Shown here piece by piece: positions 1 through 64,000 of a stretch of 64,000 nt of DNA. The notes below the pieces were generated by a model. That model searched no databases. It was not told the origin of the DNA and was given only the letters and a program-made list of their open reading frames with translations. The position numbers were made by a program, and so were the translations under genes. Source of the DNA: a virus. The DNA lies in IMG/VR virus record IMGVR_UViG_3300025703_000001, positions 22,324 through 86,323 of that record. The stretch is one strand, 5' to 3'. Position 1 is the first letter of the stretch. Every line of letters starts with the position of its first letter.

Positions 1-156
1 CTCAACGGTGCAACGCTTCGCGCCGCTGGCGCAGCAGTCGCAGGTCACGCCGTCTGGCGCTGGCTCGGGTCCACCAGTAGGCGTCATGTTCGACATCTGG
101 ATGTCGTGCGGGAACGTGTCTGAGAAATCTTCCTCAATCATTTGGTCATCCGTCAT
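1..156 (-). CDS. Hypothetical protein, runs off window edge (MTDDQMIEED...CDCC)
   Basis: ATG at 156 overlapping the upstream ORF end; open to position 1. Confidence 0.55.
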   Translation of the reverse strand, partial: MTDDQMIEEDFSDTFPHDIQMSNMTPTGGPEPAPDGVTCDCCASGAKRCTVE

Positions 157-319
157 GATTATCCGCAACCACCTTCATCTTGCCAGCAGATCCGACGTAC
201 GGACCGTTGGGACCAGCGACCTTGCCGCTACCACAACCTGCGCACTCCACCCAACAGGATAGTCCAGAACCGCGCACAATGGGGTTGTGTTTTGTTGGAA
301 TGTCGGGGATTTCAAACAT
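146..319 (-). CDS. Small CxxC hypothetical protein
   Basis: MFEIPDIP start overlaps stop of 312..707; CAGC motif. Confidence 0.5.
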   Translation of the reverse strand: MFEIPDIPTKHNPIVRGSGLSCWVECAGCGSGKVAGPNGPYVGSAGKMKVVADNHDG

Positions 320-707
320 AGATTTGGCACTCCGTGAACCGAACCGCACCCACCGTGTCGGGCGGACACTCAGGCATCGCCTCGTCATCAGGGAACCGCT
401 CCGCTCGATAAGTGTGACGAGGGTTCAGCCACTTTCGGTCCACATCCTCTAGCTGCTCTGCCCACCCGTCCATCTTGGCGTTGTCCCAAAGCGCCTGAAT
501 AAACCACCGTCGGTCCCAGTGACCTACGGCATAGGCAACTTCTCCGTCTTCGTCTGTCGTCACGAACGGCACCGTCACATAGGTCCCATGCCGGAATCTC
601 AGCACCGACCACCACCAGCGCCATCCACGGCCAACGACTCGCATGTTCAACTTAGGACGGCTAGAACTGTCAAACGGTTGAAAGTTCTCGTTTTCGGTCA
701 TCACCAT
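312..707 (-). CDS. Hypothetical phage protein
   Basis: 131-aa ORF coupled to neighbours. Confidence 0.6.
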   Translation of the reverse strand: MVMTENENFQPFDSSSRPKLNMRVVGRGWRWWWSVLRFRHGTYVTVPFVTTDEDGEVAYAVGHWDRRWFIQALWDNAKMDGWAEQLEDVDRKWLNPRHTYRAERFPDDEAMPECPPDTVGAVRFTECQIYV

Positions 708-1219
708 GTCCTGTGCTGTTCGTGGACGGATTCCTGACCATCGTAGTCATGGATGTACCATTCCGCATCCGATGGCACCTCTACAATTCGTAGCTTGGCG
801 TGTTCGCCGTCCGCTTCCTTGCCCAGTTCCCTGACGACGCGAACCAAAAGAGGGTGGGAGCGGTTGTCGCTGAGCCAGCAATCCCACAAGTAATCAGGAG
901 CGTTGAAACTCAGTCCACCACGGTAAATGATTTCGCCTTCGACATCCTCGGTATCGTCGCTGTAGTCGATCACGGGAACGCCCCACTCAATCAACCTCTG
1001 GTAAGCGGCCTGGCTAATGCCAAAACCACCCCAGCATCCATTCACGACTACCGAATTGTGCAACTCCTCTTGGATCGGGAACATCTTGGCGTGATCCAGA
1101 CAGGCGCGTCCGCCCCATCCTTCCGCATGGTTGTCCATCACGTAGTGAGTGGCCGGATTCTGGCACTTGACATAGTTCTGCGGGTCTTCCCACCGTCCGA
1201 GTTCGCAAGTCATGGTCAT
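701..1219 (-). CDS. Conserved phage hypothetical protein (VVVNGCWGGFG...YDGQESVHEQHRTW type)
   Basis: Pattern N-x-C-x-GGFG...R-x-x-P-x-LV-x-VV-x-ELG...YDG-x-E...HRTW recognised from a common phage family; AAGGA RBS. Confidence 0.7.
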   Translation of the reverse strand: MTMTCELGRWEDPQNYVKCQNPATHYVMDNHAEGWGGRACLDHAKMFPIQEELHNSVVVNGCWGGFGISQAAYQRLIEWGVPVIDYSDDTEDVEGEIIYRGGLSFNAPDYLWDCWLSDNRSHPLLVRVVRELGKEADGEHAKLRIVEVPSDAEWYIHDYDGQESVHEQHRTW

Positions 1220-1282
1220 GTCCTTTCAGACTAGCAGCTGGGTGCTGCCGATCTCTGTTGTCTGTGTTTTGTTCATGTATCT

Positions 1283-1311
1283 ATTATGCGCCTGTGTAAC
1301 TCAGTTGTCAA
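1283..1311 (-). promoter_or_regulatory. SigA-type promoter TTGACA-N17-CATAAT, leaderless ATG 6 nt downstream
   Basis: Read directly on minus strand. Confidence 0.8.
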
Positions 1312-1708
1312 GCATCTTTTCTTCACGCGCTACAGCCCACCCGCGTTCATGTAGCCCGACCAGCATGAGAAATGCTAGATGAGAGGCAGACGACGGCACA
1401 ACGTGCCCGTCAAGTGCAGACTTGATGTCTTGATAGGCGGGGTGACTCATCCACCATCCTTCGGCACCTGAAACTTCAGCCACCATTACAGCACGCACTC
1501 TTCCCATCGCAATCTCCACCATCATGCCAACACTGACGCCTTGAATTCGGCCACTCCACGACTTCAAGTTGGTCGCGGTCAAACAAGTAGGGGTTTTCCA
1601 AACTTCCGTCACCGCCAATGATTCTTGCCCTAGCTACGGGCGACCGGAACCCCGTACGCTCTTGGTAGCCAACAGCCACTCTCATGAACTCATCTGGCGT
1701 TAGAAAGT

Positions 1709-1999
1709 TTATCTTTTCAACCACGGGGCCTCCAGCGGTAGATTCTCAAACGCGTAGCGACGTATTACGCGCAGACGAGCCTCTTCGGACCCATCATAGT
1801 GGTAGTCAATCAATACGGACTGAATGCAGCGGAGACGCTTTGCCTGTTCGGCATCGGTCTCTTGGCGCACGGACTCCCAGTCTATGGGTGGTGGGGTATA
1901 GCCGCCAGACGGCACCGAGGACGCCATGGTGAACCCTTGGCTATCTGGATTAGCATCAGCCGCTGCCTTGATTGTCTGAATTCTATCCTTTTCAGTCAT
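1709..1999 (-). CDS. Hypothetical protein
   Basis: 96-aa ORF, ATGA overlap with upstream gene. Confidence 0.55.
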   Translation of the reverse strand: MTEKDRIQTIKAAADANPDSQGFTMASSVPSGGYTPPPIDWESVRQETDAEQAKRLRCIQSVLIDYHYDGSEEARLRVIRRYAFENLPLEAPWLKR

Positions 2000-2169
2000 G
2001 GTTCGGCTCTGGCGGCGGCTGCGTCCAACGTGTTGCCTCTACCGATGTACTCGAGCGCCAAGCGCAGCCGGGTGATCTCGTCCCTCAGCCGCTCCACGTC
2101 CATCTCACGCGCTGCCAGCGCAGACAACACGCCAGCGACATACTCGATGCTGAATGCCCTGTCACTCAT
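1996..2169 (-). CDS. Small coiled-coil hypothetical protein (57 aa, not in ORF track)
   Basis: MSDRAFSIEY...; stop overlaps next start (ATGA). Confidence 0.5.
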   Translation of the reverse strand: MSDRAFSIEYVAGVLSALAAREMDVERLRDEITRLRLALEYIGRGNTLDAAAARAEP

Positions 2170-2318
2170 CCATCTCTCCCGTCATGGGGTGCGGCGGCTG
2201 GGTGCGAGCAGCAGAAGACGGGCTGTAGCTCCCTCACGGTGTCACGTCCTCTTGGGCCAGGGCTGCGGCGGTCGGGCAAGGCCAGAACTTTTCACATTCG
2301 TTGCAGTAGTAGTCGCCC

Positions 2319-2447
2319 TAGCTCTGCTATGCGGGCCTCGGCGGCGTCCAGTTCGTCGCTCACCTTGAGCCATGCGGCATAGTTGGCGTCCCGCTCTTGC
2401 TCCATGCGTTCAGCACGTTTGCGCCAGTAGAGCGTGGCGTCAGTCAT
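2319..2447 (-). repeat. ~129-bp dispersed repeat, copy 1 (copy 2 at 12411-12539)
   Basis: Both copies encode TLYWR.R.ER.E.ERDANYAAWLKVSDELD...RIAEL with long identical DNA runs. Confidence 0.9.
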
Positions 2448-2646
2448 CGAAGCCACCGAGCCGATTCAGGAGGTCGTCCCGCTCTTGGCGCAGAGCACCT
2501 AATTGGCGTTCAGCGTCATCTAGTAATAGCCGCAGGTGGTCCCGTTCCAGCTCTAGTTCGCTGCACCGCTGCTCGGCGGCGTTTCTTTGGGACATGGCGA
2601 CGGCGAGACTATTTTCTAGGCTATTGATGTATGAGTAATCACCCAT
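2440..2646 (-). CDS. Coiled-coil hypothetical protein
   Basis: 68-aa heptad-rich ORF coupled to neighbours. Confidence 0.55.
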   Translation of the reverse strand: MGDYSYINSLENSLAVAMSQRNAAEQRCSELELERDHLRLLLDDAERQLGALRQERDDLLNRLGGFDD

Positions 2647-3094
2647 TGTCGGCCTCTGCGAGAATCACACCAAGTCCTCTCCAGTCCAGCGGTGGGGCGG
2701 CGATCTCGTTCTCCATCACCCATTCACGCACCTTGGCAAATAATGCGGCGTACTCAGTCATCACGTCGTCAGCCAATGTGATAACTGTGTCGCTGGTGTC
2801 GCTCGCCCCTGGCGGATGATCCAGTTTGGAGCGTTCCCACGCTTGTCTTGCGGCGGTCAACATGGTTGGTAGCTCCTTTGGTCCAGCTGGATCAACCCGT
2901 AGGGCCATCAGCCACGGCGCTCGGCTCAACACTGCTGAGCGGTCATGTCCTTTGGCGTTGAGGTAGTCGTGGCGAAACTGGTCAGCCTCGGTATAGCTGG
3001 AGCAATACTCGTAGCCGTCCTCGTGGTCACAGCAGATGAGTTTGAGCACCCACGGTTCGGTGCGCTCCGGGTCAATCGTGTCGCTGTAGTGCAT
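2639..3094 (-). CDS. Hypothetical protein with N-terminal EPWVLxLICC domain
   Basis: Domain shared with C-terminus of 4014..4604. Confidence 0.65.
   Translation of the reverse strand: MHYSDTIDPERTEPWVLKLICCDHEDGYEYCSSYTEADQFRHDYLNAKGHDRSAVLSRAPWLMALRVDPAGPKELPTMLTAARQAWERSKLDHPPGASDTSDTVITLADDVMTEYAALFAKVREWVMENEIAAPPLDWRGLGVILAEADNG
2939..3086 (-). repeat. ~148-bp diverged repeat (second copy 4101-4248)
   Basis: SDTID...EPWVL.LICC.H.DG.EY....TEAD.FR.DYL.AKGHDR in both genes. Confidence 0.85.
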
Positions 3095-3475
3095 CAGGCG
3101 TCCTTTCGCTCGGGGCGTGGGTCAGCCAGAGCAGCCACGAGTGCGTAGTAATGCAAGGCCAGGTCGGGGTCTAGGGCATTCGCTTCGACGTAGACCCGTG
3201 CCGCAGCTTCGATCAATCGCAGCCGCTCCACGTCCTGAGTCGGGGCCTTCAGCGATAGATCGGCTAGTCCCTGCAGCGACTTACGCAGCTTGTCGTACTC
3301 ATCTTTGAGTGTGCGGAGTGCTGCCTTCGCATCATTTCCCATTCCTTCGGCATCACTTCTTGGCAGGTTGACCTCAATGCGCACGGTATGGTTCCAGGTA
3401 TTCTGTTCGCCACGACCCTCAGTTGTCAGATTCGTAGGCATCTCAGACCTCCTGTTAGAAATCTTGTCTTTTCCT

Positions 3476-4021
3476 TCACGCCAAATTCTCCTCTGCCCAC
3501 TTGCAGTATGCCGCGAACTCTTCTGGGGTGTTGTACTTTTCCCGTGCGGCCCGGTCCATCTTGTGATATCCGGCATCAGGATTGCTTCGGGACGGCAGGG
3601 CGAAGTTCTCTGGAGGATAGTAGTCCATTGGCGGTTGCGAGTATCCAGCGGCTTCTAGGGCGTCTCTCACAACGGCCCAGACTGGATGTTCGGAGCGGTC
3701 AGGGTAATCGGGGTCGTCGCTGCCCATCAGGAGCCAATCTCTTGTTTCGTTGCTCCACCAGTTAGAGTTGCCGATTCTGTTGCGACGGGCCACCATGGGC
3801 GTCCAGGTGATCCAAATCCCCTCGTCCTCGGCGCGCTTGGTAAAACACCATGGACAGATCAATCCGCCATGTCGATGCATCAGCTCGTCCCACAACGGTT
3901 GCGGCGAATGCCAAATTAGTCCGTTAAAGCCTCCGCAGTCCTGGCATGGTTCCGTTCCCGTGATCTCATAGCGCGGGGCGGCGTGTTTTTCTTCTGAAGG
4001 AATAGCGTTGCTTTCACTCAC
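3476..4021 (-). CDS. Hypothetical protein with two CxxC pairs
   Basis: CQDCG...ICPWC; coupled start/stop. Confidence 0.6.
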   Translation of the reverse strand: MSESNAIPSEEKHAAPRYEITGTEPCQDCGGFNGLIWHSPQPLWDELMHRHGGLICPWCFTKRAEDEGIWITWTPMVARRNRIGNSNWWSNETRDWLLMGSDDPDYPDRSEHPVWAVVRDALEAAGYSQPPMDYYPPENFALPSRSNPDAGYHKMDRAAREKYNTPEEFAAYCKWAEENLA

Positions 4022-4604
4022 CGTATTCTGCCACCCTCTCCTGCACTACCGTTTGCCGGACTTCTTCTGCTCCATTTGCCGTTAGCTTTAAGATAGCCTG
4101 GCGGTCATGTCCCTTGGCGTCAAGATAATCATAGCGGAACCGATCAGCCTCCGTAAAGGTCTGGAAATACTCAAAGCCGTCAGAATGGCCACAGCAGATC
4201 AGTTCCAGCACCCAGGGTTCATATCGTGTCTCGTCAATGGTATCGCTGCACACGCACAGAGAACACCGTAAATCAGGCGCCGGATCGACGGAACCGCCTG
4301 ATCCGTATTCGGTGCCAGGATCGTCTCCATAGAGAACCGCGTGCAGCCTGTTCGCCAGTTCGATCAGACGCGACTTTGGCTCATCTATCGGCAGTTGGCC
4401 CGGATACATGAAATCGAGGAAATCGCGAGCAGTGAGCAACGAAGAGCGTTGCCTCGTGGCGGTGACAAGCAGGGCGTCGCGCTCCTCAATCACATCATCG
4501 AGCGTCTGACCTAGTTCGGCGCGCTCCTCAGTTAGCCGCGTGACAAGCAGTGAGACCTTGTTCAGCTCATCCTGTAAGTTTTCAATAGTTGGATCAGTTT
4601 CCAT
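4014..4604 (-). CDS. Coiled-coil protein with C-terminal EPWVLxLICC domain
   Basis: 196-aa ORF; domain duplicated in 2639..3094. Confidence 0.65.
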   Translation of the reverse strand: METDPTIENLQDELNKVSLLVTRLTEERAELGQTLDDVIEERDALLVTATRQRSSLLTARDFLDFMYPGQLPIDEPKSRLIELANRLHAVLYGDDPGTEYGSGGSVDPAPDLRCSLCVCSDTIDETRYEPWVLELICCGHSDGFEYFQTFTEADRFRYDYLDAKGHDRQAILKLTANGAEEVRQTVVQERVAEYGE

Positions 4605-5070
4605 CGACCAGCCTCGCTCGGAATGGGCATCTCACCGGATGACCCACGTACTCGCCGCAGCCTGGACACTTCAACGACTCCAAGCTGCATGGTTCGGTGC
4701 CCCCGTCGCCGTAAGGGCAGGTCTCTCGCCAATGTTGCACACCGTCGCATTCGCACAGTGCGTCAAGGGTGTCCTCCGTCAGTTTGGCGGCGGCTTCCGC
4801 CTGGTGTGATTCCCATGATCCCCCCTCTTGCAATGCACGCTTCAATGCTGCGTTCTCTGCTCTGAGCTGTTCACTGAGCTGCTCCAAGAGCACGTGCGAT
4901 TGCTCAAGCGTCTTCGCGCGGTTCATCCACTTGACGAACCGCTCCTCGTCTATGACCGCCTGGGCTTTCAGGGTGTCCAGCTCCTTCTCCATCTCTCGAT
5001 ACCGGTCGGAACGGCTGAACCTGGGTGCGCTCACGGTCTCCTCCTGTTCGTATTTGCTGGCGAAATACAC
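4594..5070 (-). CDS. Coiled-coil protein with Cys/His-rich C-terminus
   Basis: CEC...H...C and CPGC...H...C motifs. Confidence 0.55.
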   Translation of the reverse strand: MYFASKYEQEETVSAPRFSRSDRYREMEKELDTLKAQAVIDEERFVKWMNRAKTLEQSHVLLEQLSEQLRAENAALKRALQEGGSWESHQAEAAAKLTEDTLDALCECDGVQHWRETCPYGDGGTEPCSLESLKCPGCGEYVGHPVRCPFRARLVDGN

Positions 5071-5596
5071 CGTTATCTAGGGAGTTTACGTACGTATAGC
5101 GTTTCTGCTATACGAAATTTGTCTGAATAGCTGTACTTTCCTTCATGATTCCTCCGTACAGTGAATCCAGGGTCGACCTTCGGAATCATAACCGCACGCA
5201 CGATCCGAACCGCACGTCGCGCAAATGGTTCCTATAGACCTTTCTGGATCAGGTTCCCAATCGTACTCAACTTCCACAACATCGGTGCCGTTGAAAACAT
5301 GGTCCCAAAATTCCCCATCATCCATAGAGTCTCGCAAATCGGCTTCTGGACACAGATGGCGGAACGGACGAACCTCGGTCATGGCTACCAAGTTCCTCCT
5401 GCCATTTCGTACAGATCGTCGGCCAGCACTTTGCAATGAGACACCAGTGTTCCAAGATCCAACGAATTGGCCGTGCCCTCTTCTGCCTTAAGTGCGTAAC
5501 CGTACGCCAGCCCCGCCACTGACGCCAGAATTTGCGTTGGTGACGGCGACAACGATTCAGCTCGCTCAAACAGTTCCGTTTGAATATCGGGGGCAC

Positions 5597-5932
5597 TCAT
5601 GGGGCGCATATCCCGTTTTCACGCAGGTACGCGTCGGCCAACGTTTCCGCAACCTCCTGCACCCTCTCATCTGTGGCGTCGTCGTCCACGCCAAGCAATT
5701 GACGCCGCACCCAGCCGCTCACTTCAGATCGACTGGGCATGGTGTCCCATCCAAAATCCGACGAATGGCACCGAACGTAATCCCACCCGTAGGTGAACGG
5801 ATATCGGGTCGGAATGTATCGCTCGGGATTCGATGGACGCCCCTCTATCTGAGCAATCGTAGCGTCAACGCTACCCAGGAAGTCTTGCGTCTGAATAGGG
5901 CTACTTTCATCCATCACTCTTCTCCTCGCCAT
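5597..5932 (-). CDS. Hypothetical phage protein (RYPFTYGWDYVR)
   Basis: Coupled ORF; start may be the internal ATG (MDESS). Confidence 0.55.
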   Translation of the reverse strand: MARRRVMDESSPIQTQDFLGSVDATIAQIEGRPSNPERYIPTRYPFTYGWDYVRCHSSDFGWDTMPSRSEVSGWVRRQLLGVDDDATDERVQEVAETLADAYLRENGICAP

Positions 5933-6315
5933 TTCAGGTGGCTACGTCCCTCGTCGGTCATCATGGGGACCAACGCTGCGGCGGTATCCGAGACAGTCCA
6001 ATCTACGCCGTCCTGGCAACCCCACCCGGTATAGTCGTTCCACGCCTCCAGATAGCCCCAGCGCCCATCAGCGAAGCGCATCACACCATATAGCGACAGC
6101 TCCGTGCCGATGTCCTCATCGTCACCATTAGATGTCCACCAGATTTCCACGACTTCGCTCGGGACAGGACGGTCCTCAATCAGAGTGCCAGTAACGTCTC
6201 GCCACTGGTAAGAGGCTTCCGTAATGGAGCGCCACTCGCTGTAGCCGTAGTCACTACGGGCCAACGGCTCTGGCAACCCTTTGGGTGGTGAAGGAAAGCC
6301 CACGATTTCAGACAT
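5914..6315 (-). CDS. Hypothetical phage protein (DYTGWGCQ motif)
   Basis: Start MSEIVGF overlaps upstream stop. Confidence 0.6.
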   Translation of the reverse strand: MSEIVGFPSPPKGLPEPLARSDYGYSEWRSITEASYQWRDVTGTLIEDRPVPSEVVEIWWTSNGDDEDIGTELSLYGVMRFADGRWGYLEAWNDYTGWGCQDGVDWTVSDTAAALVPMMTDEGRSHLKWRGEE

Positions 6316-6475
6316 TGCGCGTATCCCAACACTCTTGCAGCCATTCCTGGTTGCACGCCACGCACACGTCAGGGTACTCCTGCGGGTCGTAACTCTCGTA
6401 GCCAGCGATGACCTCGGTCTCGCCACAGTAGATGCACTTACCCTCTCGGGTCGCCGTCTTCATTGCGTTGGTCAT
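6308..6475 (-). CDS. 55-aa CxxC..CxxC protein, leaderless (not in ORF track)
   Basis: MTNAMKT...CIYCG...CVAC directly behind promoter at 6482-6510. Confidence 0.6.
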   Translation of the reverse strand: MTNAMKTATREGKCIYCGETEVIAGYESYDPQEYPDVCVACNQEWLQECWDTRNV

Positions 6476-6481
6476 AAATCA

Positions 6482-6510
6482 AGTATGCGCCTCGGTGTCG
6501 TCTATGTCAA
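6482..6510 (-). promoter_or_regulatory. SigA-type promoter TTGACA-N17-CATACT
   Basis: Read directly; ATG 6 nt downstream. Confidence 0.8.
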
Positions 6511-6834
6511 GCCGTTTGACCTGCGATTGTATAGAAAATTGGTGGCGGGTGAGGTATCAAGCAACTTTTCGGTTACTCTGCCGTCGCCGTAGTGCCGAAC
6601 CGATGCATTCCCATTCTCCGTTTACGTGCCGTCGCACTCTTTCCTGACCACCTGCTAACTATAGTATATCTTTCGTTTGAATCCAGGAGTATTCAGACAT
6701 CAGAACGGTGCCACCGACTCTCGATTCCCCACGGTGGACTTCCCGCGTAATCGGCCCCGATATCCGAAAGTTAAGGGTTAGCTCGTGACACGGGCGTGCT
6801 GGTTTGTTGATCGTGTCGTTACACCACACCGTTC

Positions 6835-7116
6835 TCATGCTTGAAGTTTTCTCCGGGCCTCATTGCGCATCTGAATGTGCTTGACTAAAGCGGTCTGAAG
6901 CTTGTCCACGGTCTCGTCATCCAGACAGACTTCATTATCGTGCCACGCATGCCGCAGTGCCAGCCACGCCCAGCGAAAGCGCCCCCATTGCTTGGCTATG
7001 GCTGGTGACCAGATCGTCAGAAAAAGCGTTCCATCTTCCCACCCATCCAATCCGATGGCATGCGAGTGGCACGCGTCCACGATCAGGCATTCGTCAATCG
7101 TCTTGTTGTCCAGCAC
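6835..7116 (-). CDS. Hypothetical protein
   Basis: 93-aa ORF overlapping end of EndoVII gene. Confidence 0.55.
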   Translation of the reverse strand: MLDNKTIDECLIVDACHSHAIGLDGWEDGTLFLTIWSPAIAKQWGRFRWAWLALRHAWHDNEVCLDDETVDKLQTALVKHIQMRNEARRKLQA

Positions 7117-7609
7117 GCCAGCTCCTAACGATTTTAAGCGGTCGGTTCGCCATGTGAGCGTCTATCTTGTCTCCATGTTGCCGAAGCCACCCTAGCAGGA
7201 TATTACAGCGGTTACAGAGCAATCCACGGATGCAATTCTCGCAGCCCTTATTCATGGGATGATCCCGGTCGCAGCACGGAGCGTCCCAGTCGTGATCAAC
7301 ACCCATAGCGCCCATACCATACGACCTCGGATCACCGCAGATATTGCAGGCGTCCTTCTGCAAGATATGGAAGATGTCGTCGTACTCCAAAAGGGTCATC
7401 GTCCAGGCCCGCATAAGCGTGATCGCTCTGACCAATGGACGCCGACATTCTTTGCACGTGTCATAATGGCCATCCGGCTTGCGCTTAAGCTTGTGAAACT
7501 GTGCCAGTGGCTTTTCTATCCCGCAAGTATCGCAGACCTTCAGGGGGCCTTCGTTGAGTTCGGCTTCACGCCGCTCAATCATTTCCTTGCGTAGTCGCGT
7601 ATAACCCAA
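7094..7609 (-). CDS. Endonuclease VII-type (His-Me) nuclease with N-terminal Zn finger
   Basis: CDTC...CKEC; CNICG...VDHD...RGLLCNRCN. Confidence 0.85.
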   Translation of the reverse strand: MGYTRLRKEMIERREAELNEGPLKVCDTCGIEKPLAQFHKLKRKPDGHYDTCKECRRPLVRAITLMRAWTMTLLEYDDIFHILQKDACNICGDPRSYGMGAMGVDHDWDAPCCDRDHPMNKGCENCIRGLLCNRCNILLGWLRQHGDKIDAHMANRPLKIVRSWRAGQQDD

Positions 7610-7650
7610 GTGCTAACTCCAGTTATCTTTTTGAGAAGATATGAGCAGAT

Positions 7651-8124
7651 TCATCCATGCTCCTCGATAAATGCGTTCATGACGGCGACGTCAGCCCTTG
7701 TCAGTCCGATTTCTGGATCAGGATTCACCACCAGATACGGAAAGCCTACCTGAAACAACGGACCATCTACGTCCAGGGCCGGGATATCGTCCTCTGCCCA
7801 GATGAACGATTCCCCAACGGTAGCGTATTCCGCAACCGCGTGATATTTACCAACCACCGCAGGATATGGGTGGCGCTGGACCACGGGCAGTGGTGACCAA
7901 CCAAAGTGCGGCGCAATAATGTCATTCGCTGCGGCGTCCCATGTTGTCAGCCAACATAGTTCGGCAGCCAGCGTTCCCAATGCGATACCCATTTCTAGAG
8001 AAAGGTGTAACTGAGAGAACCGCCACGGAACATCAAGATGATCCCAGCTGCCCCACTCAGACGGAAACTTGGGCGTCTGGGGCATCGGTGACAAGACGCC
8101 ATCAACGTCCAACATGATTCTCAT
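7651..8124 (-). CDS. HAD-superfamily protein (RNA-repair HAD-like)
   Basis: LDVDGVL motif I, WLTTW, FIWAEDD. Confidence 0.8.
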   Translation of the reverse strand: MRIMLDVDGVLSPMPQTPKFPSEWGSWDHLDVPWRFSQLHLSLEMGIALGTLAAELCWLTTWDAAANDIIAPHFGWSPLPVVQRHPYPAVVGKYHAVAEYATVGESFIWAEDDIPALDVDGPLFQVGFPYLVVNPDPEIGLTRADVAVMNAFIEEHG

Positions 8125-8472
8125 CGTCTGAAAGTAACGATATTCATTCTGTATCGGTTCCGTTGGGCGGAGGCAACCGATACAGAACGTACCGATCCGC
8201 CAATTGAATGGGGTCTTCCAGGTAGTCGCCTAGCAGAACGCGCCACGCCTCTTGCGGCCATGAATGCGGCGGAACGTATCCTGTCGAGAGGTTGTCGTAT
8301 TGACGTTGCAGCTCGTCCCGTTCCCGTTCAATCTGCTTGGCTAGTTTTTCCCACCGATCAGCCTCAGCAGTCCAATGCAGACGACTACAGACAAGGCAAC
8401 GGCCTTCCGCGTCAATGATTGGCTCGATCTCGGGTTCATGTGGGTGCTTTGTACTGACTTCGTTAACGGCCA

Positions 8473-8883
8473 TCAGTAAATCCACGCATTCCGCGCTTCT
8501 GCCCAACCTCTTGCTCTTACGCGATCCATCTCTCTTAGTCGCTCTCGTAGTTCTTCTGCCGCCTTGGGACTGAGGTTGGGAACCAGTAGACACGATGATT
8601 TATGAAGGGTGCCCGGCATATGAATGGCGACGCCGGGGATGTCAGGATTGTCGGGCGCTGGAGTACAGCCGCACTCGGGACACGGTACATAAGAACCATC
8701 ATCCTGCCATCCGGTCTCATTCAAGCACGTCCAGTATCGATGTTTTGCCCCGCACACTTCAAAATCACCAAACCCAGTCTGGATCATCCATCCACCGGGT
8801 AGTCGCGCCACACCCATATCGTCGCTATCGTACGAGCCGTCAGAGGCGAGCCATTCCATTTCTATCGTGTCGTAAACCATCAA
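8473..8883 (-). CDS. Hypothetical protein with CPECG motif
   Basis: Coupled ORF. Confidence 0.55.
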   Translation of the reverse strand: MMVYDTIEMEWLASDGSYDSDDMGVARLPGGWMIQTGFGDFEVCGAKHRYWTCLNETGWQDDGSYVPCPECGCTPAPDNPDIPGVAIHMPGTLHKSSCLLVPNLSPKAAEELRERLREMDRVRARGWAEARNAWIY

Positions 8884-9266
8884 CTTTCCCTCACGGGTTC
8901 GTAACTGGTCTCGGACTCAGGAAACTCCGTAGTCACCCATTCGATCCGTAACGGCTTAGACTTTGCGCGCACCGACCAGCATATGCGGTCCTGCGTGTCG
9001 TTATCAAGATAGCACGCTACCCACCAGGCATTGGCGTCCATCTGCTCAGCCCTGAACATCGTAACGTCCCTGACGAAGATGTCGTCCATGAGCGCGTCGG
9101 GATCGTCATTGCCCCGTTCGTCCGGGCGTAGGGCGATGCGATATTCTTTGCCATCACCCCAAGGCGATAGTTCCGCCATTCTGCGACGAACCTTGTTCAT
9201 AGCGTCCATCAGGTTGCCGTTCATCTGGGCGAGAAAAGCATACTCGTCCTGATCCCGTTTGTTCAC
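8880..9266 (-). CDS. Hypothetical protein
   Basis: 128-aa ORF with 4-bp overlaps on both sides. Confidence 0.6.
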   Translation of the reverse strand: MNKRDQDEYAFLAQMNGNLMDAMNKVRRRMAELSPWGDGKEYRIALRPDERGNDDPDALMDDIFVRDVTMFRAEQMDANAWWVACYLDNDTQDRICWSVRAKSKPLRIEWVTTEFPESETSYEPVRES

Positions 9267-9667
9267 GCCCCACCGCCCAACCCATCCGACACGAACTGCT
9301 CGGCATTCCCCGAATCGTCCGCCCTATTCGCCCACCGCACGGCAGCCACGGACTCGTCGTCGCCCATCATCCAGGCGTTAGCGTACACGTGGCCCCACGC
9401 TAGCGTCATCAGCTCGTAGTGGGCCTCCAGGCTCGTGAGTTGGTCGGACTCCGGTACTCGCTCCATCCATCCGCACGAGCAGCGGGCCAGTTCCATATCC
9501 TTCTGTGGATCGCCAACGTCCACATTATGGCGGATAATGTTCACCACGGGTAATCGTCCTCTCCGTCGCAACTTGGATTAGTACAGTAGGGCCACGACGC
9601 ACCATCGTCGTCACGCATGGGCGCCCCACAATACTCACACACGGCCCACGTCGGTTCCTCGGCCACA

Positions 9668-10972
9668 CTAAGAGGCGTAGAACGCCTTGATGGCGGCGAT
9701 GGAGTTCGGACCCGTGGTGGAGTTAAACGAACCACCCTGCTGAGTAGTTGCCTGGAAATTCGTAATCCACTGGTAGCCATTTGCTTCAGCATGGTTCAAC
9801 AGGTCCGTCCAGTACGTCGGGTCGTCCGATCCATTATTACCGCACTCACAGAAGCCAGCAAACGCAACACCCTTCTGGCTAGCCAACTGCTCAAACGGAG
9901 CAGCCTGGGCAATCACGCCAGCAGCGCCCGATCCGGTGTCGCCGGGGTTGTCGTAGCCATCCGGAGCAATGACGACATCGCCATTAACGCCAGCGCCGGG
10001 GAACGTGTCTGTCTGGGTGCGCCCGGTCTTCTGGTTACCAACCTGATTCACGTTCGGGCAGTAGGCGAACAGGAACTTGGCGCCATTCACGGCACGCATC
10101 CACGCGCACTGATTGTTGAACTGCGTGATGAACTGAGCCGCAGTGAACGCGTTCTCGTTCCACGAATTCTCCCAACCGTTGACGCCCTGGTTGCCCTCCC
10201 ACATCCACGGGATAATGGCGTTGGCCTGCCCGTTTGCGACAAGCAGAGTGCCGAGAGCAGTGCATTGCGCTTGCGTCAGAACGCCCATCTTCAGCATCAG
10301 GCGCTTGCCCTTGAGGTATGCCGTGCGGGCAGACGAAAAACTGTAGGTGGTGGCGTTATTGTCGCCGTAGTCGAGAACGATGCTCGGCGTCTGGACATAG
10401 TTGCCAGCGTGGTACTCGCCCCACGGCGGCTTGCCTGTCGGTGGCGGAGGCGGCGGCGTCACGGCACTGACGGTGATCACCACGGTCTCGCTAGCCTTCT
10501 GCGCTGGCGATCCTGAGTCAGTCACCGAAACCGTCACCGTTGACGTACCTGCGGCGGTCGGCGTCCCGCTGATCTTTGTGCCGCTAAACGACAATCCAGC
10601 AGGGAGTCCCGTCACCGTGAATGCGTACGGAGCGGTCCCACCGGATGCGGTCGGAATGATGGCGGCGATAGGCGTGCCAACGGGACCAGACTGAGCGGCG
10701 ATTGGGGCAAGCACCAGTTGAGTCGGCGGCGGGGGCGTCAGGTCTGCGGCAAGTGCGGTAGCGCCCTGCTGCGCCGTAGCCGCCTGGAATGCGATAAATG
10801 CCACGTGCGTCTCGGCCGATTGGAGCGCGGTAATGGCAGACGCCACGTCGGGTGGCGATTCCTGAAGGTCTGCCATCGCTTGACCCTCAAACGTTACGGC
10901 GGGGCCAGAGTGCTCGTAGATGTTCTCTACGGCGGTGGCGACTGTGGCTAGGTCAGTTTGGGTCTGAGTCAT
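9668..10972 (-). CDS. Ig-like (He_PIG) domain + Pro linker + GH26-like glycoside hydrolase
   Basis: ASGGTAPY...GLPAGLS...ISGTPT (Ig); WMWEGNQ, PDGYD, FCECG (clan GH-A-like glutamates); start MTQTQ. Confidence 0.7.
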   Translation of the reverse strand: MTQTQTDLATVATAVENIYEHSGPAVTFEGQAMADLQESPPDVASAITALQSAETHVAFIAFQAATAQQGATALAADLTPPPPTQLVLAPIAAQSGPVGTPIAAIIPTASGGTAPYAFTVTGLPAGLSFSGTKISGTPTAAGTSTVTVSVTDSGSPAQKASETVVITVSAVTPPPPPPTGKPPWGEYHAGNYVQTPSIVLDYGDNNATTYSFSSARTAYLKGKRLMLKMGVLTQAQCTALGTLLVANGQANAIIPWMWEGNQGVNGWENSWNENAFTAAQFITQFNNQCAWMRAVNGAKFLFAYCPNVNQVGNQKTGRTQTDTFPGAGVNGDVVIAPDGYDNPGDTGSGAAGVIAQAAPFEQLASQKGVAFAGFCECGNNGSDDPTYWTDLLNHAEANGYQWITNFQATTQQGGSFNSTTGPNSIAAIKAFYAS

Positions 10973-11170
10973 AACGCTCTTTCTGTTGGGGGGATCTCGA
11001 AAGTAGTTCAGCATCGCGCATTCTATCCGCTCGGTTCGGGCATTCTACACGCTCGTTCGTTCTCGTAACCTTTAATAGTGACGGTCCTTAGTAAAGGATA
11101 GGGTCGTTTCCTTTACTATAGCGTGACCGAATACTGTGGATTCTCTTCAAAATGTATACTTTTGCAAGCA

Positions 11171-12235
11171 CTACAGGTAGACGCCCGCTCGGGCGTCGCT
11201 GATCCCACTACCAATCTGCGAATGGCGCTGTGCCTCAAAGAGTTCCGCCAGTGTAGCCTCACCGCGAACGTTACCCTCGCTCCACTGGCTGGCCTCAGAT
11301 GCGGACATGCGCGGCACTTCGATATTCGCGATACAGCGGCCGGGACGCATGATGGCCTCGTGCAGCTTGACAACCGGCGCATTTGTCGTCATCAGGACGA
11401 GAACATTCAGCCCCTGTCCGATCATGCCATCACCAAGATTGAGCAGACGAGAGATGGCCTGTCCAACGTTTTTCTTAGCGTCAGGGGTCAGGAATTCCTC
11501 GGCGTCCTCCACAATGACCAGTCGCCAGCGGTCACCGATCGCCTCGTCCAACAACACCTGCATCAGATAGCCACCACGCATGAACATATCGTCCGCGTCC
11601 ACCACGTAGACCAGATCACACCACGACTTCCACGCATCGGCCAGCGCACGAATAGCGGTTGTCTTTCCAGTGCCAGCGGGACCGTGCAGCAACATGATGC
11701 GCCCAGTCTCAATATTCGCTGGCCTCAGTTCCATCAGGTCAGACAGGGCCTCGCGTGCTTTTGAAGCGTAGTTGCCCTTAATCTCGTCCCACTTCGGCAC
11801 CACCAGTCTGCGGGTCCGAGAATTGGCAGACATGCCACCCCAATACCAGAAATCCATATTGACCGTTCCGTCAGGTGGCTTCTCCAAAAGCGGCAGCGAC
11901 TCCGTAATCTGGTCCAATAGCGCATGGCATTGTTCCCAGCCGTTAGGTCCATCCACCAGCACATTGAGGGACATGCTGTTCCGCAGGGACGTCGCTCGCA
12001 CCCAAGCGTCGTTACCGACCTTCCAGAGTACGTTCTGCTCGTCGTCATTGGCGTCATTCCAGGTACCGACAAGTTCGCCACCCGAGACCTTCATTTCGAC
12101 AGCGGTCGTCGCGGTAGGGTAGCCGCCCCTAACCACCTCATGCGGCGCAGCCATATCGGCCTTGATCTTGTGATAACGACCGAGGACGTGGATGGCACCG
12201 CTGTCCATCGTATATTGCACCGACAAATCGGTCAT
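11171..12235 (-). CDS. AAA ATPase (actinobacterial DUF5925-like)
   Basis: HGPAGTGKT Walker A, IVEDAE Walker B, TTN sensor, RPGR; AGGAG RBS. Confidence 0.9.
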   Translation of the reverse strand: MTDLSVQYTMDSGAIHVLGRYHKIKADMAAPHEVVRGGYPTATTAVEMKVSGGELVGTWNDANDDEQNVLWKVGNDAWVRATSLRNSMSLNVLVDGPNGWEQCHALLDQITESLPLLEKPPDGTVNMDFWYWGGMSANSRTRRLVVPKWDEIKGNYASKAREALSDLMELRPANIETGRIMLLHGPAGTGKTTAIRALADAWKSWCDLVYVVDADDMFMRGGYLMQVLLDEAIGDRWRLVIVEDAEEFLTPDAKKNVGQAISRLLNLGDGMIGQGLNVLVLMTTNAPVVKLHEAIMRPGRCIANIEVPRMSASEASQWSEGNVRGEATLAELFEAQRHSQIGSGISDARAGVYL

Positions 12236-12299
12236 TGTTCTCCTGTCGTAATAGCGTGATTTTCAGACTTGGCGCGGCAGGAGCGCCGCTGCCACGTCT

Positions 12300-12539
12300 T
12301 CACTGACGCCCATCAATGAGCAGTACCGCGGCGTTGCGCTCGCTGTACGCCTTCAGCTTCTCAGCCTTCTCGTACTTCGCCGCTTCGATCCATTCGTCCC
12401 GTTCCCCCTTTAGCTCTGCTATGCGGTCCAGAGCATCGTCCAGTTCGTCGCTCACCTTGAGCCATGCGGCGTAGTTGGCGTCCCGCTCTTTCTCCGTGCG
12501 TTCAACACGGTTGCGCCAATAAAGCGTGGTGTCAGGCAT
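12300..12539 (-). CDS. Coiled-coil hypothetical protein carrying repeat copy 2
   Basis: MPDTTLYWRNRVER; GAGGAG RBS. Confidence 0.65.
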   Translation of the reverse strand: MPDTTLYWRNRVERTEKERDANYAAWLKVSDELDDALDRIAELKGERDEWIEAAKYEKAEKLKAYSERNAAVLLIDGRQ

Positions 12540-14542
12540 CGTACTCCTCTAGCGCCGCAGCGGCGACGGCCCTGTAGTAAGGCACGGCGTCCTCGGGTGT
12601 CGCCACCATCTCGTTCTTGATCCGTTGCAGCGCATGGCGCAGGGCGGCGATCTGTCCTTCCAGCACCCCCACACGTTTCATTGCCGCATTGCGGTACTTG
12701 GCATGACGATCTGCCAACTCGTCCAACTTGTGGCCCCGTTCCTCGTACTCGGCTTCCAGCGCCTGAACCCCGCACTCAATCGGGTCGCTGTCGCAATGCC
12801 GGTGCGCTCCGTTTTGCGGAGGCCCTGGAAACAGCTCGTCACCCCGGAGACAGGGATGGGTGAAAACTCTCTCAGAGAAGGCGTCGACGCAAACGTCAAC
12901 CAAACAGGTCCATGACGTGCAAGGCTCTTTAGTGAGCGGGCACGTAGGCCGATGCCGGGGTGGCACCAGCCAGGGGCTATGGCGGGCTTTATCCCTCTCC
13001 TTGAGTGCTTGTATTAGCCGCTGGTAATCAGTCACCTCAAACGCCATGGGTCTCCTTCCCGTATTTCTGCCAGACCGGGTGACCCTGTTCGTCATAGCCT
13101 CTGACTCGATATGATCCGATGTCTGGCAGCGGGTATTTTTCGGCACATGCCACCTCTAACGCGGCAACAACTATTGGCGGCAGTGGCTCCCTGTGATTGG
13201 CTCCATAGGGCATCGGATTCTCCTCTGCAAACTCACTGGCCATGCCATGATTCATTCCAGCCTTGCGCGCCCAGCGATATGCCCGATCTTCTTCAAACGT
13301 AGACGCTGGTGGTGAGGGCAACCCATCCCGCCCCGATCGTTTACTCATCATCGCCTTGCATCCTTGTGTTGCCTGCAAACGGGGACACGCCACACCCCAT
13401 CCCACTCCAACCACGTCGCGGGATTACCACAGTATGCACACTGGGTATGTGGCGGAGGACGGTCGGTATCAGACACCCGGCGTGCGTCTCCTCGCCCAAC
13501 GCTCCCGCCAACTACCGATCGGAGCATTCCAAAACCAGTGCGACCAGAGCCGGGTGGGTCGACGCGGGCACCATGGCGCCCTTTTAACGCTCACAGTAAA
13601 GGTCCCTCAGGTATTTGGCACGATATATACACAGGTCGTCGCCAACCATCTGGAGCAACTTCTGAATGGCAGTGCGGGCGGCTTCTGAGTTTGACGCTGC
13701 GACAATAAGTGCGATCTCTTCTTCGTTAGACAGCGACGTGCGGCGGTCGTATGCGGCGATGAACGGGCACTCGGGATCGTCGGCGCACGCCGACGAGCAG
13801 ATGTGTGGCCGTTCTGGCTTCGGTCCCTTCGGACCTACGACTTCAGACATCATAACCACGCAACCGGCCATCTCGATACTCCTGTTCGCCGTGCTTGCGA
13901 CAGAGCGTATATCCGCTGCGAGTCCACATTATGTGGTGCCCGTAGCGACAGCGGTCAAACTGGGCTATCAGTCGTCTAGTCAATCTCCCGCGCTCCTTCC
14001 GTGTGTTCGTCGGGGGTGAGGCCGCACTCGTGCAAGGGTTCGGTGGGGAGGGGCGGGGTCATTCGTGCTCCAATTCTCGCGCCACTTCCCATTCGCAATC
14101 CCACCCCCAGGTCACCGGCGTCCATGATTTCGCCGCACCCGTCGCAGTTCAGATTGATGGTTCTGCGTATTGACATCAGATCGCTTCCTGGGCCAGTGAC
14201 AACTGTGTCTACGATCTTGTTTCTGTGCCCTGACGTAATCGGCTTTACTCATGAGGGAAAGTGTCGACTTTCAACCATTGTGAGATATTAGCCAATTTTC
14301 GTAGCACTCCTGCACGCGAGGACATGGCGGGTGTGTCGCATCCTCGCCCCGCGGGCCGCATTGACATGGTTCCAGCGAAACACCGCACCAACCGCGCCCG
14401 TCGTCTAACCGCTGTCCCCGTCGACTACACGCCCACTCCCCATTCACCCACACCATGAACCGCGCCCCATGCACTTCGCAACGGTCGGCCAATGTACGGG
14501 CACGTATGCCAGTTCCTGGCTCGGCCCAAGAGTCCATCACCA

Positions 14543-14884
14543 TCACGCAGTCCTCCGGTCCACTTCCTTCTGAGTCCACCCGCGGGCCACGGCGGTCCGA
14601 GCGGACTTCAGGGTGTTGTAGTACATGGCGATTTCGGTGTTGGTCGGAATGTGGACCACAATCCAAGGAGTGCCAACATCCTCGACCCGCTCAAAATGCC
14701 AGATTCCGTCAACCGTGTCAGCGGCCCAGCACTCTTTGCGAGTGGCGCCACCAGGGTCGCTCATGTGCCGGAACGTGCCTCGCATAACCTTGTTGGTGAT
14801 TTCGGGAAGCTCGGTCTTGGTCATGGGTATATTTTGCGCCCCAATCAGGTCGTTGTCAATGCCTGTGACCTGCATTTTTGTCAC
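14543..14884 (-). CDS. Hypothetical protein
   Basis: GTGA overlap with ART gene. Confidence 0.55.
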   Translation of the reverse strand: MTKMQVTGIDNDLIGAQNIPMTKTELPEITNKVMRGTFRHMSDPGGATRKECWAADTVDGIWHFERVEDVGTPWIVVHIPTNTEIAMYYNTLKSARTAVARGWTQKEVDRRTA

Positions 14885-15675
14885 TTTTTAGGTGGTAGAA
14901 CGGTGCCGTATACGTCATATACCCCGTTCATGCGTTGTTCCACCCTAGACACGGCCACCCTAGATCCTCGCTCTAGCAACAATTCCCGCTCTATGGGATT
15001 GTTGGAAACGCCCTTCATGGAAACGCCGTTCGTACCTTCTGGCACCAGCAGGTGCATCGTGACCCCACCGATATGGTGTTCGTCACCCACCGTGGTCGAC
15101 ATATAGGCGTTATCCGTGATGACCTTGTGATCCAGGTCTTTCGGGTCGCCAGAAATGGCATCCGTAGGGATATTCCTTGTCACTTCCACATTCTGCCCCA
15201 GCGGTCGCATGGTCTGATCAATGCGCCCGACTTCGGGGTTGCTATCGTCACCAGCGCGCAACGCTACGTTCGTACTGAGAAAGCTGTCGCCAGAATATCG
15301 GTTCAGCGTATTTTGATCTGCCGACGACAACTTAGGAGTGTTCAGATCGTCCATTGACTTGACGGTGCCAGCGCTCTGGGCTTTGTCTATGGCGTTATTG
15401 ACGTACTCCCGGTCTGCGTCCGTAAGCGCCGAGACGTGTTCAGAATCAATGCTAGAGGCACCATGGATGTCAGAGGGTTCACCGTGGGCGTCGTGGGCCG
15501 ACCCACCGCCAGCATCGCGGGGATGAGGCACGTACGGGTGTTCAGCGTCCCAAGTGGCCCAGTCTTTTTCTAGCGGACCCTGTTCGTCCTCTACCACCAT
15601 CTTGGTAACTTCGCCGTTGTCTACAGTGGCACGCAGTCGCCAGGTCCATTCAGTCATGTCGTAATACTCAGACAT
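14881..15675 (-). CDS. VIP2-like (R-S-E) ADP-ribosyltransferase
   Basis: Y....N..LR, VTR, YMSTT, ERELLLERG motifs. Confidence 0.85.
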   Translation of the reverse strand: MSEYYDMTEWTWRLRATVDNGEVTKMVVEDEQGPLEKDWATWDAEHPYVPHPRDAGGGSAHDAHGEPSDIHGASSIDSEHVSALTDADREYVNNAIDKAQSAGTVKSMDDLNTPKLSSADQNTLNRYSGDSFLSTNVALRAGDDSNPEVGRIDQTMRPLGQNVEVTRNIPTDAISGDPKDLDHKVITDNAYMSTTVGDEHHIGGVTMHLLVPEGTNGVSMKGVSNNPIERELLLERGSRVAVSRVEQRMNGVYDVYGTVLPPKK

Positions 15676-16264
15676 TCAGTCACCCTTCGGAGCGTATTCC
15701 TCATCCATCTGGTCGAGCAATTGCCCTAGTTGCGTGTGAAATCCACGGACATGCTGGAAGTTTTCATCCACTTCGTTTGTAACGGGTCCGTACGTGGTAC
15801 GCACCTTGATGTTCTGCGTTCCTTCTACCCGATTAGCCGACAGGGTCATTTTCTATCTCCTTAATTTGGAAGTGGCACGGACACGGACAATGCCATCCAC
15901 CGAGAACCCCCGGCAGGTGCTGTCCTTTGGGACAATGTTCATGATCTGGCTCAGGTGCTGGAAAGACCATCGGCTTGCCATCTAGGTCAAGGACACCAAA
16001 GTCAATCTCCCTAGGATAGCACTGCTGCGTGTACTGATGGGCACTCATGACCGAATACCTATACATTCCTTCACGGATACCGCACAAACGTAACGTTACC
16101 CTGATGTTCAGATCGTAGTCGCCCGACCTCATGGCCGCACGGCATTAGCGTCTTGACCCACTTCGTTTGAGAATAGTCCTCATATCGCCCCAGAAACTCA
16201 AGCCTCGCGTAAATGGCGTTCGGCCATGATGCACACTCTGGGCATGGGTCAAATCGCGCCCTCA

Positions 16265-16582
16265 TTACTCCACCGCCGCCAGACTCGTCTCCACAACCCC
16301 CAGGATCTGTTCCTTGCCCAGCACCAGCACCTCCGTGCCGTCAAACTTCCACGTCTCACCTACCCGCTTGTGGAAGAACACCTGCGCGCCAACGTCCAGT
16401 CCGACCGGCACAAGCTCGCCGGTGAACTCGGAGTGGTGGCCCTCGCCAACCGCTACGACGGTGCCGTAGCGAGGCTCCTGCATGTCCTCAGACCCCTCTG
16501 GGATGTGCAGGCCAGACGCGGTCTTGGTCTCAATGGGGTCGGCGTCAACCGCCACCCGATCACCTTTCAGGCTGAAGGCCAT
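16265..16582 (-). CDS. groES: Co-chaperonin GroES/Cpn10
   Basis: GDRV.V, KTASGLHIP, GTVVAVGEG, ILGVV; AAGGAG RBS. Confidence 0.92.
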   Translation of the reverse strand: MAFSLKGDRVAVDADPIETKTASGLHIPEGSEDMQEPRYGTVVAVGEGHHSEFTGELVPVGLDVGAQVFFHKRVGETWKFDGTEVLVLGKEQILGVVETSLAAVE

Positions 16583-17234
16583 CTAATGCTTTCTCCTTGT
16601 CTTGTGTCAGCGTCATTACGCCGAGGGTTCATCTTCCAGTGTAGCTTACGCCACCACCACGGTTGGCGGTTCCATGCGTTCACGTAGTTTTGACGGGTGG
16701 CCTCAACAAGTCCATCCCGCGTCGACTTGTGAATGGCGTCCTTATATGCCTGAATCTTTTCGGGGGTATCTAGCCCGAGGTATTCCCATGACGGGAGCGG
16801 AGCACTCATGTCGTAATAGTTCTCTTTTCAGACATTGACTTGCCAAGCACCTAACGCCTCCCGCATTTCAGCCAGAGCCAGCGCCCTCCGACGAAACCGC
16901 CAAATAGGAATTGAATCATACCGTTTGCTGGCATCAAGAAACGATTGGACACGCTGGACCTCCGCTGCACACCATGCCTGAAATACAGGATTGTCTATCA
17001 TAGTTAGATAATTGTCGATCTGCGCCACCGACGCCTAGATGGTGGGGGAACTTCTGTTGGCTCATCAAAATAGTCCAACAGATCAGCGGCGTCTACATAA
17101 CCAGCCATTCTCAGGACCCATCGAACGTCATCCCGGTTGAGGTAGGTGATTCCCTTGTGTCCGATGGAACCTATCACATAGTCTTCAAACAGATCAAGTA
17201 TCTTCGGGTTGATCATGTCGGAATAGTCCTACTT

Positions 17235-17876
17235 TCAAACAAGATCAAATACCCCCTGGCTAAGTCGCTTAACTGCGATTTCGCAATACCTCTCTTCAAT
17301 CTCAATGCCAATACCTCGTCTACCTAGTTTTAACGCCGCTTCCATCGTGGGTCCACTCCCCATATAGGGATCAAGAACGAGACCTGGTGGCACAAGGCCC
17401 AATACCCACATCATCAACGATACGGGCTTTTGTGTTGGATGAACGAAGGACTTCCGTTCAGACGCACGATACGCACCGCTCCAGAGATGACGAAATACCT
17501 GCGTTCGATTGACGCAGTTAGTCCATGCAAATTCAGCTTCAGCGATCCGAAGCTTCATACCGTTAGACGTTACCTTATCCCATGCCAGCCATCCGCTATG
17601 ATCGGGCAGCTGAGATGCGAAACAGTTGCCGCCCCATAGAACCGTAGGTTTACCAAGTGCCAGCAGGTGCGCAGGATTAAAGGGTTCCGCATCGCCATGA
17701 ATCGCCTCATGGCTTTCCGTGGTGGACTCAAATTTAGGGGACTGAGGGTCATAGTCAATCCCGTACGGAGGATCTGACACAATAACGTCAAAACTCAATT
17801 CTGAGATTATTGCTTGGCAGTCGCCGTGGTAGAGCGTAATCAAATCATCTTGGTAATACGGTTTAATCATCGCCAC
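17235..17876 (-). CDS. DNA N6-A/N4-C methyltransferase (beta class)
   Basis: DPPY, HPTQKP, DPYMGSG motifs. Confidence 0.93.
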   Translation of the reverse strand: MAMIKPYYQDDLITLYHGDCQAIISELSFDVIVSDPPYGIDYDPQSPKFESTTESHEAIHGDAEPFNPAHLLALGKPTVLWGGNCFASQLPDHSGWLAWDKVTSNGMKLRIAEAEFAWTNCVNRTQVFRHLWSGAYRASERKSFVHPTQKPVSLMMWVLGLVPPGLVLDPYMGSGPTMEAALKLGRRGIGIEIEERYCEIAVKRLSQGVFDLV

Positions 17877-19093
17877 GCTCCGAAGCCTTTGGTTGACCTA
17901 TGGACATCAATCCAACATACCGCCCGCTAGAATCACGAAGTCTACCACCACACAGTCGACATCGAACCCCCATCTGTTCTGTGTTCATTTGGCAACCCAC
18001 ATCCTTACACCACGGCATGCTGATCAGTCCAAACGTCTGATTAGTTGTCTCGCCTTTAGCACTAGTCTGATTTCATTTGCATCAAGCGCTTTGTCCCATG
18101 TCATCCAAGTCTCCCCACCGTCTGTCGGCATCAGCCCAACTTCTGCAAGGGCGATCTCAACTCGTTCTTTTTCATTTATCACGAAACCACCTCAAGCCAA
18201 TAGACAAGTAGATGCCGCAGCAACGCTCAAACCCACAACAATATCGCACCCTTCCGCTTACATAGATAATACTCGGAACTGATGCCACCCCAATGTCTGA
18301 GGTGGTCCCAGGTCTGCCGTAAACAGCGTATCATGACTGATCGGTGGCATCAATAGCCGCCGAAAGCTGATCGCAACAATGGGCGTCTAGATTGTCTTCA
18401 CGGACGAACCGACCACAGAATGGACACCGCAGGCGTTCGCCACACAATGAGCAAACGGACGATCCGTGCCAATAGCATCCGGACATACACCCCTCAGACA
18501 TCACGGGATCGGAAAAATGCCCTCACACTTGGACCTCAGTTCAAGGTCGGGTGCACTGTTAAGCCACATGGCACAACCGGGAACGTGGCACTCTCCTCCG
18601 ACACCGTCAAGACAGAGGTCGCACAGAATAAGGTTCACATGATTAAGCGTGGGATCGGCGCTTGGTGCTCTACTTGGGGAGTTCCGGTGCCTACCCTCTA
18701 GCCACTCGCCCTCTGACGGCATTCCTTCTCCATCAGTCATCGGTCCACTCTCCAGCATTAACCGGCCACGGGTTCCCGCTTGTAGTACCGACAGGGTAAA
18801 CCCATCGACGCCAATCCGTGCGTCGGATGGCACCGCATTCCCAACAGTACAGCCATGAACCCCCCGAGATAACCCAGCTTTTCGCGTGTCGAGATTGACA
18901 TCGCCGACCCTGCCGACACCGTCCTGCGTCAGTCTCGATCATCCACGGCCAGCCATTGACGACCCATTCGGCATTGTCCTCGCTCAATCCAGCCGTCTTC
19001 ATTCGCCCAACGAGCGTGTGACGTTCGTCCTCAGCACTGATTCGGCGCCACGATTCATCGGAGCTGGTCATGTCCGAATGTGTGTGTATTCAG

Positions 19094-19453
19094 TCACGCC
19101 AGCTTGCGCGCCCGTGCGGCCAGCATTGCTGCAGACAGGGCACACGTTTCGCCGGTCGGACGCGTCCATACCCCGATAGCCTGATCCGTCACGGTAGATC
19201 CCTCCCGCATAAGGTCGGACAGCGTTAGCGGCTTGTCCTCAGCTGGCTTGGCATCCAGTTCCTCGCGCAGCTTTGCGATGGCATCCTGATCCAACATGCG
19301 ATCGATTTCATCTAGCAGCTTGTCCGTCTCAGCCTTAACCTCAGCCGTCTCAGTACGCTGCGGTGAAGGATTTTCCTTCAAGTGTGACTGTTCCGTATCC
19401 GAGGATTGTCTTTGCTGCTTTTTCTGAGTCGGGACCAACGCTTGGGTACTCAT
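19094..19453 (-). CDS. Pup-helix-containing fusion protein (no C-terminal GGE/GGQ)
   Basis: Disordered Q/E/S-rich N-terminus then KAETDKLLDEIDRMLD, resembling Pup ETDDLLDEIDDVLE; AAGGAG RBS. Confidence 0.7.
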   Translation of the reverse strand: MSTQALVPTQKKQQRQSSDTEQSHLKENPSPQRTETAEVKAETDKLLDEIDRMLDQDAIAKLREELDAKPAEDKPLTLSDLMREGSTVTDQAIGVWTRPTGETCALSAAMLAARARKLA

Positions 19454-20108
19454 GCTTCTCCTTCTTAGGTTGAATGGTGAAGTCGACTGTTGGATCATCT
19501 AGCGCAATGATATCAAGCCACTCTGCGATCTTTTCACGTGACCACTGATGGGCGTCGTTAACGTGCGGAATGAGTGCCGTCAGATACCCCGGTGCGGCTT
19601 TGCATTCTGGACACGGACGCTGCACTTTGCCCAGTCCTGGACATATGGACAACAGTTCAGAAACGATTGAATTTGAGCCGCCGATATAGTTGACGTAGTT
19701 GTCGTTGCTATAGTCGAGCCACACTGGGGCCGTCCACTGGATTGGCGATGCAAGCACGTACATGGGTTTACCCGGCGCAAGCGTCAAAGTTCCCCATGGC
19801 GTCGGCGTCGGCGTTGGCGTTGAGTACCACGTATTTACCTGGAGGTCTATGTGTTCACCCTTACACCACTTGACCGCACGCCGAAAATACTGATCGGCCA
19901 GCCCCTTAGGATTTGCCATAAATCCCTCTAGGTCAGAGAGATGAATCGGCTCGTCGTGGCGGCGACCGTGGAGACAGGTAAACCGAACCCTGGTGTACTC
20001 GTTCTTGCGCTGAACCGTCTTCACGTCCCAGCCCTTGGCGTACTTTGCGCGTGTGTGTAAATGGTGCCAGAACTGCTGCTCGCGGTTTTTGAGTTCGGGA
20101 GTTTTCAT
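19350..20108 (-). CDS. Hypothetical protein with CPEC...HxND.H.WSRE.IA.WL domain
   Basis: Motif recognised from phage hypothetical families. Confidence 0.6.
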   Translation of the reverse strand: MKTPELKNREQQFWHHLHTRAKYAKGWDVKTVQRKNEYTRVRFTCLHGRRHDEPIHLSDLEGFMANPKGLADQYFRRAVKWCKGEHIDLQVNTWYSTPTPTPTPWGTLTLAPGKPMYVLASPIQWTAPVWLDYSNDNYVNYIGGSNSIVSELLSICPGLGKVQRPCPECKAAPGYLTALIPHVNDAHQWSREKIAEWLDIIALDDPTVDFTIQPKKEKHEYPSVGPDSEKAAKTILGYGTVTLEGKSFTAAY

Positions 20109-20740
20109 GGCGTAAAGTTGGCGTATTCAGTCATAGTCCATAATCCTGTCGACAGTCTACACATAGCTCGTTACCCGAGATGAACATGGACTCTGATTTC
20201 TGTAGATCACACGATGGGCACACCATTTGATTGTCTGACGAGCGTGTGCCCCTATTCGTGGCGGTGTGTTGATAACACTTCTCTCCCAGTGCAGCAACTG
20301 GCCTGGGGCATGTGGCGTCCCACTTTGCCCAAGCAAATCCGTGGTGATAATTGAGAGGTTCACCACAGGTCGGAGTGTCCGAAATCATGGATATTCCTTC
20401 GCGAACAACGTGGCAGCACCTACTCGGATGCCAATGCAGGTGCACCTACGCATCCCATGGCAAATCCCAGTGTCCGTTGGGGGCCGACCAGTTGCGCCAC
20501 CAGCGTTCCTTGCGAGGTTGTCGCATTATGTACGTGGTGCCACAGCGCGGACACGTCCAGTGATCACCTGTCTGAAACTCAATGGCGGGGGGGAACTGAC
20601 AAACCATCGGACCACAGTTGATCGGATGGCACATACAATCGCACCATCCACCAGACTGGTCGGCACCCTTGTAGCAATTTCCACAGGCGCCCATTTCACA
20701 GGCTTCAGTCAACATGTCCGAATACCGCTACTTTCATCCA

Positions 20741-21007
20741 TCACATCTTCCTGTATGCTCGTTCGCTGGCTGCGATGGCCTGCCGCCGCTCACTCGCGGA
20801 CATTCCGTGGGGCCGACCTTCAACCCTTACTGGAAAAGAGTCTTTCAGCGACCTCTGCTCGTCTTTACAAAAGACCTGACCAGTCATTGAGTGGCCGTAA
20901 GCAAACGGTCCGCCAGCCTGTCCAATGTTCGCCTCAACCGGAAACTGGCAGTGCTCGCATGGCGACTCGTCGCCGTTTGTTGTTGGGGTGGCTGCTGTCT
21001 TGGTCAT
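20741..21007 (-). CDS. Small Cys/His protein, leaderless
   Basis: ATG 7 nt after promoter at 21015-21043. Confidence 0.6.
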   Translation of the reverse strand: MTKTAATPTTNGDESPCEHCQFPVEANIGQAGGPFAYGHSMTGQVFCKDEQRSLKDSFPVRVEGRPHGMSASERRQAIAASERAYRKM

Positions 21008-21014
21008 GGATCTA

Positions 21015-21043
21015 AGTATGTGCCTCTATACACAATATGTCAA
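21015..21043 (-). promoter_or_regulatory. SigA-type promoter TTGACA-N17-CATACT
   Basis: Read directly on minus strand. Confidence 0.8.
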
Positions 21044-21091
21044 CGCCTAAAGTTGCAGGTCAGACGCAAGTTTGAATACGTGCACTTTCCT

Positions 21092-21364
21092 TCACGCCCG
21101 ATGCGGTCCACCCGCATAGACATGACCTTGGGTCCAGCCCTCGTCAGACACCAGTCGGATCTCGCCCAACTCCGCCAGGCGGTCGATGCAGGCCAACATC
21201 TGCCACGTATCGCCCGTGACGCCCTTCATGGCGTTCTCTACGGTAAATGCTCCGGCTGACGCCAAAAGGCCCTTTGTGTTGTCGCGAATCTTGAGGAATA
21301 TCTTCTGCCCATCCTCAGTGAACACCCGCTCGCGCTCATCCGCGTAGCAATATCCACTCATCAT
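21092..21364 (-). CDS. Conserved phage hypothetical protein (GDTWQMLACIDRL.ELGEI)
   Basis: Coupled ORF with recognisable motif. Confidence 0.6.
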   Translation of the reverse strand: MMSGYCYADERERVFTEDGQKIFLKIRDNTKGLLASAGAFTVENAMKGVTGDTWQMLACIDRLAELGEIRLVSDEGWTQGHVYAGGPHRA

Positions 21365-22109
21365 AGACCTCTCCCATCTGCTTCTGGTTCTTGTTCAACG
21401 TGAATCTCAATAGTCGACCATGACCCCGCTGCCTGCTTGACCAGATTGTCAACGACCGAACGATTATCGGTTAGCACGACCACCCTCCACACTGGAAGGT
21501 TGGGGATAGGATCAGGCCACTTGTCTGAGAACATCGTGAAGATAGCGTGACCATTATCGGTCATGATGGTCAGGGTGGTGGCATCGACGCCCACAACGGG
21601 ACACTCATCGCCATTCCACAGGACGTGCTTCAAACCCTTGAATTTCTGTATATCAGCGGCGGATGCCATTACATTTCTCCAGCGCAACGCAGGTGCCGAC
21701 CATCTGCATCAAATACGCAGCACATGAACATTTTCTCGGCGTGTTCCTCGGCAAAACTCAGCGCCGATTCAATCGTCTCAAATCGCTCAGGGAAGTCGGC
21801 CGAGGACATATCAAATGTGTCCAGCCAGCGAACCTCAAACGGGGCAATAGCCACTTCTGGCATCGAATCCCTTTCGTCCGCAGAGAAAATGCTCCGTACG
21901 TTGCTGCCAGTGTTCCTGGGTATCGCTACCCAAAAGAATGGGATGCGCCCACGTCGTTAAGAGGAACAACGCTTCGTGCAGGTCTGCTCGGAGCTTGTAA
22001 ATCTCGTCTACGTTGCCATTCCACGCTTCCAGCGTGACGTTCATGACTTTTGTACTGTCAGACATCGTGTCACCCTTCCTGTGGATAACTTGAAGGAATA
22101 GATGAGCTT

Positions 22110-22400
22110 TCATCCACGGGGGATGACAGAAACCTCTTTGGCGACCTGAATAGCATCGTCAACGGCAGCAAACGCCTCGTTTGCCGTGCGAGCGTTGGTG
22201 TCGTTCCATATAAATAGCGAGTTGCCGTATCTCAACGTCACGACGCTGGACACGTACTGAGTGGCACGCTGAATCGCTGGATTCTGCGTCTGGGAACAGA
22301 ACGCGCCACGGCACCCCATCAGGGCTTCTTCAAGACACGCCGCTCTCCCATTCTGGGCAGGTGGTGCAGGCATGTCCAGCGTCCGCAGAACTGAATCCAC
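22110..22400 (-). CDS. Hypothetical protein (WND...RT..E motif, DUF6197-like)
   Basis: CLEEAL...WNDTNARTANE. Confidence 0.5.
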   Translation of the reverse strand: MDSVLRTLDMPAPPAQNGRAACLEEALMGCRGAFCSQTQNPAIQRATQYVSSVVTLRYGNSLFIWNDTNARTANEAFAAVDDAIQVAKEVSVIPRG

Positions 22401-22619
22401 GGACCGCGCTCAGGATCGTCACAGTCTTCTCGCTCGCATTTCATCGTTCAACCCCCTCTTGGCTCGCCGTATCTCGGCTGCTCTGCTCAACGCGTCCCGG
22501 CAGTGACCGAGCCAATACATGACCGTTTCGGCGTCGGTGGCGAAATCTTCTCGCCTGTCGCCGGATGCCGCGTCGAACATGGGGAGATTGAAACACATAC
22601 GGACCGGCAATGTCAAGGG

Positions 22620-22648
22620 TTGCGCTGAAATAATGTTTCATGTATGGT
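22620..22648 (+). promoter_or_regulatory. Rightward promoter TTGCGC-N17-TATGGT with TGAAA-N5-TTTCA palindrome in spacer
   Basis: Read directly, 8 nt upstream of the Lsr2 ATG at the strand-switch point. Confidence 0.65.
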
Positions 22649-22656
22649 CACCTGCG

Positions 22657-23109
22657 ATGACCTCCGTTGCCGATTTTCTGCCAGATTTCGCAAACGACAC
22701 CACGATCAGAGAAACTGAGGCAACCTATAAACGCCTGATAGACCTGCTGAGAGAGGCACACCGGCAATCAATGGCGCGGATCGTGGCCACGCGGGACGGG
22801 ACCGTGGCGACGACCACACGCAATACCACGAATACCGGTCTTCACACGCCCACGGTCAAGAACTGGGCACTGCGCACCGGCGTGATTTTACCACCAAGCG
22901 GACGGGTTACGAAGGCCATTAAAGAGCAGTACCGAGCGGCACACGCTGAGACGCCCTCAAATAGCGTAGAATCTAATGTGGCACAATCCCCCGAGTTGGA
23001 TGTTTCGTTGCCTCTCGTGCGATCCTGGGCCGCCTCAGAGGGTCTGGCCGTAGGTTCTCGTGGGCGTATCCACCCTGATATTGTAGCGGCCTACTTGGAG
23101 GCACACTGA
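22657..23109 (+). CDS. lsr2: Lsr2-like protein with two DNA-binding domains
   Basis: VKNWA..G...SGRV....EQY.AAH and VRSWA..EG..VGSRGRI...IVAAY.EAH. Confidence 0.85.
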   Translation: MTSVADFLPDFANDTTIRETEATYKRLIDLLREAHRQSMARIVATRDGTVATTTRNTTNTGLHTPTVKNWALRTGVILPPSGRVTKAIKEQYRAAHAETPSNSVESNVAQSPELDVSLPLVRSWAASEGLAVGSRGRIHPDIVAAYLEAH

Positions 23110-23534
23110 TGCCCTTGGACGAAAAGCGAGTAGATGCCGCCCATCAGTATCTCATGAACACGATTTTGAGCTGGCGAGACAAGACAGCCCCAATCGAATC
23201 ACACTTTCACCACATCTACGATGGATCATGTGCGGTGTGTCGATTCAGTGACCGCTGGGAGGCAAGAGACCTGCTCGTATCGGGCATCATTTCCGCCTAC
23301 CTCGCAGAAGACAAACCCCCAGCGTAATGGGCGAAAATCTACCTATTCAGACAAGTTATCCACAGGCTGTAAACGAACGGCGACAGGAGAAGAATGACAA
23401 CGAACGTTTACCAAGATCACCAAAGCTGGTGCCAACACCTCGCTGAACTGGGGTTTTTGAAAGAGTGTCACAACCCCTGTCTAGTCTCGGACCACTGCCT
23501 AGCGGAAGAGGACGACAATGATTGATTCAGACCA

Positions 23535-23807
23535 ATGCCGTACATAAAGCCAGAAGCGCGTGCGAGGCTGCGTGAGTACGACTACGCACCACTGCCGGAA
23601 ACTGCCGGGGAGTTAAATTACGTCTATTCGAGACTGCTTGACCGCGTGCTGGGCAATAGCCCGAGTTACGAGGACATCAACACGGTCGTCGGTGTACTAG
23701 AGTGCTGCTTGCAAGAGGTCTACAGACGCGTAGCGGGTCCGCTGGAGGACCGCAAGATCGGAGAAAATGGCGATGTCTTCAGAGATCGATCAGGTCGTCC
23801 CGCATGA
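23535..23807 (+). CDS. Conserved phage protein (MPYIK...GELNY...NGDV family)
   Basis: Characteristic motifs. Confidence 0.7.
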   Translation: MPYIKPEARARLREYDYAPLPETAGELNYVYSRLLDRVLGNSPSYEDINTVVGVLECCLQEVYRRVAGPLEDRKIGENGDVFRDRSGRPA

Positions 23808-24162
23808 GTTCCGGCCCGTCGTATACGTAGCAGGGCCATTCCGGTCCGACCCTTTTGCTGGTATCCGCAAGGCTATTCTGGCGGCAGAGAGTCTTGATAG
23901 ATCCGGATTCGTCACAGCCTGGGTGCCGCATCAGAACGCCATGTACGATCTGGTCTGTCCGCACACCGCAGAGTATTGGCTCGGATATGACATCGCTCAA
24001 CTTGCCAGGTCGGACGCACTGTTCCGTATTCCGGGTCTGTCTGATGGAGCCGACGATGAGGTGGCGTTTGCCAAGGAAGTCGGGATGCCAGTCTTCTACA
24101 ACGAGTCAGAGGTCATTCACTGGGCGCAGGCATGGATGGACGATGGCGCCGCAGCGGAGTAA
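23773..24162 (+). CDS. Nucleoside 2-deoxyribosyltransferase-like protein
   Basis: VYVAGP, PH, D...L.RSDA, S.GA..E..FA...G.PV. Confidence 0.75.
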   Translation: MSSEIDQVVPHEFRPVVYVAGPFRSDPFAGIRKAILAAESLDRSGFVTAWVPHQNAMYDLVCPHTAEYWLGYDIAQLARSDALFRIPGLSDGADDEVAFAKEVGMPVFYNESEVIHWAQAWMDDGAAAE

Positions 24163-24373
24163 ACGTTGCCAGCGCGATCATTCTAACTGGGCGGTCAATC
24201 CAAAGACGGGCTATCGCTACTGCCAAACCTGTCACACCGAACGCAATCGCCAGCGCAGGCGCACGAAGCCAGGGATGGGGATTCCGTGGGCTGATTCCGG
24301 GCAGCGTGACCGAGGTCCGAGGTTGCAGGCGTTCACGAGAGCCGAGATTCTGAAAGCAAGGGGAATGTTGTGA
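24143..24373 (+). CDS. Small C-x2-H/CxxC zinc-finger protein A
   Basis: CQRDH...RYCQTC. Confidence 0.55.
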   Translation: MAPQRSKRCQRDHSNWAVNPKTGYRYCQTCHTERNRQRRRTKPGMGIPWADSGQRDRGPRLQAFTRAEILKARGML

Positions 24374-24618
24374 GCATCACCAGGCCACGGCCAGAAGTAT
24401 GCAAGAGAGGCCATAACAACTGGGTCGTCGTTGATCCCGTCAAAGGCTGGAGGCGGTGCTTGACGTGTCGCAGAATCAATGCCGGGAGTAATGCTGCAAC
24501 GCCAGCACCAGCTTGGGGTGTTGACAAAACAGGCAAGAAACAGAACTCCCGCGGTGGTAGCGGCGAGGACACCTGGGGACGTACCGAGTTGCTGAAGTTC
24601 CGCGGCTATGACGTCTAA
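24370..24618 (+). CDS. Small zinc-finger protein B (paralog of A)
   Basis: CKRGH...RRCLTCR; similar C-terminal R.E.LK.RG. Confidence 0.55.
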   Translation: MSITRPRPEVCKRGHNNWVVVDPVKGWRRCLTCRRINAGSNAATPAPAWGVDKTGKKQNSRGGSGEDTWGRTELLKFRGYDV

Positions 24619-24967
24619 GGTTCGGCAGTTCGATACCGGCGCCAATCGTGACGCAGAGGATGGCAAGTACGATTACGCAGGGTTCTTTGATCCCGCAGTT
24701 CTCCATGCGTTCTCGGGCTATATGCACACCTGTCGTGAGATTCCTGACGGATCTATGCGGTCGGGCGGCAATTGGAAGAACGGCATCCCGTTTGACTCCT
24801 ATTTGGGGTCAATGCTGAGACACGTAATGGACCTATGGCTCCTGCATGAAGGCCACGACGTTGAGCGCCCTGAAACGGGCAAAGAGGTCACGATGGACGA
24901 CGCGCTCGGTGGCATCATGTTTAATTGCCAGGGTTACTGGTCGGAGATGTTGAAGGGAGCAAAATGA
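24608..24967 (+). CDS. dATP/dGTP diphosphohydrolase-like (DUF5664-type) protein
   Basis: RQFDTGA.RD, NWKNGIP, S..RH motifs. Confidence 0.75.
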   Translation: MTSKVRQFDTGANRDAEDGKYDYAGFFDPAVLHAFSGYMHTCREIPDGSMRSGGNWKNGIPFDSYLGSMLRHVMDLWLLHEGHDVERPETGKEVTMDDALGGIMFNCQGYWSEMLKGAK

Positions 24968-25167
24968 GCGCAGCGTATACGGCCAACGAATCACGGCAAT
25001 GCAGCGGGAAACATACCTACACAAGTTCGTCCGAGGCCAAGCGTGCAGCGAAACGCACTATGACTAAAGTCGGTGGCGGTAAGCTCACCTCATATCGTTG
25101 CCCCCATTGTCTTTCTTGGCACAATGGCCACACGCCCAGTTGGCGCAAGCACTCCGCAAGTGAGTGA
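24964..25167 (+). CDS. Small Zn-ribbon protein (C.GK..Y...YRCPHC..WH)
   Basis: Motif; ATGA overlap. Confidence 0.6.
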   Translation: MSAAYTANESRQCSGKHTYTSSSEAKRAAKRTMTKVGGGKLTSYRCPHCLSWHNGHTPSWRKHSASE

Positions 25168-25471
25168 CATTGAGGATGCCCTGCTCCTACAGATCAAGAA
25201 AGCCAAACTGCCCACACCGGAGCGCGAGTATAGATTTCATCCTGTCCGAAAGTGGCGAGTCGATTTCTGTTACCCTGCGGAAAGCATCGCCATCGAGTGT
25301 GAGGGCGGAACTTGGGTTCATGGACGCCATAACCGAGGCGGTGGGTTTGAAAAGGATTGTGAGAAGTACAACGAATTGGCTCTCGCTGGTTACCTCTTAT
25401 TTCGGTTCACGTCTTCCATGATTAGCAGCGGCGTAGCTTTGGAGACAATCAGTCGTGCATTTGGACGTTGA
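25160..25471 (+). CDS. Vsr/DUF559-like PD-(D/E)xK endonuclease
   Basis: EYRFH..RKWR.DF, AIECEGG, GRH, D.EKYN. Confidence 0.85.
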   Translation: MSDIEDALLLQIKKAKLPTPEREYRFHPVRKWRVDFCYPAESIAIECEGGTWVHGRHNRGGGFEKDCEKYNELALAGYLLFRFTSSMISSGVALETISRAFGR

Positions 25472-25570
25472 AGATCACGATATAGACCCCGAATACGAAC
25501 GGAACGGTGACGCACACTGTCTCCATTGCCGTTTACCCATCCAACTCATAATCGCAGGAGGCACACGAGA

Positions 25571-25882
25571 ATGGCGGCACCAGCAACAATTCCATATCCC
25601 GACGATGAGGGGTCACTAGAGTGGCGAGAACGTGCGGCATGTCGGGGCGTTGATGTCAATGTGTTCTTCCCCCAACCAGACGACCGTGAGGCCATCAAGC
25701 ACGCCAAGGCGACGTACTGCGCCTGGTGCCCGGTGCGGCAGGATTGCCTGGAGTGGGCCATCGCTGAGATGGGCATCGGGACGGCGAACGATGATCTGGG
25801 CATCTACGGCGGTCTCACGTTCACGGAGCGACGCAGCTATCACCGGCAACGGCTGACCGCAGCGAGGAAGCATCGTGGCTAA
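25571..25882 (+). CDS. whiB: WhiB-family Fe-S transcription factor
   Basis: W..RAAC, FFP, C..CPVR..C, GIYGG. Confidence 0.92.
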   Translation: MAAPATIPYPDDEGSLEWRERAACRGVDVNVFFPQPDDREAIKHAKATYCAWCPVRQDCLEWAIAEMGIGTANDDLGIYGGLTFTERRSYHRQRLTAARKHRG

Positions 25883-26080
25883 AAAGGTTAATGACGCCGA
25901 CAGCGACGCAGCACTACTCCGGACGACGGCCGATGTAGTATCACATTGCCTGACCCAACTGGAGTGCTGTGCTAGTCGGTGGCCGGAGTACGTGACTGAC
26001 GCCAGCACAATGCGAGAAATGGTTGAGCGGATGGTTGGACATGCTCGGGAATACGGGTACATCGAGAAGCGAGGCAAAGT

Positions 26081-27142
26081 ATGAGCATCCCCACAGCGGT
26101 CGACGCACTCCTCTCAGGAGAGCCACCCGATCCACTCATTAAGTCCGGGCGGTATCAGATCATCCCCAGCGGCGCGGATAAGACAAAAGCGCACACCCGC
26201 ATCACCAATTTCGCCAAGAAGCTGGAAGACGAGTTTAACATTACGGCGTGGAAGCAACGCATGGTTCTTCTCGGTGCGGCACAGCGTAGCGACATTACAG
26301 TTGCGGCTCTCGCCGCTTCCGATAATCGGAGGGAACTGGACAGCCTGGCCGAAGCGGCCATGGACGCGGCGAAAGCGAACGTTGCCAGAGAAACGGGATC
26401 GGCACTGCATAAACTCTGCGAACGAGTCGATGCAGGAGAAGCGCTGACCCTACCTGAACCGTGGAAGGCAGATATCGAAGCATACATTGCCTGCCTTGCC
26501 GGACTCGGGGCCGCCGTTGAGGAGATAGAGCAGGTTGTCGTCTGTCCAAAACTTGGGTTGGCGGGACGGTTCGACCGTACCGTAGTTATTGACGATATCA
26601 GTTATATCATGGACATCAAAACCGGGAAGGACCTGTCTTACTCTTGGGGTTCCATTTCCATCCAGCTGGCACTTTATGCTGGAGCAGCGACGATCTACAA
26701 TCCAGAGACGAAGCATCACCGACCGATGCCCGAAGTGAATCAGGAGCGCGGATTGGTGTTCCACCTTCAGGCTGGGACTGCAAAATGTACCCCGTATTGG
26801 ATCAACCTTGAGGACGGACGACGCGGGATCGCGATGGTCAGTCAGCTGCTAGAGTGGCGTAAGCAAACTAAGGGATTTGTCACAACAGCAACGATGCCAC
26901 GATTCATCGCTCATGCCGATATCCGCGAATACACCATGATGCGCTGCCGCTACGTTATCGATGGTGGCCATGGGGCGGAGTTGGCGCGCAACTGGCCTGA
27001 CGACGTAGCGACGCTTAAGTCCAAGGACGATCACTCCGAGGCTGAATTGGATGCTATCTTGGATGTATGTGACACCATTGAGGCCCGCCACAAGATGCCG
27101 TTCCCAGACTTCACCGATCCGCGGGGACTGGAAAAGTTCTGA
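26081..27142 (+). CDS. PD-(D/E)xK exonuclease (Cas4/RecB-like)
   Basis: G.ALH, AGRFDR, DIKTG, QLALYA. Confidence 0.85.
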   Translation: MSIPTAVDALLSGEPPDPLIKSGRYQIIPSGADKTKAHTRITNFAKKLEDEFNITAWKQRMVLLGAAQRSDITVAALAASDNRRELDSLAEAAMDAAKANVARETGSALHKLCERVDAGEALTLPEPWKADIEAYIACLAGLGAAVEEIEQVVVCPKLGLAGRFDRTVVIDDISYIMDIKTGKDLSYSWGSISIQLALYAGAATIYNPETKHHRPMPEVNQERGLVFHLQAGTAKCTPYWINLEDGRRGIAMVSQLLEWRKQTKGFVTTATMPRFIAHADIREYTMMRCRYVIDGGHGAELARNWPDDVATLKSKDDHSEAELDAILDVCDTIEARHKMPFPDFTDPRGLEKF

Positions 27143-27178
27143 TGACAAAAACCAACAAACCAAAACAAAGGAAAACAA

Positions 27179-27628
27179 ATGACAGTTGATCCATCAGTAG
27201 ACGGCTTCCTCAGCAGTGGTGGAGCCCCATCAGCGAAGTTCCCTGAGCCGGGTGCGACGATCAAGGGCACGATTGAGGAGGCTGTGGTTTCGCAGCAGAC
27301 AGACCTTGACGGCAAGCCGAAGACGTGGGACGACGGAAACCCACGCCAGCAGCTCGTCGTCACTCTCGCTACCGATGAGCGTGATTCAGCCATTGACGAT
27401 GACAGCGGTACACGCCGCGTCTTCATTAAGGGTCAGATGCTCACCGCCCTCAAGGATGCCCTGAAGAAGGCGGGCGTGAAAAGTATCGAGGTAGGTGGCA
27501 CGCTCGCCATCAAGTACACCGAGGACGGCGTTCCCACCAAGGCGGGATTCAATGCTCCAAAGCTTTACGTGGCTCAATATAAGCCGCCAGTGTCGGTTAT
27601 CACTCCCGACGTAGACGAACTGCTCTAA
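27179..27628 (+). CDS. Phage single-stranded DNA-binding protein (probable)
   Basis: KF...G..I.G.I, WDDG.PR.Q motif, acidic tail; located between exonuclease and primase. Confidence 0.65.
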   Translation: MTVDPSVDGFLSSGGAPSAKFPEPGATIKGTIEEAVVSQQTDLDGKPKTWDDGNPRQQLVVTLATDERDSAIDDDSGTRRVFIKGQMLTALKDALKKAGVKSIEVGGTLAIKYTEDGVPTKAGFNAPKLYVAQYKPPVSVITPDVDELL

Positions 27629-27638
27629 TTCAACGCAG

Positions 27639-29639
27639 GTGAGCAGTGCACCCTACCCCATAACCCCGTTAGATGCAGCCCTGCTCTACGGGGTTATGGG
27701 GTGGCGGGTGGCGCCGGTGCGCCCCGAATCGAAGGTACCGGCTATCAATGACTGGCCGACGCGGGCAAGTAGCAATGCTGACACCATCGGAGGATGGTGG
27801 ACGAGTACCGAATATGCCAGCTGTGGCGTTTGTATCGTCACGGGCAGGGCGTCGGGACTGTGGGTTTTAGACGTTGATGTCAGCGGCGGTAAGCCCGGCA
27901 TCCAAACGCTGAAGGCGCTGCTCGCTGATCATGGCGATGGATCGCTACCTGAAACCCTCGTGGCTCGGACGCCATCTGGGGGTTACCACTATTACTGGAT
28001 CTATCCCGAGGGCGCCGAGGTTCACAACTCAGCGTCGAATCGCCTGGGATCAGGATTGGATGTTCGCGGCGAAGGGGGTCAGGTAAACGCTCCTCCGACC
28101 ACTCGGGGCGCGGACTGTTACCGCTGGGCTACCGAACGTGGACCCTACGATGCCGTGGTGGCTGAGGCCCCGGCTTGGCTTCTTGACCTTGTCATGGACC
28201 AATCCACGCCTATGGCGGCACCGCCGAAACCTAGTTTGCGACTGGTCGCTGAGGCGAACAAGCATCTTACCGATGCCCCGTCCTACGTGACCCGTTACAA
28301 CGCGGAACATTCTTGGGACGACATACTGATGCGGGACGGTTGGACACTCTCCCATGCCGATCGTGATGGTGTGCGTTACTGGACCAGACCGGGCAAGGAC
28401 GAGCGAGAGGGTATCTCGGCAAGTGTCGGGTACGCAGGCACAGACATGCTCTATGTCTGGACTACGGCGCTCGATTGGCTGCCAGCCGAACGGGGCTACG
28501 ATCGCTTCGGTTATATGGTTCATCGGGACTTCGGGGGGGATTTTAGGTCAGCGGGGCAATCGTTGGCACGGCAAGAATCCCAGGGGGGGATTTCTGCGGC
28601 TGGGTTGGTGTCTGTTAGCCAAGCAAACCCAGAAGTAGCCCCTACGGGCACTACGGACCCCTTAGAATCCATTCTGGACGATGATTCGGAACGAAGCCGA
28701 TACGAATTACTCAAAGTGGACTTCGACCCGGACGGGTCGTTTTGGAACGCCGATCTGAACGATGCTGATTTCCTCATTGAACCCCTGATAGCGCGGGGTC
28801 GCGGTCATGCTCTTTACGCTGGAGCCAAAACGGGCAAATCCTATATCGTTCTCCATGCTGTCGCTGCCGCCTGTATTCCCGGACACAAATCGTGGGTAAC
28901 GACGTTAGCCGATGATCCTGTTTCGATCGTCTATCTGGACTACGAGATGACTGAAGCTGACCTACGTGAACGACTAGAGATGTTCGGCTATGGCCCTAAT
29001 GATGACTACTCGCATCTGCATTACATCAAGGCGGGTGCTCTCGGGGCTGACCTGGATACCTACGAGGGTGGCCAAGACCTGACCAATCAGGCAAAAGCGT
29101 GGGGTGCCCAGTTGGTTATCGTAGATACCCTGAGCAGAGCCGTGCGGGGTGAGGAGAACGACGCTGACACGATTCGGGATTTCTACCGTTTTACCGGAAC
29201 GCCACTGAAGGCGAACGGGATAGCAGTCCTGCGCCTTGACCATGCGGGTAAAGAGGCTGAGCGGGGCCAGCGGGGCACGTCTGGGAAGAATGACGACGTA
29301 GATGTCGTATGGCGCCTCGATAGGACAGACGACGGCGCCAAGTTGACGAATACTCATTCTCGGGTCTTCTGGATGCCTTCGGAGATTACTCTGCGCTACG
29401 AAGAGGACGCTGATGGCGTTCACAACTTCACGCAAGTTCAGGAGTCTCAGACATACACCAGCGGTACGGCAGAGCGTGCTGATAAGTGGTTGGCTCTCGA
29501 TATCCCGCTCAACGCTAGCCGACGTCAAGCGAGAGACGCCGGGTTCTCGTGTAAGAACGACGAGTTTGCCTCAGTTAAGCGATACCTCAAACTGAATAGT
29601 CTGGGCAAGATTGACGATCTCATAGGTGGTCCCCAATGA
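27639..29639 (+). CDS. Bifunctional primase-polymerase fused to RepA-like (AAA_25) helicase
   Basis: VLDVD, TPSGGYHYY, LDVRGEGG; AGAKTGKS, IVDTL, DHAGK, RGTS. Confidence 0.92.
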   Translation: MSSAPYPITPLDAALLYGVMGWRVAPVRPESKVPAINDWPTRASSNADTIGGWWTSTEYASCGVCIVTGRASGLWVLDVDVSGGKPGIQTLKALLADHGDGSLPETLVARTPSGGYHYYWIYPEGAEVHNSASNRLGSGLDVRGEGGQVNAPPTTRGADCYRWATERGPYDAVVAEAPAWLLDLVMDQSTPMAAPPKPSLRLVAEANKHLTDAPSYVTRYNAEHSWDDILMRDGWTLSHADRDGVRYWTRPGKDEREGISASVGYAGTDMLYVWTTALDWLPAERGYDRFGYMVHRDFGGDFRSAGQSLARQESQGGISAAGLVSVSQANPEVAPTGTTDPLESILDDDSERSRYELLKVDFDPDGSFWNADLNDADFLIEPLIARGRGHALYAGAKTGKSYIVLHAVAAACIPGHKSWVTTLADDPVSIVYLDYEMTEADLRERLEMFGYGPNDDYSHLHYIKAGALGADLDTYEGGQDLTNQAKAWGAQLVIVDTLSRAVRGEENDADTIRDFYRFTGTPLKANGIAVLRLDHAGKEAERGQRGTSGKNDDVDVVWRLDRTDDGAKLTNTHSRVFWMPSEITLRYEEDADGVHNFTQVQESQTYTSGTAERADKWLALDIPLNASRRQARDAGFSCKNDEFASVKRYLKLNSLGKIDDLIGGPQ

Positions 29640-29640
29640 C

Positions 29641-29754
29641 GGGGGACCAGTGGGGACCGGTCCCCCACACTGGTCCCCCGAAGTGGTGTTTCCCCAGGGG
29701 GGTCTATAAGACCCCTGGGGACCACTCGGGACCTGTCGGCGGGGACCAGGGGTC
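29641..29754. repeat. GGGACC/GGTCCC-rich nested inverted repeats, candidate replication origin
   Basis: GGGGGACCAGTG...CACTGGTCCCCC around palindrome GGGACCGGTCCC; second IR CCCCAGGGG...CCCCTGGGG around TATAA. Confidence 0.6.
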
Positions 29755-29955
29755 GTGGCACAGTTGAATGAAACAACTTGATTGCGACAACGAAGGGGGA
29801 TGAATAAATGGAGAAGGTCGAATTGGCGTATGTGGTTTATCTGCGGGTCTACGAGGACTCACCCAAAAGACGGGCTGACGCTAAGGCGAAACTGGAGCAG
29901 ATTTGCGGCTTAGCGTTTCTTGAGTCCAGTGTTGAGGACGCCAACGGTGACTAGC

Positions 29956-29984
29956 TTGCGCGTTGAACTACCGCGCTGTAGTTT
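29956..29984 (+). promoter_or_regulatory. Promoter TTGCGC-N17-TAGTTT, leaderless GTG at 29991
   Basis: Read directly. Confidence 0.55.
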
Positions 29985-29990
29985 ATAGTC

Positions 29991-30701
29991 GTGGCCACCA
30001 GAAAACCACCGACAGCAGCCGAGGTCCGCAAGGCATTTCGTGCTGGCGTAGATGCAGCGGGACTACCACCAGAGGCCCGCAGACTTGCGCTAGAGGCATT
30101 TAATGAATCAATCCGGATGGGTGGCCCGCAGAAAAAGAACCGTAGACAAATCCAGAATGAGGCGCTAAACGCCGTGGACGAACTGATGGTGATCGTATCT
30201 GATCCGCTGTTTGAGGATTCGGTGAAGGGGATTATTCTTCGCAATGACTTCACCTCTGGTCAACTCTTTCGTGACCATGAATCTATTGAGGATATCATGG
30301 CGATCGGATTGAGCGCGTTGCCCCCCACGCAAGGCGACCCGACTGGCGAGGTTGCGATCTGGGCCGAGATGGGTGATCGCACCGGCGATACCATTCTGGA
30401 CATCTGCGAGAGCATGGCCCGTAATCTGGTGAGCGTCAAGCAATTGTTGAATCTTTCTAGCATCGATGTGCGCGAACGGGAGGAACGAACTATCCCACGA
30501 TGCCATGCGTGCGGTGATGAAATCCTGAATCAGAATGAGATGCGGGATGGCGGCTTCGACATTAAATGTGCGGTGCGACGTAAGCGATATAAGAACGCTC
30601 GGGACTACCGCGGCGACCGTGGAGTCTTCATCGCTTTCGTTAGAGCGGAGCGTGTAGCAAAGGCCGAAACTGACGATCTAGTCGAAACCGACGTTGTGTA
30701 G
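29991..30701 (+). CDS. Hypothetical protein with C-terminal Cys motif
   Basis: 236-aa ORF, CHACG...C. Confidence 0.65.
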   Translation: MATRKPPTAAEVRKAFRAGVDAAGLPPEARRLALEAFNESIRMGGPQKKNRRQIQNEALNAVDELMVIVSDPLFEDSVKGIILRNDFTSGQLFRDHESIEDIMAIGLSALPPTQGDPTGEVAIWAEMGDRTGDTILDICESMARNLVSVKQLLNLSSIDVREREERTIPRCHACGDEILNQNEMRDGGFDIKCAVRRKRYKNARDYRGDRGVFIAFVRAERVAKAETDDLVETDVV

Positions 30702-31090
30702 CATGACCTGCACTTTCGCAAATGTTACAAACCACATTGCTAGTATTACACTTGGCAGGTCTAATCAAAGAACAGCGGGCTTCTAGTGACGGTCAAAAAC
30801 CTATGCATTGGATGCCTTGACGACTTCGTTGAAGAATGGGCAGATCCGCCATATTGCTACACCTGCTACCTGAAACACGAGGAAGCGATTGAGCGTGCTG
30901 GCATCCACTACAGCAGCCGTCGCAATAATCAACCCGTAGATTGGTACGGCCCCAAATGGAATAACGGCACCGAGCCGAACACCATTGAGGCCGAAGAACT
31001 CCAGTACGGGTTTGGTGGCGAAGATGAGTACGGTCGCCCGGTTGAGATTCGATTCGATGATGGTAGTCCGATCCTCCTGGTTGGAGGAGA

Positions 31091-31477
31091 TTGAAGGTTG
31101 ACGTGGCCAAGCGTGATCTGACTCTGCTGGGAGCATTGTTTGTTACGCAGAAAATCACGCTAGACGAGGCCACTGCGCTTGCCGAGTATCTTCAGCACGT
31201 TGACGTCCAGTACAAGAATCACCCCGAGACGTTGGAAGTTGCCATTGATATGGCGCTCGGATTCTTTCGGGACGATCCAGACACCGAAGCCGCCAAGACG
31301 GCTGACAGCGTGCAAGCTGAGCATGACGAGGAAGCGTGTCCCGACTGCGGTGGGGAAATGATGGATTCCGTCGACATGGAACAGGCTGTCGATCTTTGGC
31401 TAGCCGTTCGCATGGTAGCCGACAAGTACGCGTTTGACCGTGAGGTTTCAGATCACGGCGAGCAAGAGGAATGCTGA
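31091..31477 (+). CDS. Hypothetical protein (CPDCG)
   Basis: GGAGG RBS, coupled. Confidence 0.55.
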   Translation: MKVDVAKRDLTLLGALFVTQKITLDEATALAEYLQHVDVQYKNHPETLEVAIDMALGFFRDDPDTEAAKTADSVQAEHDEEACPDCGGEMMDSVDMEQAVDLWLAVRMVADKYAFDREVSDHGEQEEC

Positions 31478-31862
31478 ACTGGTGTCGAGCGTGGCTATTG
31501 CTTGCCCGGTCTGCAATGCGGCGACCCAAGACCATTGTGAGTACCACGGATGTCACTGGCTCAGATGCACCGGTTGCCGACGATACGGAGATCCAACCAA
31601 GGTCGGACGATGGGTTAAACATGGCTGACGATGTCTTGATTGCGAGAAAGCGCGCCGCAGCCGAGGACGCCATACAGGATCTGATGAGATCCATGTACGG
31701 AACCCTTGTGACTGTTGACTGGCTGGTTTTGGCTGACAACGTGGTGAGCGTTGAAGACGAAGACACCCACGTCCTGCACCCAGCGTACTCCGCTGGCATG
31801 AGTTCGTGGAAAGCCAGCGGCATGGTTCTGACCGGCGTCAAATATTACACAGGTGGGATGTA

Positions 31863-32396
31863 GTGCCAATTCCGTGTGAATACTGCGGCGCTGAGTTCGT
31901 ACCAAAGAATTCGCGCAATAGATATTGCGCTGAGAGATGTCAGATTAAGGCTCGTCAGATTCGACAGCGAGAACGTTACGCCACTGACAGGGAATATCGT
32001 CAGATAATAATCGCTCGTGCCGATGAAAGGGTTCGGCGATTGATCCGGGAAGGTGATCCCGTTTTTCGGGAGCAAAGGGCGACGTGGCAACGGCTTGCAT
32101 ATCAAACGAACCCATCCAGACGCCAGTCCCGCCTAGAAGCTAATAAGTCTCGTAAGCGTGGGTTAGATCCCGCAGACAAGGACACGCTGGATTACATTGA
32201 GATCGTCAGGGGAGACCCCTGCTCTTACTGCGGCGGTGATGGTGGTTCGATGGATCATATTGACCCCGTGAATTCGGGTGGAGATCACCACTGGTCGAAT
32301 ATGACTGGCGCATGTCAGTCGTGCAACTCCAGCAAACGCGAAAGAGAAGATCTGCTTGTGTGGATGTTTGAACGCAAACAGATGGCTACGAACTGA
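31863..32396 (+). CDS. HNH endonuclease
   Basis: CSYCG...DHIDP...GG...N...AC..CN..K; N-terminal CEYCG...YC...C. Confidence 0.9.
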   Translation: MPIPCEYCGAEFVPKNSRNRYCAERCQIKARQIRQRERYATDREYRQIIIARADERVRRLIREGDPVFREQRATWQRLAYQTNPSRRQSRLEANKSRKRGLDPADKDTLDYIEIVRGDPCSYCGGDGGSMDHIDPVNSGGDHHWSNMTGACQSCNSSKREREDLLVWMFERKQMATN

Positions 32397-32433
32397 AGAC
32401 AATAACCGCTCCAAAATAAAGGGAGAGCAAAAT

Positions 32434-32622
32434 ATGAGCACCATCAAGGTTGCCCCTGGCAGCAAGATCCGCGTGAAGAGTTCGGGAGTTCTCGGCACCG
32501 TCATTGACTTGACGCCGCAGAAGACTCCCGGCAAGCGCGGTCGCCCGCCGACGATTGCGTCAGTGGTCCACGACGATGCCAGCGAAGCGACGTACGGAGT
32601 GCGCGAACTTCAGCTGGTTTGA
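32434..32622 (+). CDS. Small SH3/KOW-like protein with KRGRP AT-hook-like motif
   Basis: 62 aa; GGGAG RBS. Confidence 0.5.
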   Translation: MSTIKVAPGSKIRVKSSGVLGTVIDLTPQKTPGKRGRPPTIASVVHDDASEATYGVRELQLV

Positions 32623-32629
32623 CGAGCGG

Positions 32630-32665
32630 GGCGGTCGGGGTGCTTGGATAGCGGACCCGACCGCC
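32630..32665. terminator. Hairpin between convergent genes
   Basis: GGCGGTCGGG...CCCGACCGCC perfect 10-bp stem. Confidence 0.65.
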
Positions 32666-32674
32666 GCACTCGAT

Positions 32675-33052
32675 TTACGCAGCTACTTGCTGCAGTGTCG
32701 TTGCCGATTGCCACTGGCCACGCTCCACATTTTTGGCGTGCGAAGTCCGCTTGAGGGCAGATAGCGTACTCTGGATGTTGGCCCTTGCGTCGTGACGCCC
32801 ATGCTTGGCCATCTCGGCAGCGATGTCGTCAACGGTCACCGGTCCTGGTGCGTTGTCGAGAATCGTCTTGATCATCTGAGTCCGTGAGCCGTGAATCTGC
32901 GTGACTCGTGGCTGACGGGCATTGCTCAGGATCACGCCACTGATGGCATCCCTGGCGGCTACGAGGCCGTCAAGTTCCTTCCGTGTTGCGTTGATCGACC
33001 GATCCAACTGGCGAAGTATCGTCGTTGGAGAAGTCTTTGTGGGCTTTGCCAT
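32675..33052 (-). CDS. Coiled-coil + winged-helix-like protein
   Basis: I..IL..APGP.TV.DI...M...L..L...G.W pattern. Confidence 0.55.
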   Translation of the reverse strand: MAKPTKTSPTTILRQLDRSINATRKELDGLVAARDAISGVILSNARQPRVTQIHGSRTQMIKTILDNAPGPVTVDDIAAEMAKHGRHDARANIQSTLSALKRTSHAKNVERGQWQSATTLQQVAA

Positions 33053-33182
33053 TGCTTACCTTTCTCAGACGGGCGTTTCCCATCTGGACTGAACATTTTA
33101 CCTGCTCTGTCAATGGGTCAACCAAAAACGCAGGATTATTGTTCCCTGGTTGAAACTACAACGATGTCGTTAGGCACTAGGA

Positions 33183-33809
33183 ATGGCACGACACGGACCC
33201 GATAAGGACATATGTGGCGCCCAGCGTGCCAACCAGCCGGAGGGTGTCGTTTGCCAGAACGTCGCAGGTGAACGTACTGATCACCTCGGAATCGGCAGGT
33301 GCTACCGTCATGGTGGATCTACCGAATCGCACAACAAGGCGGCGCGGGTGGAAATCTTAGACCGTGATGCCCGCAAGTTGTTGGCGATAGAAGGCTTTGA
33401 GCCGATCGTTGATCCGTTCACCGAACTGTCTGAGCTGGCTGGTGAGGTCAAGAAGCTCAAGAATGTGTTGCGGGACAAGGTCGAGGAACTGACCAACCTG
33501 AAGGACGTTGGTGGCAAGAACGTCGCCACTCAGATCGACGTGCTGTTTCAAGCGTACGAACGGTCGATTGATCGCTGCGAGCGCATCCTGATGGGTATGG
33601 CGAGACTGGATCTTGAGGACCGCATCGCTCGGCTGCATGCCCGCATTGACTCAGACACCGCCGACCAGATCGTTAGCGCCATGACCGCATCGCTTGAAGG
33701 CGTGGACATTTCCGACGCTGTTCGTGAGGCGATTATCCTTGACTTTGGAACCCGACTTTCAGGTGGTCAGCAACCTGGTCGCCAGCAAGCTGTCGGCGCA
33801 ATCGGTTAG
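33183..33809 (+). CDS. terS: Terminase small subunit (probable)
   Basis: CGA...C...GRC.RHGG motif, directly upstream of terL. Confidence 0.7.
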   Translation: MARHGPDKDICGAQRANQPEGVVCQNVAGERTDHLGIGRCYRHGGSTESHNKAARVEILDRDARKLLAIEGFEPIVDPFTELSELAGEVKKLKNVLRDKVEELTNLKDVGGKNVATQIDVLFQAYERSIDRCERILMGMARLDLEDRIARLHARIDSDTADQIVSAMTASLEGVDISDAVREAIILDFGTRLSGGQQPGRQQAVGAIG

Positions 33810-35613
33810 AACTGACGACTACGCCACTCCTGGTGAACTTGCACTTGCGCTAGATCCGACCACGGTTCAGACTCCGGCGCTTGACATCATCGACGGCGCA
33901 TTAGTCGACGTCGAGAAGGCGCTAGACGCCACACTGAAACGCCAACGCCTGTTTGCCAAGTATCGCAACGCTGGCATGAACGAGTTTGAGGCCCGCGATT
34001 CCGCTGAGGCCGAAGTTCCGACGATTGGCACTGATCGCATGATCGTGTCGATGCCTCCGCAGGAGGGCAAGTCCGAGCGGTGCTCGCACTATGGCGTGCT
34101 GTGGATGCTGCGGCGTCATCCCGAGATGCGCTGCGCGATCGTTTCCTACGAAGAACGCATTGCACAGAACATGTCGTCAAAGCTCCGTAACGATCTGCTG
34201 ACGTTCGATGGCGCCGAGGGCAACATCGACCTCGGCATTGAGCTACGACGTGGCAACCGTGCCGTTGGATCGTGGTCGCTTGAAGGCGAGCGCGGTTCGA
34301 TTTACGCCATTGGTATCGGTGGCGCCCTGACGGGAAGGCCAGTTGATTTATTGGTCGTGGACGACCCCGTCAAAGACTACAAAGCTGCCGACAGCTCACT
34401 GCAATCCGACCAAGCGTGGATGTGGTGGATGTCGGTCGCTCGTGCGCGGTTGGCACCTGGCGCGCCGGTCATCGTGATCCTGACTCGTTGGCATGAAGCC
34501 GACATGGCCGGACGGTTGATCCAGAAGCAGCGCGAAGACGAGGCGTCAGAGCAGCAGTACTTCGACCGTTGGCGCGTTATTAACATCTCAGCTCAGGCCG
34601 AGTTTGACCCAGCGACACAGACCGATCCGCTTGGCCGACAGCCCGGCGAGTTCATGGACTCGGCTCGTGGTCGCACACGGGCGCAGTGGGAAGCGACCAA
34701 GGCATCACAGATCCCGCGCGTGTGGTCGGCGTTGTACCAGGGCAAGCCGTCGCCTGACAGTGGGGACGTGTTCCACCGTAACTGGTGGATGCGATTCGGT
34801 ACGCCGATCTGGAACCAGAATCCCGACGAGACGTTTACTGCGCATGATTGCACTGAGATCATACAGAGCTGGGATCTTGCTTTCAAAGATAACAACACGT
34901 CTGACTACGTTGTCGGCCAGGTCTGGGCGCGACGCGGTGCGAACACCTACCTGCTCGATCAGGTGCATGCACGACTGAGCTTTACCGATACCGTCGCCGC
35001 GATTCGTCGCATGTCTGAGCGTTGGCCGCAAGCAATCGTCAAGCTGATTGAGGACAAGGCGAACGGTCCAGCGGTGATCAATGCGCTACGATCTGAGGTC
35101 GGCGGCATCATTCCCGTTCAGGTCAAGGATTCTAAGAGCGCGCGTGCTGCTGCTGTGTCGCCATTCATTGAGTCCAACAACGTGTTCCTGCCGTCAACAG
35201 AGATAGCGCTGTATGACGTGGAAGCGTTTATCGAGGAAACGACTCAGTTCCCGAACGCTGCGCACGACGACCAAGTCGACGCCATGACGCAGGCGCTCAA
35301 TCGGTTTTACTTGCAAGGTTCCGGAGCGAAGGATTGGCTTGAGTCGCTTGCGCCGACCCATGACTGTGGCCAGCCGAACAGTAAGGGATCGACGCGCTGT
35401 AGTAAGTGCGGCGAGGAACTGAAGCCTGACGAGACGGTTGATGCTGAGCCTGAAGAGTTCTCGCTGACTAGCGGTATAAATGACCCGACCAAACCTAAGC
35501 CACCCGACGAACTGACTGGCTTCAACAAAACCGTGTCGGACGCCATCGCACAATACGGCCCGTCCGGTTCTGGCGGTTTCGATCCTTTCGCACGCAAGTC
35601 ATGGCAACGATAA
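33694..35613 (+). CDS. terL: Terminase large subunit (start uncertain)
   Basis: MPPQEGKS, DDPVK, TRWH..D, SWDLAFK, IEDKANG, HDDQVDA. Confidence 0.95.
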   Translation: MKAWTFPTLFVRRLSLTLEPDFQVVSNLVASKLSAQSVRTDDYATPGELALALDPTTVQTPALDIIDGALVDVEKALDATLKRQRLFAKYRNAGMNEFEARDSAEAEVPTIGTDRMIVSMPPQEGKSERCSHYGVLWMLRRHPEMRCAIVSYEERIAQNMSSKLRNDLLTFDGAEGNIDLGIELRRGNRAVGSWSLEGERGSIYAIGIGGALTGRPVDLLVVDDPVKDYKAADSSLQSDQAWMWWMSVARARLAPGAPVIVILTRWHEADMAGRLIQKQREDEASEQQYFDRWRVINISAQAEFDPATQTDPLGRQPGEFMDSARGRTRAQWEATKASQIPRVWSALYQGKPSPDSGDVFHRNWWMRFGTPIWNQNPDETFTAHDCTEIIQSWDLAFKDNNTSDYVVGQVWARRGANTYLLDQVHARLSFTDTVAAIRRMSERWPQAIVKLIEDKANGPAVINALRSEVGGIIPVQVKDSKSARAAAVSPFIESNNVFLPSTEIALYDVEAFIEETTQFPNAAHDDQVDAMTQALNRFYLQGSGAKDWLESLAPTHDCGQPNSKGSTRCSKCGEELKPDETVDAEPEEFSLTSGINDPTKPKPPDELTGFNKTVSDAIAQYGPSGSGGFDPFARKSWQR

Positions 35614-35626
35614 AGGAGATTCAGCG

Positions 35627-35890
35627 GTGACCGAGATGACGTTTGGTGCCGAAAACTGCAAAGGCGCTACGAGCGATCTGACCGGCAATCACTACACGGC
35701 AGACAGACGCGGCATGATTAACGTGACAGATTCGCGTGACGTGGCGTTCTTCAAGCGAAACGGCTTCAGCGTCGCTGGCGGCATGCCGCGCATGAGTAAG
35801 TTCTGGGTCTGCGATGACTGCTCGTGGGAAGCCACCGTCAACCACTGCCGCTACTGCGACTCGGAGAACTTGCGTAAAGTCGAAGCGTGA
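35627..35890 (+). CDS. Small Zn-ribbon protein
   Basis: CDDC...CRYC; AAGGAG RBS. Confidence 0.6.
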   Translation: MTEMTFGAENCKGATSDLTGNHYTADRRGMINVTDSRDVAFFKRNGFSVAGGMPRMSKFWVCDDCSWEATVNHCRYCDSENLRKVEA

Positions 35891-35893
35891 CAC

Positions 35894-36787
35894 ATGAGTA
35901 CGCTCGTTATCGGCGGCACAGGTTACATCGGTAGCGCCTTAGTCCACCATCTGCTAGTCACTGACCATTACGCGAAGGTCATTGATATCGGCATTCGTGG
36001 TAACCCTGGCAACATTCGCAGTCAGGCGATTGACTACGCCGATATGTCACAAGGTCTGATCCAGGCTTACGACGACATCATCCTGCTGGCGGCACACTCG
36101 TCGGTCCAATCCGCTACCGCCGATCCCGTCAGAGCGTTTCGCAACAACGTGGTGGCGTTTGAACGGTTGTTGCGCCATATGCGGCCAAGCCAACGGTTGA
36201 TCTACGCTAGTAGCTCTAGCATCTACTCCGGCGTTGGCGCAACGGCTGCGAGCGAAGACCTGAACGTCGGATCGAACTGGTATGACGCCAGCAAGCTGAT
36301 GGACGACATGATCGCCAGTCTGTCCGGCAAGCGCACGTACGGATTACGGTTTGGCACCGTTTGCGGCGTGTCGCCGAATCAACGCCTGGACATTATGTTG
36401 CCGAAGATGGTTGATACTGCCATCAACGACGGATATGTGCGAATCGCCAACCCCAAAATTCAACGTCCGATCCTCGGACTCAACGACCTCTGTCGGTCCA
36501 TTACTGCGATCCTCGATGGTGACGGCGAGCCTGGCATCTACAACCTCGCATCATTCAACGACCGCGTCGACCACCTTGGCGCAGTTGTTGCAGCCGCACT
36601 TGACGTGCCGCTCATTCTGGGCGAACCATCGCCTTGTTACGATTTCACTATTTCTTCAGCCAAGTTTGAGAACGAGTACAACTTCACGTTCTCTGAGACA
36701 GCCGAGTCGATAACGGAATCGTTGGTGAGTGCGTATGGTGGAGACCGAACAGTGCAAGCCGATGCGGCACTGTCTGGCGTGCGGTAG
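35894..36787 (+). CDS. NAD-dependent sugar epimerase/dehydratase
   Basis: GGTGYIG, YASSSS.Y, YDASK, LRFGTV.G. Confidence 0.92.
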   Translation: MSTLVIGGTGYIGSALVHHLLVTDHYAKVIDIGIRGNPGNIRSQAIDYADMSQGLIQAYDDIILLAAHSSVQSATADPVRAFRNNVVAFERLLRHMRPSQRLIYASSSSIYSGVGATAASEDLNVGSNWYDASKLMDDMIASLSGKRTYGLRFGTVCGVSPNQRLDIMLPKMVDTAINDGYVRIANPKIQRPILGLNDLCRSITAILDGDGEPGIYNLASFNDRVDHLGAVVAAALDVPLILGEPSPCYDFTISSAKFENEYNFTFSETAESITESLVSAYGGDRTVQADAALSGVR

Positions 36788-37952
36788 CGGACGGCTTGTC
36801 ACGTATTGCGATTTGGGCGAGCAGCCGCTTGCTAATTCGTATCATGACGGCACTGTTGATCTGCCGGAGTTCCCGCTTGCGATCAACGTCTGTGAGGTGT
36901 GTTGGCATAGTCAGCTCACGCATTCGGTTGCGCCGGAGCTACTGTTCAAGGATTACGCATACGTCAGCGGCACGACTGCAACGCTGTCAGATTACTTCGA
37001 CGGCTTCGTTCAGAAAGTCATTGACGAGTTCCCGTATCGTTGCTTGTCTGTCATGGATATAGCGGGGAACGACGGCAGTCTGCTGAGCAAGTTCGGAGCG
37101 AAGGGGCATGACGTTCTCAATGTTGACCCGGCCGCGAATCTAACGGCGATCTCTGAAGCGAACGGCGTGACAACGCTGTGCGAATTCTGGACGGTTGACA
37201 CGCCGAACATCATCGGCAAGAAGTACGATGCGCTGATTGCGATGAACGTTCTCGGGCACGTCAGTAACCCTCACGGATTTCTAATCGGCTGCCGAAATGC
37301 GCTGGCTGATGGTGGGCGTCTGTGGGTGCAGACGAGTCAGTGTCGATGGTTACAAAACGGCGAGTTTGATTGTGCATATATGGAACACGCGTCGTATTTT
37401 TCGGCGCTGTCGTTTCTGACGCTGGCTGCCAGATCGGGACTTACTGTTCTGTCGGTTGACATTCCTACGATCCATGGGAGCAGCTACCTGTGGAAGCTCG
37501 GCCTCGATGGCAATCCCGATCCAAGCGTTGACGCACTCTTGGACTACGAGAACGACTGCGGATTGTATGAGTCCGACACTTACGTTCACTTTGGTGCTAA
37601 AGCCGCAGCAACCGCAACGTGGTTGTATCAGGTAGTCGATGAGTACCGTGACGCTGGTTATTCGTGTGTTGGGTATGGGGCGGCGGCTAAGGCCATGACC
37701 ATGCTGAACTTCAGCCAGGTTAACCTTGACTGGATCGTGGACGACAATCCTATGAAGCAGGGATCGTTCACCCCTGGCGGCAATACTCCGATCGTGGGTG
37801 TTGATTTTCTGGAGCGTATCAAGACTCCGCTGTGCATCGTGATCACGGCATGGAACTTCAGTCGGGAAATCGTGCAGCGGATTCGTGCGGTGCGTCAGAA
37901 TGACGATGACGTTTTCGTGCGATATTTTCCTAATAGAGAGATATGGCAGTAA
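36735..37952 (+). CDS. NDP-hexose C-methyltransferase family
   Basis: C..C...LG.QPLAN, C..C...QL, NDG.LL, EH..YF, GYGAAAK, AWNF. Confidence 0.9.
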   Translation: MVETEQCKPMRHCLACGSGRLVTYCDLGEQPLANSYHDGTVDLPEFPLAINVCEVCWHSQLTHSVAPELLFKDYAYVSGTTATLSDYFDGFVQKVIDEFPYRCLSVMDIAGNDGSLLSKFGAKGHDVLNVDPAANLTAISEANGVTTLCEFWTVDTPNIIGKKYDALIAMNVLGHVSNPHGFLIGCRNALADGGRLWVQTSQCRWLQNGEFDCAYMEHASYFSALSFLTLAARSGLTVLSVDIPTIHGSSYLWKLGLDGNPDPSVDALLDYENDCGLYESDTYVHFGAKAAATATWLYQVVDEYRDAGYSCVGYGAAAKAMTMLNFSQVNLDWIVDDNPMKQGSFTPGGNTPIVGVDFLERIKTPLCIVITAWNFSREIVQRIRAVRQNDDDVFVRYFPNREIWQ

Positions 37953-38683
37953 CGCTCATCACCCACTGGTGGAACGAGCAGCTCCTCACACCGTTCTTTA
38001 TCAGGCACCATCTGCCGCTAGTGGACCATGCGATCGTCATTGACTACGCATCCACAGATCGCAGCATGGATATCGTTCGTGAGCTTGCGCCGGATTGGGA
38101 GATCCGCCAGTCACGCAATTCATGTTTCCGGGCGTCCGACTGCGACCAAGAGGTCATGGACATAGAGCGTGGCGTGTCGGGTTGGAAGATCGCACTAAAC
38201 GCAACCGAGTTTGTCTGTGGTGACGCGCGCCAAGCGTGCGACACGCTAGACGCCCAGGGCTACGCCGCTGCCGTCGTTCGTGGCGTCGCCATGGTGGACA
38301 TGCAAGAGCGTGTCAACCTTGACCACGATGCCGAGCTGACCGACCAGTGTTGGTACGGCTACACGGATGGACCGAGTATCGGTTATAAGAGTCGGTTACT
38401 CCATCGTCACGCTGACGGCAACTACGCCACTGGGCGTCACGAGACTTACCACAACGATGTGAAAGTCTACGCCGATGGGCTGCTGTGCAAGTGGTTTGGG
38501 TTTGCTCCGTGGTGCCAGCCATTGAGAGATCGCAAGCTCGCAATCCAACAGCAGATTCCGAACGACGATCGGATTGCTGGGCGTGGCTTTCAGCACCTGA
38601 TTGACGAAGCGCAGTTGAACAACATGTGGTCGCAAGAGAAAGCCTTTGCTGGCGACCTCCGCAACAACCCAGACTTCTTCTGA
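37943..38683 (+). CDS. GT-A fold glycosyltransferase
   Basis: NE...F.RHH, IDY.STD.S, GRH. Confidence 0.75.
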   Translation: MAVTLITHWWNEQLLTPFFIRHHLPLVDHAIVIDYASTDRSMDIVRELAPDWEIRQSRNSCFRASDCDQEVMDIERGVSGWKIALNATEFVCGDARQACDTLDAQGYAAAVVRGVAMVDMQERVNLDHDAELTDQCWYGYTDGPSIGYKSRLLHRHADGNYATGRHETYHNDVKVYADGLLCKWFGFAPWCQPLRDRKLAIQQQIPNDDRIAGRGFQHLIDEAQLNNMWSQEKAFAGDLRNNPDFF

Positions 38684-38705
38684 CCGCTCACAAAAAGGGA
38701 GCAGC

Positions 38706-39572
38706 GTGTCAACCATACTCCTGACCGGAGCGCGCGGGATGTTGGGTAGCGCCGTAGTGCCGTACTTGCAGAAATGCGGCCACGATGTCATCCCAACCGA
38801 CATCACAGAACTAGATGTGCGTGATTGTGCAGACGTTGCTAGCGGATTCAACGCTGCCCGTCCAGAGATCGTCCTGCACCTCGCAGCGGAAACGTCGCTG
38901 GAGAAGTGCGAGGAAGATCCTGACCACGCTTGGTTGACCAACGCTATCGGGACGAAGAACGTGGCGCTGGAGTGTCGGCGCCGTGGTGTGCCGATGGGAT
39001 ACATCTCGTCGGCCGGAATCTTCGACGGCGAGAGCGACGAACCGTACACGGAATTTGATACCCCATCACCGATCAACGTCTACGGTGCCAGCAAACTGCA
39101 AGGCGAGCACTACGTTCGGCAATGGGTCGATCAGCACATAATCATGAGGGCCGGATGGATGATGGGCGGCGGTCCACATCTCGACCACAAGTTCGTGCAC
39201 CACGTACTAACCCAGATCAACGAAGGCTGCGACACGATCGTGGCCGTCATTGACAAGGTGGGCAGCCCCACCTATGCGCCCGACTTCGCCGCCGTCATTG
39301 AACGACTGATCACGTCAGACGATTACGGCACTTACCATACGGTCAGCGAAGGCCAATGCACCCGCTATGACGTGGCACGCGCAATCCTTGAGATCCTTGG
39401 CCGTGACGATATTGCGCTGAAGCCTGCGAGTAGTCAGTTCTTTGCGACAACCTTCCATGCGCCGCGTCCTCCGAGTGAGGCGATGCGGAACTATGTGTTG
39501 GAACTCACGGGGCAAAATTCTATGCGGCCGTGGCGGGACGCATTGGAAGAGTACCTGAAGGACTGGGCGTGA
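38706..39572 (+). CDS. rmlD: dTDP-4-dehydrorhamnose reductase family
   Basis: TGARGMLG, P.NVYGASK..GE, GSPTY..D.A. Confidence 0.9.
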   Translation: MSTILLTGARGMLGSAVVPYLQKCGHDVIPTDITELDVRDCADVASGFNAARPEIVLHLAAETSLEKCEEDPDHAWLTNAIGTKNVALECRRRGVPMGYISSAGIFDGESDEPYTEFDTPSPINVYGASKLQGEHYVRQWVDQHIIMRAGWMMGGGPHLDHKFVHHVLTQINEGCDTIVAVIDKVGSPTYAPDFAAVIERLITSDDYGTYHTVSEGQCTRYDVARAILEILGRDDIALKPASSQFFATTFHAPRPPSEAMRNYVLELTGQNSMRPWRDALEEYLKDWA

Positions 39573-40252
39573 GAACCGCTTCGGTGGTCGTGCCCATCTG
39601 GGGCGACCCGGCGCTCACCGATCAATGCCTGACCGAACTGACACGCACGTCTCCAGAAGCCCGCGTGATTGTCGTGGATAACACGAACTCATACGTTGTG
39701 CCCGATGGTGCGCGTTGTGATCTGTTCCCGCAGTCAGTGAATATTGGGTGCGCTCCAGCCAAGGCGCTTGGTGCGTCACATGCCGATACTGACATTGTGA
39801 TCTTCATGGACTGCGACGCCTACCCGCATGACGGATGGCTGTCGCCGCTGCTAGACGTGTTTGATGACGAGACCGTTGGCATGGCTGGCCCTCGCATCCT
39901 GAACCGTGACGGTAGCATCCAAACCGCTTGCATCCGTACGTGGCATGGCATCGGTCACGCGGGCGGCGAGAACCGCAGCGATGAACACTTAGCGAACACC
40001 GAAGAACTCGGCGCTACGGGCGCGGCGATGGCAGTGCGGCGAACTGCGCTATTGCAATGTCCCATTGATATTGCTTTTCAGCGAACTTACGATGACGTGG
40101 ATTTGTCACTTCAGTTCCTTGAGGCTGGCTGGAAGATCGCCTACGTACCACAGAGCAACGTGACGCATGGCTCGGTTAGCACCGGACCCGAGCGTTGGGA
40201 AAACGTTCATGGCTACATCGCCCTGATGAACCAGAAATGGGGATCGCGGTGA
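39569..40252 (+). CDS. GT2 glycosyltransferase
   Basis: VVVP, VVDN, N.G, DCD, DVDL. Confidence 0.88.
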   Translation: MRTASVVVPIWGDPALTDQCLTELTRTSPEARVIVVDNTNSYVVPDGARCDLFPQSVNIGCAPAKALGASHADTDIVIFMDCDAYPHDGWLSPLLDVFDDETVGMAGPRILNRDGSIQTACIRTWHGIGHAGGENRSDEHLANTEELGATGAAMAVRRTALLQCPIDIAFQRTYDDVDLSLQFLEAGWKIAYVPQSNVTHGSVSTGPERWENVHGYIALMNQKWGSR

Positions 40253-40926
40253 GCACCTACTGCTTCACCATCAGAGTAGATGGCCGTCGTCAGCACATTG
40301 AAGAGACAATGGCATCCGTTGAACGCTTCATTCGTGACAACGTCAAGTTTGATGCTGGTTACATCATTGACGACAGCGGTGACCCCGAGTTCCAGTCCTG
40401 GCTCCGCGAGACATTCCCATGGTTGACGCTCGTGGCACACCCCGAACGCAGCGGTCTCGGCGGGTGTTTCCAGTCGATGCTGGAAACGTTCGTCGCCAGT
40501 GGTTGCGATTACGTGTTTGCGGTTGAGGACGACACGCCCCTGATCGGTGAGATTGACCTGGCAGACATGGCCGCAGTGTTGCAGTCGAGATCCAACCTGG
40601 CACAGCTCATGCTGATGCGGCCGCCGTTCAACACTGAAGAGATCGCAGCTGGTGGCGTGTACGCCATGTCGCCGGATGACTATATCGAACGCACGGACGA
40701 CGTTCATACGTGGGTAGAGCATGAGCGCCACTTTGGCTTCCAGCCATTTCTGGCTACCCGCGATGTCGCACAGTACGTTCTCGACAGCGCCACAAACTTC
40801 CTAGAGCTAGGCGTCACCGAGCCACTTAAGGCCGCAGCGTTTACGTTCGGCTACTGGGGTGGTCTGAACGATCCGCCGCTGTGCTCACACGCTGGACTGG
40901 TCCGTAGCAGCGGGTATCGCTGGTGA
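40249..40926 (+). CDS. GT2-like glycosyltransferase
   Basis: IIDDSGD, DYVF.VEDD. Confidence 0.75.
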   Translation: MSTYCFTIRVDGRRQHIEETMASVERFIRDNVKFDAGYIIDDSGDPEFQSWLRETFPWLTLVAHPERSGLGGCFQSMLETFVASGCDYVFAVEDDTPLIGEIDLADMAAVLQSRSNLAQLMLMRPPFNTEEIAAGGVYAMSPDDYIERTDDVHTWVEHERHFGFQPFLATRDVAQYVLDSATNFLELGVTEPLKAAAFTFGYWGGLNDPPLCSHAGLVRSSGYRW

Positions 40927-41504
40927 CGGTATCCATTATCGGTGCGGGCAACCATTCGATTGACATCCAAGAGATTTGGCATCGTGCACGTGGCGATAAA
41001 ACGCTCACCGTCTATGATGACGACTCGCCGGAATATCCCAAGCCGCCAAAAGATCTCACTGGACGAATTCTCATCGGCGTTAACGACCCGCACCTCCGGC
41101 GTAAGATCGCCAACAAATGGAGTCATTTAAAGGCCGCAGCGCCACTGATTGACCCATCCGCTGTCCTTGGCGGCGATATTGCTATTGACCGTGGGTCTGT
41201 GGTAGCACCATTGGCCTCCCTGCTTGCGTCTGTGGCATTAGAATCTCATGTTCACATCAACACCCTAGTTAGTATTACGAGGGCTGAGATCGGCGCCTAC
41301 AGCACGGTGTCTCCTGGAGCCACGATCTGTGGGAACGTAACGATCGGCACCGAGTGCTACATCGGGGCGAACGCAACGATCTGTGAGCGGGTCCGCATTG
41401 CCAATAACGTCATTATCGGCGCGGGTGCTGTAGTGACTCCATACTCGGTTGTGCCGGAAGGTACGGTCGTGAAGGGCGTCTGGGGTCACAGTGGACCGCG
41501 CTGA
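40923..41504 (+). CDS. Hexapeptide-repeat sugar acetyltransferase (NeuD/PglD-like)
   Basis: IIGAGNH; IG...IGA hexapeptide repeats. Confidence 0.88.
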   Translation: MTVSIIGAGNHSIDIQEIWHRARGDKTLTVYDDDSPEYPKPPKDLTGRILIGVNDPHLRRKIANKWSHLKAAAPLIDPSAVLGGDIAIDRGSVVAPLASLLASVALESHVHINTLVSITRAEIGAYSTVSPGATICGNVTIGTECYIGANATICERVRIANNVIIGAGAVVTPYSVVPEGTVVKGVWGHSGPR

Positions 41505-42165
41505 GTACATCACCACCGGCGCAAACTCCGTCGCTGGTTGGTTTCAGCCGAGAGACAGGGTTCTCTTTGACGTTATCGACGCCAAACAGCGTGAACTCGG
41601 CATAACCGGCGACCTGCTAGAGATCGGCTGCTATCAAGGTTGTAGCGCCATCCTGCTCGGCTACATGCGCCAGCCGAATGAGCGTCTGATCATCTGCGAC
41701 ATTTTTGACGGCATGACTGAGTCCGACGAGGACTTGGCTGAACGGGCGCGGTACTACACACCAAACTTTGGTCGTCAAATGTTTGAAGACAACTGGCGCC
41801 GCTTTCATGCTGAACTGCCCGAAATCGTTCACGGTCCGTCCTGGACTTTGAATGCTTGCGGTCTGGAGCGTACGTTTCGGTACATCCACATCGATGGGTC
41901 GCATAATTATGATCAGGTTCGTGGCGATCTAAACATCGCTAAGAATCTTCTGATGCCTGGTGGCGTCGTGGTCTTTGATGACCTGTTGTCGCCACACACG
42001 CCAGGCGTTACTGCGGCGGTCTGGGAAGCTGTGGCCAATGATGGTCTGATCCCACAGATTCAAACTGTGAAGATGTACGGCACGTGGGAAAACCCAATTG
42101 ACATCCCGACACCTGGTGCCACTGGGCACATGGTGCGTGGTCACAGAATGGTCAACGTCGAGTAA
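41491..42165 (+). CDS. Class I SAM methyltransferase (Methyltransf_24-like)
   Basis: LEIG.Y.G.S, HIDGSH.Y, GG.VVFDD. Confidence 0.88.
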   Translation: MDRAEYITTGANSVAGWFQPRDRVLFDVIDAKQRELGITGDLLEIGCYQGCSAILLGYMRQPNERLIICDIFDGMTESDEDLAERARYYTPNFGRQMFEDNWRRFHAELPEIVHGPSWTLNACGLERTFRYIHIDGSHNYDQVRGDLNIAKNLLMPGGVVVFDDLLSPHTPGVTAAVWEAVANDGLIPQIQTVKMYGTWENPIDIPTPGATGHMVRGHRMVNVE

Positions 42166-42833
42166 TGCGACAGGTCAGCCGTGATGGTATTCGATGGCAA
42201 GTCAGCGAACCGGCCAAAAACTCTGAGTGGTCATTCTGGAACGAGTTTGAAGCTGCCATCTGGGAGCAAGAAACGTTGGATGTTGTTGACCGTTTTGTCA
42301 CTGACGGCAGTACATTTATCGACGTTGGGTGCTGGGCCGCACCGATCGCCATGTGGGCAGCATCCCGACATGACTGCAACGTCATCGCCATTGAACCCGA
42401 TCCCGTTGCGTTAGATTATGCGAACCTCAACGTACTCGCCAACGGCATGTACGACCGCATAACCATCGTGGACGGTGCAATCGCTGGTCATACCGGTACG
42501 ACGCACATTGCGCCACATGAGTTCGGTTGGGGCAGCACGATGACCCAGCTGGCGGCGGAGGGTCGAGAGATCACCTGCTGGAAGTTGCCAGACCTGTTGC
42601 ACGGCATGGGCGTTGACCTAGACACGATCAGTCTAGTCAAGGTTGACGTGGAGGGCGCGGAAGCGTTGTTCTTAGAAGAACTCGCACCGTTCCTGGCGTC
42701 TCACGAGATCCCGCTATTCGTCAGCATGCACGAACCGTGGTGGCCGCAGCCGGTGTTGCGCGAGTGGTTGGATTGTTATTCGGAAGTGCAGGGTAACTTT
42801 GGATGGTTCAATTCCTTAACCTGCTTGCCGTAG
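42165..42833 (+). CDS. FkbM-family methyltransferase
   Basis: FIDVG, AIEPDP, KVDVEGAE. Confidence 0.9.
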   Translation: MRQVSRDGIRWQVSEPAKNSEWSFWNEFEAAIWEQETLDVVDRFVTDGSTFIDVGCWAAPIAMWAASRHDCNVIAIEPDPVALDYANLNVLANGMYDRITIVDGAIAGHTGTTHIAPHEFGWGSTMTQLAAEGREITCWKLPDLLHGMGVDLDTISLVKVDVEGAEALFLEELAPFLASHEIPLFVSMHEPWWPQPVLREWLDCYSEVQGNFGWFNSLTCLP

Positions 42834-42931
42834 TTCATTCCCATTCCATTGCCACTGACAGGAAAACCTAATCCAATTCCTGTCTTATCAATGAGAGTCT
42901 GGTCCAAATGTTCCATCAACCAAAGCATACC

Positions 42932-43378
42932 ATGAGCACAGAGGCGCGCCAAGAAGCCATGTTCGGAGCTTTCGATGGCATCGTGTCCATCATCGGCTTT
43001 ATCTTCGGACTGCTGGTGCATAAGTCACCAGAGTCGGCAATCGCAATCGGCGGTCTTGGCGGCGCTGTCGCTGCTGGCGTGTCGATGGGCTTTGGTGAAT
43101 ACGAAAAACACGATGGCAACTGGCGTTCCAGCCTGCCCGTGGCGTTGGTCATGTTCGCAGCGTCACTCGGCGGCAGCCTGATTGCGGTCTGGCCGTTCTT
43201 CGTGTTCGGTACAACCGTGGCGTTGATCGTATCGCTAATCGGATGTCTGGCCGTGGCAACCTGGATCGGCTGGCAGAAGCGTAAGGGCTGGCGAGGTTAT
43301 GCCACCGCGTTCGCCACGTTCCTGACCGCTGCTGGCATTACGTTGCTCGTGGTCTCACTGATTCCGGCGTCGGCATGA
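42932..43378 (+). CDS. VIT1/CCC1-family membrane transporter (minimal)
   Basis: FG..DGIVS..G, AG.SMG.GEY; about five hydrophobic segments. Confidence 0.78.
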   Translation: MSTEARQEAMFGAFDGIVSIIGFIFGLLVHKSPESAIAIGGLGGAVAAGVSMGFGEYEKHDGNWRSSLPVALVMFAASLGGSLIAVWPFFVFGTTVALIVSLIGCLAVATWIGWQKRKGWRGYATAFATFLTAAGITLLVVSLIPASA

Positions 43379-43818
43379 GCGGCGCGAGCGTCGAGGGACA
43401 CACGCAAACGCGCACGCTGACCGAATCGGTTTGGTACCCAGCACACGATCCGCGCAAAGCGTCTGCTGAGTACAAGCGTGTTCATCATCACCTCGTTTAC
43501 GAGCTGGATGAGGCGTGCTGGATTTGCGGTGTGCGTCAATCGGGTTTACCCGAAGGCGAGCACATGGAGACCCATCACTGGCGCATTGAGTGGGCGCTCG
43601 TCAATAGGATTGATCCGGCGAAAATCCTGGCCGACTTTCCTGTGATGAAAGAGGCCACAGACCCTGCGTTACGAGAATTTCTCGACAGTGAGGGCAACAT
43701 GCTCGTGCTGTGTTCTGACCATCATAGACATGGACTCATCGGCATCCACTCAATTACTTATCCTGCTTGGGTCGCGCAGAGGTGGCTGAAGAACGGACAC
43801 GACATATCGGAGCAATAA
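43375..43818 (+). CDS. HNH-like His/Cys protein
   Basis: CWICG...ETHH...E...N..VLC..HH...H. Confidence 0.55.
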   Translation: MSGASVEGHTQTRTLTESVWYPAHDPRKASAEYKRVHHHLVYELDEACWICGVRQSGLPEGEHMETHHWRIEWALVNRIDPAKILADFPVMKEATDPALREFLDSEGNMLVLCSDHHRHGLIGIHSITYPAWVAQRWLKNGHDISEQ

Positions 43819-44594
43819 TGCCAACGGCGTACTGGTGGAGAGGTGGCGGCGTACTCGGATACGTCCCCAACCTTGGCGATCTCCTAACGCCCCTACTGCT
43901 TCAGCGTTTCGCAGGACTTGACGTTACGTGGTCATCCGCCGCAGATGCTGACATAGTGTGCTGTGGCTCGGTGCTGGACGCGCTGCCACGTTCTGGCTGG
44001 ACCGGCATCATCGCCGGATCAGGCCAGCTACAAGAGTCCACGATCACAGACTTGACCGACGCAACCGTTCTCGGTGTGCGCGGCCCGCTGACGCTCAACC
44101 GCATCAAGTCAACCGGTACGCCGGTTATTGGCGACCCCGGACTATTGGCTCCGATGCTCCATCCGTCGTGCAATCAAAAGCATGAGGTTGGCATCGTCGC
44201 TCACTGGTCAGACTTTCTCTTGGCTCCGAAGGAGCTAGCGAAAGCGGAGAAGTACGGCTACCGGGCCACGGTCATCGACATTGGCGGCGATCCCCGCGAG
44301 GTCATCAACGCCATCGGCTCGTGCCGCAAGATCGTGTCGTCGGCGTTGCACGGGATAATCGTCGCAGACGCGTTCGGTATTCCACGACGTGCGGAAGTTT
44401 TTCCCGCCATGCGGTCGAATCCGAACGAAGGCGCGTTCTTTAAATGGGACGACTGGGCTAGCTCCATCGGTCAGCCCATCACGTTCGGCAAACTGCAAGC
44501 CGCACCGACCGATCGTATCAAGTCTATGCAGCACGATCTTCTCGCCATGTTTCAACAAGTGAAAGAACACTATGCCCCTGCGCAGTCGCGGTAA
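43818..44594 (+). CDS. Polysaccharide pyruvyl transferase family
   Basis: NLGD.L.P, VRGPLT, GDPGLL, SSALHG.I.ADA.GIP. Confidence 0.88.
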   Translation: MPTAYWWRGGGVLGYVPNLGDLLTPLLLQRFAGLDVTWSSAADADIVCCGSVLDALPRSGWTGIIAGSGQLQESTITDLTDATVLGVRGPLTLNRIKSTGTPVIGDPGLLAPMLHPSCNQKHEVGIVAHWSDFLLAPKELAKAEKYGYRATVIDIGGDPREVINAIGSCRKIVSSALHGIIVADAFGIPRRAEVFPAMRSNPNEGAFFKWDDWASSIGQPITFGKLQAAPTDRIKSMQHDLLAMFQQVKEHYAPAQSR

Positions 44595-45402
44595 GCACCG
44601 TCGTCGCGAACACCTTATTTCGCTCCTCGTTCCATTGGGTGGCGATGATCCTGCGCGCAGACGGAATTGGGAGTGGCTGAAGGCCCACTGGGAATGCGTG
44701 CTACCAGATGTCGAGATCGTGCTGGGTCGGGACCGGGGCAGCGAGCGTCGCTGGTGCCGCAAGCGTCGCCCGTTCTCCAAGGCTGCAGCGGTCAATAATG
44801 CGTTCAAGAAGTCGAAGGGCGACATTATCGTCATCCTCGACGCGGACGCTCTGCTGCCCGCTGAAACGATTGAGTTCTGTGCGGCCAGGTTGCGTCGGGA
44901 TCGTCATGCTGGCGTGCGTTCGTGGTTTGTCCCGTACGAGCATCTCTATAGATTGCGCCGTCCCACAACGGAGCGCTTGCTTGAATCCGATCCATGTCAT
45001 CCGTTGTGGATTCCATCGCCGCCACCGGCGTGGGATATCGACAGCAAGGACGGCTCTGGGCCTATCAACATCTATGGGGCGATGTGTCAGGTCATGCCGC
45101 GTGAGGCGTTTGAAGCCATCGGCGGCATGGACGAGCAGTTCGTCGGATGGGGCGGCGAAGACGTTTCCACTTTCTACGCCCTCTGCACGCTGTGGGGTCC
45201 GGTGCAGTACACCGATAATGACATCCTCCACCTGTGGCATCCGTCCGTTATCAGCAGCCAGGTTGGCGCTTCATGGCAAGTGAAGATGTGGAACGGACAG
45301 ACGCAGCCAGGCGTGAACAACGAGCTGGGCGGACGATACGCGCGGGCCAACGGCAACCCAGTTGCGATGCAAGCGCTGGTTGACGAGGGGCGGAAGCGAT
45401 GA
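44572..45402 (+). CDS. GT2/GT7-type glycosyltransferase
   Basis: F.KA..N, DAD, GG.DE.F.GWGGED, HLWH. Confidence 0.88.
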   Translation: MPLRSRGKHRRREHLISLLVPLGGDDPARRRNWEWLKAHWECVLPDVEIVLGRDRGSERRWCRKRRPFSKAAAVNNAFKKSKGDIIVILDADALLPAETIEFCAARLRRDRHAGVRSWFVPYEHLYRLRRPTTERLLESDPCHPLWIPSPPPAWDIDSKDGSGPINIYGAMCQVMPREAFEAIGGMDEQFVGWGGEDVSTFYALCTLWGPVQYTDNDILHLWHPSVISSQVGASWQVKMWNGQTQPGVNNELGGRYARANGNPVAMQALVDEGRKR

Positions 45403-45659
45403 CTGAGCAATCTGTTATTGACCGCATCAAGGCCGATGTTGCCGCAATCCGTGACGACCTATCTGCCGCCAACCTCGCTGGCGATCTGTCAAGGACGCGA
45501 GCGTTAGTCAACTCGGCGCTTCGCAAGGTCGAGGGCGTTATCGGCCACCTGGCGACCGTTGTGTCCGACGAGGTTGAGGCGGTTCTGCCGGACGTTGATG
45601 AGCGCGATGAGTCCGTTGAGGACGAGAAAGATGTCGTCACTCCGCTAGCAACTCAGTAA
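45399..45659 (+). CDS. Acidic helical hypothetical protein
   Basis: ATGA-coupled 86-aa ORF. Confidence 0.55.
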   Translation: MTEQSVIDRIKADVAAIRDDLSAANLAGDLSRTRALVNSALRKVEGVIGHLATVVSDEVEAVLPDVDERDESVEDEKDVVTPLATQ

Positions 45660-45694
45660 CGCAACACAAACACGTTCCAACAAAAAGGGGCAGC

Positions 45695-46903
45695 GTGGAA
45701 ATCGGCTTTTTTAGTACGGACTTTTCCACGGAACCCGTGGTTGATGAGTACCAGTCACAGATTCAGCAGAAGCAAGTATTCGTGCCTGGACAACAGCGCA
45801 TGTCGTTCGGGGGGACTTTCCTGCAACGTGGCGCAATGCCAGCGATGGAACTGAACAAGCACGGCTATGACAATCACTTGTCGTGGCGGTTTGAGGTTGC
45901 GCCGGATGGACATATTCGTACGCTTGACATGGAAGGCAACTGGCACGATCCAGACTGTTGGCTGAGTCAAAGGTGGATGCATCGCGATGGCGTCGAACAA
46001 GTGCGGCGCGCTCGTGCGGCGGGTCAAGTGGTCGGGGCGGATTTGGATGATGCCTTTCACGCTCTTCCGAAAAGTAACGTGGCGCACGCGACCACTGATC
46101 CAAAAAATAATATTGACTTTAACAGAGACCATTATTGGAACATGCTCGCTGAGTGTGATTTTGTAACCGTTTCAACTGAACCTCTCAAACGGGAGATGGA
46201 GAGACTGGGTGTTCCCGCTTTTGTGGTGCGGAACGCAATTCAGTTGGAGCGCTGGCCGCAGAACGATCCGGGTGTGGGCTACATTAGTTGGATCGGTGGT
46301 CTGCAATGGCGGGCTGCTGACATCCCAGTCCTTCGCAGCATTGGCTTGCCGCAGTTCCTTGAGGATTACGGATTGCCGTTTTATCACGGCGGCGACAGCC
46401 AAGTGCCGGGAGTGAAAAAGGTTTGGGACGTCGCTGGAATTGATGCAACAAAGGTTCAGGTTGCAGCTGCGCCGCTGACTCACATCGCGCAGTATCCAAA
46501 CCTATGGGGTCCAGTCGCAGTAATGCTTATCCCGTTAGAGCGGTGTCGTTTTAACGAAGCGAAGTCATACCTGAAGGCGCTGGAAGCCTGTTGTGCTGGA
46601 GTTCCCTACATCGTGTCCGCAGGTTTTCCTGAACACCAAATCTTGATTGATGAAGGAAGCGCCGGGCGCGTTGCTCGCAATGACAAGCCGTCTTCGTGGA
46701 TTGGTCACCTGGAAGAGTTGCTTGATCCTGATGTGCGACGCGCTGAAGGCAAGATTAATCGCACCATCGCAGAACGCCACGACATCACCGAGAGGTGGAT
46801 CGACTGGCATGAGGTATACTCTCAGTTTATGAGTGTGCCGGGCGCAGCAGGAACTGCCCCGGCACCGGCCGAAACCTTAGAGGAGGTTCCGACAGGTGGA
46901 TGA
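45695..46903 (+). CDS. GT-B (GT4-like) glycosyltransferase
   Basis: DLDD, VST..L, N, PL....FN.AKS.LK.LE..G.P. Confidence 0.82.
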   Translation: MEIGFFSTDFSTEPVVDEYQSQIQQKQVFVPGQQRMSFGGTFLQRGAMPAMELNKHGYDNHLSWRFEVAPDGHIRTLDMEGNWHDPDCWLSQRWMHRDGVEQVRRARAAGQVVGADLDDAFHALPKSNVAHATTDPKNNIDFNRDHYWNMLAECDFVTVSTEPLKREMERLGVPAFVVRNAIQLERWPQNDPGVGYISWIGGLQWRAADIPVLRSIGLPQFLEDYGLPFYHGGDSQVPGVKKVWDVAGIDATKVQVAAAPLTHIAQYPNLWGPVAVMLIPLERCRFNEAKSYLKALEACCAGVPYIVSAGFPEHQILIDEGSAGRVARNDKPSSWIGHLEELLDPDVRRAEGKINRTIAERHDITERWIDWHEVYSQFMSVPGAAGTAPAPAETLEEVPTGG

Positions 46904-47501
46904 TACCATCGAGTTGACAGAATTGCAATGCACAAAATGCAAGCAGACGCGTCCGATTGATCAGTTCAATCGCGACTCAAGCCGCAAGACTGGTTATCGT
47001 GCTTGGTGCAAGGTATGCCAGCATGAGTGGAAGACTGGCTATTACGAAGCCAATCAGGACAACCTGCGAGCGTACACGAAACAATGGGCGTTAGATAATC
47101 CAGAACGCAAGAGGGATGCTGACACACGGTATCGCGAGGAAAACCGCGACGCCATCAATGCATACTTTCGGGAGCGCTATCAAGAGTTCCGTCAGGAACT
47201 ACTTGATCAGCAGTGGGTTTACCATCTGCGGCGAGCGTACAAGCTCACGCCAGAACGATACCTAGAGATTCTGATATCTCAGGACTATGGTTGTGCGATT
47301 TGTGGGAAGCCACCGACACAACAGGGTCGTGGCAAACATCTCCACGTTGACCACGATCACGATTGTTGTGACGAGACACCGACGTGCGGCAAGTGCGTTC
47401 GTGGGTTGTTGTGCTTTCAGTGCAACGTTGGTCTCGGTAAGTTCGGTGATGAGGGAATGCTGCTTGTGGCTGCTGCATACTATTTGGAGTCGCACAAGTG
47501 A
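46896..47501 (+). CDS. Endonuclease VII-type nuclease
   Basis: CTKC...CKVC; CAICG...VDHDH.CC...C..CVRGLLC..CN..LG. Confidence 0.88.
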   Translation: MDDTIELTELQCTKCKQTRPIDQFNRDSSRKTGYRAWCKVCQHEWKTGYYEANQDNLRAYTKQWALDNPERKRDADTRYREENRDAINAYFRERYQEFRQELLDQQWVYHLRRAYKLTPERYLEILISQDYGCAICGKPPTQQGRGKHLHVDHDHDCCDETPTCGKCVRGLLCFQCNVGLGKFGDEGMLLVAAAYYLESHK

Positions 47502-48394
47502 CCATGTCTGACGAGGAAATCATGGAAGCCTTTGAGGCCGATATGAAGTTCCGAGCATTGCTCCCAAACACAATCGCAGTGAGGCGCAGGTATCTTCGCA
47601 AGTATTCGCGTGAGGTTGGCTTCGGAGCGGCTACTGAGCAGAAGGTCATTCAGTGGCTTGGTCGTGACATTACGCCGAAGACGCGCAGTATGTGGCTAAG
47701 CACGCTGAACTCGCTGTACACGTTTTGCGAAACGGGCGACAACGGCGACCCCGTTTTCCCTCGGCTTGAGACGAACGACGGCAAGCAGGGTGATCATTTC
47801 AACCCGGTGCGCGGCATCAAAAAGCCACGCATGCACGGAGGTCGTCCACGACCAATGTCCGACGACGACATTAACCTAGCAATCGCTAACGCTGATCCAG
47901 TCAAGAAGTGCTGGTTCCTGCTAGGCGCATATTGCGGGTGTCGCTGTCAAGAAATAGCGTTCATTGAGCGCGCGGACATTGACGAGGACAATGGCACGCT
48001 TCTGATTACACATGGCAAAGGTGATAAATCTCGCTATGTGCCATTGCACCCCGATGTGCTCGTCGCGCTCAATGAGCTGCCGATGCCAGCAAGCGGTCGG
48101 TTGTGGAACGAAACGGCAGCAAGCATTTCCAGAAAAGGAAACCGCTTTTTGCATAGTCTCGGGATCAAGTCCACAATGCACACTTTTCGACACTGGGCTG
48201 GCACACACTTTTACAGAGCGTCACGAGATTTGATCGCCACACAAAACCTCATGGGTCACAGTGATCCTAGCACGACGGCTGGGTATGCCGCAGCCGATAT
48301 GTCGAAGTCTTCGGCTATCGTTAACGCGCTCAACATTGACCCGGCGAAGTTTCGTGAAAGTGTTGCACGACTTGACGAGAAGCGCGCAGAGTGA
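47498..48394 (+). CDS. Tyrosine recombinase (XerC-like, no arm-binding domain)
   Basis: G.R..E, GKG.K.R, HTFRH, LMGH, Y catalytic set. Confidence 0.93.
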   Translation: MTMSDEEIMEAFEADMKFRALLPNTIAVRRRYLRKYSREVGFGAATEQKVIQWLGRDITPKTRSMWLSTLNSLYTFCETGDNGDPVFPRLETNDGKQGDHFNPVRGIKKPRMHGGRPRPMSDDDINLAIANADPVKKCWFLLGAYCGCRCQEIAFIERADIDEDNGTLLITHGKGDKSRYVPLHPDVLVALNELPMPASGRLWNETAASISRKGNRFLHSLGIKSTMHTFRHWAGTHFYRASRDLIATQNLMGHSDPSTTAGYAAADMSKSSAIVNALNIDPAKFRESVARLDEKRAE

Positions 48395-49155
48395 CAATCG
48401 GCGTCACGATTTGCTCATTCAACCGCCCCGAGTACGCAGAAAAATGCGTCAAGTCCGTCCGCAAGCACCTGACCGACGTAGTTGACCACATTGTATTCGT
48501 CAACGACGGATCAGACGAAAAGCATCGTGGCTCCTACCGTCGAGTCCAGAAAGCCGTCCAGTCAATGGATGGCACGTATATCGGTATGGATCACAACGGT
48601 GGCGTCGCCGCCGCCAAGAACATCGGACTCCAGTTCCTGCTTGACCGCGGCTGCGACTACCTGTTCACGCTGGAGGACGACATAATCATCCAGTCACCGA
48701 AGGCCGTGACGGAGTACGTTCGTATTGCCAAGACCGGCATTACCGGACTGAGTTTCGCTCACCACGGCGAGGCCAATTACGGCGGACCCGTCGATGCTGA
48801 CGGTGACGTGGAGTATTACTTCCACTCCATTGGCGCATGGTGCCTGTTCACTCGCCAACAACTGCTGAACGATGGCATGCTTGACGAAAATCTCCACAAC
48901 GCCTGGGAACACGTGGAGCAAACGCTCCGCATCGGTACTGAACCATACCGCTACCCCGACGTTGCTGGTTCTGCCGAATGGCTGAAAGAACTGCCGGGCA
49001 GCATTGAGAAATCGTCAATCCGGCCGCGTCCCGACTGGCAGCAGAACATTCGCGACGGTCTGCGTTATTGGTCCGAGAACAAGCCCGACACGTTCAAGTC
49101 GTTGTTTGGCGACAACTGCCCGCTGCAACAGTACGCCAATTCTATCCTTGGCTAG
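48391..49155 (+). CDS. GT2 glycosyltransferase
   Basis: FNRP, VNDGS, N.G.A.AKN, EDD, EH. Confidence 0.88.
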   Translation: MTIGVTICSFNRPEYAEKCVKSVRKHLTDVVDHIVFVNDGSDEKHRGSYRRVQKAVQSMDGTYIGMDHNGGVAAAKNIGLQFLLDRGCDYLFTLEDDIIIQSPKAVTEYVRIAKTGITGLSFAHHGEANYGGPVDADGDVEYYFHSIGAWCLFTRQQLLNDGMLDENLHNAWEHVEQTLRIGTEPYRYPDVAGSAEWLKELPGSIEKSSIRPRPDWQQNIRDGLRYWSENKPDTFKSLFGDNCPLQQYANSILG

Positions 49156-49177
49156 CACACCCGGAGGGGACTGACGT

Positions 49178-51349
49178 ATGGCCGTTCCTATTCTGGGCGC
49201 ACGTAAAGCTCGCAAGCAAGCTGCCGTCGATGCAGCAGTGGCTGAAGGTGTCCACAAGGCCATGATGCCCGCGTTGGCACAGGCTGCGCTGAATTCGCAG
49301 ATGTCGTCAGGTGCAACGTACAACCCGTCATCACCGTTCAATCAGGTAGGACCGGGGCAGGGTTTTGTTCCGTTGCCGCGTCCAGACGGACTGTTTGATT
49401 CAGGATTTGGTCCGGGCTACCCGCTCTTTCCTGATGCGATTGATCCGCTAGGTGAAAACGGACGCACGATCCCTCGTCGTGCGCAGTACCTGATTTCGGC
49501 AAATATCCAAATTGTCGATCGGCGCATTCCATGGTCCGTGCTGCGTGGACTAGCAGATGATGTTGACGTTTTGTCTCGCTGTCTGCAAATAGTTCAGGAT
49601 GCTTTGGTTGGACTGAATTGGTCATGGGGATTCTCTCAGGGAATCATCAACCAGATCATGACGGAGCAGGACATCACCAACAGCTCCAAAGCTTCGGCAA
49701 TCGCACGCGAAAAGTACGGCGACGAATTGCAGCGCGTTGAGGAGTTCTTCCAGTATCCCGACAAGCGGATGCAGTTCAACTTCTCGCAATGGCTGACTGA
49801 CCTGATCTACTCGCACCTCGTCTACGACGGCATTGTCGTGTCGCCACAATACAATCTTGGTGGCGAACTGATATCCCTGTCTACGATCGACACACCAACG
49901 ATCAAGATTCTGCTGGACAACCAGGGCTTCATTCCGCAGCCACCCGCACCCGCGTATCAGCAGATCCTGTATGGCTTTCCGCGCGGCGAATACACGGCCG
50001 AGAACGTGAACCAAGATGGCACAGTTCCGGGCGGTCAGTCATCGGACGATCTTGCCTACTACGTGAGGCGTCCGCAGCCAGGGTCCATGTATGGAACTTC
50101 GCAGATTGAAGAGTGCATCAACATCGCTACGATTTACATGGAGCGCCAGGCGTGGCTGCATGCTGAGTATTCGCATGGCGTTACGCCTCGGATGTTCGTT
50201 GAGACCGAAGGCACGGAGAACTGGACGCCCGAGCAACTGGGTTACTACGAACGCACATTGAACGATCAGTGGTCAGGCCAAACGCAACGTCGTCAGCAGA
50301 TCATGCTTGGGCGTCCCGGCATGAAGCCGACACAGCTCAAGGGCATTGACGAAGCATACAAAAGTGACTATGACGCATGGCTCGTCATGCAGATGGGCGC
50401 CAAGTTCGGCATCCCGCAAGCAATGCTCGGCATTCAGATGCACTCGTCCATCGGCGGCGGCGCTGCCGGTAAGCAACAGTCGGATCAGGCCGAAGCCTTT
50501 GCTACTGACGCATTGCGTAACTTTCTCATCGACTGCATCAACGACATGGCTCGCCGGTTCATGGGGGTCGGTCCTGAACTAACGATGACCGCCACTGGCG
50601 GCGGCAATGACGATGACGATCTAACCCGCGCCCAGGCGGATGCCGTTGACGTGAACACGGGAATCCGCTCGCGCAACGAAGTCCGCGCCGAGCGTGGTAT
50701 TCCGCTTGATCCTGCGCCCGAAGCGGATTCGCTCGGAGTGACTTCCCCGACCGGCGTGACCTTCCTTCCCGGATTGCTGCAAGCACAGCAGACCGCAGCC
50801 GAACTAGCAGCACAACCACCGCCCCCACCCGTCCACGTGATTGCGAATCCTGATGGCTCAACCACCCCAGTCGCCACAGATCCCGCAACCGGCCAACCTC
50901 ACAATCCAGTTACTACATCTGCGAGCGTCACTCATGGCGGTACAAGCGCAAGTGTCGGATCTGCTGCAAGCGTTGCCCCAGTCAAGGCCGACGCCAAGCC
51001 CGATGTTGCTCCCAAAGACGATCCCCGACAGCCAGAGACTGACGCCGAAAAAGAACTTGCTGCGTTCGCCAAGTGGGGCCGATCCCATCTGGGGAAAGAA
51101 TCGGCCCGAGACTTCGATTTTAGATGGCAAGATGGAGCCACTGCCGGACGCCTCAACGACCTCGTAAGGTCTGGTGACGCCGAACTGGTGAAGGCTGCCA
51201 TCACAGAGGCACGAGACACCCCTACGGTTGCGCCTAAGGCTACGGAATCCGATGTCGCTAGCCAGGTCGCAGATCGGCTATCTAAGGATCTGGCGGCACT
51301 CAGGCAATCGTACGAATTGCTGGACGAGGCACGCAGTCTGAAGGTCTAG
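49178..51349 (+). CDS. Portal protein
   Basis: YG.S.IE, FGIP...LG, G..S.NEVR.E.G; position before MuF. Confidence 0.88.
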   Translation: MAVPILGARKARKQAAVDAAVAEGVHKAMMPALAQAALNSQMSSGATYNPSSPFNQVGPGQGFVPLPRPDGLFDSGFGPGYPLFPDAIDPLGENGRTIPRRAQYLISANIQIVDRRIPWSVLRGLADDVDVLSRCLQIVQDALVGLNWSWGFSQGIINQIMTEQDITNSSKASAIAREKYGDELQRVEEFFQYPDKRMQFNFSQWLTDLIYSHLVYDGIVVSPQYNLGGELISLSTIDTPTIKILLDNQGFIPQPPAPAYQQILYGFPRGEYTAENVNQDGTVPGGQSSDDLAYYVRRPQPGSMYGTSQIEECINIATIYMERQAWLHAEYSHGVTPRMFVETEGTENWTPEQLGYYERTLNDQWSGQTQRRQQIMLGRPGMKPTQLKGIDEAYKSDYDAWLVMQMGAKFGIPQAMLGIQMHSSIGGGAAGKQQSDQAEAFATDALRNFLIDCINDMARRFMGVGPELTMTATGGGNDDDDLTRAQADAVDVNTGIRSRNEVRAERGIPLDPAPEADSLGVTSPTGVTFLPGLLQAQQTAAELAAQPPPPPVHVIANPDGSTTPVATDPATGQPHNPVTTSASVTHGGTSASVGSAASVAPVKADAKPDVAPKDDPRQPETDAEKELAAFAKWGRSHLGKESARDFDFRWQDGATAGRLNDLVRSGDAELVKAAITEARDTPTVAPKATESDVASQVADRLSKDLAALRQSYELLDEARSLKV

Positions 51350-51351
51350 CC

Positions 51352-52344
51352 GTGACGGACATCGACGCCATCGTTGACGCTGCCCGTGATGAAATCCGCA
51401 AGGAAATCGCACGCGTTAATGCGGAGACTGAGCGGCTGATCAAGGCGTCGAAATGGGCCAGTCATCCCAATCATGAACTCCACGACAAGATCGTGGCGTA
51501 TTACACCCCACTGATCGCCACCGCACTGAAGGACGCCATAACCGGCGTGCGCGCCACGATCACGTCGGCGCAGAACAAGTACGCAGCCGCTCAAGCCAAG
51601 ACGAAGAAGGCCGCTGGCGACGAGGTGGCCGAAGGGACTTTGGCCCAACAGGTGGCACGCCAAGCCGCCCAGGCTGGCATCGGCACATCGCAGGCGGAAC
51701 TCAAGCAGATACTCGCTCGCATGACGGCGGACTCGGCTCTTGCCGGTGTTCATAGTGCCATTCAGCAGATTCCTGGAACACGGGTGCCCGATGACCTGGC
51801 TGAATTGTATGATGCGGTGGATTGGTCATCTTGGTCTCCGGGCAACGTCGCAGCCGCAGACACATTGTCTGGCGGACTTCAGTCGGTGTTGGATCAGATC
51901 GGCGCCACCCTCAACGGCATTACGGACACCAACGTTGAGCGCATCGGCAATCAGATTGCTGATGGCCTGACAGGCGGCGACAGCGTACAAACCATCGGTA
52001 ACAACATTGCCGACATGGTTGGCAGCGATTCGCGTGCGTTGACAATTGCTAACACGCAGACAGCGATGGCCGTTTCGCAAGCGTCAATGGACACGTACAA
52101 TGCCAACGGTATTGACCAGTGGGAATGGCTTGCAGAGGACGACGCGTGTCCGATCTGCGAAGACAACATGGACAACAGTCCCTACGACGTAGGAGATGAT
52201 CCCGATCCGTCAGTGCCAGCACACCCAAATTGTCGATGCGTCTACATCCCCGTCGTAAAGACCTCGTCAGACGAATCCGACACTGGCGATTCAACCGACG
52301 AGGACGCGGACGACAGCAGCGACGAAGGGACCGATGATGGGTAA
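51352..52344 (+). CDS. MuF/gp7-like minor head protein
   Basis: RA.TIA.T, W.W...C..C, PAHPNCRC. Confidence 0.9.
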   Translation: MTDIDAIVDAARDEIRKEIARVNAETERLIKASKWASHPNHELHDKIVAYYTPLIATALKDAITGVRATITSAQNKYAAAQAKTKKAAGDEVAEGTLAQQVARQAAQAGIGTSQAELKQILARMTADSALAGVHSAIQQIPGTRVPDDLAELYDAVDWSSWSPGNVAAADTLSGGLQSVLDQIGATLNGITDTNVERIGNQIADGLTGGDSVQTIGNNIADMVGSDSRALTIANTQTAMAVSQASMDTYNANGIDQWEWLAEDDACPICEDNMDNSPYDVGDDPDPSVPAHPNCRCVYIPVVKTSSDESDTGDSTDEDADDSSDEGTDDG

Positions 52345-52521
52345 GCACACCATCCGTTATCGCAATGGATTAATGGCCTGGAATCCGTCGAACGATCCAG
52401 AATGGCGCTACCGCAAGACGCTGGAAAAGAAAGACCGCGACGCGTTCGACGCCAAGGACGACGACGATCGCAAGATGATCGTCCAGGCGTGGGGGCTTGA
52501 ACAGGTCGGTTGGAAGTTCTA

Positions 52522-52932
52522 ATGGCTGGCATAACCATTGATGGTGTCGGTGGATTTGAAGCCGGACTAGACGCCCTTATTGCCAGCGTTCAGGAAGCTA
52601 CTCGCCTAGCCGTCATGTCGGGCGCACACCTGATTGAAGCGCAAGCCAAGCAGTCCATGAACGGTCCTGGCCCAAAGGTGCAGACCGGGACGCTGCGCAG
52701 AAGCATCAATGTCATTGACACCACGTCACTGGGCGCTGGCAGTTATCAAGCCCGCATAGCGCCGACCGTGATCTACGGGCGGCGGCAGGAACTCGGTTTT
52801 CACGGACAAGATTCTTTGGGACGACACTACAACCAAAGTGGCCGTCCGTTCTTGTCCACGGGGCTGAACAAAAGCCTCCCACTTTTGCAGGGCGTTTTCA
52901 GCGCAGCCTGGCAAGCGGCAATGCGAGCGTAA
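52522..52932 (+). CDS. HK97 gp10-like neck/tail-completion protein
   Basis: TG.LRRSI, Y....ELG, RPFL. Confidence 0.8.
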   Translation: MAGITIDGVGGFEAGLDALIASVQEATRLAVMSGAHLIEAQAKQSMNGPGPKVQTGTLRRSINVIDTTSLGAGSYQARIAPTVIYGRRQELGFHGQDSLGRHYNQSGRPFLSTGLNKSLPLLQGVFSAAWQAAMRA

Positions 52933-53031
52933 CTTTCTGCCCGGCGGTTCGCGTCAACGGTTCAGCCGTGCGTTGACCTCCCGCAACGACGGTGCCGGTA
53001 CCACCGCCGGGCAACTTTTAGGAGCATCAGA

Positions 53032-53409
53032 ATGGCGCATATCGCGGTGGACATTGACGGGACGGCCGCTGCGGCACCACAACAGATTCAAGAACTGTGC
53101 TCGTCTCTCCAAGCGGCGGGACATCGGGTGTCGATCGTTACGGGAACTGCCAACCCTACGGCATCTCAGCAAGACTTTGACGAGAAGGCCAACTATCTGA
53201 ACAGCATTGGCATGGGTCAGTCGTACGACGACTTGACCGTTATTGCTCACGGCGATGATGGCGGTATCGCTAACGCCAAGGCGCAATGGTGCAAGGACAA
53301 CTCGGTCGATTGCCTAATCGATAATTCTAAGGCCAACGCGAAAGCGGCGGTTGCTATCGGCATACCCCTTGTGCTTGTTCCGTGGGCATCTCGCGTGGAT
53401 GGTGGTTAA
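53032..53409 (+). CDS. Small HAD-like protein
   Basis: VDIDGT, VTG, K, LIDN. Confidence 0.7.
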   Translation: MAHIAVDIDGTAAAAPQQIQELCSSLQAAGHRVSIVTGTANPTASQQDFDEKANYLNSIGMGQSYDDLTVIAHGDDGGIANAKAQWCKDNSVDCLIDNSKANAKAAVAIGIPLVLVPWASRVDGG

Positions 53410-53795
53410 TGAGCAAGAAGAAGCGGGCACCAGAAATCCGTCCAGTCTTTAACTGGCTAGACGACGTTGCCGATCATGACTTCGACGCTGCAGAAGCGTA
53501 TCTGTCCATGCGGTTTGATGACGATGTTGTTCACCAACTCGTCCACAACCTACGCAACGCCAAGATCACCGAGCGTCGTGCCAACGACATCCTGCGTGCG
53601 TGTGGACACGACCCATTGCCGATCACCGATGCTGGCGTGTTGCATAACTTGCTGAAGGTCGCACGTGGTGAAGCGATGAGTCCGGTGCTCGTTGTCACTC
53701 ATGACGGCGAGTCCGACATCGCTGACGGGTATCACCGCGTCAGCTTGGTCTATCAACTTGATCCTTTCGGCGTAGTGCCGTTGCGGATTGCGTAA
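53409..53795 (+). CDS. ParB/Srx-like protein
   Basis: SPVLVV...IADGYHRV. Confidence 0.55.
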   Translation: MSKKKRAPEIRPVFNWLDDVADHDFDAAEAYLSMRFDDDVVHQLVHNLRNAKITERRANDILRACGHDPLPITDAGVLHNLLKVARGEAMSPVLVVTHDGESDIADGYHRVSLVYQLDPFGVVPLRIA

Positions 53796-53807
53796 AGGAA
53801 CCCCCCT

Positions 53808-54311
53808 ATGCCGAGTGCAAACTTTCGCCTAAAGGTGTCTGTGGAGCCTGACGAACCTGACGCACCGCCTGTTGTGCGCGACATCGGTGGATCGGTCATC
53901 AAGTCCGACGCCGAGCAGCGTTACGTGCTCATGGTTGCCTACCCCGCCATGAAGGCAGACACGGGTACGGCCCAGGACGGATTTCGCGATTTCGGGCAGG
54001 CCGCAGTCATTGAAAAGGCGTGCTTCGCGTTCATGCGCAAGGGCTGCAAGCTCGGCATGTGGCACAAAGATGGTTATAGCGACTGCGGCGAAGTGGTCGA
54101 GAATTACATCTACCGTGGACCGACGTGGGTAACAAAGAGCGACGACGGGACTGAACAGGTCATTGAGCCAGGCGACTGGTTGACCGGAATGATACTCACA
54201 CCAGAAGTCTGGTCCATGTACAAGGCTGGCGTTATCGGTGGAGCATCCCCGCAAGGAAAAGCCAAGCGACGCGTTCCGGACGCGGCCACGTTGGCTCAAC
54301 TCAGGAGCTAG
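53808..54311 (+). CDS. XkdF-like prohead serine protease domain
   Basis: IKSD.EQR, D..D, MWH, VVENY, GDW..G, W..K.G...G.S..G. Confidence 0.8.
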   Translation: MPSANFRLKVSVEPDEPDAPPVVRDIGGSVIKSDAEQRYVLMVAYPAMKADTGTAQDGFRDFGQAAVIEKACFAFMRKGCKLGMWHKDGYSDCGEVVENYIYRGPTWVTKSDDGTEQVIEPGDWLTGMILTPEVWSMYKAGVIGGASPQGKAKRRVPDAATLAQLRS

Positions 54312-54315
54312 ATAA

Positions 54316-56289
54316 ATGACGACCGATACGGCCATCACTGAATTTGAAGACATCGACCCAGATGAACTCCATCTTGTCGGCAACGGTGCGAACGGATTTA
54401 AGGCACTGCTTGCCAAGTCTGCGAGCGAAGAGGTGCGCGAAGTTCTTGAGATCATCGCTGACGCCACCGACACGGAGATTGTGAAAGCCGACGATGATTC
54501 TGGCGACAAGCCAGATCCGTGTCCGCTCTGTGACGGGCAGAAGACCATCAAAGACGGACACGTCAAGTGCCCCAAGTGCAAGGGGACTGGAGTGGCCCCC
54601 GCTGTTGGCGACACGACCAAGACTCTCGCTGAAAAGGCTGAGTCTGGCGTGGCCGCAAGCGGCGCCGCCGTTCCCGTTGATGACACGTGTGAAGCCTGCA
54701 AGGGTTCCGGCAAAGACGAGACGGGCGTGTGCGATGCGTGTGCGGGGACTGGCAAAAATGCCGACGCTCCGGCCGCTGGTCAACTGAATGCAGTGAACGC
54801 CGACGCTGGAAGTGTGACTGAAGGTGCTGGCGGACGCGAGGCCGTTGATAAGGCGGCTCAGTCCACCGCAGACCAGAACGTCAGCGACGCCAGCAAGGCT
54901 GCCGGTTACGTGCCCGAGCCATATCACGCAGATGCCGACGAGACCGTTGAGTGTCCTAAGTGCCAGAAGATGAACGACGTTGACGCGTCGTTCTGCGATC
55001 AGTGCGGCTTTGAATTGAAGGGTGCGCCAAGCGTCAAGGTCGAAGCCGCTAAGGCATCTGGCGATGTGTTCACTGCGCCAAATCTGGCACTAGCTGCTGC
55101 CGCTTCGCAGGTTGTTGGCGATCCGGCACCTGACACTGGTGGCAGCGACAGCATGGACGACGGCTCTGGCCCGATGTCACCGCCCGCTACGCCTGGTTCG
55201 CCAGCGTGGGAGGCGGTTGACGCCCAAACCGCCACAGACGCCGCACTGGCGTTGATGACTGCGGTTGAGTTGATGCGGACGTTCGCACAGCGTGAGTCGA
55301 CTGAGGTGGCGATGGGCGAAGGCAACGATGTCTTCGACGCCTACGCCGCGTCCGAGGCCATCTGTGCCGCTCAGGCTGCACTTGGCGTCATGGCCCAGCT
55401 CGCATTCCACGAAGGACTTGAGGCAGCGAAGTCGTTGCCAGATGACGAAAGCGTTGAGAAGGCTGGCCGACGTTTGGCCGGTAAGACCGTTGCAGCACTC
55501 GCTGCGGCACGTGACAAGGCCAAGGATTTGGCTGATCACATTGGTGGGGTACTCGGAGACGACGACCCCAAGAAAAACGCCAGCAAGAGTGCTGACGAAA
55601 TCGATATGGACGCTTTGTCCAAGGAGTTAGAGAATATGTCAACTGACGAGCTTACGAAGGTGCTCGACGCGCGCGATGAAAAGCTCGTCGGGCTCCTTGC
55701 CGAAGCACTGAAGAGTGCGCCCAAGGGCGATACCAAGAAGTCCAAGAAGGACAAGACGGAGGATGCTCCGGCCGAGGCCGTTAAGGCTGAGGGCGAGGAC
55801 GCCGAAGTTGTGGCTGAGGTTGAGGCCGATGGTGAGACCGTTGCGGAACCCGCTGACGATGCCACCAAGGCTGCGCTGACGCCCGAAGAGATCGAGGCTA
55901 ACGAAGCCGCTGCTTCCGCTAAGAAGGAAGCCAAGCGACTGAAGAAGGCCGCAGAGCAAACCGCCGCGGATGCGGCCACAGCAAAGGCAATTGAAGAGGC
56001 AGTCGCAAAGGCCACGGCGGCAGTTGACAGCCTGAAGGATGAACTTGCTGCGGCAAAGCAGGCAACGGATGACCGACTGGCCACCGTTGAAAAGATGGCG
56101 GCACCCAGCAACATCGTGCGCACGGCTCCGACCGATGCACAGAATGTTGCGAAGGCGCGTGACGAGAAGGAGTTGCGTATTGCGACCCTTGAGCGTGAAG
56201 CGCGTGAAACTTCAGACCCCGCAGTCCGTGCAGGCAACCGTGAGATTATCAAAGAGTTGCGTGCCGACATGACTGCCCCCAAGAACTAG
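54316..56289 (+). CDS. Scaffold-like protein with CxxCxGxG and Zn-ribbon motifs
   Basis: Between protease and capsid; A/E/K-rich coiled C-terminus; six CxxC. Confidence 0.7.
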   Translation: MTTDTAITEFEDIDPDELHLVGNGANGFKALLAKSASEEVREVLEIIADATDTEIVKADDDSGDKPDPCPLCDGQKTIKDGHVKCPKCKGTGVAPAVGDTTKTLAEKAESGVAASGAAVPVDDTCEACKGSGKDETGVCDACAGTGKNADAPAAGQLNAVNADAGSVTEGAGGREAVDKAAQSTADQNVSDASKAAGYVPEPYHADADETVECPKCQKMNDVDASFCDQCGFELKGAPSVKVEAAKASGDVFTAPNLALAAAASQVVGDPAPDTGGSDSMDDGSGPMSPPATPGSPAWEAVDAQTATDAALALMTAVELMRTFAQRESTEVAMGEGNDVFDAYAASEAICAAQAALGVMAQLAFHEGLEAAKSLPDDESVEKAGRRLAGKTVAALAAARDKAKDLADHIGGVLGDDDPKKNASKSADEIDMDALSKELENMSTDELTKVLDARDEKLVGLLAEALKSAPKGDTKKSKKDKTEDAPAEAVKAEGEDAEVVAEVEADGETVAEPADDATKAALTPEEIEANEAAASAKKEAKRLKKAAEQTAADAATAKAIEEAVAKATAAVDSLKDELAAAKQATDDRLATVEKMAAPSNIVRTAPTDAQNVAKARDEKELRIATLEREARETSDPAVRAGNREIIKELRADMTAPKN

Positions 56290-56301
56290 AAAGAGAAACA
56301 T

Positions 56302-58086
56302 ATGTCGATCCCTAACGCTAGGGAACTCTTCGACGGTGACTCTGATCCCTCTGCTCAGTCTGAGCGTAATGGCGCCTTGCGCAAGAACGTGAAGTCGAAC
56401 CGAGAGGTCACGGAAGCCCGTCAGGAGTTCCTTGAGGAAATGACCAAGGCCACTATCGCCGGTTTGAATGGCGATACTGACTTTGTGCGTGGGACTCCCG
56501 ACCAGGTTGCTCAGGGTTATATCCCTGGCCGTGGTCCGGTTATGCCCATTGCTACCAACCCCACCCGTCGTGAGGCTGTTCGTAAGGCCATGGACGAGTA
56601 CGAGATGGCCAAGTCCGCAGGGACTGCCAACTGGGGCGATCTTGAGAAGGAATGGTCATTGACCAACCCGATCTCGACCGGTCTGGTTCCGTTCGACCTT
56701 GAGGCTCCCGCCAAGCTCCTTACCCCCCGCCCCACGCCACTGCGTAACAGCATCCCGCGTGTTAAGGGTCAGGGTGGCGCTCGTCGGTTCAAGACCATCA
56801 CCGGATTCACCGGTACTGGCACGGGTGGTCAGACGACCACGCAGCCCGGTATCAGTGAGACCAGCACCAACGCTGGTCCGGGTGGTCTTAGCTACATTCG
56901 TGGACCATACATCAACTACGCCGGTATCGACACCACGCTGAACTACGTGACCACGTCACTCAGCGACTCGGTGTCTTGGCAAGCGGAGTATCAAGGACAG
57001 GGCTTCGAGGACATTCGTTCGCTTAGCAATACCGCTCTGCTCTACTCTACAATGTTGCTTGACGAGCGTCTGATGATCTACGGTCGTGGAACTACGGGTA
57101 ACGGCTACGCCGGTGCTCTTGGTACCCCGGCTTCGGTGACTCTGGCTGCCGTGTCGGCTTCGATTGCGCCTTCTGGTGCGACCACTCCGGCGTTGGCTTC
57201 CAACGTCTGGGTCGTTGTGGCCGCTGACGCTGGTGACCTGCTTGGTACCAACGGTACTGCGATGCACGAGGGTCCGGCTACCGCCGCAGCTTCGGTCAAC
57301 GTGGCTGCTGGCCAGGCTGTTCAGGTGACCGTTGGCTCCGATGTGGCTGGCGCCCTTGGTTACAACCTGTACGTCGGTTCCGTCTCGGCTGGTCCGTTCT
57401 ACTACGCTGGTCGCACTGGTTACAACGTTGGATACATCAAGGCTCAGCCTTCGACTGGTCCGACCGTTGCATCTAGTGGTGCTGACACTTCGGCACAGGC
57501 CAACAACTACGACGGTCTGCTGACCAACGTCGCCGCTTCTGGTGGTTACGTCAACCGGCTGAACGCTGCACTGTCCACCACCAACCCCGGCGTTGAGTTC
57601 CAGACGGCATTCGCCAGTCTGTACGAGTCGGTGAAGGGTGACCCCGAGGAAGTCTGGCTGAACGGTTTCGACCGTCAACAGCTTTCCAACGCGCTTCTGA
57701 ACAACGCTGCGAACTCGTCTTACACGATGTTCGTGCAGCAGGATCAGATGAGCGGCGTGAACGTCGGTGCCGTGGTTTCGACCATCACCAACGAGGTCAC
57801 TGGGTCTTCGGTCCCGTTGACCGTTCACCCGTGGTTCCCGCAGGGCAACGCGCTCATTCGGCAGAAGAACCTTCCGATCCCTGACAGCAATGTCGCGGAG
57901 ACGAGCGTTATGGTGCTTCCGCAGGATTATGTGGCGGTCCAGTGGCCCGTTGTACAATTCACCTATGATGCGAGCACTTTCGAGATTGGGACTTTTTGTC
58001 ACTACGCCCCGGCGTGGAACGGTCTCATTCAGGGCATCAGCGGTACAGGCATAGGAACCGTTCCTCCGAGCTTCGGTGATTCCTAA
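56302..58086 (+). CDS. Major capsid protein with beta-rich insertion
   Basis: GL..FDLE.PAK.L.P..TPLRNSIPR..G.G; position after scaffold; strongly biased codons. Confidence 0.85.
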   Translation: MSIPNARELFDGDSDPSAQSERNGALRKNVKSNREVTEARQEFLEEMTKATIAGLNGDTDFVRGTPDQVAQGYIPGRGPVMPIATNPTRREAVRKAMDEYEMAKSAGTANWGDLEKEWSLTNPISTGLVPFDLEAPAKLLTPRPTPLRNSIPRVKGQGGARRFKTITGFTGTGTGGQTTTQPGISETSTNAGPGGLSYIRGPYINYAGIDTTLNYVTTSLSDSVSWQAEYQGQGFEDIRSLSNTALLYSTMLLDERLMIYGRGTTGNGYAGALGTPASVTLAAVSASIAPSGATTPALASNVWVVVAADAGDLLGTNGTAMHEGPATAAASVNVAAGQAVQVTVGSDVAGALGYNLYVGSVSAGPFYYAGRTGYNVGYIKAQPSTGPTVASSGADTSAQANNYDGLLTNVAASGGYVNRLNAALSTTNPGVEFQTAFASLYESVKGDPEEVWLNGFDRQQLSNALLNNAANSSYTMFVQQDQMSGVNVGAVVSTITNEVTGSSVPLTVHPWFPQGNALIRQKNLPIPDSNVAETSVMVLPQDYVAVQWPVVQFTYDASTFEIGTFCHYAPAWNGLIQGISGTGIGTVPPSFGDS

Positions 58087-58120
58087 TTCAAACTAAGGGC
58101 TGATTGATTTCAGTTCTGGC

Positions 58121-58161
58121 TCCCGCAATGGTTACTCGCCAGTTCGATTCTGGCGGCGGGA
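58121..58161 (+). other. tRNA-like minihelix (T-arm plus acceptor-like stem only)
   Basis: TCCCGC...CGCCAG TTCGATT CTGGCG GCGGGA. Confidence 0.5.
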
Positions 58162-58689
58162 ACGTAAGATGTCTGCTGGTGGGTTTCTAACGTAATGAAG
58201 CACGCGCTCATCAAACTCCGTAGGACAACCCTCAATCTCTCTGAGATATGCGTGGCCCACCATTCGCTCCAGCTGCTTGTTGCATTCCCGGCAGAGCAGA
58301 CCCCTCCAACATCGCTCACACGACCTGCCCGATGGATGTTCACAGGTGTGACTGTGGTCAATGTCAAACGATTGCGGTCCCTGTTCGGCGCTACATAGCG
58401 CGCACTTGTGACCCTGTGTCTGAAGCAGTAATTGAAATTCTTCAGACTCCATGCCATGCCGCCAGTATTGTTGACGCTGGCTTGTGGCTGTTTTGCAAGG
58501 ATCACAACGACATCCTGATTGATATCTAGCGTCAGTCCCGTGCTCAGCGACATCACGCCACCGCTTACGGCTGCGACGAATCCCCTTGCGGTAGTCCCGC
58601 ATATAGGCGTTGTTCGCCTCTTTACACTCATCGCAGCGACATCCATCCGAGTACCTTGCTATTTCGCCATGCGGCGCATTTGTTGCCAT
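58132..58689 (-). CDS. Free-standing EndoVII-type nuclease with two HG...Y..GCRC..C repeats
   Basis: CALC...DHSH.C...C..CWRGLLC..CN; own promoter. Confidence 0.85.
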   Translation of the reverse strand: MATNAPHGEIARYSDGCRCDECKEANNAYMRDYRKGIRRSRKRWRDVAEHGTDARYQSGCRCDPCKTATSQRQQYWRHGMESEEFQLLLQTQGHKCALCSAEQGPQSFDIDHSHTCEHPSGRSCERCWRGLLCRECNKQLERMVGHAYLREIEGCPTEFDERVLHYVRNPPADILRSRRQNRTGE

Positions 58690-58695
58690 TCCAAA

Positions 58696-58724
58696 AGGAT
58701 AGCACAGATTACGTGCCCGGTCAA
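58696..58724 (-). promoter_or_regulatory. Promoter TTGACC-N17-TATCCT, leaderless ATG at 58689
   Basis: Read directly. Confidence 0.65.
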
Positions 58725-58754
58725 CCATTCAGTTTACGTCTTTAGGAGCCACAC

Positions 58755-64000: not shown

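Follow-up and report, generated by a model that had tools for sequence, protein, structure and literature searches.

To our knowledge, and as far as the literature was searched, Pup is known only as a post-translational tag that is attached by a ligase. Linear fusions of Pup with a substrate have been made in the laboratory, reportedly going back to Striebel et al. 2010. Viruses of eukaryotes are known to hijack the degradation machinery of their hosts with adaptors to ubiquitin ligases. The sections of PMC8755798 that deal with the structure and function of Pup describe that conjugation occurs via the C-terminal glutamate, that residues 21-51 form one helix, which lies antiparallel on the coiled coil of Mpa, and that the disordered N-terminus of Pup threads into the pore. 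[quoted passage not shown] A review from 2026, in the part concerned, treats the idea that phages interact with the Pup-proteasome system as a hypothesis that still awaits testing (PMC13696103). The literature search, with most subscription journals outside its coverage, yielded nothing on a phage-encoded Pup, on a Pup mimic or on the fusion described here.

The protein P0001 is encoded in an 86 kb, terminally repeated phage genome from peat, of which the window, i.e., the whole stretch of 64,000 nucleotides that was analyzed, is a part. Like cellular Pup (PF05639, TIGR03687; 3m9d_G, 7px9_G), it begins with about 35-45 polar residues, which are disordered (in P0001 by prediction) and lead into a helix with the pattern ..E.TD.LLDEID..L. 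In contrast to cellular Pup it has 119 instead of about 64 aa, it is encoded by a phage that lacks dop and pafA, it lacks the terminal GGQ/GGE and most of the ligase-binding C-terminal part, and it has a folded domain of 64 residues where Pup has its last approximately 12 residues. With the laboratory fusions (PMC8755798, in the sections mentioned) it shares an N-terminal Pup part that is connected to a folded protein by a normal peptide bond, but it is natural, its Pup part stops at about Pup-equivalent position 52, and what is fused to it is one half of a two-chain fold. The concept would be the same as that of the viral ubiquitin-ligase adaptors, namely that a virus couples chosen proteins to a proteolytic machine of the host; the machinery is a different one, and in P0001 it is the degradation signal that has been copied, and the fusion is already present in the gene.

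Results

The gene of P0001

The features of the locus are summarized in Table 1. The ORF agrees with its first description in the earlier note, i.e., the polar N-terminus is followed by the stretch EVKAETDKLLDEIDRMLD and by the C-terminal sequence LSDLMREG..QAIG..TCALSAA, and the strong AAGGAG ribosome-binding site reported there was found directly ahead of the ATG. The P0001 homologues (n = 18) have lengths of 93-122 aa, and the full-length homologues are 50-68% identical and share both start and end with P0001. A longer ORF from 19498 and the gene call P0002 (95 aa), which begins at a TTG further inside the gene, are unlikely starts, because the relatives share the Met of P0001. A promoter and terminator scan of 18400-22600 gave counts no higher than expected by chance.

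Table 1. Positions of the features in the window.
Feature	Position	Strand	Remarks
Pup-helix/B-domain fusion gene (P0001)	19094..19453	-	119 aa; stop codon included
AAGGAG ribosome-binding site of P0001	19458..19463	-	4 nt ahead of the ATG; read from the sequence
P0001 residues 1-32	19358..19453	-	polar, predicted to be disordered; counterpart of the N-terminal threading segment of Pup
P0001 residues 33-54	19292..19357	-	helix homologous to the Mpa/ARC-binding helix of Pup (..AEVKAETDKLLDEIDRML)
P0001 residues 56-119, B domain	19097..19288	-	assigned as small half of the split phage domain
Upstream gene A	19350..20108	-	252 aa; probable partner; shares its final 104 nt with the 5' end of the fusion gene
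C-terminal A module of the upstream protein (..CPGLGKVQRPCPECK..HVNDAHQWSREKIAEWLD..)	19449..19724	-	assigned as other half of the split domain; by alignment
Mini-Pup	59863..60006	+	47 aa, GGE end; E 5.3e-4; Pfam Pup E 0.0036, below the cut-off; directly after a glucosaminidase-domain gene

It is hardly credible that P0001 is no real gene or a wrongly called frame. The overlap of its ORF with the upstream ORF and the choice of the inner TTG start by the gene caller would fit such a view, but the full-length homologues with shared start and end, the strong ribosome-binding site and the confident structure prediction argue against it.

Homology of the N-terminal half to Pup

The Pfam Pup model matched residues 10-58 of P0001 on profile positions 6-56 of 69 (E 7.6e-5), with a score of 24 bits, which is below the cut-off of 27, and it was matched individually by 12 of 19 members of the P0001 family (E<=0.01). 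When the PDB was searched with the family profile, the best 4 of the 10 sequences at E<=1 were all Pup chains (3m9d_G, 6.9e-4; 7px9_G, 7.9e-4; 3m91_B, 1.5e-3; 9cku_H, 0.016), and the alignment covered residues 16-58 of 7px9_G. The first non-Pup match had an E value of 0.054 and was about 3-fold weaker than the last Pup chain. An hhalign comparison of the P0001 family with four phage Pup-GGE genes gave 96.7% (E 3.6e-10, 28 columns); residues 30-58 of P0001 were placed on Pup 25-52, and the match ended at Pup position 52 of 65. The NCBIfam model of the Pup C-terminus, TIGR03687, was matched only at positions 4-20 of 33 (E 0.012; 15.6 versus 41.45 bits), and both curated Pup cut-offs (PF05639 and TIGR03687) were missed by P0001. 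At the level of sequence, the Pup likeness of P0001 is beyond chance, and the matches to Pfam, to PDB chains and in hhalign support the proposal of the earlier note that the N-terminal half is Pup-derived and spans the Mpa/ARC-binding stretch.

The motif [ST]D.LLDEID..L was present in 35 of the 166 collected family proteins, all of which have at least 93 aa, and most pairs among these 35 share less than 50% identity. The remaining 131 proteins lack the motif, and not one of them contained a partial version. Lack of conservation of the LLDEID helix in homologues had been set beforehand as the finding that would count against a Pup mimic; the helix turned out to be conserved. In the 32 full-length Pup-bearing relatives, the L/L/I/L and the acidic positions were conserved in 26-32 cases, so that the pattern T/S-D-x-L-L-D-E/D-I-D includes acidic as well as hydrophobic positions, and residues L46, L47, I50, D51 and L54 of P0001 were invariant or nearly so. 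The N-terminal stretch was kept as well. The motif started at a median of 37 residues after Met1, in 30 of the 32 proteins between 30 and 47, and the preceding stretch is rich in E/S/T/K/A; in the four phage Pup-GGE proteins it comprises 36-48 residues. The AF2 model of P0001 has a pLDDT below 50 at residues 1-4 and 12-28, and the first secondary structure begins at residue 33 with a helix up to residue 53 (pLDDT about 91), followed by a break at 54-55 and a second helix at 56-68.

The C-terminus of P0001 reads ..ARARKLA, the 32 aligned relatives end with ..RG-x(1-5), and GG[QE] was found in none of them. Because GGQ/GGE is absent, P0001 cannot be conjugated, as the earlier note had proposed. 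Most of the part that is gripped by ligase and depupylase is missing, too; therefore, P0001 is not attachable and a ligase is not needed. The stretch of the second helix, which in Pup is the part for the PafA/Dop groove, is missing from P0151, P0153, P0165, P0137 and P0071, i.e., from five of the 32 aligned relatives, in which the first helix passes via a Pro/Glu-rich linker of 6-11 residues into B.

In a tree of the B domain the Pup-bearing proteins clustered, with 6 changes compared to 30.2 in shuffles, and none of 500 shuffles was as low. This distribution fits one or few acquisitions of the Pup part (1 to 6 gains are compatible with the tree), followed by its retention during divergence to below 50% identity.

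The C-terminal domain and its partner

The B family comprises 305 representatives at E<=1e-3 and consists of proteins of about 70 aa. In the 150 listed of these 305 representatives, the match reached within 9 residues of the C-terminus. The domain, with its motifs R-E-G ... C-A-L ... A-R, thus forms the extreme C-terminus of its proteins, and P0001 fits this arrangement. A short N-terminal helix precedes the domain also in plain B proteins. The B domain of P0001 alone was predicted by AF2 with a pLDDT of 94.7 and a pTM of 0.77.

The A module, with the pattern 'HLND.H.W.RE.IADWL' (..LND.H.W[ST]RE.IADWL..), adjoins B in 27 of 28 distinct loci. A module and B domain each occur exactly once in the phage genome, side by side; as a positive control, the B search of the own genome recovered P0001 (E 3.3e-23), and the A-module control also worked. 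The two single-chain proteins P0207 and P0219 contain both halves, and the B domain of P0001 matched the N-terminal halves of P0219 and P0207 (hhalign, 95.3% and 94.5%, respectively). The upstream protein A is 36% identical over 227 aa to that of the upstream gene at another locus (L006). Prediction of the complex of A module and B gave an ipSAE of 0.59 (runs 0.61, 0.58 and 0.59), which counts as weak support, while the best of three controls reached 0.00; the runs had at least 87% of their contacts in common, and the pLDDT of the partner was at least 72. Of 80 solved complexes 58 pass the mark that was applied, as do 2 of 110 mismatched pairs; with a score of no more than 0.60, only 7 of those 80 pass, and so do both of these mismatches.

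As judged from these alignments, one split domain is encoded by two genes, with B as its small half and the C-terminal module of A as its large half. The earlier note had considered P0001 as an adaptor with a bound host target; a role of its C-terminal domain as a free binder of such a target was rejected, as this domain makes up only one part of a split fold, the rest of which forms the end of the upstream gene A. Because the A module adjoins B almost always, and because single-chain proteins with both halves exist, B probably pairs with the upstream protein of the phage itself and not with a host protein. The Pup helix is therefore tied first of all to a phage protein, and any host target would be held by A and not by B.

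Database searches did not assign A or B to a known family. Pfam and PHROG returned no family for A, a search with its N-terminal 150 aa recovered only A itself, Pfam gave only two sub-threshold rows for 10 of the 27 A proteins, and the Protein Atlas gave only structural rows for A with a TM by query of at most 0.45. For P0001 the Protein Atlas contained no usable match, and PHROGs had no family for P0001 or its neighbors, except for the DNA methylase at 17235-17876. The A/B domain had no match in Pfam, in PHROG or at the fold level. Foldseek against the PDB gave a best E of 2.9 for the whole P0001 model, which is not significant and is not proof of a new fold, and for the B domain alone the best match was 3ol4_B (E 2.9, TMq 0.49). 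The VIA wide fold search reached a best Z of 3.7 with matches to long helices only. DUF6197 and DUF6956 did not match P0001 at E<=10, and P0207 matched DUF6956 (E 0.0073) and DUF6197 (E 0.04) weakly and below the cut-off.

Plain A/B pairs, such as gp106/gp107 of the Streptomyces phage Phredrick, have the same B domain (..TLADAIR.GS.V..Q..G.W..G..CAL.AA...A..RG) beside a gene with ..LND.H.WTRE.IADWL... In contrast to P0001, B has only about 70 aa in these pairs, and neither they nor the single-chain proteins P0207 and P0219 have a Pup-like N-terminus; all of them are annotated as hypothetical. The Phredrick pair is among the 131 of 166 proteins without a Pup part. Most B proteins do without this part, and therefore the basic function of the A/B module does not need Mpa. 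Streptomyces, the host genus of Phredrick, has a Pup system.

Host, occurrence and the mini-Pup

The TerL protein is nearest to those of phages of Arthrobacter, Glutamicibacter and Brevibacterium (44-47%), and the phage genome contains a gene with an Lsr2 DNA-binding domain. In addition, the A module was found in 28 cultured phage records, 26 of Streptomyces and 2 of Rhodococcus. Together, these findings make an actinobacterial host likely. The search for sequencing runs yielded two peat metagenomes, which may stem from the source sample, and no RNA run among those listed. A search of the 86-kb phage for the Pup-ligase family (dop, pafA) gave no match, and the gene context of Pup, with dop, pafA, arc/mpa and prcAB, was not found in it. 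In its single AAA protein (11171-12235), the domain search reported DUF5925 but none of the Mpa-type domains. Among the cultured phages of INPHARED, no DNA match to 17000-22000 was found, and tblastn gave nothing for P0001 at E<=0.1 and nothing for a phage Pup-GGE protein at E<=0.01; in both tblastn searches the low-complexity filter may hide short acidic matches. A pattern search for the P0001 family in genome contigs gave 48 matches and no relatives. The DNA pattern for T-D-K-L-L-D-E-I-D, which is specific for K, was found at four loci of the genome contigs, three of which are chance matches inside unrelated frames. The remaining locus is a Saccharibacteria ORF.

The second small ORF with a GGE end, to which the earlier note had pointed, is indeed present in the window. 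Complete Pup-GGE genes were found in IMG/VR contigs (L034-L040). They are phage-encoded and Pup-derived and have the same helix motif as P0001, but in contrast to P0001 they end with GGE and are ready for ligation, and one of them (L036) scored 28.6 bits, above the cut-off. One Pup-GGE gene adjoins genes for TerS, TerL and portal, another one genes for RNR, RecA and ThyX. The idea of an early/late two-part system of P0001 and mini-Pup received no support from the comparison of genomes: of the phage records with a Pup-GGE gene, 5 were searched (5 of the 7 such loci) and none contained a B-family gene, and neither of the 2 records with a plain A/B pair contained a Pup. A DNA pattern derived from the C-terminus of the mini-Pup was found at two viral loci, both times internally in unrelated ORFs.

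Discussion

The explanation that we tentatively favor is that P0001 couples the A/B pair to the unfoldase of the host, acting as a Pup degron or dock that is encoded in the gene and works without a ligase. P0001 would be a natural linear fusion, in which the threading segment and the helix of Pup (residues 1-54) continue through an ordinary peptide bond into B (residues 56-119). For this protein we infer Mpa/ARC binding, threading and outcome as follows. Early in the infection of an actinobacterium, B would fold with the C-terminal module of A, the Pup helix of P0001 would dock antiparallel on the coiled coil of Mpa/ARC, and the free N-terminal segment would enter the pore of the unfoldase. 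The ATPase would then pull on B, and the A/B pair together with any cargo of the variable N-terminal part of A may be unfolded, dismantled or fed to the proteasome. A more specific version, in which the fast-evolving N-terminus of A catches a host protein, e.g., a defense factor, and the Pup degron of B delivers the assembly to the Mpa/ARC-proteasome, is a good deal less probable.

It is rather unlikely that P0001 acts as a blocker of the unfoldase, i.e., that the helix docks and the N-terminus enters the pore, but B, locked by A, resists unfolding, so that either the ATPase is stalled or its coiled coils are blocked. Degradation would then spare pupylated proteins, among which there might be phage proteins that the host has tagged. 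The evidence for Pup homology is common to this and to the favored explanation, and B alone is predicted to be compact and is probably clamped by a second chain. However, competition would require no more than a helix peptide, and a mini-Pup is already encoded elsewhere in the phage genome. The fusion to B was nevertheless retained across proteins with less than 50% identity, and the free N-terminus of about 37 residues was preserved, which would not be needed for competition at the coiled coil alone. A function without any link to the Pup system is still less probable. The helix would then serve oligomerization or partner binding within the A/B complex only and would be Pup-like by descent or convergence. 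The short N-terminal helix of the plain B proteins and the Pfam score below the cut-off are in line with this possibility. However, the match is specific for Pup (E 0.016 for the weakest Pup chain compared to 0.054 for the next PDB match), acidic positions are conserved as well as hydrophobic ones, a long disordered N-terminus of Pup-like length was kept, and the proteins without the motif do not have even parts of it.

Unlikely as well is a role as a decoy for PafA or Dop, in which the helix and the 'DQDAI..L' stretch would occupy the Pup groove and, lacking the C-terminal glutamate, inhibit pupylation or depupylation. PafA and Dop bind two helices of the C-terminal half of Pup, as stated in the above-mentioned sections of PMC8755798, and in P0001 the Pfam match extends to profile position 56, the PDB alignments extend into the stretch after the helix, and AF2 predicts a second helix behind the break. 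However, the second-helix stretch is not kept, as five of the 32 aligned members pass via a short linker into B, hhalign reaches only Pup position 52 of 65, and the match to TIGR03687 is confined to positions 4-20 of 33. The conserved region consists of the first helix and the stretch preceding it, i.e., the Mpa-binding part.

Taken together, the analysis defined a family of 35 phage proteins with a gene-encoded N-terminal, putatively unfoldase-binding half of Pup. A second outcome is a widespread split domain of actinobacteriophages that is distributed over two genes and has hitherto been without annotation; it also occurs in cultured Streptomyces phages, which are tractable in the laboratory. 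With a protein of only 119 aa and the known partner Mpa/ARC, the P0001 family makes the interplay between phages and the Pup system directly testable. If the targeted-degrader version were true, P0001 would be the first natural protein known that has Pup built in and not ligated, and it would be a natural bacterial counterpart of the viral ubiquitin-ligase adaptors or of PROTAC-type degraders. If the coupling of P0001 to the host unfoldase is true, viruses would have a ligase-independent route into, or block of, the actinobacterial proteasome pathway.

A Pup helix without a conjugation end

The reading frame and the start of the fusion protein P0001 are fixed, because its homologues have matching starts and ends. 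Eighteen homologues of 93-122 aa were 50-68% identical, a further one was 87% identical over 39% of the query, and the start M-S-S-Q-A-L-V-P.. and the end ..ARARGLA were common to them. AAGGAG is located four bases 5' of the ATG. P0001 itself ends with ..ARARKLA, and a GGQ or GGE end was found in no family member, which bears out the earlier note's description of a non-conjugatable Pup mimic.

Over its first 54 residues P0001 is a Pup that lacks the end used for conjugation; the small subunit of a two-protein phage domain is fused to them. P0001 alone matched the Pfam Pup profile with an E of 7.6e-5 and 24 bits, slightly below the cut-off of 27 bits; its residues 10-58 aligned with positions 6-56 of the 69 in the profile. 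Among 19 close family members, 12 had individual matches at E<=0.01. The match to the NCBIfam model of the Pup C-terminal part was confined to positions 4-20 of 33. When the family profile was compared with PDB sequences, the top four of ten hits at E<=1 were all Pup (3m9d_G, 7px9_G, 3m91_B, 9cku_H), the printed alignment being ..eetdklLdeiDklLdqda.. against ..EETDDLLDEIDDVLEENA... The 32-member family profile was compared by hhalign with an alignment of four bona fide phage Pup genes ending in GGE. This gave a probability of 96.7% (E 3.6e-10), with residues 30-58 of P0001 on Pup positions 25-52 of 65 and no alignment past that. AlphaFold2 with the family alignment predicted residues 1-32 to be unstructured (pLDDT <50 at 1-4 and 12-28), a helix at 33-53 (pLDDT about 91) and further helices at 56-68, 78-88 and 105-115.

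The C-terminal 64 residues (domain B), used as the query of an exhaustive profile search, retrieved 305 representative proteins at E<=1e-3. A motif of the type [ST]-D-x-L-L-D-E-I-D-x-x-L stood ahead of the domain in 35 of 166 family proteins examined, all 35 of at least 93 aa, and in none of the other 131. The four leucine/isoleucine positions were kept in 29-32 of 32 full-length proteins and the acidic positions in 24-29, so the helix is conserved in homologues, a point on which the earlier note had staked its reading. The median distance between Met1 and the start of the motif was 37 residues (between 30 and 47 in 30 of the 32), and the same distance was 36, 37, 42 and 48 in the four phage Pup-GGE proteins. 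The preceding stretch was rich in E, S, T, K and A and nearly devoid of aromatic residues. On a tree of the C-domain only, the Pup-bearing proteins clustered, with 6 label changes versus 30.2 in shuffles, and none of 500 shuffles was as low. The tree (126 rows; 39 rows without the exact string REG and P0002, a 95-aa gene call with a later TTG start, were left out) was built from few columns with most forks unresolved, and would be compatible with a single origin of the Pup part.

The C-terminal part is one half of a split domain

The consensus of B is Y-T-L-A-D-A-I-R-E-G-S-x-V-T-x-Q..G.W..G..C-A-L-S-A-A..A-A-K-A-R-G, and it is always at the end of the protein. Most members of the B family have only 68-80 aa, and their N-terminal extra is just a short helix. 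The surroundings of B were analyzed in 28 distinct loci, 2 from IMG/VR and 26 from metagenomes (L010, which shares its contig with L004, was left out, as was L033, identical to L032). In 27 of them the small gene adjoined a gene with the A module, which lay on its upstream side in 26 and on its downstream side in L016; the contig of the remaining locus, L028, breaks off about 100 nt short of the small gene. The consensus of the A module is ..L-P-G-L..V-x-C-P..[I/V]-x-H-L-N-D-x-H-x-W-[ST]-R-E-x-I-A-D-W-L-[ED]-x-L-D-[VI]-D-L... In the whole phage genome the A module and the B domain each occur exactly once, next to each other.

A profile search with the A module yielded 53 proteins of 42-161 aa. 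Two of 17 inspected proteins, P0207 (129 aa) and P0219 (115 aa), carried a B-like half first and the module last; hhalign placed the B profile on their N-termini with 94.5% (E 8.3e-8) and 95.3% (E 2.1e-8), respectively. The A and B genes thus encode two halves of a chain that is single elsewhere. Synteny and the single-chain forms give a complex of A and B a high prior. The predicted complex of A module and B had an ipSAE of 0.59 (runs 0.61, 0.58 and 0.59; best of three controls 0.00), at least 87% of contacts in common between runs and a partner pLDDT of at least 72. The verdict of the tool was weak support: of 80 solved complexes 58 passed its mark, as did 2 of 110 mismatched pairs, and scores at the mark but not above 0.60 accounted for just 7 of the solved complexes and for both of the mismatched pairs that passed. 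Modelled alone, B had a confident fold (pLDDT 94.7, pTM 0.77), and fold and family searches linked neither B nor A to any described fold or family. Foldseek ranked 3ol4, an Rv0543c orthologue, first for B (E 2.9, not significant), and residues 111-162 of the A-module protein L008:2-856(+) had a weak, non-significant match to Pfam Rv2175c_C (E 0.0021, below the cut-off). Rv0543c and Rv2175c are both small, functionally uncharacterized proteins of mycobacteria.

A overlaps the fusion gene by 104 nt in the window (19350-19453); in L007 the stop-to-stop frame with A extends 128 nt into it (245-372), and in L006 A ends 4 nt into it (1353-1356). Because the overlap differs, the 34-residue tail of the window's A is not conserved and is probably incidental. 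Tandem genes with the ..W[ST]RE.IADWL.. module preceded one B gene in L009 (two copies) and L020 (three copies). The cultured Streptomyces phage Phredrick has a plain pair, gp106 and gp107, both annotated as hypothetical, with a 14-nt overlap. In Streptomyces phages of about 130 kb the plain pair is flanked by genes for a Ro-like RNA-binding protein and a tRNA (Phredrick 69831-70965). In Rhodococcus phage Trina the gene following the A-module gene is not B-like.

The phage, its likely host and other Pup-like genes

The virus record has 86,323 bp with direct terminal repeats, and the window comprises its bases 22324-86323. Genes across 1-22000 are leftward and structural genes rightward (Table). 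Two peat-metagenome runs contain DNA of the phage and may include the source sample. The host is likely actinobacterial, because TerL (33694-35613) is closest to phages of Arthrobacter, Glutamicibacter and Brevibacterium (44-47%), a gene with an Lsr2 DNA-binding domain is present, and the A module occurs in 28 cultured phage records, 26 of Streptomyces, 2 of Rhodococcus and none of another genus.

Table. Coordinates of the features discussed
Feature	Position	Strand	Remarks
P0001 gene	19453 down to 19094	(-)	ORF, 119 aa
A, probable partner gene	19350-20108	(-)	252-aa ORF, module at residues ~150-215
AAA ATPase with DUF5925	11171-12235	(-)	early arm
ADP-ribosyltransferase (ADPrib_exo_Tox)	14881-15675	(-)	early arm
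N6/N4 DNA methylase	17235-17876	(-)	early arm
Lsr2 DNA-binding-domain protein	22519-23109	(+)	early arm
mini-Pup	59863-60006	(+)	47 aa, GGE end, weak Pfam Pup match (E 0.0036)
Phage Pup-GGE	L036:4340-4549	(-)	28.6 bits, above cut-off; beside TerS, TerL, portal and HNH genes
Phage Pup-GGE	L038:6053-6247	(+)	between RNR, RecA and ThyX

The mini-Pup gene lies directly 3' of a glucosaminidase-domain gene (59202-59849), and a search with a C-terminal DNA pattern found no relatives of it. A DNA pattern for T-D-x-L-L-D-E-I-D matched seven IMG/VR contigs (L034-L040), and each match was a full-length Pup ending with GGE, with four distinct sequences among them. Phage-borne Pups are therefore real. The Pup of L038 had no match in cultured phage records. 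A gene of the B family was found in none of five Pup-GGE phage records and Pup in neither of two plain A/B records; the proposed early/late two-part system of P0001 and mini-Pup has only this one genome as its basis and was not borne out by co-occurrence.

An 80-aa ORF on a 546-kb contig of a Candidatus Saccharibacteria MAG, L044:6052-6294(+), has a polar N-terminus followed by ..SETDKLLDEIDAILDE.. and ends with ..EPDCTDCH, without GGQ or GGE. Its surroundings look chromosomal, with a methyltransferase-like ORF upstream. Since Saccharibacteria live on Actinobacteria, it may be a further non-conjugatable Pup mimic.

Possible roles of the fusion protein

According to PMC8755798, Pup residues 21-51 form a single long helix that lies antiparallel on a coiled coil of Mpa, the disordered N-terminal segment faces the pore and threads in, and Pup placed before DHFR in a linear fusion lets Mpa-20S recruit and degrade it. 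[quoted passage not shown] Taken together with the homology span, P0001 has the unfoldase parts of Pup and lacks the ligase parts. Engagement of the host unfoldase, as a degron or a dock, is our leading reading, held tentatively at somewhat below an even chance. The helix would dock on the coiled coil of Mpa/ARC, the free N-terminus would enter the pore, and the ATPase would pull B, thereby dismantling or delivering the A/B pair. The outcome could be that an early protein removes itself on schedule, that A is set free, or that a host protein bound to the variable N-terminal part of A is handed to the unfoldase.

P0001 might instead merely block the unfoldase. However, the family preserves a free N-terminus about as long as that of Pup as well as the fusion to B, neither of which a mere competitor would need. 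Engagement is therefore favoured over pure blocking, which we regard as rather unlikely. That the helix has no link to the Pup system is less probable again, as the specificity of the matches is hard to reconcile with it. Least probable is a decoy for PafA or Dop: the stretch of the second helix is lost in 5 of 32 aligned members and was left unaligned by hhalign.

A literature search for phage-encoded Pup or Pup mimics found no paper, and in a 2026 review (PMC13696103) phage adaptation to the Pup-proteasome system figures as an untested hypothesis. What appears new here is the unfoldase-binding module of Pup as a gene-encoded N-terminal domain.
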